In this document: positions 1 through 64,000 of the stretch, one piece after another
Layout of the letters: each line of letters opens with the position of its first letter
How positions within the stretch are numbered: position 1 is the first letter of the stretch
Assembly: GCA_024679065.1 (NCBI GenBank)
Contig: JAGIQG010000014.1
Span: forward strand, 45,074,001 to 45,138,000
DNA from: Sphyrna mokarran
Taxonomy: Eukaryota
Length of the DNA stretch: 64,000 nucleotides
Direction of reading: 5' to 3'
Notes under the pieces: generated by a model
Database searches by the model: none
Told to the model about the DNA's origin: nothing
Seen by the model: the letters and a program-made list of their open reading frames with translations, nothing else
Translations under genes and position numbers: made by a program

Positions 1-1000
1 CAAGTGGAGGACTGCCTTTGTTAATTTAATAATTATTAGCACATTAGTGAAGGATGATATAAGCTCAGGAAACTAGGATGTAGAAGAGGTTTGAGTTGAG
101 ATGAGCAATTATAAAGGCAGGAACTCACTAGTGGGAGTGATGTGTAGGCCCCCTAATTGTAACTACAGTGAGTTAGTGTAAATGGGTTTTTACTTGATTG
201 GCAGCATATAATGAGTGTTGTGCTGCAGTGATCAGTGCCAGGGCCTCAACTTTTTACAATTTACATAAATGACTTGGATAAAGGGATTAAATATATTGTT
301 GCTAAATTTGCTGATGACACAAGGATAAGTAGGAAAGTAACTTGTGGAGAAGATGTAAGGTGACTTCAAAGAGACATAAATAGATTAGGTAAGTGGTCAA
401 AAATCTGGCATATTAAGTCTGACTGGGCATCATATCGACAGAGGAAAATGAAAAATAGGCTTATTACCTAAATGGCGAGAGATTGCAGAGCTCTGAAGTG
501 CAGAGGGATCTCGGTGTCCTCGGTCATGAATTACAAAAGGCAGAGCAAGTACAGAATTACAGGTACAGCAAGTAATTGGATGTTATCATTTATTGTGAGG
601 AGAACTGATTATGAAAGAAAGAAATTTATACTTCCGTTGTACAAAGCATTGGTGAGACCATATTTGAAGAATCACGCACACTATTAGTCTCTTTATTAAA
701 GAAAATTTAAGGTTAAGTTAAAGGACAGGATTATCATCTGGGACTATGGCAACTTTACTTTTACTATATTAATTCCAGGAATTGGTGGGTTGCTTTGAGG
801 AAAGGTTTGATAGGCTAAGCTCTTATCCACTGGAGTTTAGAAGAGTAAGAGTCAACTTGATCCTGAGGGGTATTGACAGAGTAGATGCGAAGAGGATATT
901 TCTTCTTGTTGGAGAATCTAGGATTAAACATCATTGTTTAAAAATAAATGCTCACTCATTTAAGACAGATGAGAAGTGCTCACAGCTAGAGGGTGCTATC
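1..1000 (+). mobile_element. Decayed CR1-clade LINE ORF2 fragments (endonuclease and RT pieces)
   Basis: KFADDT-encoding aaatttgctgatgacacaa at ~304; LPLYKALVRP and LEFRRVRxxLI..RGIDRVD motifs; many stops and frameshifts. Confidence 0.85.
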
Positions 1001-1699
1001 ATGCATTTCCAGATCTCTCTGTTCTATGGAAAGTGTACATAGAAGAGAGGGATCTGTCACTCTCCCAGGATGTTGTCCACCCCTGATCACTGGCCTCCCT
1101 GGCTGATTGCGTCCAACCCCCCCACCATCTGCCTTCCGTTAGGCCCTGTGCCCTTTCCTTAGGCTCTGTCCCATTGCATTGCCTGGTGGGTGGTGCCAGA
1201 TGGATAGTGCCAGATCTGGCAGTACAAAGTTGGCACTGCCCAGGAGCATTGCCTTCTCCACACAACCCGTTCCTGACCACTCGGGAGGCCTCCATGGCCT
1301 CTGGTCCTATCAGTGAGGCCATCATGTCAGGTCTTCATTGTGAAGGACAATTCCATCAAGAGCTCACTAATCATGTTAAAATTAAGAGTGCACCTTTCCG
1401 TTGTGTGAGGCTGATCAGACCGGAAATCCAGGACTGACCTCACGAGAGGTGAAACTGATTGACCGGTGGGCTGAATCAGTAAGATCACTTCTCTTGTTGT
1501 TTTATATGAATACGTTTAATTGCTCTTTCTGAAACAAATTTGCATGCGTGTTTGAAATGTATTGACTCATTTCTTGAAAGGACTTCTCTGCTCTTGCTCT
1601 GAACTTGCATTCTTCTTTAGTTTCATCCTGTCTCCACTTATGTCCTCTTCAAACTCATCTTGTTCAGAAGAGTCCCCAGTTTAGTTGATGTTGTTAATA

Positions 1700-3145
1700 A
1701 TTAGTTCTTTCCCTTGAGGTGTTGTTCCTCTCTTCTTTCATTTTGCTGTTATCACCCTCTTCAAAACAAATCCTTGACTTACTGCCCTAGCACTAAACTT
1801 CCTTTCCTCTTCAAATTTTTTGAATATGTTGCCACCCACCATGTTCATCTTTCCCAAAGCTCCATGTTTGATTCCCTCCAATCAGGTTTCTGTTCTTGCC
1901 ATTATACTGAAACGACTTTTACAAAGTCACCAATCACATCCTTGATGGCTATGTCAAAAATAAACTATCCTTCCTCGTTCTTCCTGATCTTTGATGTGGT
2001 TGACCACACCATCCTCCTCCAACACCTCTCCATTGTCACCAAGCTACATGAAATGCTCTCACATGGTTCTAGTATCTCTAATCGTAGCCAGAGTATTACT
2101 AGCGACAGCATCTCTTCCCATTCCCACACCGTTGCCTCTGGTATTTCCTGAGGATTTAATCCTGGCTGCTTCCTGTTTCTTGCCTACATGCTGCTACCTG
2201 GCAATATCACCGGGAAGTATAGCATTATTTTTCTCATATATTCTGTCCACACTCAGCTCTCCCTCAGCACTACGCCACTTGATTGCAGAATTATCAGATT
2301 GCTTACCCATTTATATATTGGGAAATCTGAAGCCATTATATTCTGTCCTCGCTCCAATCTCTGTTCCCTAGTTACTGATTTCATTCTTCTCCTAGGCAAC
2401 TGTTTGAGGCTAAACCAGACTGTCATATTTGACTCTAAGATGAGTTTCCAACAACATATCATCACCATCACTAAAACTACTTATTTCCACCTCTGTAACA
2501 TCACCTTCCTTCTTCTCTGCCTGAGCTTATCTGCTGCTGAAACCTTCATCCATGTCTTTCTTATTTCTAGATTTGACTATTTCAATGTAGTCCCGACTAG
2601 AATCCTATAGTCTACTATCTAAACTTCAGGTTAACCAAAAGTCAGGTGGCTGTCCTTGATTGTGCCAAATTCAGTTCACCCCAATATTTGCTGACTTATA
2701 TTGGCTCCCAGACAAATAACACTTGATTTTAAAACTCTTCACTTTTCAAATCCATTAATATCCTTGCTACTACCATTCTTTGTAAACTTCTCCACCCCAA
2801 CAACGCTCCGAGATAACTGCGCTCATCTAATTAAAAATTAAAGTTCATTTATTAGTATCACAAGTAAGCTTACATTAACACTGCAATGAACAAAAAAATC
2901 CCCTAGCCTCTGGCCTCTTGAAGATCCCTGATTTTAATTGCTCCATCATTGATAGCGAAGCTTTCAAATTCCTCCTCTGAACTCTGCTGACACTTTATCT
3001 ACTTTTTCTTTTAGGATGTTCCCCAAAATCTATCTCTTTGAACAAGTTTTGGCCACTTTCCTTAACGTTGCCTTATGTGATGCAGTTCTATCTTTGCTTT
3101 ATAATATCTGTGAAGAGTTTTGGAATGTTTTGTTTTTTACTATGT
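1700..3145 (+). mobile_element. Decayed L2-clade LINE (RT plus 3' region)
   Basis: SMFDSLQSGF..HYTET, FDVVDHTILL and ETFIHVFLISRFDY motifs across shifted frames; interrupted by a SINE tail at ~2840-2905. Confidence 0.85.
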
Positions 3146-3778
3146 GAAGTTGTTATTTCTTTTCTGAATGTGGGGTTTTGAAGCTCACTAATCAAAAATG
3201 CTCCCATGATTCCTGGTATCACATTCTGACATGTGACACTTTGGTTTCAACCTGTCTTGTTCCAATAAATAATCAATCAGACGCTGTCAGGGAGACATAG
3301 AACATTACAGTGCAGTACAGGCTCTCGATGTTGCGCTGACCAGTGGAACGAATCTAATGACCCTCTAACCTAAACTATTACAATGTTAGTTATATGCCTA
3401 TCCACTGACCATTTGAACACCCTTAAAAGTTGGCGAGTCCACAACTGCTGCATGCAGAGCGTTTCTTGCCCTTACTACCCTCTGAATAAAGAAAGAGATA
3501 AAAGATAAATAAAAGACGTTGCCATGCATTGTCCTCAGCAAATTAGCATGGAAAAAAATGATTACTTAGGGCAGGATTTCCCAAACATTTCCAGTCACGG
3601 AGCCTTTTTGTCCTCCCAAGAGAACTGATGGAACCCCTGAAAAACGTTATTCTTACGTTGAAGAGCTAAATCACAAAAAAAGTATTGCTTTGCGCAATAA
3701 GCAGAAACATACAAAAAATTGATAAAAATATTTTCTATTCCTTATGTCCACATTTATTATAATTTAACATTATTCTTG

Positions 3779-4046
3779 GGCAGTATGATGGCACAGCAGT
3801 AAGCACCGCTACCTCAAAGCTCCAGGGGCTTGGGTTCGTTTCCTGGTTTGGACCAATATATGTGTGAAGTCTGTCTGTTCTCCCTGTGTCTGTGTGGGTT
3901 TCCTCCAGGTGCTCTGGTTTCCTCCCCGTCTGAAAGATGCGCTGCTTAGATGCTAAATTCTCCCAGGTGCTGGAATGTGGCAACTAGGGGATATTCACAG
4001 TAACGTCACTGCAATATTAATGTAAGCTTATTTGTGACACTAATAA
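3779..4046 (+). mobile_element. tRNA-derived V-SINE-like element with ...gtaagcctacttgtgacactaataaa-type tail
   Basis: tRNA-like head (A/B boxes), V-domain gtgggtttcctccaggtgctctggtttcctccc; tail shared with copies at 5775, 7790 and 13550. Confidence 0.8.
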
Positions 4047-4139
4047 ATTTTAAACAAATACTTAAGTTTAGTTTTTTGCCATTTGTAACGGTAACAGTGA
4101 TGCTGCTTCTTTTGCTCACAAAATTTGTTTAACATTTGG

Positions 4140-4440
4140 AATGTTGCTTGGACACACATGCATGCATACACACATATACAAAGACCCACAACCAAAAGAA
4201 GCACAAGCACACACACATACATGCTCCCCCCACCTCATATACAAACATTCATTCCCACACCCATCCCTTTCTCTCATATACACAAATCCATCTCTTCCTC
4301 CCATCCACACTCACAAGTATCTCTCGCTCCACCCACACTACCATTTCCCTTTCCCCATCCACACTCCCTCTTCTCTCTCTTGCTCCCATCTGCATTCTCA
4401 TTTTTCTCTGTCTCTCTTGCTTCTGCTTCCCACTCCCTGC
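4140..4440. repeat. CA/CT-rich low-complexity tract
   Basis: Degenerate (CA)n then pyrimidine-rich sequence; explains the stacked spurious ORFs. Confidence 0.75.
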
Positions 4441-4719
4441 CTAGGCCTCCAAGTCGGCCACCCTTCTGCCTTGTGGCAGTGGCCTATCTTGCTCTACTAT
4501 CCGGTTGTCTTCACACTTGCCCTGAATTTGTTTCTGTCTGACTTTGCCTCTAATTCCAGCTCATCCAATCAGAGGCGGAGTTCTCAACACTTTCCCTGCT
4601 GATGGCACAGCCTATCAGTAGCCAACACAGTGTGAAAATCACTTTTGATTGGGCAAGCTCATTTATAAAACAGAATAAAACTATTGAGAGTGATTAGCTG
4701 AAGAAAACACCTAGAAATG

Positions 4720-5113
4720 AGCTTTATTCAAATTGAAAAGGTGTAATTAATATATTTTCTGCCATTTAATTATTCATGAATGATTGACTGTTTATAACAT
4801 GTCTGATAGAACACAGAACGTTACAGCATAAACAGGCCCATCAGCCCACAAATTGCACCGATCATATCCATACCTATCAAGCCATAGTTCTATCTATAAC
4901 TCCAATCCCATTAAATCCCATATACTCATCCAGAAGTCTTTTAAAAGACTCCAGCAAGTTCACCTCCACCACCACCGACGGCAGCCGATTCCATTCACTC
5001 ACCACCCTCTGAGTGAAAAAATTACTCCTAACATCTCCTCTGTACTTGCTGCCCAGCAGCTTAATCCTGTGTCCTCTCATGGCGACCATTTCAGCCCTGG
5101 GAAATAACTCCGA
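4720..5113 (-). mobile_element. 5'-truncated CR1 3' end with extended tail, bounded by a 28-bp direct repeat
   Basis: Minus-strand MRGHRIKLLGSKYRGDVRSNFFTQRVVSEWNRLP; direct repeat gattagctgaagaaaac..aaatg at 4692-4719 and 5114-5141. Confidence 0.85.
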
Positions 5114-5774
5114 GATTAGCTGAAGAAAACGCTTAAAAATGTATCACCATCCTGGTCGCTATAATAACATTCTTGATTGCAATGTTTTCTCCAGACTGAT
5201 GTAATGTTCTCCATAGCATCTCCTGCAGATGCACTACACAACTGGACTGTGAAAGAGCAGTGTTGTTCCTCTCCGCTTTCCTTTGGATATTAACTTTGAT
5301 GCTAATTCACTTTTAAAGGTGACTAGCCATACTTGTAGAGCTGCTGGAACGGGATATTCCATCCCCTAATACTTGTGTGCTCCCAGTGAATCAAGTGTGG
5401 TGTACTGAGACTATTTCAATGAGTTGACCTCACATTATAACTAAAGGTGTATCCAGCACCCAGGAGTCTGGAACGGCAATATTCTTCTCTGTAGTAATAG
5501 AACTCGATTCATAAAATTACATCTTTTAATGAAATGATTCTTTTCTAACTGGGAGTAATAGGAAAAGATATATATGATACTATCCAATTCACTCTTTAAC
5601 ACTTCCAGACTTATTTTTTTCAAGTAAGTGGAATAGAATTGTCCTTTTTTTTTATAAAATCCAGTATCTAATCTCCAATATGTTTCAAAAGGAGCTGAGT
5701 GCAAGTATCTTGATTTCCAATAAACTTTAATCCATCATCATGAATTGTGGAATGTAACAAGCTTTTTTTTAATT

Positions 5775-6040
5775 TTATTGGTGCCACAAGTAGGCAACAC
5801 TGCAATGAAGCCATTTTGAAAATCCCCTAGTCGCCACACTCCAGCGCCTGTTTGGGTACGCTGAGTGAAGATTTAGCATGGCCAATGAACTTAACCAGCA
5901 CGTCTTTTGGGCTATGGAAGGAAATTGGAGCATCCAAAGGAAATCTGTGCAGATGTAGGGAAAATGTGCGGACACCTAACTGGGAATCGAGCCCCCGGGT
6001 CCCTGGCACTGTGAGACAGCAGTGCCACTGTGCTGACCTT
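5775..6040 (-). mobile_element. V-SINE-like element (same family as 3779)
   Basis: Reverse complement of the tail (acaagtaggc..aacactgcaatgaag) and the tRNA head (gaatcgagcccccgggtccctggcactgtgag). Confidence 0.8.
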
Positions 6041-6229
6041 TTGTTGATGGAATCAATATTTTTTTACATAGACATGTGGATTTTGTAAATCATTTTCCTA
6101 TGTATCAATATATTCACAACTATAAATTTTATAAAATGTTTCTTGTGTTCAGAAGAGTAAATCATTAGAGTTAATCATTTAAATAAAGGTTTAAAATGTC
6201 ACTAAATGTTATTCTTTTTGTGATAACAG

Positions 6230-6727
6230 GTTGGTATTTGAAGATATGATGCCTGATGGTGCAACTGTAGAAAAAGAACAAGTCCAATTGAAAGACAGTC
6301 GAGATGGATTCAGCTCTACATTTGAAAGAATTGTGGAATCTGATCTTATGAAAGGAACTTCATACAGTAGCCTGGATTCTTTGGATGTATTGTCACTGAC
6401 TGATGAGACAGACAGTTGTATCAGTTTTGAAGCCCCACTCACACCACTGATTCAGCAACGAATTAAGGAAACCCCTGAACTGTTACAGCAGAAACTGGTT
6501 CAGGTTGCTGAGCAGCGAGAAATCCTGGAAGCTAGAGGTAGCGATTACCAGGAATGTCATTCTAAGATGAATGAGGGAAATGTTGAAAGTCCACTGAGAC
6601 ACTCACTCACGAGCAGCAGGTCCGAGAATGTGCTAAGCAGGTCCTCTTTGAAGTCCATGCCAAATGGTTTGCACAACGAGAGAGAAGAACTAGAAGATGA
6701 CATCAACAAGATAGTTAACTCCATTAG
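6230..6727 (+). CDS. psd2: PSD/EFA6 ARF6-GEF (PSD2-like) coding exon A, N-terminal region, 498 nt, phase 2-2
   Basis: Acceptor ...tgataacAG at 6228-6229, donor GTAAAT at 6728. Translates LVFEDMMPDG...DGFSSTFERIVESDLMKGTSYSSLDSLDVLSLTDETDSCISFEAPLTPLIQQR..., matching the conserved GTxYSSLDSLDxLSLTDExDSCxSFEAPLTPLIQQR block I recall from PSD2. Splices in frame to 25615 (AG+C=Ser). Confidence 0.88.
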
Positions 6728-7151
6728 GTAAATAGGTTAAGTAAAAGTAGTTTCAGTGTAAATTAATTTTGTGTTGAACATTTTAAATGTATATTAACAA
6801 AAAAAATTGATCTACTTTAACAATGAGAATTTTTCACTTTGGTCCTAGCACGTAAAAATTTAATTATTAGGAAATTGTTCTCCGAGGCTATGAATTCCTT
6901 TTGAGTAATTTTAATGCAGAATGCAAGGCTAGGCGTTCCTAAAATAATTCCTAGCTCAAAACCGTTAACACTCAGTAGTGGTGGGGAAGATTTTGGGTAT
7001 GATTTTGAAGGAGCGGAGTAATCTAGCAAAGGGGGGGGCGTGAGAAAATTATTCCTGACCATGTAGCTAAGAAAATTAAAAGCTGTATGGCTGGAGTTGC
7101 AGCAGAGGATGTGAAGGCAAGTCCAGCATCAGAAGAGAAGAGTTGTGTTTA

Positions 7152-7518
7152 ATTCATTCATTCATGAGATGTGGGCATCTCTGGCTGGGCTAACATTTAT
7201 TGCCCATCCCTAATTGCCCTGAACTAAGTGGTTTGCTAGGCCATTTCAGAAAGAAGAGTGAATCATGGAGTCACGTGTAGGCCAGACCAGGTAAGGACAG
7301 CAGATCTCCTTGCATAAAGGACATTAATGAATCAGATAGGGTTTTACAACAGTTGATAGTGGTTTCACGGTCTTCAATAGACTTTTAATTTCAGATTTTT
7401 ATTGAATTCAAATTTCAACGTCTGCCATGATGAGATTCGAACCTGGGTCCCCAGAACATTATCTTGGGTCTCTGGATCGCTAGCCCAGTGATGATACCAT
7501 TCTACTATTGCCTTCCCA
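7152..7518 (-). mobile_element. DeuSINE / SacSINE1-like element
   Basis: Reverse Deu-domain ggagtcacgtgtaggccagaccaggtaaggacagcagat; tRNA B-box gagattcgaacc; (ATTC)n end. Confidence 0.75.
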
Positions 7519-8440
7519 TAGGAGCACAAGGCTGAAGAAAGTTGCAGACATAGGATGGGTGAGACAATGAATGATTTATTGATGGGGCAATGATTTTGAA
7601 ATCAGTGTTTCAGAGGATAAAGAACTGATGTGATTGATGAAGATAAGGTTATTAGGATTGTGAGAATTCATATGGGATATAATATGACAGAAGAATTAGA
7701 AAAGGTGGGGGGGAGTGGTGTGCGATTCTCCCAAAAAATTCAAAGTGTTGAATTTGTGTAAAAACTGGAGTAAGACATAGCACATTGGCCCTGCTAAATT
7801 TTCTGAATAGGTGCCAGAGCATGGTGACTCAGGGTTTTCACAGTAACTTCATTGGTGTTAATGTAAGCCTACTTGTGACACTAATAAATAAACTTAAAAC
7901 ACCTCCAGGTCTTTCCAACAATCTCTTGGAGATGTGAAGGATCTCTCAGTCTGTGGCCCATCTGTGCAACAAGGAGGTGGTCAATGTCATGATCAAGAGG
8001 TCAGCAACTATGTGCACAACTACATCGATCAAGACAGTCAGGAGCAATATAACTTAAAGCTCATTTACTGAGTAAAGGAGTAATCTTGAGTCAGTCTTTT
8101 CTGAATGTGGGTTTATTCACAAAATCAGGAAAACCCTGCCATAGTGTCCCTTTTCTTTCCATGCACCACCCCCAGTGGAAACCAAATCTTATATATAATT
8201 AAGAATAATGCCCTAATCTTTCATGAGTTAGTAACATCTGTTCTCACTTATAACTAGAACATGCACTTCATTCTAATAAGATTGCAACAATAACAAAGAG
8301 GACATTCCTTGGACTCAGAGCCGTCATTGGCTCCTCTGAGTGTAGGGTATGATTGATTGTGTGTATGTGACCATAAAAACACTCACGTTCAAAAGAAAGG
8401 GTTTCCATTTGCTCGATGGTCAATTGATGTGCAACTACTA

Positions 8441-9500
8441 GCCCTTATAGGAAGGGGTATAGAGTACAAGAGCTGGCCTTTAATGTTGCAGTTGTATAAA
8501 ACGTTGGTTGGACCTCATTTGGAATACTGCGTCCAGTTCTGGTCGCCTTACTACTGGAAGGATGTGGAGACTCCGGAGAGAGTGCAGAGGAGGTTTACCA
8601 GGATGTTGCCTGGTATGGAAGTTCTGAGTTACGAGGAGAGGTTAGGCAAATTGGGACTGTTTTCCTTAGAAAGATGTAGACTTAGAGGAGATCTAATAGA
8701 AGTGTACAAGATTATGAAGGGTATAGATAGAGTAAACAGGGTTAAGTTTTTTCCTAGGATGGACTCAAATAGCACGAGGAGTCACGGGCTTAGGGTGAGG
8801 GGGGTAAGGTATAATTTGGATGCTAAAGGGAGTTTTTCATACAGAGGGTGGTGGGGGTATGGAATGCGCTACCAAGTAAAGTGGTGGAGGCAGGTACTCT
8901 GGAGTTATTTAAGAAATACATAGATGGGCACATGAACAGAATGGGAATGGAGGGGTATAGAAAACTGATTTAAAATAGGGATCATGAGCCTTGGGAGTCC
9001 GTGGGAAGTGTGTAAATAGTCAATGATATTGATGTACTTGTTTTTATCCTACAGGTGCTTTGGTCCACCTTGTTGTCTTATAAGGGACATACACGCGTTG
9101 GGTCGTGAGAGGGCTGCTCTTGGATTTTTTTTGAGAGTATCCTAGTGCTTCATGTCGTTAGTGTACGCTTAACCTGGACCATTTGATGGGCAACACGACA
9201 GTTCAGTGACTATCGCTGTGCTGTGCAGATACATGGGTTTGGGCCTGTGTCTGTGGGAGTTTGCGCATTCTCCCCATGCTTGTGTGGGTTTTCTCCAGGT
9301 GCTCCGGTTTCTTCCCACATCCCAAAGATGTGGCTAATCTAATTGGCAAAACAAATTCTCCCTAAATTGTCTCAAATTTGGTTTTTAATCCATAGATCTA
9401 TAAACATAGACAGGGATTATGGGTAGAGGTGGGAACATCAGGGTGGCGGCACGGGCTCGTTGGGCCAAAGGGCCTGTTTCCAGTGCTTTTTGTTCTTTGT
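8441..9500 (+). mobile_element. CR1 3' end fused to an internal V-SINE segment (composite, copy A)
   Basis: Open CR1 ORF2 C-terminus LQLYKTLVGPHLEYCVQFWSPY..., a unique spacer, V-domain at ~9185-9345, and a GTTCTTT tail. Confidence 0.85.
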
Positions 9501-9559
9501 ACCAGATGTGGATCTTTAAGATGGTTATCCTTTTCCCAGAAAGTAGCCAAGTTGCCTAT

Positions 9560-9950
9560 GTATTTCAACAGTGCAGGTACCACAACTTTTCTGGAACCTT
9601 TGTGCCCTCTGAGATGGATATGCCTCATGCCTGTGAGGAATCTATGCTCACACGCAGAGAAGAGGCCAATACCTGCCATGGATCCACCTTCAAGCAGACT
9701 ATTCAGCTTCTAAAGCTGTGATTCAGGGCTGAGATCAATTTAATGGAGCTCTTCAGTATGGCCTACTGTGAATCATGGTGGTCTGCTGGGAGGTGTTGAA
9801 TAATGAGAACCATGTTGATTGTGATGCATCCTCAAATGATGAGGATCTGGAAGAAAGTGCTAATTAGGCATTGTAAGATGAATGACACCTGGACCACAGG
9901 CAAGGTTCAATGAGATATGCACAAGGAAAGCTCAGGACATCCAAATACAT
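9560..9950 (+). mobile_element. PIF/Harbinger transposase remnant (C-terminal part)
   Basis: Frames give W.CLMPVRN..AEKR, H.ST..QTIQLLKL and ggagctcttcagtat (GALQY), resembling HARBI1-like WLMTP..AERRYN..H..TR..IEQTIGLLK.RF..GGALQY. Confidence 0.6.
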
Positions 9951-10351
9951 AGCTGTTTCTTGTCATTCTTATGCATTTTCAGATATTGAAAAGTGTGTGG
10001 AGAATGCACCTTAGCAGACAGAAGGATGTCATTAGTATGCCTAATACAGCATGACACAAGATCAAAGTTCTAGGTCTAACTGATAATTGCTGACTTCCTC
10101 CTTGATGTTTGGTTAGGTCTCCTTTGCCTATCCCTGGAGGAAGACATCCTGCTTTGTTTTTGTGGTGAAAGGGAATCTGCAGGGAGGCATTGTTAAACGA
10201 TTGCCCACTGGGTGTCCAGCTTCTATTATTCTTACTGCAGGCATTCTTCAGCTCCTTGGCAGAAGGCAGCAGTCAGAGAGAGCTCTATTGTTTGAAAGTA
10301 GCATTGGACAGAAAACTGATTGATAGCGGAAACTTCCTGTCAGAGGCAGCA

Positions 10352-11060
10352 GTAAGAACTCAGTAAGAATTTAGCAACACCAATTATTAATCCAACCGAT
10401 TTATTTGATAGTAAAATAGCGAGCTTTCAACACTCCCGTGTCTTCATCAGGCAAGTGCAGTGTTCTGGTCTGCAATAGCACACATCAGCACAGACAGTCA
10501 GAGATTGCTGATTAGAATGCGAATCCTTACATCTAACCTGCTATTCAAGTGTTAAAGTGGCTAACAATGTGTGTGAAGGGGATCCTGAGCATGTTAGAGA
10601 GTGTGTATTTTCTCCAGACAGCACAGTAAGTGAGGTTTTTTGCTAACCAGGCAAGTTACGGGGGTACAGATAGGGGATCTTGGCTTCATGACACACTATC
10701 TGTAACCCCCGTAACTTGCCTGGGTTAGCAAAAAACCTCACTTACTGTGCTGTCTGGAGAAAATACACAATCTCTAACAATGCTCAGGATCCCCTTCACA
10801 CACATTGTTAGCCACTTTAACACTTGAATAGCAGGTTAGATGTAAGGATTCGCATTCTAATCAGCAATCTCTGACTGTCTGTGCTGATGTGTGCTATTGC
10901 AGACCAGAACACTGCACTTGCCTGATGAAGACACGGGAGTGTTGAAAGCTCGCTATTTTACTATCAAATAAATCGGTTGGATTAATAATTGGTGTTGCTA
11001 AATTCTTACTGAGTTCTTACCACTCCAATCCAACTCCGGCATCTTTACATCATGACTACT
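10352..11060 (+). mobile_element. Penelope-like element (PLE): 5'-truncated 3' end, inverted pseudo-LTR and 40-nt tail
   Basis: Arms 10352-10673 and 10696-11020 are near-perfect reverse complements. 10676-10705 reads DLGFMTHYL*, like the GLNRDLGFMxHY end of PLE GIY-YIG ORFs. Flanking 14-bp direct repeat agaggcagcagtaa at 10342-10355 and 11061-11074. Confidence 0.88.
10915..10956 (+). ncRNA. Minimal type-I hammerhead ribozyme motif of the PLE pseudo-LTR (mirror copy on - strand at ~10416-10457)
   Basis: CTGATGA (10922-10928), stem II GACAC-GGGA-GTGTT, GAAA (10944-10947), palindromic AGCT, and CUC triplet ending at 10951. Confidence 0.7.
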
Positions 11061-11779
11061 AGAGGCAGCAGTAACAGAGGCTATTTCAGACTGGTTTGAG
11101 GAAGCTGCAAGCAGGGTGGATGTTACATTTTAAAATGATTGCACGTTGCTTTAAGAACTGATCATATGATTTAAAGGTGATGTCATTAGGATGTTGCCAC
11201 AGGCTGCTGTTTTACTTTCAGTTTTTTCTTAGGTGCAGTTCAGAAAACACCCCCAAGAATAAAGCTGTTACACGTGCAAATTACATCTTTTTTAAAATGT
11301 AAAACCCATAATCTCTAACATGGTTAAGGTAGTACAGAGAGAAAAAAAAATTAGTGGTGAGTCAGGATTTTATTTCATCGAGCAAAAATCCTAAGTAGAA
11401 AGGAAACAATTATCGTGGGTCTTCACACTTTGAATTATAGAGGACTGGGGAGAATCAAAAACAAGATTGAAAATTAAAGTGCAGGAAGACAAGATGTGGT
11501 TTTAAAATAAGTTTTTTTTTCTCCCTGATCAGAGAAGAGTGAGATTCTAAGTAGTATCTGCAATATTTTAAAAAAGTGAGACTGCTGTCATTTTAAAAAA
11601 ATGTCAAGTCGATGGTTTCAAGGTGAAAAGAAGGATACTTGGAAGACAGTTTTAAATAAAGTACTGAGCAGTCTTGAGCTGCTAACGCATGCCATTGAAA
11701 TGACAGGTCAATTGCGACCCATGCGCCCCTAAATTAAGAAAATAAATCATTGGAGTTCCTGTGCTGAATGTTTTCAGTG

Positions 11780-12750
11780 CTTTGTACAAGTGAATAGAAT
11801 TGAAAACAAGTTGCTCATACCTGTTTTTCTCAGTACAGTCGGAAGTAAAATTCACTCCAGAACTTGGTTCATCCAACAAAGCCAGGAACAAATATTTACA
11901 ATGACTTGATAAAGATCCTTGAAGAGCATACTTTCCAAAGCCAATGATCATTGCCGAAACAGCTCAGGTTCTACTGAAGGAAGTAAGTGAAGGCGAAAGC
12001 ATTGCTTCATTTGTGGCAATGTTAAAAAGGCTGGCATAACACTGAGTTTGGGGAGTCATTCAAAGATTCTCTTCCAGATTGTCTAGTTTGTGGTTTCCAA
12101 ACTGAGGCTACCCAAAGAAGATTGCTTACTGAACAAGCTTTGACTTTAAAAACAGCAGTAGAAATTGCACTGTAGTTGGAACTGGCTGCTAAAAAGACTT
12201 TGCAGGAATGAGGATCTACAAGTTGGAAACTACCATAAGTAGTCAAAATAGCAACAAGCATGTCACAGATGTACAAAAATGGGCCATTCAGTGTGTGAAT
12301 ACTGGACCAAAGATAGTTAATGCAAGAATTATGGCAACATGTGTCACATTGCAAAAGCTTGTTAGGCTAGACCAACTTCCCCTGAGAAGAATATACCGAA
12401 GGAGAATTTAGATACCTTCAAAAAGAAGAAAAAGTTCTAATTCTACAAAAAGAATTTGCAGTATGGCAGAAAGGAATTGCGACCCTGAAGAATAATATGT
12501 CCAGAAATATGACGAAGAATTCCAACTAAGCATCTTATCCAGACAGGTGAATCACATGACTTCTGAATCACCCAGAATCTAAATGGGCACCCTACTAGGA
12601 TGGAGGTTGATGCTGATGCTGGTGTACTTTAATTCCTGAGACAACATACTGACAAAAGCTGAAACATTTTCTTTTAAAATCAGCTGATGTGATTTTAAGG
12701 ACATACACAAAAGAGATTGCGCCATTAAAAGTTTCCAAGTTGGCAGTTTA
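11780..12750 (+). mobile_element. Decayed Ty3/Gypsy gag-protease remnant
   Basis: Broken frames read YFPKPMIIAE..ESIASFVAMLKRLA..EFGESFKDSLPDCLVCG..EATQRRLLTEQALTLKTAVEIA, then a protease-like NGH...MEVD near 12580-12620. Confidence 0.7.
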
Positions 12751-12849
12751 TATTGTGGGAAAATGTGAAGTTGTCAGACAAGAAAAGCAGAGCATTAATT
12801 AAATGGAGAGAGTGTACAAAATCTGAGCAACCTTGTACCTGTCATATTA

Positions 12850-13430
12850 CATAATAACAGAATTGTTATGGCATAGGAAGAAGCCATTTGACTCGTTGTG
12901 TCTGCACCAGCTCTCTAAATGAGCAATACACCTAGTTCCATTCTCCTGCTTTCACCTTGTAACCATTCACATTCTTTCTTTTCAAATAAGAGTCTAATTC
13001 CTTTTTGAATCCTTCAATTTAACCTGTTTCTACTAGACTGTCAGGCAGAGCATTCCAAACCCTCACCATTTGCTGCATGAAAACGTTTTGTTTTCATATC
13101 ATTATTGCTTCGTTTGCCAATTATTTTAAATCTGTGCATTCTTTCTCTTGATCCTTTCATGCTTCTCTCCATCTACTCTATGCACATACCTCATAATTTT
13201 GAAGATCTCTCTTAGCCTTCTTTTCATGCATCACAAAATGTTAACATGCAGATACAGCATAAAGTTAGGAAGACACAGAATGTTGGCCTTTGCTGCAAAG
13301 CGGAAGGAGCATAAAAATATGGAAGTCTTGCTTTTACTGTGTAGGGCATTAGTGAGACCATAGTTAGGGTACTGTGTAATGTTTTAGTCACCTTATTTAA
13401 GGAGGAACATAGTTTCATTGAACATAGTCT
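12850..13430. mobile_element. CR1 fragments in both orientations
   Basis: Reverse CR1 tail 12850-13225; forward MEVLLLLCRALVRP fragment 13225-13430. Confidence 0.7.
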
Positions 13431-13548
13431 CTATTGCTCGCTGGATAAGATAATTTAAACATTAACCTCATTTCTTTTCGACAAGAAGAAATATCTCTTT
13501 ATCTTTGTCTTAAATAGAAGACCCTTATTTTCAGTTCTAGACAGTTCT

Positions 13549-13838
13549 AGGGCGGCACGGTTGTTAGCACTGATACGTCACAGTGCCAGAACTTGGGTTC
13601 TATTCTTGGCTTGGGTCACTGTCTTTGCAGATTCTGCATGTTCTCCCCGTGGGTTTTCTCGTGGTGCTCTGGTTTCCTCCCACTGTCTGCAAGATGCATA
13701 GGTTAGGTGCGTTTGCCATGCTAAATTCTCCCTCAGGTATCTGAACAGATGCCTGTGTGTGGTGACTAGAGGATTTTCACAGTACCTTCAATGCAGTCTT
13801 AATGTAAGCCTACTTGTGACACTAATAAATAAACTTTA
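13549..13838 (+). mobile_element. Full-length V-SINE-like element inserted in a reverse CR1
   Basis: gggcggcacgg..ttagcactg head, V-domain, tail gtaagcctacttgtgacactaataaataaacttt. Confidence 0.85.
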
Positions 13839-13901
13839 GGCTCCCCCAGGAGGGGAAACATTCTCTCGTCACCTACCCTTCAAATCCCCTCAGAATCCTG
13901 T

Positions 13902-14103
13902 GGGCAGAATTTTGCAGACTTCCCGCTGCATTTTTCACAGTGGTGGAAATGGCCTGCCATTGACCAGCAGCAGGAATCTTTGGTCCCATTGCTATCAATA
14001 GGGTTTCCTTTTGCAATCCCACCACCAGGCAGCCCAGTGTGGGTTTCTCCATCAGTGGGACCTAAAGATCCTGTCAGTGGAAATGCCAGAAGATTTCAGC
14101 CCA
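13902..14103. mobile_element. GC-rich MITE with GGGC..AATTTT-type terminal inverted repeats
   Basis: Starts tgggcagaattttg and ends agatttcagccca; interrupts a CR1 that resumes after it. Confidence 0.55.
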
Positions 14104-14244
14104 TTTGCTTCAATAAGATCACCTCTCATTCTTCTAAACTCTAATGAATATAAAGGCCCAACATGATCAACCTTTCTTCATCAGACAACTCCTATTCCCA
14201 GGAACCTCTTCTGAAATTCAGAAAGGAAGGTATGGAAAATCCTG

Positions 14245-14615
14245 CCCATAGAATTCTGAAAGGGTTTGACAGGGTAGATGGTAAGAGAATGCTTCCATTT
14301 GTGGGGAAATCTGGAACTGGGGCAAAGTTTAAAACTAGGGGTCTTCCATTTAAAACAGAGATGAAGAGGAATTCCTTCTGGTCAAGGGTCTTTAATGTTT
14401 AAATTCTCTTATCTAGTGAGCAGTGGAGGCTGGGCCATTGAATGTATTTGAGACTCAGCTAGACATATTTTTGATTGACAAGGAAGTTAGAAGTTATGAG
14501 AATAAGCAGGAAAGTGGAGTTAAGGCTCCAATTAGATTAGCCATCATATTATTCCATGGTGAAACAGGCTCCAGGGACTGAATGGTCTACTCCTGTTCTG
14601 ATTTTTAATGTTCTC
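14245..14615 (+). mobile_element. CR1 3' end
   Basis: ILKGFDRVDGKRMLP..FKTEMKRNSF; canonical tail gaatggtctactcctgttct. Confidence 0.8.
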
Positions 14616-15155
14616 ATAGCCTCTTAAATATTGCACCAGCATCCTCACCTCTACTTTCTTTTTCTTGCCCTTGTTCTTCAATTGAACATTCCCTGTGCCT
14701 CCCCTAAATTAAGTGGTCACCCGCTGTGAAATGGCAAACAGTTAGCCAACACATGACTGAGCAGAAGCGGAACCATTTTCTGTAGCCTTGATTCAGAATG
14801 TAGCAGATAATGTTAGCTGCATCAACCTCTCACTAATACTGTATTCTGTCCAAAAGATAGAATTGTGTAGGGATGTAATTACATTACAAAACCAGTGAGT
14901 GGCAGTGCTTTAATCTGTTTGCCTTTACAGTAAACGGAATTGAAATATTTTTATTCAAACCACTATTTAGATATCACTATTCCAAATACATTATCAATAA
15001 TTAACAATGCTTTTTATCAAACTCCTACTCCAGTTGTAAACCTCAAAATTCCCTTGTGTTCTCCCTGAAGAATTTTTGTCTTCCTCCTTTTACCTGTCCA
15101 TTCGTGGGACCAGAAGACTTTGTGGGCAGGAACAGCTTGATAATTCTGGCCTATG

Positions 15156-15719
15156 GATGGGCACATGAACAGAATGGGAATGGAGGGGTATAGAAAACTG
15201 ATTTAAAATAGGGATCATGAGCCTTGGGAGTCCCTGGGAAGTGTGTAAATAGATGATGATATTGATGTACTTGTTTTTATCCTACAGGTGCTTTGGTCCG
15301 CCTTGTTGTCTAACAAGGGGCATACACGCGATGGGTCGTGGGAAGATTTTTTTTGAGAGTATCCTAGTGCTTCATGTCGTTAGTGTACACTTGACCTGGA
15401 CCATTTGATGGGCAACATGGCAGCTCAATGACTATCTCTGTGTTGTGCAGATACATGGATTTGGGCCTGTGTCTGTGGGAGTTTGCACATTCTCTCCGTG
15501 CTTGCGTCCGGGTGCTCCGGTTTCCTCCCACATCCCAAAAATATGCTCTTAGGCTAATTGGCAGAACAAATTCTCCCTAAATTGTCTCAAATTTGGTTTC
15601 AATCCATAGATGTATAAACATACTCAGGGATCACGGGTAGAGGTGGAAACATCGGGGTGGTGGTGCGGGCTCGTTGGGCCGAAGGGCCTGTTTCCTGTGC
15701 TGTTTTGTTCTTTGTTCTT
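15156..15719 (+). mobile_element. CR1/V-SINE composite, copy B (5'-truncated)
   Basis: Highly similar to 8923-9500; ends in (GTTCTTT)n. Confidence 0.85.
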
Positions 15720-15727
15720 ATGTGTTT

Positions 15728-16017
15728 CATTGAATCCTTATAATGTAGAAGGAGGCCATTCGAGCTATTGAGTCTGCACCGTCAGCAATCCCATCGAGGT
15801 CCCATCCCTGTTACTCCAAGTATTTATCCCACTTATCTCCCTGACACTAAGGGGCAATTTACCATGGCCCATTAGCCTAACTCACACATCTTTGGACTGT
15901 GGGAGGAAATAAGAGCAAGTGTACAAACTCCACACAGACAGTGACCCAAGATTGGGATCAAACCTGAGTCCCTGGCACTCTGAGGCAGCAGTGCTATTCA
16001 CTGCACCACCATGCCAT
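15728..16017 (-). mobile_element. HE1-like V-SINE
   Basis: Reverse tail gaatcc.tac..tg.agaaggaggccattc, V-domain, and tRNA head gaggcagcagtgcta. Confidence 0.8.
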
Positions 16018-17009
16018 CCTATTTCATTAAGATCACCTCTCATTCTTCTGAATGCCAATAAATATAGGCTTGACTTGGTCAACCTTTCTTCAATAGACAA
16101 CCCAGAAATCAGCCAAGGGAACCTTCTCTGAACTACTTCCAATGAAAATATGTCCTCCTGCTAGAGTAGAATTTCTTACACAGAAATGTTTCATCTTAAT
16201 ATTTGAAGAAACAATAAGACTGTGTGATTGCTTCTCTTGGGTATACCCCATTTGTCAGTCAAAACATACTGCCTTTTGCAATTCATCACTGAATTCTTGG
16301 TAGTTAAAATATTCTCCACAATCCTGGAACAACACACTTTCTGATATCTGTATATTAAGAGTATATCTGTACATGTGGGGTTAATTTGGGACTGAATACA
16401 ATATCACCCACATAGTGATGTAAGACAGCAGGTGGACAGAGCTATGTGTATCAGTAAGCATGGAGAGACATCCTAGATGGTATCCTTAGAAAGCTCCAAG
16501 GTAATGAAGTCATGGAATTAACCTACATGTGACTCTAAAAACTTAATCAGATGTCCCAAACTGTAACCAGCACCCAACTGTAACCAGCATCCTACAACAA
16601 TGTTCACTCTCTAGCTTTCCCATTGGCAGCATATTTTTTCAGCAATGACTCTTTCAGCAGAGGTAGTTTTATATTTAAAGAATAACCTGCTGGCTCCTCA
16701 TGGGTGTCACCCTCAACTTGTTCTGAAGAACAGGTTAAAATAGTAGCTGGATTGATATGGGATGCTGGTGGGTGAGATCCATTAATTTGAACTTATTAGC
16801 ATTTAATCACCACAGTTATTTTTGTTAAACTTTGACATTAGCCAAGGAAGATAAAGAGAAATGTAATAATGGTGTTTATTCCTTTGAGATTTTTCAGGTA
16901 GAACCAAAGGATTAATTATTTCAAGTGCTTGCATTTGTTTTTACACTCTATTTGATACTGTTTCTTGCAAGTACATATTTCCCAGTAGGAGAAAGATTCA
17001 AAGATACTG

Positions 17010-18720
17010 AACAAATGAATTAGAAGCTGGAAAAGGCCATTTGGCCCCTTAAGCTTGGACCATCCGATAAGATCAAGGCTTTTTTATTTCTGTCCTCCAT
17101 AATTCTTGTTGATCAAAAATCTAAAAGTCCTGAATATTTTCAATGAACCAGCCTCTACTTCTTTCTGACAAAGACAATTTCACAGACTACCGAACTCTAA
17201 TGTTCAAACTGTGTCCTTTAATTATAGACTCTTCCGCGAGTGGAAATATTTGGGTGTAACTACCTTGGAGTATCAATCAACATTAGATTGTTGCTTTGTG
17301 CTTTAATTGTAATTACCATTTGTGGATTTTTTTCCATGCTTGTCTCACCTGACTTTCTGACTCAGGCCAGGTGAAATCCAGTCCTCTAGATCCAGAGCTG
17401 CAGTCCACCAAGTTAGATTGAAGAAGGACAGACCCCTTTTTTATTACACTTATCTGACATAAACCAGGAAAGTCAAAGGTCCAATTGAAATTGTCAAGCC
17501 AGGGAAAAGGTAAGCAAATAGGGTTTCATGGGTGGTGGGACTGAGGGGTGGGGGGTAGGAAATACCATGGAGAGTTACTTTCCATGTTTCTATGTAACAA
17601 ACTAGAAGCATGAGTAGGTCGTTCAGCCCTGCGAGCCTGCTCCACCATTCATTTTGATTGAAGCTTATCATTGAATTCAATATCTTGACCCCTCCATATC
17701 TCTTGATCCCAATGTCTCAAGACATTACCTGCAATCCTATGAGCTTTATCTTTATATAGTAGCCTGTTACATGAGACTTTGTCAAAAGCTTACTGGAAGT
17801 CTAAATAAATTACATCCACTGATTCTCCTTAGTCAACGCTACTAGTTATATCCTCAAAAAAATTCCAATAGATTTGTCAAGCAAGATTCTCCTTTTGTAA
17901 ATCCATGTTGACTTTGTTGATTATATCACTGTCTTCCAAATGCCAAGTTATGAAATCCTTGACAATAGACTCGAGCAACTTACCCAGTATTAAAGTTTAT
18001 AGTTCCCTGTTTTCTCTCTACCAATAAGATCACCTCTCATTCTGCAAAACTCCCAAGGGTAGCAGCCCAACTTGCTCAATCAATCAAATTAACTTCACTG
18101 AGTTGCATCTAATACAATTATATATTTTATTAAGTAAGCAGCTCAAGACTGTACACATGACTTCAGATGCAGTCTCGCTAAAGGTGCTATACAGCAGGCG
18201 TAACACTTCAGTACTTTTATACTCTATTCCCCTTGCAATTAATATCAACATTCCATTTGCCTTCCTAATCACTTGCTTTACTTGCATACTAATCTTTTGT
18301 GATTCATATACCAAGACACACAGATCTCTATGTTGTTCAGAGTTCTGCAGTCTCTCCCCATTCAAATAATCTACTGTTTTTATGCTCTTTGTGCTAAAGT
18401 GGACGAGTTCTCAGTTTCCCATATCAGTTTCTGCATCTACCAAATCTTTCCCCACTTGCTTAACCTATCTATATCCCTTTATGAAGAGGACATCAAGAGT
18501 TCACAGCTTATTTTCCTACATCTCTTTCTCATCAGAAAATTTAGCTACAATACATTCGGTCTCTTCACCTAATCATTGAAACTAATCATAAATAGTTGAG
18601 GGTCCAACACTGATTCTGTGGCACTCCATCAGTAACAGCTTGCCAATGTGAAAATGACCCATTTATTCTTACTCTCAGTTTCCTGTTGGGTAACTGATCC
18701 TCTATCCATCCTAATATATT
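17010..18720 (-). mobile_element. Cluster of reverse CR1 fragments
   Basis: MNGERLQNSEQHRDLCVLVYESQKISMQVKQVIRKANGML..RGIEYKS; RT pieces at 17775-17910. Confidence 0.8.
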
Positions 18721-19959
18721 ATTGAATCATACTGCTTAGCCAAAAATTGAGAGCATGGAACACTAAAAGAAAATCTGATCAGAAACATAAAAGTTGCTAG
18801 TTGTTTGGTTAAGAAGTCTTTGACTTCTTGCAGTCTTACAGTATTATGAAGATATAAATTTCAGGAAAACCATATAACTGGCCAGATAGGCCAGAGTGGA
18901 GGCAGAGTAAAGCTTTTGTTAGAGTTGCAAGATAAATTTCCCAAGAATAGCTAGATGAAGTCATTCAATTTGTGCATTGCAAGACTAAAAGTATAGTAAG
19001 GCAGCAATCAAGGAAGCATCCTGGAAAGATAATATTTGCTGTTTTCCAGTCCCCACTGCGGCAGGAAGAGGTCCACATGTGGGAAGAATGCGCAATTCAG
19101 GTGAGGCAATGCTATGGCAGTGGCAAGTTACACCATTCTAAAATGGTCTGCATTTCCAGGAAATCTGTGTTTAAAGACTGGAGGAGAAATGCTGAAGGCA
19201 CCTCTGTTCAAGAATTTCATGACTTTGAAAACCAAGAAATCATCTTCCTAGGAGAAATAAAGGAAAAATAAAGCTCTAATATTAGAGTGCTAACACTGAT
19301 GTAAGCAGGCTAGACACAGCAGCTGGTATCTCGGTGATATCTGTCATAACTTCATGGCTGAATGAAACGACACTGCTATTGTTCTCCATTCAACTCCAAG
19401 GAAGACAGGAAGATATTGCACATCTTTCACTTCCATTTGGGGCAGGCTATAAGAAGCAGAAACAGAATGCAGCAAGACAATATTCTAGACCTTTATTGCT
19501 TTTTAAGGAAAGAGTGCAAGAGAATGAAGCCACTGTAAAAGCAGACGATCTGTTGGAAAAAGAGGTTCTGGACTTTATTACAATTTCTGACTAGTGCCAA
19601 TAATTCTGAAGTCTTTGTTGCCTCTTTCAAGGAGAATTATCCTCTTGTTGAAGAAAGTAATAAACAGATGAGAAGTTTCTGCCTATCTACTCTATCTATG
19701 CCCTTCATAATTTTATACATCATGTTCCCCCTCCGTCTCCTCTGTTTGAAGGAAAACAACCCCAGGCTTTTCTGTGATTATCATAAGAAAATATCTAACA
19801 TTAAACTTTAATGGTACTAACTGTTCACACATCATGAATTCCAAAATTACGTGGAGAGTGAGGTCATTTTTATTACAAAACAGATATGTGAACCACGACA
19901 AAATATCAAAATTCTTATGTGGCCCACTATGTGAAAATTATTATCCATCTCTAAGTTTG

Positions 19960-20255
19960 ATACAACTGAGGGGCATTTCAAGGAGCATTTATGAGTCAAC
20001 CACATGTGGGCCAAACCTGGTAAGGATGGTAGATTTCCTTCCCTAGATATTGTTAGTGAACTAGGTGGGCTTTTATGACAATTGACAATGGTTTCTTGGT
20101 CACCACTACTGAGATTAACATTATCATTCAAGGTTTAATAATTGAATTTAAAATCCACCAGCTGGCATGGTGAGATTTGAACCTGTGTGTGCCCCCAGAG
20201 CATTAGCCTGGGCCTCTGGATTACTAGTCCAGTGACATCACCAAATCACCTCCCT
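19960..20255 (-). mobile_element. DeuSINE / SacSINE1-like element
   Basis: gagtcaaccacat..ggtaaggatggtagatttccttcccta; homologous to the 7152 copy. Confidence 0.72.
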
Positions 20256-21649
20256 ATTGCTTGAACTGAAGCTATTTGAACTGAACCTTTATAATAATTA
20301 TAGTACAAATATGTCTGCAAAGCATTTTCACTGCTGCACATGCTGGTTCTCTGCAAAGCCATGGAGAGGAATAGCAAATTGAAAATGCGTGCAAATTGAA
20401 AATGCGTACAAAGTGCATGTTTCATTTTAGCTGGTTCCTTCGTGCGATGGGATTTGTACAGTGATTAATTGAACCATTTAGTATCTGCCAGACATACTTA
20501 ATATCACAGGGCCAAAAGTCACACAATCAAATTGTGATGTCACTGAGTAGAAAACAATTGAAACATGTTACCTTAAGCGATGCCGTCTGCTGTTTTTATA
20601 CAGACTCCATCATTATAAATGTTACTCTTCTGCTCCACCTTTTATTTTCATAGCAGATACAAAAGCATTTGTCCTTCTTAAATACATTTATAGATATATT
20701 TTAGTTTTAATTTGTAAATTTCTTTGCAGCATTACGGCTATCAGTATCAAAATCAAGTAGTGAACGTATAATTAATTGCAGCATCGTTTTCGATTGCTAT
20801 GATCATGAGTTCGAACTGAGCAGTGTCTGATCAGTTGAGTTTATCATACCTTTTGCCAATATCCAGAGTCCATAGACTGTTGAGGAAATGTCATCTTATA
20901 TAAAATTTGGCAGATCGTGTAGCTGCAGATTTTGTTGGCTGAGCCACAGTGTGGCACTGGTGCTCCAGTTGGAGACGTTGTTAGCAGTTTAAGATAGAAA
21001 AATTGATGTTGATGTGAAAGACAGAGGCGAATAGCAGTCAAGAAAGATCAAAGCATTAAGTATGGTAGGAAAATTTGAAGATATATTTTGCTATGTCCTG
21101 TTATTCCAGGGTTTGTCGAGCACTGGCCTTCAGAACAAAGGTTATGGATCACTGTCTTTCAAAGAGTGCATTCAAGCTTTAATCGTTGCAAGATGGAGCA
21201 AATGAGCTTTGGTGAAGAAGGAGTAACCTGTCTGCAGTACTTTTGTTGCACTATCAATCTTTGAGCGTTTTTCATGATTTTGAGGCTTGATTTGCAGTTC
21301 CTGACTGAGTTTAGTATAGCTGTAAGTGCCACATCCAAACATGACCATGTTTTGTATGAATTAATCAGAGAGTAGTCAATACAAAACCACATGAATTATC
21401 TTAACTATTATTAATAAAGGCTCAAAGTGAATTGACACATCAGATTTTGTCAAGATTTTTAGGTCACATCAGGAGCAGGCTTCGTAGTTCTATTTTGGGA
21501 ATAGGAACAGAGGTAGGCGGAGATGAAAATATTGATGTCAGCTAACATGCCAGTTTATCAGCACCACCTGTACCCAGTGTGCAAAGATGTTGGTCCCATT
21601 GCTAAATTCATGAAGTACATGTTTTGGACATCTAAAGTACTAGATCCCT

Positions 21650-22630
21650 TACATAAGAACAAAGCACAGTACAGCATAGGAACATATCCTTCGGCCCACC
21701 AAGCCTGCGCTGACAAATGACGTCTTTCTAAACTAAAGACCATTTGCCTCAAAGCAGTCCACATTCCTCTATTTGCTGCCTACCTGTCAACATGTCTCTT
21801 AAACATGTATCTGCTTCTACCATCTCCTTTGACAGCACATTCCGGGCACTCACCACCTGCTGTGTATATAAAAAAAAACCTTGCCTCTCACATCTCCTTT
21901 AAATCCCCTCAAACTTGCGTCCTCTAGTAATTGACATTTCTATCCTGGGGAAGAGACTCTGACTATCCATTCTATCCATTGTAGCTTTGTAAACTGCAAT
22001 CAGATCACCCCTCAGCCTTTGACATTCAATTTCTCTTCATAGCTAATCCTTTCCAAACCAGGCACCATCCTGATAAACCTTTTCGCTACCCTCTCCAAAG
22101 CTCCATATTCTTCTGGTAGTGTGGTGACCAGAACTGTATGGGATATTCCAAATGTGGCCTAACTAAAATTCTAAATAGCACAACATGACTTGTCAATTTT
22201 TATACTCTATGCCCCAATGATGAAGGAAAGTGTGCCATACACCTTCTTGACTATCTTATCCATTTCTGTTGCCACTTTCAGGGAATTGTGGGGGTGTATG
22301 CTTTGATCTTTGATGTTAATGCTTCAAAGGATTCTGCCGTTTACTGTACCCTTCCGTCCTGCATTAGACTTTCCAAAATGTATCACCTCACGTGTGTGGA
22401 TTAAATTCCATCTGCCATTTCTCTGCCCAAGTCTCCAGACAATCAATATCCTGCTGCATCCTCGGGCAATCTTCCTTAATATTCACAGCTCCCCTAATCT
22501 TTCTGTTGTTCACAAACTTCCTAATCAAACCACCTACGTTCTACTGCAAATCATTTATAAATATTACAAACAACAGGGGTCTTAGCACTGATCCCTGCAA
22601 AACGTGGTCACAGATCTCCAGTCAGAAAAA
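21650..22630 (-). mobile_element. CR1 3' portion
   Basis: Reverse tail cataagaacaaagcacagtacagc; RT-region reverse motifs (ttaaattccatctgcca, gcactgatccctg). Confidence 0.8.
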
Positions 22631-24136
22631 CAAAAATGTAACGATGACTGGCTGAGTTGAGAATAATAACAGTTTATGTTTTGCTAACAAGATACATGGT
22701 GAGTCAAGGCAGATTGTTCCAGTTAATTCTAGTATTGACAATATCCAATTTTTTTGTTTGTTAATGATTTTTAGGATTCCCCAACAGATCTACCAATTGT
22801 CATTTTTTTTTAAATCAAAGATGGGTAAAAGTAACAATTTTATGTTCCAATTGGTGTTCTATTTGAGACCCAAACAGGATATCATGGGTTTCTGATATGG
22901 AATATCTGGAGTATTAACACATATTTTCAAATTACAATTAATCTAAGGGTTTTATGATCTTTATTTTAGAAGATTCTGTTTCTAGAAGCCTGGTTAGCTT
23001 ATTTTGTATTAGCTTTTTACCAGCATTCCATTTAAGAACTGAACTCCATTTCATTTTGCCAGTTTTCAAGATGAAATTCAATCTTAGGTCATTTCGCCAT
23101 ATAACCTTGAAGGCACCCTTCAGTCAGTTAATGGGACACTGTTCCTACAGTATTGTACAAACAAGAGAGGTTCTGGTGTCTGAATCGTAACAATTATTGC
23201 AGCTGAGAAGTCATTTCCAGTGAAGCACTTTGTTGTGTGCCGAAAATGTGAAAAGCACTGGTTATTTTCTTGTGTTAGTTTGTTAAGCCAATCAGTTAAT
23301 CAGGTGCAAATGTGATATCCATTTGCACAAACAATATTGGCAAAATTTTCTGACCTACTGCCGCTACGAGCAAGGACGACGAATTTGGCATTCAGCCAAA
23401 TCTCCGTTCACTGCAGTGGGATCAGAAAATTCCATCAATGTGAATGGCTGGAAAATTACGACCATTGCGTTTTCCCATAGGTTATATAAATTATGCATTA
23501 ATGTGATCAGTATTTTTATTCTTGTGCAGTTGGTCAGAAGACATTTTTTGCCAAATGTATTTGCTATGCCCATAACAGTTGGGCAGTTGCTTTTCTAAGG
23601 GAAATTCTTCCTTTATGCTATCTGGAAAGAAAAGGAACAGAGGAGTGGTGTCAGGTAGATGTGGCTGCATTGGAGACAGATGTAGTCTCCACATTTACAG
23701 GTGTGACCTTGTAACTGAATACAAAGATTCAGTAACATAAAAGTGCATTTATATAGTGCATTCAATGTAGAAAGTATCACTAATATGCTTTTCATAAGAG
23801 GAAGGAAAAGTAAAATGGGCGGTGATGGAGTGATCACTAAGTCTTGGAGAGGTCTTCAAAAAATTGGTTGAAAAAATGATTTTTGACGAGTTTTTGAAGG
23901 TAAACTTTGACAAGCTTTTGAAGGTAGAGAGAAAAACGGAAAAGGGGGCAGTTCATACAGAGAGATGATTCCAAAGAGTCTTATTGAAGCAGTTGAAAGC
24001 TCTGCCACCAGTGGTGAAACAAAGGAACAAGGAAATGCAATAATGACCAAAGTTGGATGACTGAAGGATACAGCATGGAATTAGAACTGGTTGAGGTTGC
24101 AGAACCAGATATGGACTGCTGTTGGAGAATGTTGGA

Positions 24137-24195
24137 CACAGTAAGAAGTCTCACAACACTGTTTACACCAGTCCAACGCTAGCATTTCTACATCC
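24137..24195 (+). mobile_element. Minimal Penelope footprint (short inverted end plus tail) with target duplication
   Basis: cagtaagaagtctcacaaca plus ctgtttacaccagtccaacgctagcatttctacatc; direct repeat ggagaatgttggaYacag at 24124-24141 and 24196-24213. Confidence 0.7.
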
Positions 24196-24487
24196 GGAGA
24201 ATGTTGGATACAGGGATTTTAAGATGAGGATGAAAAAAGGTCTAGATAACTTTTGCAAAAGATAAAAACAGTTCATCTCCATATGAAGTGATTTCCTTTT
24301 AAGTTGTCACAACCCTTTCAAGGTACTAATAATCACTTGATAGATGTGCTAGTTAGCTTTCAACCACTAAATTTAAAATGAACTTGTAAAATTATGCAGG
24401 GTCAGCATACTGACAGGTGCTTTCACAGGTGATCGACACTTGAACAGAAAAGTCTGTCCCACTGTTTTAATCCTTTTCTCTGTTCTC

Positions 24488-24790
24488 ATAGAATGATAGA
24501 ATCCCTACAGTGCAGGAGGAGATCATTTGACCCATTGAGTCCTCACCAACCACAATCACACCTAGCCCCTATTTCTGTAGCCCCATGTATTTACCCTGTT
24601 AGCCCCCGCTGACACTAAGAGGCAATTTACCATGACCAATCAACCTAACCCACACATCTTTGGACTATGGGAGGAAATCCTCGCAGACATGAGGAAAATG
24701 TGCAAACTCCGCACAGATAGTGATCCAAGCCAGGAATCGAACTTGTGTCTCTGGCACTGTGAGGCAGCAGTGCTAACCACTGTACCACCC
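24488..24790 (-). mobile_element. HE1-like V-SINE
   Basis: catagaatgatagaatccctacagtgcag tail; ctggcactgtgaggcagcagtgctaaccactgt head. Confidence 0.85.
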
Positions 24791-25534
24791 AATCTATTGC
24801 CACCCAATCTATATTTTGATCTATTGACAATGTTTTTTTCCAGATTAAATTGAACTGTTGTAAAACATTTCATATTTTAGTTAGAGAGTAAACACTATTT
24901 GTTTTTCATTGTGTCTTTCTCAGTTAATGAAATTTGTTTTAAAATCAATTGATTCAGAAGAGGGAGATAGTTGATTAAATAATTTCTGTTACTATCCACC
25001 ACAAATAATTCATTTGTGTGAAATCCAGTTGCATTATCCCATACTGAATTGTCAAGGAACTAATTGTACAGAAAATAATGAGTGAGGGAGGTAAAAAAAC
25101 CCTTGTGGGATGGCTGTCACAGATGGGAACAAGACTCCTTTCCACCTTTCAGCCTAAAGGTCTGAAAGACGAGGCTTTTCCCTGCCCATCATATTATGGC
25201 AGCAGATGTAGAATGAGGCCATTAACTGTCCATTTATTAAACAAGATAATTTATTTTTAAATGTCACGACAGGCACAAGGATGGGTGGGCTGGCCTTACT
25301 CACCCATGGTATAATGGAGGACAGTTCAGTGGTGCACAGCAAGGTAGTGGGGTGGCACCCATTCTATTTCACTTGTCCCCCTACCACCTGCAAGTATATT
25401 AGTGGGAGTCTGACAAATCCCCCTTCAAATGAATGCAAGTTGTTGTTACTAGCAAAGGACAGATTCTCAATGCATCTGAACTGTTTCTATTTCTGACTAT
25501 AATGCATCTATTGTTAAAAACATTTCTACTCTAG

Positions 25535-25810
<276 letters not shown>

Positions 25811-25863
25811 TAAGTTTGTGCATATTACTGGAAATTCATTTTCATCATTGGTTTACTAACTGC

Positions 25864-26084
25864 TTCTCCGGGAGCTCCAGTTTCCTCCCACATCCCAAAG
25901 ATGTGCTCTTAGGCTAATTGGCAAAACATTCTCCCTAAATTGTCTCAAATTTGGTTTTTAATCCATAGATCTATAAACATGGACAGGGATCGCAGGTAGA
26001 GATGGGAACATTGGGGTGGCGGCGCGGGCTCGTTGGGCCGAAGGGCCTGTTTCCCGTGCTGTTTTGTTCTTTGTTCTTTGTTCT
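25864..26084 (+). mobile_element. CR1/V-SINE composite, copy C (shortest)
   Basis: Matches the last ~220 nt of copies A and B; (GTTCTTT)n tail; ~55 nt downstream of the exon B donor. Confidence 0.85.
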
Positions 26085-26260
26085 ACCAACTATTGGAATC
26101 GATATTTGAATGAAGATAAATACCATTGAAGTTTATTTATAAGTGGACCCGTTCATTTGTGCTATAACCATTAACTATTTGCATTAAAGCCAGACTGCCT
26201 TGTTTATTTTGGGCAGAAACAGCTGTAATAAGAGTCAGAACATTTCTAAATTATTGACAG

Positions 26261-26345
26261 CAGTCTGGAAGAAGAGTCATTTCACAATTGGTTTTCTCTC
26301 TCCACAGATGCTACCAGTCCTGCTGAGTATTTCCAGCACTTTCTG
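26261..26345 (+). mobile_element. Short degraded remnant of a second Penelope-type pseudo-LTR family
   Basis: ctggaagaagagtc... followed by ctctctccacagatgct.ccag.cctgctgagtatttccagca, a pattern I associate with fish/shark PLE ends; hammerhead core broken. Confidence 0.45.
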
Positions 26346-26672
26346 GTCTAAGCCACTCAGGCAGAAAAGTAGATTAAAGTTGTTAGCTTTTCCTTCGTCA
26401 CAGTATCAGTGATTTTCTGAAAGTAACTGCACAAATTTTTGACTGATTGTCATTGACAGAAAACTCAATGCCTTTTCTTCACCTGTCTGCAATGAGTGAG
26501 AAAGAGAGTTTCATTAAGATGAATCACTCAGCAAAAAGGGAATGGAAACAGAGAAATTTTACACTTGCATTACATGGTAGTAGCTATTGCATTAGGCAGG
26601 CAAATCACATTTACATAACTGCCCTCTCTGTTAGCAATGGGGATTGTAGTATATAAATTCTGTCCTCATGTT

Positions 26673-27484
26673 TCAGGGATGTAGGGGTACAATATCAAGG
26701 ATAGGACTCTTAGTAGTGTTGAAGAGCAAAAAGACCTTGGGGTCCAGGTCCATAGGACTCTTAAATCGGCCTCGCAGGTAGAGGATGTGGTCAAGAAGAC
26801 GTATGGTGTACTGGCCTTCATTAATCAAGGGATTGAGTTTAGGAGTCGGGAGGTAATGCTGCAACTTTATAAGCTCCTTGTCAGACCCCACTTGGAATAC
26901 TGCGTGCAGTTCTGGTCACCTTATTACAGGAAGGATGTGGAAGCTATTGAGAGAGTGCAGAGGAGATTTATAAGGATGTTGGCTGGATTGGAGGGCATGC
27001 CTTATGAGGAACGGTTGAGGGAGCTAGGTCTCTTCTCCCTGGAGAGACAAAGGTTGAGAGGCGACCTGATAGAGGTTTATAAAATGTTGAGAGGTATAGA
27101 TAGGGTGGATTCTCAGAGGTTACTTCCCAGGGCTGAAATAGTCGCTATGAGAGGACACAAGTTTAAGGTGCTGGGGAGCAGGTACAGAGGAGATGTTAGG
27201 GGTAACTTTTTCCCTCAAGAGACTGTTGAGTGAATGGAATTGGCTGCTGTCGATGGTGGTGGAGGCAAACGTGCTGGAGTCTTTTAAAAGATTTCTGGAT
27301 GAGTACATGAGATTTAATGGGATTGGGAGTTATAGATAGTTCTTGATAGGTATGGATATGATTGGTGCAACTTGCGGGCTGACGGGCCTGTTTGTGCTGT
27401 AATGTTTTATGTTCTATCAGACTTGTTATAAACAGTCAATCATTCATGAATAATTAAATGGCAGAAAATATGTTAATTACACCT
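26673..27484 (+). mobile_element. Young CR1 3' end with the same tail extension as the 4720 copy
   Basis: 148-aa open ORF2 C-terminus (LYKLLVRPHLEYCVQFWSPYYRKD...LRGDLIEVYK); 27110-27484 is the reverse complement of 4739-5108. Confidence 0.9.
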
Positions 27485-27795
27485 ACCATACTCTGGAGTC
27501 AAACTATTCAAATTATAGATATGATTCAACAACTTCAACACTCTAGAAGCAATAAGAAGTCTGAGAAAGTTTTGTATATCATTGCTAGGACAAAGCTGCA
27601 ACTTGAAAATAGCATGGTGGGCTTAACAGGAAGAAATCACAAAAGCTGAAGCTAGAAAAATAAACCAATTATTTGTGCAATGAGGCATGTCTGGGTGAAG
27701 AACAGTGGGGAAGTGTAGCAGGTGGATCTGAAACATTTTAAGGTGTAAGAACAATGCTAAACCAAGACAGATGTGGCTGTGAAAGAATGTTGTCC

Positions 27796-27980
27796 TCTCA
27801 AGGTAAAGCAAATCTGTAAATCAACTGAGTTGATTTAAATACAATGTTAAGGTCAAGACAGATAAAATAACATTTTTCTAATGTAAATGTTATGTGAAAG
27901 CAGAATGCAGCCAGAATAGATTGGAAAAGCAAAATAATTCAGTATTTGAGCAATCCAGCAATATTTTGAAATGTGCAGTT
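27796..27980 (+). repeat. ~185-bp local direct repeat, copy 1
   Basis: tctcaaggtaaagcaaatct...tttgaa.tg.gcagtt recurs at 30407-30594. Confidence 0.8.
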
Positions 27981-28859
27981 ACTCACCAAGAAACAGTGAT
28001 ATGAGATTGTTATGGATAATTTGATTTCCTTTCTCTTGATTGCCTTGGTAGACTCATTAACAGACACCCAAAAGTATGGTATGTGGACGCAATGAGATCT
28101 TGTTTAAAGGAAAGTTGAAATGTTAGAGTTGGATTGAATGAAAATGCAGTGTTGCGGTGTCGTACCAGTAAGCTTTCAAAGGCTTATTTCATAACTGTGT
28201 CACACAAAACTGCCAGAGGGCAGGTGCAGCCGTTGGTAGCAGTCTTCACTGAAAGGTGATTCCATGATGTCAGTGGGGACAGCCACAAACCAAGAGCATG
28301 TCTCAGTTTTTTTTTACACATTAGTGGCTAGAAAATATTAGCTGCAGATTCCACAATTTCTCAACATGCACTCCTTGCAAATTCTGGATCATGCAAGTGA
28401 GCCAGAAAATGTGCCACTGATCATAACTGGAGGCAGGATGAAGAAGAACTTGTTCTTAACTAACCTTATGAGAGCTAACGCATTATAAATTTAGGGATCA
28501 AGTCCGTTAGAATATTTTCATTTTGTTCTAAGTGTCTCAAATGCTTGTGATTGCCAGCTGAGAAACAGCATCTCAAGTAGAGAATTAAAAGCTGGTAATA
28601 TTTTAGGAAAGGACCAGGCAGCATCATTATCACTACTGTATGGGGTAGGGGATGGGATATTTTGTTTTTTCAGAGTGACAATAGCTAGTCTTGCATCTGC
28701 ACTAGGCCGCTCTGTTTCTCTGACTGTCCATGGCAGTATGCAGTGAAGCATCACCCTTGACATCTTAGGCAAACGTATGCACAACATACCCAAATTGCAA
28801 CAAGTGGTTTCAGGCCCACTCACAATGTTTAGGCTGCCGTGCGAATAAACGTCCGAGAA

Positions 28860-29140
28860 ACACTATACTGTTGGAGATTCTGTCTTTTGGATGAGACGAT
28901 AAACTGAGCCCCCAGTTGTCCTCTCAGATGGCTGTAGAAGATTCTATGGCACCATTTTGAGGAAGATCAGGTGTGTTCTGCATAGTGTCTTGACCAATAT
29001 TTATTCCTCAATCAATGTCTCAAAATCAGATGATCTGGTCATTTTCATATTACTGTTTGTGGGATTTTTATGTAACAATTCCTTATAGCACTACAGTATC
29101 TACACTTAAAAATGATTTGTTTGGCTGTGAAGTGCTTTGA
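28860..29140 (+). mobile_element. LF-SINE-like element
   Basis: actgttggag..ctgtcttttggatgagacgataaactgag..agattctatggcac..gtgtcttgaccaatatttattcctcaa resembles the LF-SINE core as I recall it. Confidence 0.65.
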
Positions 29141-29325
29141 AAAATGTCCAACTTTCTTTCTAGCATCATCTAGTAAATTTACACTGTACCCTGTTAACAG
29201 ACAATATACCTTTGAGGTGTGGTGCTCAAAACTGCATGGAGTACGTAGAGTTTGACTAAGCTACAGCTATCACATCCTTCTCTTTGTTTCCTAATCCAAT
29301 AATTTGGTATTTCTTTCTTTTTTAG

Positions 29326-29406
29326 CAATGATTTCAGTAAGCTGGTGGCCGAAGAATATCTTAGTTTCTTTGATTTCACAGACTTGAATTTGGATAAAGC
29401 ACTTAG
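29326..29406 (+). CDS. psd2: PSD2-like exon C, Sec7 domain, 81 nt (not in ORF track)
   Basis: Polypyrimidine tract ttctttcttttttAG, donor AG|GTGAGC. Encodes (N)NDFSKLVAEEYLSFFDFTDLNLDKAL(R); phases match both neighbours. Confidence 0.95.
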
Positions 29407-29474
29407 GTGAGCAACAGTAGTGAGATGTAAGTATAGCCAAATCTGTTTTGTCAAAATAGAATTTTTTTTTTTGT

Positions 29475-29790
29475 TTGTTCATGGGATGTGGGTGTTACTA
29501 GCTGGGTAGCATTTATTGCCCATCCCTGAGGGCATTTAAGAGTCAACCACATTGCTGTGCATCTGGAGTCACATTTTGGACAGATCAGGTAAGAACAAGA
29601 GATTTCCTTCCCAAAAGGACATTAATAAACCAGATTGCTTTTTATGACAATTGATTCACAGTTCTCTTTAGACCTTTTAATTCCAGATTTTTATTGAATT
29701 CTATCATGGTGGGATTCAAACCTTGGTCCATAAAGCTTTCACTGGGTCTCTGGGTTACTAATCCAATGACAATTTGCCACTGCCTCTTCT
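29475..29790 (-). mobile_element. DeuSINE / SacSINE1-like element
   Basis: ttaagagtcaaccacattgctgtg..tctggagtcaca; homologous to the 7152 and 19960 copies. Confidence 0.75.
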
Positions 29791-30113
29791 TATTTGTTTA
29801 GGATAAATGTTTTGTTAATAAAATATTTATTCATTTAATATAAAAAGCATGATGCAATTAGCTCTTGATATTGTTAAAAATAATATTTATGTTGCACTGT
29901 ATTTTTATAAACTTTACATGAAGCTTTTATGCAGAAAAATATGTAATATATCTTAATATATTACATATTTTGTTACTTCTATGTGTCGCATATAATGCCA
30001 AACAAAGGGATATTTCATATCACAGGTGGGCAGAATGGACTTTTCAGTTTATCTTTTTTTCCTATGATCATTTGGATGCCCATGATCCTGGTGCTGTCTT
30101 CAAAAATTATACA

Positions 30114-30243
30114 AGGGCCGGAATTTTACTGGTCTGCCCGCCACGGGAATTGGAATGGACAATGGACGTACCATGGAAAGGTCCATAGACCTCAAGTGGG
30201 ATTTTAAGGTTTTGGGGCAAACAAGGCCATAAAATCTTGCCCA
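30114..30243. mobile_element. ~130-bp GC-rich MITE
   Basis: gggccggaattttac ... ataaaatcttgccc TIRs; internal tccat.gac motif shared with 62310-62400 and 62554-62680. Confidence 0.6.
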
Positions 30244-30406
30244 AGGTTTCAAACAGATAAATCACGAGACTATTTCCATTGGATAGCCAACAGTATTGAG
30301 AGGACTGAAATTTTAGATAACTATGGAAAGAAAAAAAAGAACAGGTGAAAACAAATTTTCACTGAGGGAATAAGAATATAGACTTTTCTGCCACATATTG
30401 TTTTAT

Positions 30407-30594
30407 TCTCAAGGTAAAGCAAATCTATAAATCTGTTGAGTTAATTTAAATACAATTTTAAGGTCAAGACCAATAAAATTGCATTTTCCTAATATTATAA
30501 AAGTTATATCAAAGCAGAACACAGCTAGAATAGATTGAAAAGCAAAATTGGTTCAATATTTGAGCATTCCAACAATGGTTTGAATTGCGCAGTT
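30407..30594 (+). repeat. ~185-bp local direct repeat, copy 2, embedded in an old CR1 3' end
   Basis: Aligns by eye to 27796-27980; flanks 30250-30395 and 30600-30745 look like CR1 3' sequence. Confidence 0.75.
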
Positions 30595-33500
30595 GTACTT
30601 TCCTCTAAAAGGCTAGTTGTTTGAAAAAGAGGAATACTAAAGGGTATGGAGATCAGAAACAGAGTGGGATTGAACAAGATTGCTCATTTGGAGAATGCCA
30701 ACATAGATTTGATGGCTAAATGGCTGTCTTCTGTGCTATAATAATCTTTGATTCAATTTCATCGTACTAGGAATCTTGGAGTTTCCACTCGACCGTGCTG
30801 GTTTTGTTTTTGTGAAATCCCCTTGATACTGGCAACTGGCACAAAGGATTGCAGAATTTTAAACACAAATTGAGTTCAATAATTTGATTTTTATAAACAT
30901 CAAACTGGAAGCAGGCTCGGTGAACGAAACTAATCAACCCCCAGGATGAATTAATAACCATTGAGAATTTCTGCAAATGCATTTGTTTCCAGGCCTTTGA
31001 GGTTCCAAAAGCTAAAGTATAGGTTTGGGGTACAAGAACACTAAAGAGAATGATTCTCTTTACTGCTGTAAAGTTAATACCATAATTTAATGAGAAAATA
31101 GCCTAGTATTTTTTATTTTTAGCAATATAAATTCAAGCTGCTCACAGGTGGATTGACACTGCGATTTTAAAATATTTTACTTTTTTCAGCTGTTAATGAA
31201 ACATTACCAAATTACAACTCTTAAACATATCAAGAATTATTTTAAAGCAGAAGAAATATATTTTAACACACTACTTGGTTTGTGCAATGGTTGCTTTGGC
31301 AATGTGCAATTGTTAAGTTTGAGCAGAACTTCAGGGAGGATATGAGGGGTGTGGAAAACACTCATCAATGCAATTCAGTGTACTCTTTGTAGCAAATTGG
31401 CAAATACTGCCCAGAACTGAAATTCTATCCATTGTTCCCAGTATCTAAAGTTTCGATCACATTGTAGTAAGCAGTTCAGAATGTGCTCTTAGCATAGTTT
31501 ACACTAGATTTGGCATCTTTAATTGGAATTGTAGAAATTTCAGCATGAAATTGCCCATTCTGCTGATGCAAATTCCCATTTAGCATTGTTAACTAGTCCA
31601 GTTCTCTGTGCTTTCCCCATATATTTCTTAATACTTTTTCTCCTTGTGCTTATCTAATTAATTCTAAATACTATTACTTACACTTGAGTAGCCATATTGT
31701 TGACGGCTTGTGTATTTGTGGACTCTGCTGTCCACATTCCTGTAACATGTTTGTCAGTCAACAGTTAACATTGAAACTGTCAATGTATGTGCATTTAGTG
31801 TAGGAATTACTACTATAAGCAATTGTCAGGCACAATCATTGGCGAACCAGTTGATTTGCTTAAAATATTTTATGCATTTTTGTAGTAACTGAAGTTTATA
31901 ATTTTTAAAGTAACATCTTAAAAATGTGAAATATAATAAATTGCTGTGTGATTAAATTTTTCTGTTGAATTATCTTTAACTTCCTTAAAGTTCTTACTTG
32001 AGGACCTCAGTCTGTCACACAGATTTTCAGTGGCCTTTCATGTGGGGACAAACGTGTTTTTTAAAAATACCACACTCTGATGGCATGTTAGTTTTCTGAC
32101 ATCCCTGTGATGCAATGAAAGCTTTAAAGACAGAGTGGGAAGGTGATAGCAATCCATGCAGCCCCATTATCTTGCTGTTAATCTCACTGAAGAGCTATTT
32201 AACAGCCTAAAGAGAGACAGAATCGGATCTCTACAAATAAGAATGGAAGTGCAAAAGGTCTAGGGCCATTAGTTCACAGCTGTTGGGAGCACAGTGGGGA
32301 GCCATTATTTATTGTGATTAAAAATAATTTACAAGAAAGGACAATCAAACTTGGGTGCTCATACAGAGACACAAACTTTCCATTGGTTAAACAAAGTGGA
32401 TTAAGTGCCAGATTAGTGGGTGCTTGTGCATTTGTTTCAAAGGCAGTTCTGGCTTTCTGCCCTTTCTTCTGCCTGCTTCATTCATCCAAGCAGCAGCAAC
32501 CCCTGTCATGGCTGCTGTTCCCCTTTTGAAAATTGTCCTTCAGAACTACTTCCCACCTTCAGGCCACGTCCACTCCAACAACTAGGTTCTGAACTAATTA
32601 GGGCCTTTACCTTTAGAGGCTGTGTCATGCCACTGATGTGATGCAGAAGAAAATGATCACTTATCTGCGAGGTCTGAGATTCCTTGCTTTTGCCAAATGG
32701 CTTTTCACTGAAGTGGAGGTTAGTTTGAAGCAGTTCTCATTAAAATATTAATATTCTCAATTATGGAGTGCTCAGTCAAACAAAATGTCTGATTATCTTG
32801 CTGCGATGAGTGATGGCTGTTTCCCTTTTTAACTGTCAACAAAGATCATTTATTGTGAATGGATTTCTTTCTCTTTAATTGGTAGATTGAAAACTGAATT
32901 TTTAAAAATCCTTATGGTATTTTAAGAGTGCAGTGTCCTTTCATTTAAAAAAAAGTCCTGGAAAACTATGGCGGTGAATTTATGACCTCATCCCATCCAT
33001 CGATTGGTGTGGCAAGGTGGTAAAATTGAATGAGAAGCCAAAAATCAGATTTGCACTCTATTTCGTCACTCGCAATCTTGCCCTGTTTTGCTAGCAAGAT
33101 CAGCTTCACGCCCAAAAAGAGCAGTGAAATTCATTTAAATATTAATGACATGCATTACATGTCATTAAGTGAGTTCCACACAGCATTGCCCAGTCTCACT
33201 TGCATTTACCTCTTAGTCCGTTGGTCCTCTTGCAGGTGACAATGATTGCTTGTTTCCACCAGCAGAGACATACGTGATGGCCTTGCTAGGGATCAAAGGT
33301 CACTAAAGTCCCCGGATGGGTTGGGGAAATGGGCTAGGCAGTGCTCATGGTACAGACAGTGAGCAGCAGGGATAGGAGGTGGGCATGGGGACATGCATCG
33401 TGTCATGAAGGGGATCCTATCAGGAGGGTTTGTGACCCATGTTGCAATGGGGGGATTACATTGTCACTGAAGATGGAGGGAATGGGGGATATGTGTAGTA

Positions 33501-33794
33501 GGAGGTTTCCCGATTGAATGGGAGATAGGGGCATCTGCTCAATGGGGAAGTTTCAGCAATATCTGCAATCCATTTTTTTTTTTAACAATACAGCACAGAA
33601 CAGGCCCTTCGGCCTTCGATGTTGTGCCGACCAAAATAAAAAGCAATGCCCCTCCAAACTAAACCATTCCCTTCTCTTCCATATACTTATCAATTAACCT
33701 CTTAAACGCCACCAAACTTGGCGCATCTACAACAGCTGCAGGCAGGGCATTCCACTCCCTAATCGCTCTTTGAGCAAATTATGCATCTCTATGA

Positions 33795-34067
<273 letters not shown>

Positions 34068-35376
34068 TAAATGATTGATTATTCAACATTGGTTATTGGT
34101 GTAAGTTTCAGGAAAGAGAAAATATATTTAAAGGTACTTTGCCTATATTGATTACAGTTATATCTCTGTGGCAGATTCTGACAAACTTTTTTGGCGTCTC
34201 CTAAGCTGTATTTTACACGATGAGAACACTCCAAAATGTTGCAGTTAAAATCAGTAATTTAGAAATAGGAATTTGCCCAGAGTGGAAGTTTGGTGAAGTG
34301 GGTGAAGGTGGAACCTTAAATCAGTGGCCAACAGTAAATAATCACAGAGGAGAAAAGAGAAAAAGATGACACCACAATCAATACAGAGTGAGGTACTGCA
34401 GAACCTGTGGAAATGAAAATAAGTGTACAGGAAACGGTTTAGGTATCTCTTTTGTTTGATTAGAATCTGTAGGAGTTAATGTTAAGCTTGCATTAGTGAG
34501 GATTTAACATTACTTCAGGTAAGTATAAATCAAAAGTAAAGTAAATGAACTACGTGATTGAAATCAATACTGCAGTTAAAAATACTAATAACTGGCCAAT
34601 CATGATATAATTAATCATTGTAAATAATGACTAATGTAAAGGAATGTGAAGTTGAGGTTAAAATCAGATCACTATGATCTTATTGAATGATGGAGCAGGC
34701 TCACTGAGCTGTGTGAATTACTCCTGCTCCTAATTTGTTAGTTTGAATGCATGTTTGTTTTTTCAATTCAACCTGAATCTGTGCATTTGATAAATCCAGA
34801 TCTCAAGTAACCAATTTGTTTGAGTAATAAATTATGGATAACATCCTTTAAAAATTAATTCCTCTGTAAAGACATGGCTATGCAGCTGTTACGTCAGGAT
34901 TGTAGTTTGTGGGGGTTTCTGGACAATTTTGTTCCAAATGGCACATCTGCTTTGAACCTAACTCATTGAGTTAGAGTCTGAGCTTGAGATAGCACAACAC
35001 ATTGAGAAGGAAAAGGAATTGCTGGCTAATTTTCTCCAGAATACATTTACCTATGAAAGGAAAATCTTAGTACAGGAAGATGAGAGTATGACTGTCAGTC
35101 AGCCAGGTAAGGGTGATCATATGTGAGATAGAAAGTAGGATCTACAACCAAGCGTTTCAGGATATTACACATGAAGAATAGGAGAAGGGAGATGGAATAT
35201 CTGTACAATAAAGTCCCATCATTCATGACTTCCTCTTTCACAAATTTGCTTATCCACAGAAAAAACTTCGTATACCAGTTATCCCATTGCAGGCCCCAAT
35301 TCACATAGCAGCAGTTTAGAAAATAGAAGTCAAGATGCCAATTATAATGTATGCTCATTGTGCAGTATGTAATTTT

Positions 35377-36432
35377 CAAAGAACAAAACAGCACGGGAAA
35401 CAGGCCCTTCGGCACAATGAACCCGCACCACCACCTCGATGTTCCCACTTCTACCCGTGATCCCTGTCTATGTTTATAGATCTATGGATTAGAAACCAAA
35501 TTTGAGACAATTTAGGGAGAATTTGTTTTGCCAATTAGCCTAAGAGCACATCTTTGGGATGTGGGAGGAAACCGGAGAACTCGGAGAAAACCCACACAAG
35601 CATGGGGAGAATGCACAAATTCCAACAGACACAGGCCCAAATCCATGTATCTGCACAGCACAGCGATAGTCACTGAGCTGTCATGTTGTCCATCAAATGG
35701 TCCAGATCAAGTGTACACTAATGACATGAAGCACTAGAATACTCTCAAAAAATCCAAGAGCAGCCCTCTCATGACGCATTGCGTGTATGCCCCTTGTTAG
35801 ACAACAAGGCGGACCAAAGCACCTGTAGGATAAAAACAAGTACATCAATATCATCATCTATTTACACACTTCCCAGGGACTCCCAAGGCTCATGACCCCT
35901 ATTTTAAATCAGTTTTCTATACCCCTCCATTCCCATTCTGTTCATGTGCCCATCTAAGTATTTCTTAAATAACTCTAGAATGCCTGCCACCACCACTTTA
36001 CTTGGCAGCGCATTCCATACCCCCACCACCCTCCGTGTGAAGAAACTCCCTCTAGCATCCAAATTATACCTTGCCCCCCTCGCCCTAAGCCCGTGACCCC
36101 CTCGTGCTATTTGAGTCCATCCTAGGAAAAAGCTTAACCCTGTTTACGCTATCAATACCCCTCATAATCTTGTACACCTCTATTAGATCTCCTCTAAGCC
36201 TATGTCTTTCTAAGGAAAACAGCCCCAATTTGCCTAACCTCCCCTCATAACTTAGACCTTCCATACCAGGCAGCATCCTGGTAAACCTCCTCTGCACTCT
36301 CTCCAGAGTCTCCACATCCTTCTGGTAATAAGGCAACCAGAACTGGATGCAGTATTCCAAATGAGGTCTAACCAACGTTTTATACAACTGCAACATTAAA
36401 GGCCAGCTCCTGTACTCTATACCTTCCTATAA
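35377..36432 (-). mobile_element. CR1/V-SINE composite, copy D
   Basis: Reverse complement of 8441-9500; ORF 36085-36396 is nearly identical in protein to ORF 8357-8923. Confidence 0.88.
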
Positions 36433-37067
36433 AGAAGAATATTAATACCATCAGGATAGAGAGGAAAAAATAATTGACAAACTAACAAACTTGAAAGAGT
36501 ACAATACCCTAAAACACAATGGTATATATCATCAAGGTGATGCTAGACAGAAAATCAGTGATATTGCTGATTGATAACAAAGTGAACCAAATAACACTGA
36601 GGTCATCTTGGAAGAATGTGGTAGACAAACTAGTTTTTAAGGTATCAATTTAATTAATTACTACCACTCCACAACCCTTCAATGTCCTTATTGTATCCTT
36701 CTGGTACCCCTGGATGCTGCAGACATCCACTGGACTGTCACTCTCTTGAGGATGTTCAGTAGCTTGTGTGAAAATTCCTAAAGTGTGTTAGAAATGCAAG
36801 CAATGAATTCCTCTAATTTGTCCACCATCTTAACCACATACTTCAAAAATTATCTCCATTGACTCTATATGAGATCAATATTCTCTTTGTTATTTTTTTG
36901 AAGACCACGCTACTAAAGTCATAGTTACAGTTAGCCTTGGAAAGTAGCACAACTTTGTATGTTACTAAAACATGTGAACATGTCCCATGCTGTGAGCTGA
37001 TTTTAATTCTGCATCAATACCACAAAGTTTGCATTATAGCATTTTATTTCGATGTGCATAATTATAA

Positions 37068-37169
<102 letters not shown>

Positions 37170-37689
37170 TGATTCTCACTCTTCAATAGGAATTACATAA
37201 TAAAAATAAAAATTGTGAAAAAGTACATTTTAATTTCAGCAAAGGGAAATAAATACAACATATTGTTTAAATAAGTTGATCACAATCATTTTTCAGCTGA
37301 CAATTACAAATGATCATTTTTGTTTCATGAAATCTGTGCATTAAAAATATTTTTCAAATTCGTGCATAATTATTTTTCTTCACAGCTCATCCTTGTTTTC
37401 GTTAAATCTAACCTCAGATTGAGAATCAACGTAATTACAAGCATCAATAATAAATGAAATTGTAGACAGAATCTTCTCACTTCAGTTCCTGCAGAAATGG
37501 CAGGATCATTTTTAGATTGGGAAACAACCTCTGATTTGTACAGTTTGTGGTTGCTGTTTCCCAGAGTAAACTAATTCTCCTCCTGCCTTTGGGTTCCAAG
37601 ACCAATCAGGGAGGATGGTCAGGATTATCATGCCTAAAGCAGCAACGAAGGGTATCGATTTAAAGAAAGTGGAGTCCATCCTGAGTATG

Positions 37690-39350
37690 AGTGCCATGAT
37701 GTTTCAGTCATTTGTACTGATAATCACATCATTGATAATGTAGCCTATCTTATGGAGAAGTGCGTCAAGTGTATCTTGGTCCATATCAATTGCCTGCATG
37801 CACTGGTTGACAATCTGCATAACCAGGATCAAAGCACTGCCTTGGTTACTGAACTCGTATGAGCATGTGCATTCATCCACCAGAATTCTTGTGGCAGAGC
37901 AAGGAAGCATGTAGCCTTTCTCTAGCTCAGCTTGCTCTATATAGAAGTAATAGAAAGTACACAAAAATGAGGTCTTAGTTGCACAAAGGGAATAATCTAG
38001 GTACTTATAACATTAGTTCATGAGCACTCCATTGTTTCCCTTTATTTGAATAATTTTTTTTTTGTTAACAAATGATGGCCATGTCCTTACTTTATGGATT
38101 TGCCCAGTGACTGGTCAGTTTAATTTTGATGAATGGCATGAACTGCTTTGATAAGAAAACTAGATGTGAATGGATGGGTGGCTATGATTTGCGGGTGTTA
38201 AGGTGGATTGGAGGTTTACCACAGGGATCATAATTAGAAGTTTTCAATATTCCCAGTACTTCTCAAATCAAGCCTGTTTGAATGAGGGCATTGCGAGTGT
38301 CTCTACAAGTGGATCTTCAGCTGCAAGCTCCAAAAGCACTTTCAGGATGTTCCTTCTCCACCTTTTCATCTTCTGTACAGTGCCATGTTATGAAGGACAC
38401 AGCAACCCGCTACAATCAACGACACCCTTGTTGGGCATATTGAAGGGCACATCCAAAGCAGTCAAGGCATTGTATTCTAATTTAAATTAAACCAGTAGTT
38501 TGCTCTATTATAGTCCTTGAAGTAACTTACCCTGTTATAGCCCTGAATATAAGTGGGTATCGCTTACCTATCAGATTGAGGCTGACTGGAGAGAAAAGCT
38601 GTGAAACATGAGACTACTGAAAGATGAATGAGTTATGGCAGCCCTCTGACTACTTAGCGGATAATTAAATTCTGCTCTTGACAAAGGAGCAGACACTCAT
38701 GCATTTGATAAATAGCCTATCTGTTCTGATTGTGCATTTGTTACCATACAGTGCAGTCAATGACCGCACCCCCACCTCCTATCTGTGGAACTCCTGCAAG
38801 GGACATAAATCCAATAGCCTGTTGGGTTTGGTTCCCTCAACCATCTCAAAGTGAAAATAGTTGGAAGGCCTCATAAGCAAAGCATCTGGCTAATGTAGTT
38901 GTGAGCTGCAGATGATGAGATTCTACATATATCAGTAACTGAACCCTAACAGAACCTGCATGTAAAAAAAAGTTGAGGGCTGTAGTCACCTTGACAGCCA
39001 AGTCAATGATAGCCATTGCTTCTCTTGGCATAAGGTCTGCTTCCAAGAGGTCACCTGCTGCATAAACCTGAGCCTTCAGAGTGTGAAGAACAGAACCCAA
39101 TGATCATCCTCTGTTTCATCCAGTTACATGTGGCTGAAGAGAAGGCAGCTGCTGGCGCTGGCATTGCTACTTTTGTTACTTTGGCAGCTGAGCTGGGAGG
39201 CACACAATACGTCCTCCTCAGAAATCTAACCAACTGTTGAATATGTAGACCCCATGTCACAGGGAACTTTCACGGCCAATAAGATAAGAATAACATCAAG
39301 TGGTATCCAAGACCATTGATCGAAGTTATACGGTGTTGCTGTCCCCATCA
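37690..39350 (-). mobile_element. PIF/Harbinger transposase remnant
   Basis: LAVKVTTALNFF..GS (HARBI1-like VAVKVTAALNF.ASGSFQ) at ~38950-39010; degenerate N.G...L.MQ.V...DA.L segment at 37750-37900. Confidence 0.6.
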
Positions 39351-42300
39351 AAATCTGTGAGTTTAGGCTGAAAGAATTACACTTGCGAGTGGAAATCTTT
39401 TATTTTGACTGACCACAGCCTTGCTTGTTTCGCGCTTTATAATACTGATATCAGATTAGTTTTACACTGATTACTTCCCATTATACACCCACCTTCCACC
39501 AAACGGGAATTGTAAACGCAGCATTTAACTTATGCACTGTTGGGAAAGAAAGGTTCCATGCTTTAAAAGGCTCAATTGTTTCCTGCCAGGTTCTTTGGGT
39601 TCCCCACTGGAATTCCAAGCCATTCCAGGATAAGCTGGGCAAGGACCAGATCACATCGAAATCCTGTACAGACGTCCTCTCTAGGACTTTCCCACCCCTG
39701 AACCTACCTCCAACACGCTGAAAAAATTCTAACCTGTATTTATTTAATAGCCTTAGCTTTTAATAACACTGATGATTTTGAATTAAACATTTTCCTAGAT
39801 GATGGTGCTTTATAGCAACTGTGGAGGTTCATACATAAAGGATGAGATATAATTAGCACTTACTGGGCTAAAATATAGCAACTGTATATTTTCCAAACAG
39901 AACAAATTAACTTGCAGATGAAATCCTGGAATGAGAGTCAGTAAGGGAGAAATTAGGCTGTGTCGCACCCATTTAACAGGCACTAGAAGCCCTCCCAATG
40001 TTCAAACATGGGGTCCAAGGTGTGCAAGCAGCCTGGCATCGAGAAACATGGCATATTTGGTAAAATGGGTTGAACACATGCAATTATCACTGTCAGTAAC
40101 ATGCAAAACAGATTATGTCTTCAGTCAGTCTGCAATGCTGATTTGATCCCAATGCTGCCATTTACAAACTTCGTGTTTCAGTCTAAACCCTGCGCAATCT
40201 TACTGGACACATGTTAAATGGAACGAAGGACTCCCCCTTGTGCATCAGGCCTATTTAAAGGATTATGAACTACTTGCAGGTTGGTTGCTGGATTCTTCCT
40301 GCTTGCTGCTAGTGCAACTGTGCCTGTTTCTGAAGTTTTCCTATTCTTGGTTAATGTTTGAATAGTCGACCAGGAATGGCCTGGCTGGGTACTGAAGTAT
40401 TTATTTATTTTTAAAAATTCTGCTGCCATGAATAACCCGATGGAGTTTTGTTTTGAGAATTAGGCATGACTGACAGAATAAAGAGGGGCTTGTGTAGAGT
40501 GGGACAAGCCATAAGAAATGATGCAGGTGGATGGAGGAAACAGGCCATATCTGCCGAGGGTCTTTAGGAAGAAATTGATATTCACCAATTTTAGTAAGGA
40601 CCAATGCATGAAATGTCTCTGCTTCACAAAATAGATTATAATTGAAATCTGCCAGTTGCTGCAGTCAAGGTTGTCAAGCTGACAGGAGTTCTTAACGTTT
40701 AACGTGTCCTACTCCTTTCAAGGTGACTGCTAGAAATATAAGCAACATCTCACAATTTGCAATAATCCCTGCACAAAAATATCACTGAAGCCCCCTATAC
40801 ACAGAGACAGCTTCATCTCATTCCCTTTTGTCAGAGACAAGCAGGTAGAATGAGCACCAGGGTTTACAGGGATTGCAGGCTTTCTGTGTTTTGAAACCCT
40901 TGCATAGGTCTCAAATAACATTGGCTATTTTCATGATTCAAAGAGATTCCATTTTCCTCAACTCAAAAAGCACACTTCTACATTGAACTGGAAACAATAC
41001 CAACATGTGAGGAAGCTAAGATATGGATATTGGACAGCCGGACAACAAAGGAGAGCTAAAAGCAGAGAAGTTGGTGGGTAAAGACCTAGGCACAAGGAGA
41101 AAGCAGACAGACAGAGGAACACACTGGTTTTTTGTGAGCCAAAGAGGCAAATCTCTCTCATGAAGGAGTCTGTTTATCTGTTTGGCAGAAAAGGAGATGG
41201 GAGCTTTGGAAACATTGTGTGAACTGGCTGAAAAGGTCAAATACTTGGAAAGCTTTGTGAATAGGTCAGAGAGACTGAAAAACTGGATGTTTTCCCAGAA
41301 ATGGTGAAACTGGGAATTAAAGAGTTCCTGGTTGATCAGTTGAAAAATAACTAAAAGCTACATCACCAGGGTTGTTGTGACCCAAGAGCAAGAGGATTTG
41401 CAGAAGTGTGCCTTGCTGATAATAATTGTATCCATGAAACTCTGAGGTGAAAGTTATTGTTAGATGGTATTTCTGATCATGCATGAATAAAGAACAGCAT
41501 ACTGTGGAACTTTTTTGCTACATAGTGCCATGTGTTTTCAGGAAGTGATGCAGTGTTTGTGGTTGTGGTTGTATCTTTATTATCTCAATTATTTAAAGTG
41601 GAATTTACCATTTTAAAATACCATTTGTCTGTTAATTCATGTTTCATTTGTGTTGGTTCCAATTCACGTTAAAGTAGAAGCTACAAAAGATGAAATGTTG
41701 TTGGTAATTTTTTCTTTTGGACTCATTTGGTAAATTTGATTATTTTGTTTTCCTGCTTTCCCATTGGGGAATGATAATACTTGTTCTATATTCTTTGGAT
41801 CTAAAGTGGGTTGCCAACATGTGCTTAAATTGAAATCCATTTGCAACAGTTTCGCCTGTTCGCTGAATCTATCACTATCCCTTTGTAATGTTATGCTTCC
41901 GTCTATGCTGACAATACCACCTGATGTGTGGCTTTCACAAGTTGTTAATAAATAGTTTACTAAATACATGAGGTTCCAACAGAAATCCTTTTTGGACAAC
42001 TTAGTCACATTCTGCCAATTAAAGTACTTACTCATTAACCCTGCTCTCTACTAATTTGCCTTCAATTCCATGATTTTAACTAACAGTCTAATTGAGAGAC
42101 TTTTTCAAATGACTTGGGGAAGTCTATCAGAAGCTGCAACACAATGTATTCCACAATGTGGTAGTGGAGATGACATCTGTTCCACCTGGGAAAGAATGGG
42201 CTTCAAGGTTTTGCAAAGTTTGTGCTGATCCTCTCCTTACTCCTTGAAATTGAACAGATTTTTTTTGGCTTTCCCAATAAACCAAATATTTGATTATAAA

Positions 42301-44542
42301 CATAGATCAGTCTTCGTCTATAGTCTGATCCTTCATCTGACTCTTCTGTGGCTAAACCCTCAGGAGTCAGCACCTGAGCTATCTTTATCCCCTGTCCTGG
42401 TTCCTGCATATTTGTATCCGCTATCTCACCACATGTAGTTTGCAGCTCTGTTCTAGCCATTAAAATCAATGCAACGTCAGTGTCTGAACTGATCCAGTTG
42501 ACAGTACAATCTAACTGTGAGCTTCCCAGTGTTGGGAGGGGTGGATTCAATCGGAAATCCAATTAACAGTGCTGAAACCAGAAGATTGGCCAATGGCGGG
42601 CCGCTTCCACTGCTGAGAAACATGCTAATATGCTGCAGGTGGGAAGAGGGGAAAAGACCCATAGTGTCTGCTAATTTTCACTGTCTTTGTCCTTTTCTTC
42701 ACTGACTGGAAATGTTCTAGCTCTTGGCTATCTGAAATGTAATAGAGACAATGATTTGCTTGTGCCAATGAGAGAGGAGAAAGTGGAACGGCTGTGCTTA
42801 CCTCATCTGCACATTGTAACTTGAAAGAGATTCTGGAGTGAGGGAAAAGTCTGAAGGAAGGAAAATTATGTGTATAGGAACTTTCAGTGGCCATGGCCTC
42901 AGTGATGTACCTTCCCATAATAGCCACACTGTCTCCTTTGATGAGATTTAAAACATGCACCATGCTTGGCAAATTACATCCCTCCATCTTTCCACCTATT
43001 CCACCAAGACCTTAGTGCATTATTTAAAAACTTTTGTCCTTGCTTTCTCCCTTGTTCGGCCATCACTCAAAGCATTATAGCCCAAATTATTTTTTGAAAA
43101 ATATCCATAGTGCACTCTCCTTTAAACAGTGCAGTCTGCTTTTAAGTAGCATTTGTTTCTGAGGCTACAGCTGTTTGTGCAGCCAATGAACAATATGCAG
43201 CAGTGATTTAAAAGAATAGACAGCATTGATTTATCATGCAATGACCAGGTGGTGGCTAATTATACGCTGCAATCTCTTTGCCTGGTTTCAGGAGTTAGTC
43301 AATTTCTTCTCTCTGAAAAAGTCCATTGCACTTGGGGTGTGCTGTCACCTGCAGTGGTGATTCACCCAGGCTGGGATAGAGTAAAGTTTCGGGGTAGCTG
43401 CTGAGCTTAAACCAAAGCTTTACTTGATGCAAAGATGAAGCATCAGATTAAGCCCAGGATGGGGTGCAATGCCTCATCCTGTCGGCTTGGATCTTGTTTG
43501 TCCCTCACATGGCTCCATTAATTGGATTCAATTTGAATTTGGTTTTTTTTAGATGGAATAAAAGTAAGCAGGAAAAAAAGCAAATTTGCCATTAGATTGT
43601 AGAAAATGGCTGCTCCAGATGACACAAATTAATTTGTTGTAGTCTGATATAGACTGTTTTAGAAAGGTAGTGATAATGAATAAATTGAAATAAGGGACAG
43701 AAATTTGCAGCACATCACGTGAAAAGTCAATTGGTAACGCATTCTCCACCACCAGCTCCCCCACCACACACACACACACAATTACAGTAGCACCATAGCT
43801 ATTTAGATGCTGGAGATAGGACTTCCATACTTCACTAAGAGTGCAGATGATGTTGGTGGGGTTCTTGGTAGAGAGGCCAGAGAGAGAGGGAGCAGCTGCA
43901 GAGGTAATATCTTGGGAGGTAGAGCCAAAATGGAAAAGGGTCTTTTAAAGAGATGCTTCTTCCTTCATACCGGAGGCCCAAACAGAGTGACCTGCCAAGC
44001 ATTCTACCTACCCTAAGCTCCTTCCACCAGCCACAAAACTGAGCCCATGGTGCGAAACAGCCCTTAAAGGTAAATAATTGGCAATTAAGGGCATCAATTA
44101 GTGTGAGAATGGATAGTTAGGCTTAGGTCTGGTCCACTTCATGCATAATCTTGGACAGGAGGGTGGCAGAAACGCCACCTGAAAAATTCTATGGGCCCTT
44201 AAAACCTAGGAACATAGGACTTGGAAGCTGGGTAGGCCATTCAGTCCTTTGAGCCAGCTCCACACATCAATAAGATAATGGGTGATTTAGTTTTGGTTTC
44301 ATTCCATTTTGCTGCTTGCCCCTTCATTGAAAAATTGGACTCAGGAGCAATCTTAAGAGCCTGCAAACTCACTAATGGGTGACCAAAACATTCTACCCAA
44401 TATCTGATCAAATATAAATGCTGAAATACATGTTTGGAGCAGAATATGAACCAATACATTTGGTGCATGACTAATTTTTGCTGTGGTATTTCACTAAGAA
44501 CAACCCCCATTTGGATTTGATTCTTAAAAATAATCAGGGAAT

Positions 44543-44850
44543 AGGTGGCCTTGTTGCACAGTGGATAGTGTCCCAGCTTCTGTGTCAGAAGCTCTGGATT
44601 CAAGAACGACTCCAGGACTTGATGGCTAAAGAAGGTACATTCATAACAGGGCCAAATACATTTCAACTTGTCAATGCTCCCAACATATGGCAATGCAGGT
44701 AGTTAAAGCCAGACGGATTCATTGGCAACTGTGTAATAGAAAAAAATTGGAACCTCTCCCATCACTATCCATAGCTTCAGGCAATAATACACATGTGAAA
44801 GTGTACCTTGTCACAGACAGTCGGACTCCTTGGAGTGTCAGTTAGCTAGG
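44543..44850 (+). mobile_element. tRNA-headed SINE of unassigned family
   Basis: ggtggccttgttgcacagtggatagtgtccc..tcagaagctctggattcaag is a tRNA-like A/B box head with no intact cloverleaf. Confidence 0.45.
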
Positions 44851-45638
44851 TGATTGTGTGAATCAGACTGGTGTCAAAAGCATGGGATTATTGGAAATGA
44901 CAGGAGATTTGCTACGTTCAATTTTAGAAAATTTAGGAAAGCAAATTGAATATTGGAATTTATAACCAGAACAATGCTCAATGACTACACTTTGATTCAT
45001 TCTTAGTTTTGGTGGAGGATATAAAAAAAGAAAAATGGGAATGATATCAAGGGTAATGGGGGTAGGCTATAAGGAAACATTAGAAAATATTAAAGTGGAA
45101 AATGTTACAATGCTACTAGATGAAGGTATTAAAAATTGAAACTATATAGGTAAAGTGAACCCAGAATATTACTTCAAGATATGTCAGGCCAATGGGTCAA
45201 GGGGACATCAATGTAATTGTGGAAAATTAAACCAAAACATAAGAAAATTGTATTTCCTTTTATGGGTGATTTCAATTTGCAATCATCTCTCAGTTAAGAG
45301 TGCAATTGAAATAATTTGAATGTTACAAATGCAGTTGAAAGCAAAGCTGGATAAATGGACATATTTATGGTGCAAGCTCCAATAGATCAACTGATATTTT
45401 CAAATCTCTGATCTTATGTTTTTTTTAAATTTTTTTAATCGTTGTTATTAATGTTTTGCAGGATTGGAGGCAGTAGTTTGTAATGTTACCTGCATTTCTC
45501 TAACATATACTTCCAGTATTCTCCCATAAATCTGATGCTTGTAATCTGTTGTGAGCCAAGTGCAGTAGGGAGTATATAACATTGCATTGACATTCTCCAT
45601 TAGACCTGGTAACCGCCACTAGGAGAAATTTAACCAGC

Positions 45639-45840
45639 TGCATGTTAGATACTAATTTTTCTTTTACCTTTGTATCTTTCTGATTTCCTGCGTTGTTCTG
45701 GATCCTATATTTGGTGTCTCAGGTGGTAAGTGTAGTTCTGCTTAGTGCATGATTGTTGAAGTTAATGTAACCATCTGGTTATTTCCATTTCATGAACATT
45801 CATTTCTTCCAAATTCCATAAAATCAATGTATTCCATTTA
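45639..45840 (+). promoter_or_regulatory. Splicing-regulatory cluster around the microexon (branch point, UGC, Rbfox UGCAUG x2, YCAY cluster)
   Basis: TGCATG at 45639-45644 and 45746-45751; TGC at 45689-45691 inside the pyrimidine tract; repeated CCAT/TCAT in 45770-45840. Confidence 0.6.
45723..45725 (+). CDS. psd2: Putative 3-nt alternative microexon (GTG, Val) between exons E and F
   Basis: Branch-point-like TACTAAT 45650-45656, ~70-nt AG-free pyrimidine-rich tract, ctcAG|GTG|GTAAGT. It lies in a phase-0 intron, so inclusion gives DLHGH-V-NIGKK. Confidence 0.75.
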
Positions 45841-47733
45841 ATTTTACTGATAATGAAAAATGCCGTGTTCTGTGACAGTTTAGCTGGGTAGCAGAGAACC
45901 TTTCTATTGAATCACTAGCATGATAGATATATTTCTAATAAAAAAGGATAAGAGAATATGGGGAAAAGATGGGAAGGTGGATTTGAGATCAGGGAGAGAT
46001 CAGCCATGATTTGATTGAATGGCGGAGTAGGTTCATAGGGCTGACTTGGCCTACTTCTGCTCCTAATTCCCATGCCCCATTGATTGTGTTTTTGGTTCTA
46101 GATATTTGGTTGGAAGTGCAAACCAAAGTCATCCACTGAGATTGTGATTTTATCTCTGTGGTGAGATAAAAACCACAAATAAATCATTTACTGGTAAATA
46201 ATACGTTAGGCTAGATTTCTAAACTGTTCCGAAACTCAGCTATGCCACTAGTATACAATTTTAAAGAAAAATAGTATTTCTAGAAAATTCTGCTGTTTTT
46301 ATCTTTTCTTGAGATGCTAGTTATTTTTGAAGACTCTCCCTGAATTGTATTTTAAAGTACTTTTGTTGCTGAATATGTATGTTTTGAGCAATGTTCTTGA
46401 TCATATATGATTCTTTCCACTTGGTAGAAATAGCTATAGCTACTTCAGGCAGTTTTTTTAAAGTTTATGCTCATGAACTAAAACTTTAATTGAGGCAATT
46501 ACTAGGGATTTCAGAGGAACGGAATAAATTAACTTGAATCATAACAGTCTGTATGAATGTATTACTTACTACACAACATTGATCAGTGAGCTACAGCTAT
46601 GTGATTTGTAATGTGCACTTTTAATACAGTAATGTACTTTTTTTTTGCTACTCTCACTTTTTGTTTTGTATGCAGTCTCTACATGTGTCCTCTTTCTTGG
46701 CTATACTTTTATATCTAATAATTATATGAATTCCAAATTTTTTTTTATTTTGCCACAGAATATTTAATGTTGCAGTCAACAATTTAACTGATTTATTCAC
46801 TCATTCATTTTCATTCTCCTGCATGGTGCAATCTCATTGATATTTTAATTAAATTTCATTTGAGAATACATGTAAGAACTATCAGACTCATCGAAATAGC
46901 TGCCATTGTGAAATATTCTACTTAACATTTGCAATTTGGTTGAATATGTGGAATTTAAGTGACGATATATAAATTACCCGTGCAATATTTGTTCTTAGCT
47001 GTGTTTATAAAATTAATTTCTCTAACCTCAACATGTTCTTGTCTTCACCACTATCTTTTCCCAGTGTTACTAAAATTTCCAACAGAAACGGTTAGGCCAA
47101 TGAGCCTAGGCTTCAACTGACACTCTTTTACCTGCCTTCCAACATTTGCAGAAGTGCATTCGAGTCAATTTTCCACTTGGTGCATTTATTGCAAATATTT
47201 GTTTCTCAACTCTAGTGAGCAAAAAAGTCTATCCTCATCATCTGAATGGAGGTTTACTGCTACTCTATAAAGTGTAACCTCACAACTGAAAGTGGTATTT
47301 GCATCCATTGGAAGATAATTTTGTATGGATTTTAAAAATATAATTCCCAATACATTTAATGCATCCTTAACCCTCTAATATTGGCACATAAAAGGGAAAT
47401 GTACTTCGATTAGCATTGCATATAATTAAAACTTGGTTATGTTGAAATGTATACATTTGAAAGTAAAGTTTCCAATTGGAAAATAACTGATAAATTCAAA
47501 ATACTTCAGTTTCATAACATTTTTGAAAAGATTTTTGGTGGTAACCTAACATTTAAGATGATGAATTTCTGCCATGTTAAAAATGGGAATACAAGCACTA
47601 TGATTATGATATTGGACAATTTATTTCCAACACAATTTATCCATCAAATTGGTAGCATAATACAATATTGTGAAAAATACTTTTGGGGAGAAATTTAATG
47701 TTGATATTGGGGGGTCCTGCTGAAATATTGGAT

Positions 47734-47864
47734 ACAGTAAGAAGTCTGACAACATCAGTTTTAAATCCAACCGATTTATTTGATTAAATCAGTTGGATTT
47801 AAAACTGATGTTGTCAGACCTCTTACTGTGTTTACCCCAGTCCAACACCGGCATCTCTACATCA
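47734..47864 (+). mobile_element. Short Penelope fold-back (45-bp arms plus 35-nt tail) with target duplication
   Basis: 47734-47778 pairs with 47785-47829 (2 mismatches); tail gtttaccccagtccaacaccggcatctctacatca; direct repeat gaaatattggat at 47722-47733 and 47865-47876. Confidence 0.82.
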
Positions 47865-50800
47865 GAAATATTGGATGCCATTAATTGTCCACTTAAGGGG
47901 TTCAGTTGGCACTGAGTAGGCCATCCATGAGCTTTCCGACTTCCAATTTAACCATTCCCATCTGCCACTGTCCCGTCCAATAAACACCACCCTCTCTACC
48001 AAATTTGCCTCAGGGGCGGGCATTAAGTGTTCAATTTCTTTGCACTACGTAAAAAGTAGTTTTGCAAATGTTCTATGACTTTAAATTACAAGCATCATAA
48101 TTGCAAAAAGTAATCAAAAGAATAAATGAGCTGGTTAGAATAAGTGTGCAATATGTTCTAGTCATGGTACTTCAGTAAAGGAATATTAATATGATGAATA
48201 AATCATATATCAAAATGCACTAGTCTGATCTCAGGATTCTGAGATTGGGCTCATTAGTTCCACACAATAAACTTCTGGCCTGTTGCTAACAGTTCACTGG
48301 TGGAGAAGGACAAATAATGTGCAGTGCAACTCCTAAAGGTGTTAATTTTTACATAAAGAAGTGTCTGTACTGTGAAAAATATTGTAGTAGAATGGTTAAT
48401 TGTAGCTTTTAGGCAGACCTAAATGGAATTATGTTATTTGTAATGCAGTTTCCATAGTTGACAGCTACAGTTTTTGGACAGATGTTGGGAGCACATTTAG
48501 TGAAGAATTGCAACTAAATGAAATTTAGAGGGATAACCATAGTTGAACAGGGAATGTCATAGGAGTGTAATAAAATTCAGGAAGCCTTTGCAGTACCTTA
48601 AGAACCATCTTTTCTAAGATTTAGCACAGGGAGCTAGAAAGTAAATGAGATCTCCATCTGCAAGATTGCTCCACCAGTTCTCTATATTACTTTCTGAGGT
48701 GGTTGCACAAAAGTTGCCTTCTCCATGCCTGCAAGGAAGAAAAAGCAAACTTCAAACAAGTGCAACCCATTAACATCACTTTTTGTAGCATGGTAACTCC
48801 AAGTTTTCCTGAAGCAGGTGGCACAGTTCCACATCTGCCTTTTCTCTACTTATACTCTGATATGACAGTTCCACATGATCACTGCCTGTGTCCTGTATTA
48901 GAACTTACAGAAATTTTTGGTGGTTTCCTTTTGATATGGCCAACCAGGCTATGTTGCACATGATTATCTCAGAACCTTCATGCAGTGGCTATCTTATTTC
49001 ATGCTGTATCATTTAACATATGACATACTACGGTTGAGGTGTTTCTCAAAGTGTTTGATTTCTGGCTGGACAAGTATTCATCTATTCTGATGGTGTAATT
49101 TGTCTTCTATCTAAATTCCTTTGGGAAGAGGCATCTCTTATGCCTTATTTGTTTACAAAAGTGACAGGTACAGGTGTACAGATTCTGATGAGCATTTTCA
49201 GGTAGCTTGGTTTGGTTGGCATTCTATTCTTGCCCGTACATCTGAAAAGGGAAGTTCTATTGCAGTGGTAGCGATGCAAGGGGAGATATAAACAATACAC
49301 AACAATTAAGACAAAGAGATGTAAAAGATGAAGAAAAGGAAACATTTAAGAAATTATTTTAATTTTATTGTGCCATTTCCATGATCTCCCTGTGAGCTAA
49401 ATTTTTCCAGAAGAGAAGTCCCACTGCCAGAACTAATCATGAGAGCTTACTCTGCTTCAGTGAATTGTAGCACCATGGGTGGCATTGTTCTGATCAATTA
49501 AAGACAGTTGCATGCCTTCCAATCAGAGGGATGGCTGTTCAGCAACACAACTGCCAAGGTATAAGACAATGAAGAGGCCTTGTCCATGGTGAAATAACCT
49601 TCAAGAGAAGTATCTTTGAGCAAGCGGGACCCAGGCAGGGAAGCCCTAGAAGTCAGGAGAAATGGCTCATATACAGATATTGCCATTATAGAGGCGCTGT
49701 CATGACCTCTAGAATACCCAGCAATGGTAGGCCCTCCCAATGCGGGAAAAATGTAAGCAGGTATTGATCCTTAATTGGTCACTTAAGTGTGTCCATGGGT
49801 AGCTGCACCACTGATAATATGCCATGGTAGTGAGAAGACTTAAGATTATCTTCCTAATACCTTCCCACCATTTTCCCAGCTTGCTACAGAAAAAAGTACT
49901 TTGGACGTACCTACACTACATGAAATGCAACATTTCAAGAAGATAGCTCATTACCTTCTCCAGGGCAATATACATTGGTAATAAATGCTGTGCCATTGTT
50001 GCTCACATGTTCAGAACTAAAAATAAAAACAAAGACAAAATTAATATTTCAGTAAATTGTCCATCTGAGTGAGCAGGGTGGTTCCATTGCCACTGGATCT
50101 GTCTACCTGAAACTGGCAAAGCAGACAGTCCAGTGGGGTGGAACTCGTACATTATTTTATCTCAGATGCCTATTTTGTGCTGTTACAATAGTCAACTAGG
50201 AGAAGAGGAACTAGGCTTGAGTGCATTTGTACAATTATATGCTACTAATTATAATTTAAGTACACAAAATGGGGAGATGGTGGCATTGTGTTAATGTCTC
50301 TGAACTAGTAATCCAGATGCTCAGATAAAAGATCCTGGGACATGGAATCACATCCTATCACAGCAGGTGTAAGTTTATGTATCTGAAATATAAAGCTAAC
50401 GTCAGTAATGCCTGTGTCAACAATCATCTTAATGGGCAGAATTTGTTGGAAAAAGAAGTGGGCAGGCATTGAATGGAGCAGGAAGAGAAGGTTTGAGTTT
50501 CTGCCTTTGGGATACTACACCAAATTATCTCGGTGGCAGGTTGGAAGTGGGATGGCGGTGCTGATGGCATGTGGCGAGGAGGTAATTGTAATGGACTTAT
50601 AATGATTACTAATTAAAACACAAGGTTTTGCAATTAAATGCCAAGTAGGCTATTAAGTTGGAGACACATGGGAAACAAAGGCCTTATGTTCATAACTAAT
50701 TAAAGCTGGCATGGAGGAGGCGCGACAGTCTTCAAGGTAGCAGCAGCTGAGTGAGTCATTACTTGGAGGGATTGCAAGAACAGAGCAGAGGAGGCTGAGA

Positions 50801-51909
50801 AGTAACATGGGAAGGATTGACAGTAAGCCAGGGAAGTTCAAGGGTAATTGAGGGTTTGCTAAGGTCAAGGATGATCAAGGGAGGGTTTTCAATGGAAAGT
50901 CTATGGCTATTAAGGGAAAGATGAGAGCAATCGAGGGTGATCAAGGGAAAGTCCAGGGTGGTTGAAAGAGGATTAAGTGTGTACAAGGAAAGCTAATTTC
51001 CTTGTACACACTTGCCTTGAAGTTAATTGAGGGAGGTTTGAGGGTTTTCAGGATAATTGAAAGATGGTTTTGGGTGATAGAGGGAGATGTGTCATGCAGT
51101 CAGCATGACAGAGAAGAGTTTCTTTCAGTCAGCATCACAGTGAAGCAGACAATGAAGAATATCATTCAGTCAGTTCTTGTTGAACAAAGAAGAGTCACAT
51201 CCCAGGAAAACCATAAGTTCATTGGTTGGTAAGAAACTGTGGTTAAGGATTGTCTATAAATTGTTGTAAATTAGAAAAGAATATATACTTTCAGCAAATA
51301 GCTGTACTTAGATCTAACTGAGAAAGTTAGGGCCAAAATAATAACTAACAAAAATGTCTCCATGAGGTCTCCAAAGCCTTAAGACATGAGGAGAGGTGAT
51401 CTTATCAAACAATTCTAAGTCCAGGATGGGCAGGAAAATGGGAAAGTTGCTCACCCGTTTTTTTGGGTGAGTTCAAATCCCAAATCATATGCACTTAGTA
51501 CATAATGGGCTAACCATTCCTTAACTGTAGGTGAATGGGATGGGGCTTAAATCGCCAGCCAACCTGTTATAGCAACAGAGGGCACTATTGTGCATTTACA
51601 GTGACCCAACACAGCCACTCCCTTTCCCCTGCTATCATGAGAACCTGTAAGAGACTGTGAGCACTACACTGCCCAGAAATAGACCAAGAGACAACCACAC
51701 CCTTGTCATTGACCTTGCCAGGGGTTGGGGGACTTCAATAGTCTCCAGTCTATCATTGAGGTAGTCATGATTGTTCACTGTTCATAGGGGTCAGGTGTTT
51801 TCTTTGCCGGGATGAGCCTCTCCTGGTGAGGCCACAAAGGCAAATGAGTTCGGACAATTGCGTCCTAGGCCCATTAAACCCAGGTAAAAGACATTTTACA
51901 TCTATTTAA

Positions 51910-53450
51910 GAACATAAGAACATGGACAAGAGTAGGCTATCTGGCCCTTCGAGCCTGCTCCACCATTCAATAAGATCATGGCTGATCTTTTCATGGACTC
52001 AGCTCCACTTAGTTGCCCACTCACCATAATCTTTAATTCCTTTACTGTTCAAAAATATACGTATCCTTGCTTAAAAACATTCAATGAGGTAGCTTCAACT
52101 GCTTCACTGGGCAGAGAATTCCACAAATTCACAATACTTTGGGTGAAGATGTTCCTCCTTGACTTAGTCCTAAACCAGCTCCCCCTTATTTTGAGGCTAT
52201 GTTCCATGGTTCTAGTTTCACCTGGCAGTGAAAACAACATCCCTGCTTCTACCTTATCTATTCCCTTCATAATTTCCTTCATGAAAGAGAGGGCTGAAGG
52301 ATGGGTTGTAAATTTGCTGATGACACCAAGATTGGTGGAGTAATTGATGGAGTGATGATGTGGAAGGCTCTTGTAGGCTGCAAGGAAACATTGATAAGAT
52401 GCAGAGCTTGGCAGAAAAGTGGCAGATGGAGTTTAACCCTGATAAGTGCAAGTGATTCATTTTGGTAGGACAAACTTGAATGCAGATTACAGGGTCAACG
52501 GCAGGAAGAGCAGAGAGATCTTGGACTTCATATCCACTCAAGTGGATAGAGCTGTGAAAAAGGCTTATAGTGTGTTAATGTTTATTAACAGGGAGGTTTG
52601 AGTTTAAGAGCTATGGGGTTCTGCTGCAACTATACCGGACCTTGGTGAGAACACATTTGAAATATTGTGTGCAGTTCTGGTCACTTCACTATAAGAAGGA
52701 TGTGGAAGCACTGGAGAGAGTGCAGAGGAGATTTACCAGGATGCTGCCAGGTTTGGAGGGTAAGTCTTAGGAGGAAAGGTTGAGGGAACTGGGGCTTTTC
52801 TCTTTGGAGAGGGGGAGGATGAGAGGCAACTTAGTAGAGTTTTATAAGATGATGAGGGGGATAACTAGAGTGGACGGTCAGAGACTATTTCTTCGGGTAG
52901 ATGTAGCTGTTACTAAGGGGCATAACTATAAGATTCATGGTGGGAGATATAGGAGGGATATCCGAGGTAGATTTTTTACTCAGGGAGTGGTTGGGGTGTG
53001 GAGTGCACAGCCTGCTGTGATATTGGAGTCGGACACTTTAGGAACTTCAAGCGGTTATTGGATAGGCAATGGAGCTTACTAGAATGATAGAGAGTGAAAT
53101 AGCTTGATCTTGGGTTTGGACATAACATGGCACAATACTGAGAGCCAAAAGGCCTGTACTGTGCTGTATTGTTCCATGTTCTAATATTATATATTTTTAT
53201 AAGATCTCCCCCCATTCTTCTGAATTCCAATGAGTATAACCCCAGTCTACTCGGTCTCTCCTTATAAGCCAACTCTCTCAACTCAGAATCAACCTAGTGA
53301 ATCTCCTCTACACCTTTTCTAATGCCAGTATATCTTTTGTCAAGTCAGGAGACCAAAACTGCGCACAGTACTCCAGGTGTGGCCTCCCACTATCTTATAC
53401 AGTTGCAACATTATCTTGCTGTTTTTGAACTCCATCCCTCTAGCAATGAA
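51910..53450. mobile_element. Nested CR1s: a + strand CR1 (~52285-53182) inside a - strand CR1
   Basis: Reverse CR1 breaks at ttcccttcataattt (52275) and resumes at ~53185; the insert has KFADDT and RELGLFSLERGRMRG motifs and its own tail. Confidence 0.85.
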
Positions 53451-54989
53451 TAAATGAATAAATTATTCAGCTTGTTACTGGAAATGGGTGAGAGGGTGGT
53501 CGCGCTGGTTATCTGGTGTCGGTAAGATCATGAGAAGTGAGAAATGACCCTCCCATCCAGAAGCAATTGTGGCACAAATGGCCAGTTTGTAGCCTGTGCC
53601 TGCTGCCTTTGACAGTTCACCATTCTGAGGCGATGTACAGAGCATGAATTTGCTTGGGCAGGATTCTATCTGAGTTCCCACTTGCTGTTATTCCACAGTG
53701 ATTTTATGCTGGGGCAGGCAAGGCCTCAGATTGGAATCTTATCTTTATCCCAGTTAAGGCCCTAAGTGCCCAATTAATGATCACTTCAAGTCTGTTTCTT
53801 GCCTAGCCTCAATTTTTAGGTTGGCAGGCAAATACAGTTTAAGGGGAGAAACTGAAAATAAGCAATGTTAGATCTTGGACAAGAAGGGGGCTGGATGACT
53901 GCCTCTATCTGACTGGAAGCCCCCCCCTCTTAAAACTGCTGAGCCAGTGACCTCTGCACAGCAACACCACCCCCTCTCCAACTTCCCCAATTCCCCAGCT
54001 CTCAACCTATTCGCCGACCTTTATTTTTGGAGGGAGGGTCATAAAATCATTGACGTAGATTGATTCTGGGATTTGGTGCAGTTGGGGCACCAGATTCTTC
54101 TGCTTCCATCTTGGAATCCGTATCCTTATTATCTGAAGGGGCAGCTGTCGAGTCAACTTTAAGTGGTAGCCTGACACTGGCAGCAGCCGTCTCCATGGCT
54201 AATAACAAGGCCTATACTAGCGCAGATTCCTTAATTCTATGTGCTTCCTCACAACTTTGCTCTGCACTTTTACATTATAAGACATTATAATGCTCATATT
54301 CTCTGTTATGATCCCAGTTACTTAACCGAGACTATTTCTGAAGTTCCCCATGTGAACCAGATCGCCGATTTTGAACTTTTCGTTCCGTCCTTGCAGAATT
54401 ATGATTATTATTCTGGTTCTCCTGATGCCCATTCAGAAATACCTGAGCCCTCAGAAGGTTTACCAGATTTTATAGGGGGTTTTCATTAGCCATGTTCACA
54501 TTTCTCTGGGTAAGAGTGGTTAAAATAACTCCCTGAATTTAAAAAATAAAATCTGGAGAGAATTATAGTGAATGCTACCTTCAGCCTTTCATTTTCAATA
54601 CTATAATATTGTCATTAGTCATGCCCCAGATCCTTTGCCTTTGAATTCTTCATCTCTTTTCAAAATTTTACAGTCGGAATATTCAGTTCTCAGCACTTCC
54701 CTTACTGGAGCCAAATTTCTGCCAAAACTATGGCATTATGCCTCGTCTTAGTTGGTTTCACTGTTATCCAATTTTATTCCTAATGCTTCAGGCATGCATC
54801 CATGGACACTTCAGTCCTATCTCATATTATTCCTTATTACTTTTATCCCATCTAGTTTTGTCTGTTTTTCTACTTTTATCTTTGCATCTCTACTTAATGT
54901 CTTTCCATCTGCCCTCAGGTAAGTCTTACTTATTATGGAAGTTTATAATCAGAAAGTTTCTAATTTCACTGTAACTCCTTTTGTTTTAA

Positions 54990-55211
<222 letters not shown>

Positions 55212-55224
55212 TGATACAATAATA

Positions 55225-56345
55225 GCTCAATCACCTCTTCTAACAGTTGTCCAGCAGGATGGAACACTCCTGGTTTTGTTCTCATTTGTCTATTCATAAT
55301 ATACGAGTCACTTGCAATGGCTTTTCTTCCCACTCTCTGACTCTTGCTTCTGGTGTCTCCCAAGGATCTATCCTTAGCTGACTCCTATTTCCTATATTTA
55401 TGCCTCTCATCAATACCATCTGAAATCACCATTTCAATTTTACCACTTGTGACATGCAGCTCCAACTTACTACCAGCTCTCTGAACCCATCAATTATCCC
55501 TAAATTGTCAGCACCCAGTAATGGATGAGCAAAAGTATCGCCCAATTAAATATTGGGAAGATTAAAGCCATTCATTCCTGCATAAGTGCCATTCCCTGAC
55601 CAACAGCTTCATCCCTCTTTCTGGCAACTGTGAGGGAAAGAGGGGCAAGATGGGGCGGGAGAGGTTGCGGATGTTCGGCAATGTGGGATGCTGTTTCAGA
55701 TGGTTGGTGCAGACCTGATGGGCCAAATGGCCCCCTTCTCCACTGTGGGGATTCTATGATCACATATTGATGTTTTTATTGAGACCGCTTATATCCGTCT
55801 TTATATCATTGTTTGATTCTGCCCCTACATTGGCTGATCTGCTGCTTAAATTCTTTGCTACCTCTAGACAGTACTATTCTAACCAGAGGCTTGGGTGGCC
55901 TATGCTCTATCCTCCATTATTAGAAACTAGCCAAAAATCTCTCATCAGTCCTGTTCTCTCATCACACTTATGTTGCCTGTTAAGCATCACCTTGATTTTA
56001 AAATTCTTATTCCTGTTTTCAAATCTCTTCTTGGCTCTCGATCCTGTACCTATTTCTGTATTCTCCTCTAGCCCAATGATAGTTCAAAATATTTGCATTC
56101 TTGCAATTCTGGTCTCTTATAATTATTATATCATTGATAGCTATGCTTTCAGCTGCTACAGCATGATGCTGTGTAATTCCCTCCCTAAAGCCTCTTTTCT
56201 TCTCTTTCTTTCCTTAAGCTTTTCCTAAAAACATACCACTTGGACCAAACTTCTGATTATCTGATCTTGTATCCTCTTTTGTGTCTTGTTATCAAATTTT
56301 GTTTGATTATGTTTCTGTGAAGCCCTTTGGGATGTTTTACCATGA
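55225..56345 (+). mobile_element. Decayed L2 LINE with an inserted V-SINE tail (~55640-55760)
   Basis: cttctggtgtctcccaaggatctatcctt (SGV.QGSIL), taaatattgggaag, and an L2-type 3' end tgtgaagc.ctttgggatgttttac. Confidence 0.72.
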
Positions 56346-59094
56346 ATGTTTCCAAGTTTTTAACTTGAATACTTAGTCAATAGATAAACTTTTTGGTAAA
56401 AGTTACACTGCAATTCAGCCTTTGGGTTATGAATCTGTTTTCTTGGCTAAAATTACACAGATACTTTAAAACAAAATATACCTATAAATTGGTGCTGATG
56501 TTATAAAGTTTAATCAACTGAAATGTTGTAACCATGCTTAGTATGTTAAATCATTCTTTCTTGCCAAATCACTAAGAAATAGGTCACAAAGTAAATGTTG
56601 GTGCAAAGAGACTGAATAGATATGTATAAATGTAATCAGAGTTATCTAGAAGTTAAGCAGCAAATTATTAATGGACAGTTAGCACTATTATTGGACAATA
56701 TTACTATACAAGATCATTTTAGCAATGGGATTCTTAATTTTATTGGTTAGAAATAATTGCATTGCAAATGGATGGAATTGAAGGATATGAATGGGACACA
56801 ATTATCTGTAGTTGGAACCTGTTTAAACAAAACGTATTAGTATTTGTTTAAGCTTCATGGACTAATGTTGTAAATAGTATTAAGTTTACAGATGAGCACT
56901 TGGGACGTATCACTGCTCTAGCACAACTGGGCCCCATGGATTCATCAATGTCACCCTCAGCACACTTGCACATTGACCATCCACACTTACCTCACCGGTT
57001 TCAATTTAAGTCTGCTCTTTTGAGCAATTAAGTGGAAAGCCATCATTGGGTTCCAACTGCTATGTTACCCAGAGAAAGACTGGCTTTGAACCAATTTTGT
57101 CAAGTTTTTCAGTGTATTTTAAACGTTGAATACCATTTCTGACATTATTAGGAAAATTGCTTTCCAGCACTTTCTTTACTATTTCCTCCTAACATTGTGT
57201 TTTTGTACAGTCTGAAAAAGCTGACTTCTATCCTAATCCCCTTGGAATTCAAGCTGTAAGTGAAGCAAGACTTCACTTTGCCACAAAGAATTGAAGAAAG
57301 TTGCATGAAGTATTTACTGTCTAAACTTTCAGGGGAGCTTAAAAATATATCAAGGCATTTAAGTGAAGAGTTCCATTGTGATAGCAAATCAAATTAAAAT
57401 TAGTGATGAGGATTGGATTTCAAGTAAAATATTTCATGGCCAGCACGGCACAAGATGAAAGAAGACATGCTTGGACAATTACTGTGGACTACCTACACCT
57501 GCAATATATCTTCAATCAAATCCACAAGTAGTGACACAATTATATGACAATTGTGCTGCTGGCTTTAGTTAACCCAGAGTCAGTTGTAGATTTATGCCAT
57601 ATATGTAGCAGGCTACTTCCACTGCTGGTCAAATGCACCTTCTCCCTCAGCTTTTACTTTCTTCCAGGCCAATACAGACAGCATCTGCAGTATTAGTCAA
57701 TATGCTGTCCATATATGTTCCAAACTAGTGACTGATGCACAGATCAGTCTGACCAGTGTTTTCATTTCATTTCATTTCCCACTGAACTGAAGTTGCAATA
57801 TCACAAATGGCCAGTATCTATATCACAGCAGATGAAATACTGATGATAACTGCATAGACAATCCATATTTAACCCAAAAGTGATGATGAAGTTAGATGGT
57901 GCTATTTAATTGCTGAACATTTGGATGTGTTGGAATATGGACATAACTGATGATCACCAAAAAGGTTGCAAACTTGTTTGAGGGCTTGCATGGATCAGTA
58001 GTAAATGTGGACCAATTTGGTAAGTAATACATATATATATTTGAAACATTTTCATAGTTGAATAGACTTATTCAAGGCAGCTTACGTCTTCATCTATATC
58101 AATTCCCAAGTCTTGCAGACATTGTTCACATTTTTTTTGTAATCTATCCTGTATTTCTGCCATGTATCTTGAAGTAGCTTACTTCAACAGGAAACCCTTT
58201 ATGCACCCTCACTTTGAAGCAGCAGCTTAATTTTTTTTGAACTATTGTATTACACCCAGGAACTGTTCAGTTTCACCAGTTGCTCACAAGTTCTACTTCT
58301 AACTTCCACTGTTGTTTCCTCTTCCAAAGGCTTTATTTTCCCCAAGCAACTTGTAGAAATGCTGAAGGATACTGGCAGCATTTTGAATTGCTAATATTCA
58401 TTTTTACTCCTTATGTGACCAATTACTTTAAAATGCTCATAGTCTTTGAATTTTGACTGTAGTTCTTAATAAAGGCTAATGGCTGCAGGATTTCTTACCC
58501 AACTCCCAGCTCATGTAGTAAGATTACATCACAATGTTCAATGAATCTTTACATTGCATTACTACAATATTCTCAACGAACAATTGAAAATCATGTGAGC
58601 TCAATCCAGCCAAGAAAACATAATGGTCAAAGTTCAAGAACTTCTGCCACTTTAGTGCCTCAACTTTAAGGTCAGTTCTCAGGTGTGAACGTGACCACCT
58701 GTGATGATGCTTATAGCAATAGCCATCATTAAAACTCACGCTTCTCCACTTAAATGAACTACTGGAAAATATCTCAGTTACTGCCCCCACCCTTTCAAAG
58801 CTGCTGCCATCAACTGTCCTCAATAAAAAATATTGGTTGACCCATTTGACCTTGCAAACGATCTCCCTATCTCTCATCTGCCTCTTCTTCTCAAGTCCTT
58901 GAACACATTCTAATGTATCAAATCCCATGCCATCTTTCCTGCAACTCCTGAATTAAATCTCATCAATCAGGTTTCTGCTTCAATTATAGCATTGAAACAA
59001 CCTGAATCAATACCCAATGCATTTTCTTTTCTTCACCCTTCTTGATTGGTCTGCAGCTTTTGCATAATGGAACACATCATCCTTCTCAAATTAG

Positions 59095-59437
59095 AACCAT
59101 AGAATCCCAATAGTACAATCGGAGGTCATTTGGCTCATCAAGTCTGCACTAGTTCTCATAAAGAACTTCTTACGAGGCCCAATTCCCTGCACCCTGCTCT
59201 ATCCCCATTACCCCATACATTTATCGTAGCTAATCCTCTTAATTTATACTAAGGTGTCCTAATGGCATGGCCTATCCACCTAACCTGCACACCTTAAACA
59301 ATGGGAAGAAACTGGAGCACACAGACGAAACCCATGCAGACAAGGGGAGAACATGCATACTCCACCCAACGCCAGAATCAAACCCTGGTATCCAGCACTG
59401 TAAGGTATCTGTGCTAACCATTTTGCCATCATGTCCC
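59095..59437 (-). mobile_element. HE1-like V-SINE
   Basis: Reverse tail, ccacctaacctgcaca, gaaactggagcac..gaaacccatgcagac. Confidence 0.75.
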
Positions 59438-59901
59438 CATTATTCATTTCAGTGGTCTCAGTTTGGTACTGTGTCTGTTATTAGAAAAGAGGGGTGAGGA
59501 GGAATTCCTTCTTTCAGAGGATCCACAGACAGCAATTAAAGCTGGGCGTCATTGAATCTATCCCAAACACAGATAGTTTTTTATTAACTAGGGAGCCAAG
59601 GGTTCTGGAGAATTGGCAAGAAAGTGAAACTAAGGCTACAATCAGATCAGCCATGATGTTTTAAATGGTGGATCAGGCTCAATGGGCTGAATGGCCTCTT
59701 CCTGTTTCCATTTCTTATTTCTTCCATTATGTTCTGTCAAACATGATTTCCCTTTCTCAAAGCTGCGTTAACTCTGCCTAATTGTATTATTTTTCTTTAA
59801 CTGCCCTGGTTAGTTCCAAAAGTATTGCTCCAAGAAGCATAGAAAATAGGAGTAAGAGTCAGCTATTTGGCCTTTTGCGCCTGTTCCGCCATTCAATGTG
59901 A

Positions 59902-61010
59902 TCATGGCTGAGATGTGCAGGTTAGGTGGATTGGCCATGCAAAATATGTGAAGTTACAGGAATAGAGCAGGGGAGAAGGCCTGGGAAAGATAGTGGGGGC
60001 GATTCTCCAATCCCGCTATGCTGCTTTTTCAGTGCAGCAGGCTGTGAGACTCCAGCAGAGGCTGTTTCACAGGCTCCCTGCTGGGCGCCTGGGCCTGCGC
60101 ACGTCTCCCAGTGCTGGGTTTCCAGTACTGTTGGCTCCGCACCAGAAATCAACACGAAAGTACATAATGTATGCAATGCGTAACTTAAATATAATTTCAA
60201 TGCAAGTAACGCATTGCATTGCATTGCATTGCATTGCATTCACTCCAGGCCCGGGAGTGAAAGCTCAGGGACTGCTAGCCTCTGCCCCCGCACCCTCCCC
60301 TCCTGCCCCGCCACCCCGCCCCCGCCCCCACTCTTCCACGAGAGTATTTCACCGGTTTACCGTAACTTGCCTGATAGCTGGTGGCCTGATACCACTGGAG
60401 TGAAGGGGCGGGCAATTAAGGCTTCTTAAAGGGATGGATGCTGAGGTGATGTCCCCTGGGCATTGGTACCCTTGACAGTGCCAGTCTGGGGCAAATTGTC
60501 AATGCCCAGGGAGCACATTAGTACTGCCACTAGGCATAGGGCAGTGCCAAGGAGGCGGGGCCTGATGGGGCAGGGCCTGATGGGGGTGGGGTCACTAGGA
60601 GGATGAAGGGTGGGGGTGGAGGTGTGAGGTCCCACTGCCATTCTGCAGCCGAGATCAGTGGGGGAGGGAGGGAAGGAGGCCTGTGATTGGGACTGACCAT
60701 TTGGGTTTGAGGGGGAGTTCGGGACCGCAAATGAGTGGAGGGCCATATTGCGGAGTGTTTGGGGGTTGAAATTGCCAAGGTCGGGGGGGAGGCCATGGCT
60801 GGTGTGGGAAATCACGATTGGGCTGTTGAGTGGATGTACAGTCAGTGTTGTGGAATTGCAGGGTTGGCCAGCAATTGGAAAGCCAGTGGACAGGGACCAC
60901 ATGTGCCGATCGCCTCCACTATCTTTCCCAGGCCTTCCTCCCTGTGCTATCCCTGTAACTTCATACATTTCGCAAGGCCAATCTACCTAATATGCACATC
61001 TCAGCTATGA
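59902..61010. repeat. ~100-bp inverted repeat (59902-60004 / 60908-61010) enclosing a GC-rich insert
   Basis: Arms are V-SINE 3'-half sequence; ORFs 59926(+) and 60426(-) share EVTGI.QG.RPGKDSGGD. Confidence 0.8.
60211..60240. repeat. (GCATT)6 microsatellite
   Basis: Six perfect pentamers. Confidence 0.95.
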
Positions 61011-61304
61011 CAGGTCAATGCACGTGCAGTGGCCCACTCAGCATTATGCTGTCGGCCTCTCCAGCAGGAATAGGCCCCGCTCACAGATTTTTAACATAAT
61101 TCATGCCCATGTACTCAGCAATGCACAGAGTACGGGTGATTCTCTTTTATACTTCCCTGTGAAAAAAAAATGTGATTTACTCCAGTTTTTACACAAATTT
61201 GACTCTTAGAATTTTTTTGGAAGATTGACCCACAGTCTATCAGAGAGTCAGTGCAGACTCGATGGGCCAAATGACCTCACTGCACAGTAGGGATTCTATA
61301 GTTA

Positions 61305-64000
61305 ATCCTTTCTCTAAATGCCAGACTCCCATGCTCTCCCCATACCTCCAGTAATCTATCTATTTCCTTTTCAAATATATTCAGTGACTTGGCCTCCTCA
61401 GCCTCTGTGGTAGAGAATTGCACATGTTTATCACTCTGAGTGAAGAAGTTTTTCCTCAGTTCCAAATGACCTATCCCGCATCCTGAATCTATGTTCCTGT
61501 GATCTAGACCCCCAGCGAGAGGAAACATCCAGTTTTTCCACCCTGTTAGAGTTTCTCAGGTATCATCGGGATCCCCTCCCATTCTTCTGAACTCCAGTGA
61601 AGCCAAACTCAAGTGATTCAACCTCTCCTCATTCGACAATCCTGTCATCCCAGGAATCAATCTGGTGAAATTTTGCTGCACTCCATCTATGGTAAGTATA
61701 TTACCATAGATTGACCCACAGTCAATGTCTATCTCCCTTAGATAGGGAGACCAAATCTGCACATAATACTCCAGGTGTTTTTTCACCAAGACCCTGTATA
61801 GCTGCAGTAAGACATCCTTGCTCTTGTATTCAAGCCCTCTTACAATAAAGGCAGCATATCATTTGTCAACTTAACTGTTTGCTGCACCTGTCTGCTTGCT
61901 TTCCAATTTCCCAATCTTTCACCTTTTAAATAACACTTTGCCGTTCTGTTTCTTCTTCTGAGGTGGTTAACTTTACATTTATCCACATTATACTGCATCT
62001 ACTATGTATTTGCCCAATAGGGTTTTGCCTATTACTAATATTAGGTTAACCGGTCTGTATTTCTCTGTTTTCTCCCTATTTTTTAAAATATTGTCAATTC
62101 TCCAGTTTGCTGTGTCTGTTCCAGAATCTATAGAATTTTGAAAGACAATAACCAATGCATCCAATATTTCCATGGCCACCTTCTCCAGTAGCCTGGGATG
62201 TAGATTATCAGACCCTGGGGTTTTATTGACTTTCATTCCCACTAATTTTCTCAGCACTCTTTTTTAGTAATGCTAATTTCCTTCAATTCTTCCTTCCCAA
62301 TAGATTCTTATAGTGGAATTTTCCAATCTTGCCTGCCACAGGAATCATAACAGGTGGGACTTGGACCATGCAAAGGTCCATTGACCGTGGGCAAATTTTC
62401 TGATCTTTCTCTGTGAAGACAGAACCATAGTAGTTGTTTCATTGCTCTGTTGTTCCTTGTTCTCCACTGTAAGCTCTCCTGTTTTCAACTGTAAAGGACC
62501 TAAGTTTGTCTTAACTAATCTTTTTCTCTTTTGATATACTTATAGAAATATTTAGGCTGGAATTTTACCACCTCACCTGTCCCAGAATTAGGATGGGCGA
62601 GGCTCACAGAATTGAAATCTCCATTGACTTGTATAGGATTTTACGATCTCACCCGAGCGAGGTTGTGAAATCATGCCCTTAGACTCTTTTATGTTACTAG
62701 TTGGTTTACTCTTTTCCTCTCTCCATCAATCTCTTGGTGCTCCTTTGCTGAATTCTGAACTTCCAATCCTCAGGTTTGCTACTTCTTTTAGCAACTTTAT
62801 ACAACTCCTCTTTAGATCTAATAATATTCTTAGTTTTTTTTTTGTTAACCATAATTGGGCTACTTTTCTAGTGCTTTTGTACCAAAAAAGAATGTATAAC
62901 TATTATGATACATAAATACATTCTTTAAATATTAGCTATTGCCTGACCAATTTCCTCAATCTATCATATTCAACTCATACCTATGTTCAGATTTAGAATC
63001 CTAGTTTTAGATAGGAGTTCTTCACTTTCCAACCTAATGACGAATTCTACAATGATATGATGTTTCCTAAAGGATCCTGCCCAACAAGAATATTAATTAA
63101 GAAACTGTCCTTAACATGCTATGAACTGATCCTCAAGCCCAACTTTGCCAATTTGATTTATCTAATCTCTGTGAAGATTAAAATCTTCAACTATTGTTAC
63201 AATATCTTTCTTATAAGCCCCATTAGATTCTGTTCTAGAATGTAACTACTGTCAGGAGGCATATAAACCATTTTCACCAGTGAATTATTTCCTTTGCTCT
63301 TTCTTGTCTCCACCCAAATGGATTCTACATTTTGATCTGTAAAACAATGGTAATTTCTCACTCCAGTATTGAGCTCATCCTTAATTACTAAAGTCATTCA
63401 CCTCCTTTTCCATTCATACTATCCTTCTGAAATGTCAAATACCTTTGAATATATCTCTGTAATGGCTATCATGCTAATTTGTTTCCTCTTTTTGCCATCA
63501 ATTCATCCATTTCTTGTTAAAGCTGCATATATTCAGATAAAGAGTCTTTTTACCAGTTTTCCCTACTCTAATTTTATTTGCTGGTGCAGTCTTGTTTTTG
63601 TAGCTCTGTCCCCTCCTGTCACATCCTGATCATCAGTACCCACATTTCTACCCCAGGTTATTGTCTTTTTATATACTTTTCCAAGCCTCTTCTCATGTGA
63701 ATCCTTCCCCTCCCTCCCACCATTTATTTTGACGTCCTTTCTATAGTCCTAGTTATACAATTCACCAATACTTTAGTCCCAGTGTGGTTCAGGTGAAGAC
63801 TTTCCAATGATACACCTCCCTCTTAGTATGGGTGTCAGTGCCCATAAATCAAGCCCCAATTCTTTCTCTCAATCTTTGAATCACACATTCAACTCTAATT
63901 TACCTCATGCCAGTTTGCACAGGGCTCAGTTCCACTTTTTAATGTAGTGTCCAGTTGCTCAACAGAACCTCTTTCTTAGTCCTACCTACCTATGTTATTG
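61305..64000 (-). mobile_element. Long decayed CR1 (3' end to endonuclease domain) with MITE insertions; distal tail at 59836-59910
   Basis: HLEYYVQIWSPYLR, NKTPGSDNLHPRLL..W..N..EKYRPV and ESIWVETR..KG...VYMPP motifs on the minus strand. Confidence 0.85.

Follow-up and report, generated by a model that had tools for sequence, protein, structure and literature searches.

The closest described relatives of the exon considered here are catalogued events in the same gene. In the supplement of PMC12626424, zebrafish psd2 carries DreEX0058791, 3 nt long and of class MIC_Neural, with a PSI of 84.65 in neural tissue, 45.13 in endocrine pancreas, 18.37 in muscle and 4.47 in immune tissue, 0 in seven tissues and no value in two; in development its PSI is 0 at 16 hpf and 70-91 from 48 hpf, and in srrm3/4 (eMIC) mutants its dPSI reaches -19.84 in the lowest of three comparisons, past the -15 threshold of that study (PMC12626424). 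Its human orthologue, HsaEX0050530, lacks coverage in that analysis (PMC12626424) and is listed in the supplement of PMC7935315 with a PSI of 90.92 in day-50 human neurons versus 47.38 in progenitors, values at odds with the preliminary description of the present locus, in which human PSD2 had been said to lack the exon. A further row, HsaEX0050538 (16.28 in neurons, 0 in progenitors), is given without gene or length and may be a PSD3 event. The zebrafish event stands in tables only: the main text of PMC12626424 never mentions psd2, and the table, which omits the sequence, states coordinates and length, so that identity with the shark Val site is inferred from the gene, the length and a carp isoform pair. 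Because Val is the only one-residue difference between carp PSD2 X1 and X2, DreEX0058791 is very likely the orthologue of the shark exon.

A second 3-nt microexon is known from ARF-GEFs of the same Sec7-PH type. Cytohesin-1/2/3 contain a glycine microexon in the PH domain that switches between PI(4,5)P2 and PI(3,4,5)P3 binding, and non-neural cell lines include this exon (PMC6314551). Both exons are in frame, but that of PSD2 adds Val to the Sec7 domain, whereas that of the cytohesins adds Gly to the PH domain and governs lipid choice; the parallel drawn in the preliminary description fails on this point, and the PSD2 exon, not being a Gly insertion in a PH domain, is not a cytohesin-type lipid-switch microexon.

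We analysed a 64-kb stretch of shark DNA (the window), in which a phase-0 PSD2 intron of 17,967 nt (37143-55109) contains the candidate exon (Table 1). All that had been claimed from the raw sequence is present, namely TACTAAT, an AG-free tract with TGC, CAG/GTG/GTAAGT, TGCATG at +20 and a YCAY cluster, and re-reading revealed an additional TGCATG upstream (45639-45644). The AG-free zone before the acceptor measures 72 nt, its pyrimidine content is only 63-68% over the final 30-40 nt, a single TGC lies 34 nt upstream of the exon between branch point and AG, and seven YCAY motifs occur within 200 nt downstream. We take the TGCATG copies (45639, 45746) to be Rbfox-type motifs and the YCAY cluster to be Nova-type, and TACTAAT at 45650-45656 presumably also fits the QKI motif. 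For Rbfox and Nova the evidence is the presence of these motifs, the literature having yielded no binding or knock-out data for the exon.

Table 1. Positions of the microexon, its candidate splicing signals, the PSD2 coding exons of the window and the PSD3 counterpart
Feature	Position	Strand	Remarks
3-nt microexon GTG (Val), phase 0-0	45723..45725	+	between DLHGH and NIGKK, PSD2 Sec7 domain; read as CAG/GTG/GTAAGT
Consensus branch point TACTAAT	45650..45656	+	~70 nt 5' of acceptor; likely branch point
AG-free pyrimidine-rich stretch	45657..45722	+	one TGC at 45689-45691; ends in acceptor CAG (45722)
Consensus donor GTAAGT	45726..45731	+	sequence
TGCATG, upstream	45639..45644	+	5 nt before branch point TACTAAT
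TGCATG, downstream	45746..45751	+	20 nt past exon
Six YCAY motifs	45771..45837	+	+46 to +109; seventh YCAY at +187
PSD2 coding exon, N-terminal region	6230..6727	+	spliced alignment
PSD2 coding exon, start of Sec7 region	25615..25809	+	spliced alignment
PSD2 coding exon	29326..29406	+	spliced alignment
PSD2 exon with Sec7 motif 1 (GETQE)	33920..34032	+	glutamic finger by alignment to cytohesins
Upstream PSD2 exon, Sec7 motif 2 helix ending LLNTDLHGH	37084..37142	+	sequence, splicing
Downstream PSD2 exon starting NIGKK	55110..55199	+	sequence, splicing
PSD3 counterpart TAG/GCG/GTAAGT, exon GCG (Ala)	C1:165248497-165248499 (L002:2698-2700)		equivalent PSD3 intron of same genome

Such a layout is rare by chance. 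Across 500 order-3 Markov copies of the intron, searched with filters picked after the site was seen, bare YAG-NNN-GTRAG arose 1.02 times per simulated intron, 0.028 times when an AG-free zone of at least 50 nt was added and 0.012 times with 60% pyrimidine as well, and adding TACTAAY to these post hoc filters left 0 hits in the 500 simulations. The window itself holds seven YAG-NNN-GTRAG patterns (five on the + strand, two on the -), of which only the PSD2 microexon site passes the filters, and the sole genome match of the 251-nt region around it is itself. We therefore regard the observation as confirmed at the level of genomic sequence, at which GTG at 45723-45725 reads as a real site of a 3-nt exon. 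The same intron also contains an inverted repeat at 47734-47829 (45-nt arms, 96% complementary, 6-nt spacer), which falls in a bin of extremely high aligned-contig depth and is likely a high-copy MITE-type repeat.

The six ordinary PSD2 coding exons of the window are all AG/GT-ended and splice into 345 stop-free residues, 334 of them identical to a Mustelus PSD2-like protein (P0082) that lies in the PSD2 clade of a 25-protein tree with 100/100 support. With the microexon the product has 346 residues; both splice forms are in frame, the inclusion form aligning gap-free to Stegostoma isoform X1 and the skipped form to X2. By alignment and phylogeny, the host gene is the shark PSD2 (EFA6C) orthologue rather than PSD1, PSD3 or PSD4, and three further paralogues were assigned by sequence elsewhere in the genome, PSD3/psd3l on C1, PSD1 on C905 and PSD4 on C894. 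Of the Sec7 domain, PH domain and coiled coil expected in that order in a PSD2 orthologue, Sec7 motifs 1 and 2 lie within the window, and exons beyond P0082 residue 554 were not found in its 64 kb. Three stop-free frames of the window (8357-8920, 26685-27230 and 52771-53079) resemble the 3'-terminal part of reverse transcriptases from CR1/L2-type LINEs.

Protein models of relatives carry the same alternative residue. Six of eight PSD2 isoform pairs (Rhinoraja, Mobula hypostoma, Chiloscyllium punctatum, C. plagiosum, Stegostoma and carp) differ by Val alone, the other two by V plus other segments, and gar supplies a seventh pair differing solely by this V, for a total of five cartilaginous fishes, gar and carp. 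RefSeq chondrichthyan PSD2 X1 and X2 (for example Stegostoma XP_059506686 and XP_048399671), which are automatic models without tissue or function information, are exactly this Val apart. The junction reads GH in 93 and GHV in 10 of a first set of 120 proteins, the upstream exon being missing in 17, and among 618 proteins, which are not independent of one another, it reads HV in 32 (21 PSD2, 11 PSD3) and HA in none. These isoform pairs bear out the proposal of a 3-nt Val microexon in PSD2, and the check for conservation found the same Val junction in PSD2 models of other chondrichthyans. The expectation that gene predictors would miss the exon has to be abandoned: a +V PSD2 model exists for 6 of the 16 chondrichthyan species examined (V-less records only in 9, junction missing in 1), so annotation often catches it. 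Contigs of four sequencing runs that match 36900-55400 are repeat-derived or genomic, with no exon-exon joint among the matches listed; a contig from one relative's run spans the site, and the 40 of its 1,680 differences that are listed include none from 45600-45850, which leaves conservation there unreadable.

The exon is already known, apparently in identical form in catalogues for zebrafish and human and also in shark gene models, and since those catalogues are public its existence is no surprise. Other compilations list no microexon of PSD, PSD2 or PSD3 in the supplementary files consulted, namely those of PMC7821500 (8 files), PMC9303857 (12 of 18), PMC12056172 (3), PMC4317164 (4 of 5) and PMC12626420 (12 of 13); the cytohesin-2 control term is likewise absent from the last three, so those blanks say little. 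In literature outside subscription journals, where for instance the first microexon survey and a study of EFA6D isoforms appeared, we found no paper on the function of the exon or of its PSD3 counterpart, and further supplements, including those on bioRxiv, may list both. What the window adds is depth, in the form of a shark copy whose regulatory layout is intact and of its match in PSD3, and the paralogue comparison is the freshest part of the analysis.

How the exon is regulated can be approached from the class to which the zebrafish event belongs. Microexons dependent on SRRM3/4 are marked by a strong donor, by a long distance from the AG to the branch point and pyrimidine tract, and by UGC between branch point and AG (10.1101/2024.09.17.613571). 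The shark site shares with them a length within 3-27 nt, preservation of frame, canonical AG/GT ends, a GTAAGT donor, TACTAAT about 70 nt upstream, the 72-nt AG-free zone and the TGC at -34, and its gene shares their tendency to reside in GTPase-regulator genes (PMC12626424). Like the VastDB events DreEX0058791 and HsaEX0050530, it is a 3-nt, mid-intron cassette in the same gene, those events being neuron-enriched; unlike them, the shark copy sits in an 18-kb intron and is known here from genomic sequence alone. Neural regulation of the SRRM3/4 type, as first suggested, holds for zebrafish, where inclusion is neural, and holds partly for the factors themselves, the dPSI of -19.84 placing the zebrafish exon at the weak end of the eMIC class.

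We consider it probable, and hold with reasonable confidence, that GTG at 45723-45725 is a PSD2 cassette exon, one that is likely spliced in by neurons and left out by other cells, with ARF6 exchange predicted to be fine-tuned as a result. Given a strong branch point far upstream, an extended AG-free zone containing UGC and a consensus donor, SRRM3/4 would be able to define the exon, a splicing step measured in zebrafish and human and presumed for the shark, and other neuronal factors likely help, as loss of srrm3/4 lowers zebrafish inclusion by only 20 points. In the skipped form the loop would be as long as in every cytohesin Sec7 domain solved so far, the neuronal form would gain a residue immediately behind the invariant LNTDLH of Sec7 motif 2, and the added Val is predicted to adjust ARF6 exchange in neurons finely and not to shut it down. 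This reading is weakened by the modest srrm3/4 dependence, by a TGC as far as 34 nt from the exon, by PSD2 and PSD3 flanks that can be aligned at the motifs only and by the Ala, not Val, of PSD3; the mild phenotype of Psd2-null mice (PMC6522047) also counts against it.

The position of the residue in the Sec7 domain frames what it may do. Sec7 and ARF6 are a textbook pair, and in ARNO-ARF1 structures the switch regions of ARF are faced by helix H and the following loop. Aligned with Sec7 chains of cytohesin and ARNO, the skipped form needs no gap; inclusion of Val introduces a gap of one residue two positions past LNTDLH. Within L159-H165, none of six positions (L, L, N, D, L, H) varies among 121 homologues; the loop from there to the next invariant Met spans 7 residues in 99 of them, 8 in 16 (10 with V) and 9 in 3, and therefore tolerates changes in length. 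No PSD or EFA6 Sec7 structure was found in the PDB copy searched, and no loop contact residues are given in the available portions of PMC6724685, PMC3769224 and PMC10547916. An AlphaFold2 model built from 11 sequences, which put Val just after a helix (288-305), was set aside for its mean pLDDT of 42, below 50 around Val.

The main rival to ARF6 tuning accepts a neuronal exon and has Val acting through a Sec7 partner or a membrane contact, for example endophilin, or being nearly neutral, an alternative that we rate as possible yet distinctly the less probable. It draws on the variable loop length among homologues, on the residue being Val in PSD2 and Ala in this genome's PSD3, and on the report that direct endophilin binding raises EFA6 activity (PMC6724607). 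It fits poorly with the retention of Val in PSD2 of sharks, rays, gar and teleosts, with the excess of HV over HA at the junction (32 to 0 among 618 proteins) and with the location of Val two residues after six invariant motif-2 positions.

Comparison of the introns across PSD paralogues yielded a matching site in PSD3, in the same intron, which there measures 11,678 nt (Table 1). The PSD3 site has an AG-free zone of 109 nt, a TACTAAC branch point and four TGC within 31 nt of the exon; about 120 nt before the exon, TGCATG precedes TACTAAC by 3 nt, as against 5 nt before TACTAAT in PSD2, no TGCATG occurs in the 200 nt downstream, and the flanks of the two sites can be aligned at the motifs only. 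Its GCG codon reflects a change in this species, an assembly error, or an Ala masked elsewhere by modelling on a GTG donor. A +V form is found in 11 PSD3 proteins, from two catsharks, gar, tarpon and two frogs; the mammalian PSD3 isoforms with Val that had been proposed earlier did not materialise, with 0 mammalian cases among 119 PSD3 proteins gathered with a V-less query as cluster representatives.

A matching site in PSD3 indicates an origin in early vertebrate gene duplication, and by sequence the two sites likely share an origin that predates the separation of PSD2 from PSD3. That the two microexons arose independently in the same intron we judge improbable, even though the flanks do not align beyond the motifs, YAG-NNN-GTRAG is absent from the equivalent PSD1 (5,506 nt) and PSD4 (1,551 nt) introns of this genome, +V is absent from 34 PSD1-type, 17 lamprey-type and 71 other proteins (PSD4 and invertebrate ones included), and the 25-protein tree, which resolves the four paralogue groups at 99-100 bootstrap, does not recover their order. 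PSD2 and PSD3 have in common the intron, the exon length, the donor and a TGCATG 3-5 nt before TACTAAY, Val recurs in PSD3 of catsharks, gar, tarpon and two frogs, and a site of this kind is expected in ~1% or fewer of random introns this size. [quoted passage not shown] The preliminary claim of an origin before the whole PSD paralogue split is likely to hold for PSD2 and PSD3 and finds no echo in the PSD1 and PSD4 introns or the lamprey proteins; presence in PSD1, PSD4 or cyclostome genes, which would mark an origin before all four paralogues, was not seen, though the exon may have been lost there.

Taken furthest, these results allow a tentative and rather doubtful proposal, that a one-residue Sec7 switch predating the PSD2/PSD3 duplication, and retained in both genes together with its branch-point layout, alters the rate or selectivity with which EFA6C and EFA6D load ARF6 with GTP in neurons. 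Were this so, it would be the first microexon acting on the catalytic rather than the lipid-binding domain of an ARF-GEF, and this shark's PSD3 would be a natural Val-to-Ala variant. The microexon offers a minimal and cheap test of whether one neuronal residue tunes a Sec7 enzyme, a question that no paper we found addresses.

It is very improbable that the extra V of the database proteins is artificial, produced by gene models that run the upstream exon 3 nt too far. The intron after that exon does open with GTA in PSD2 or GTG in PSD3, both Val codons, so that such an overrun would give the same residue and in PSD3 could make an exon for Ala look like one for Val, and models with read-through are on record (GHVC in P0181). 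Those 3 nt, however, are not followed by GT, which leaves the overrun without a canonical donor; in zebrafish, 3.9 kb separate the 3-nt exon from the upstream exon and 4.9 kb from the downstream one (PMC12626424), and the window holds a complete, unique mid-intron site.

Several minor features accompany these results. One-residue isoform pairs of lamprey and sea urchin were rejected as counterparts of the Val exon, as the difference sits elsewhere in the protein; in the four lamprey PSD pairs (P0473/P0474, P0475/P0478, P0479/P0486 and P0482/P0484) it is one Ser upstream of Sec7, likely from a tandem acceptor. In Holothuria EFA6 the loop is one residue longer (GKK before NIGKK; KK) in all three records (P0384, P0487, P0488). 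The TGCATG and TACTAAY pair of PSD2 and PSD3 is possibly an ancient Rbfox/branch-point (or QKI) module. Finally, Chiloscyllium psd3l of two bamboo sharks (P0123, P0212, P0222) has a 16-residue insert at the PSD3 junction instead of Val, four residues of which weakly match this genome's PSD3 intron about 60 nt past the microexon (E 0.047).
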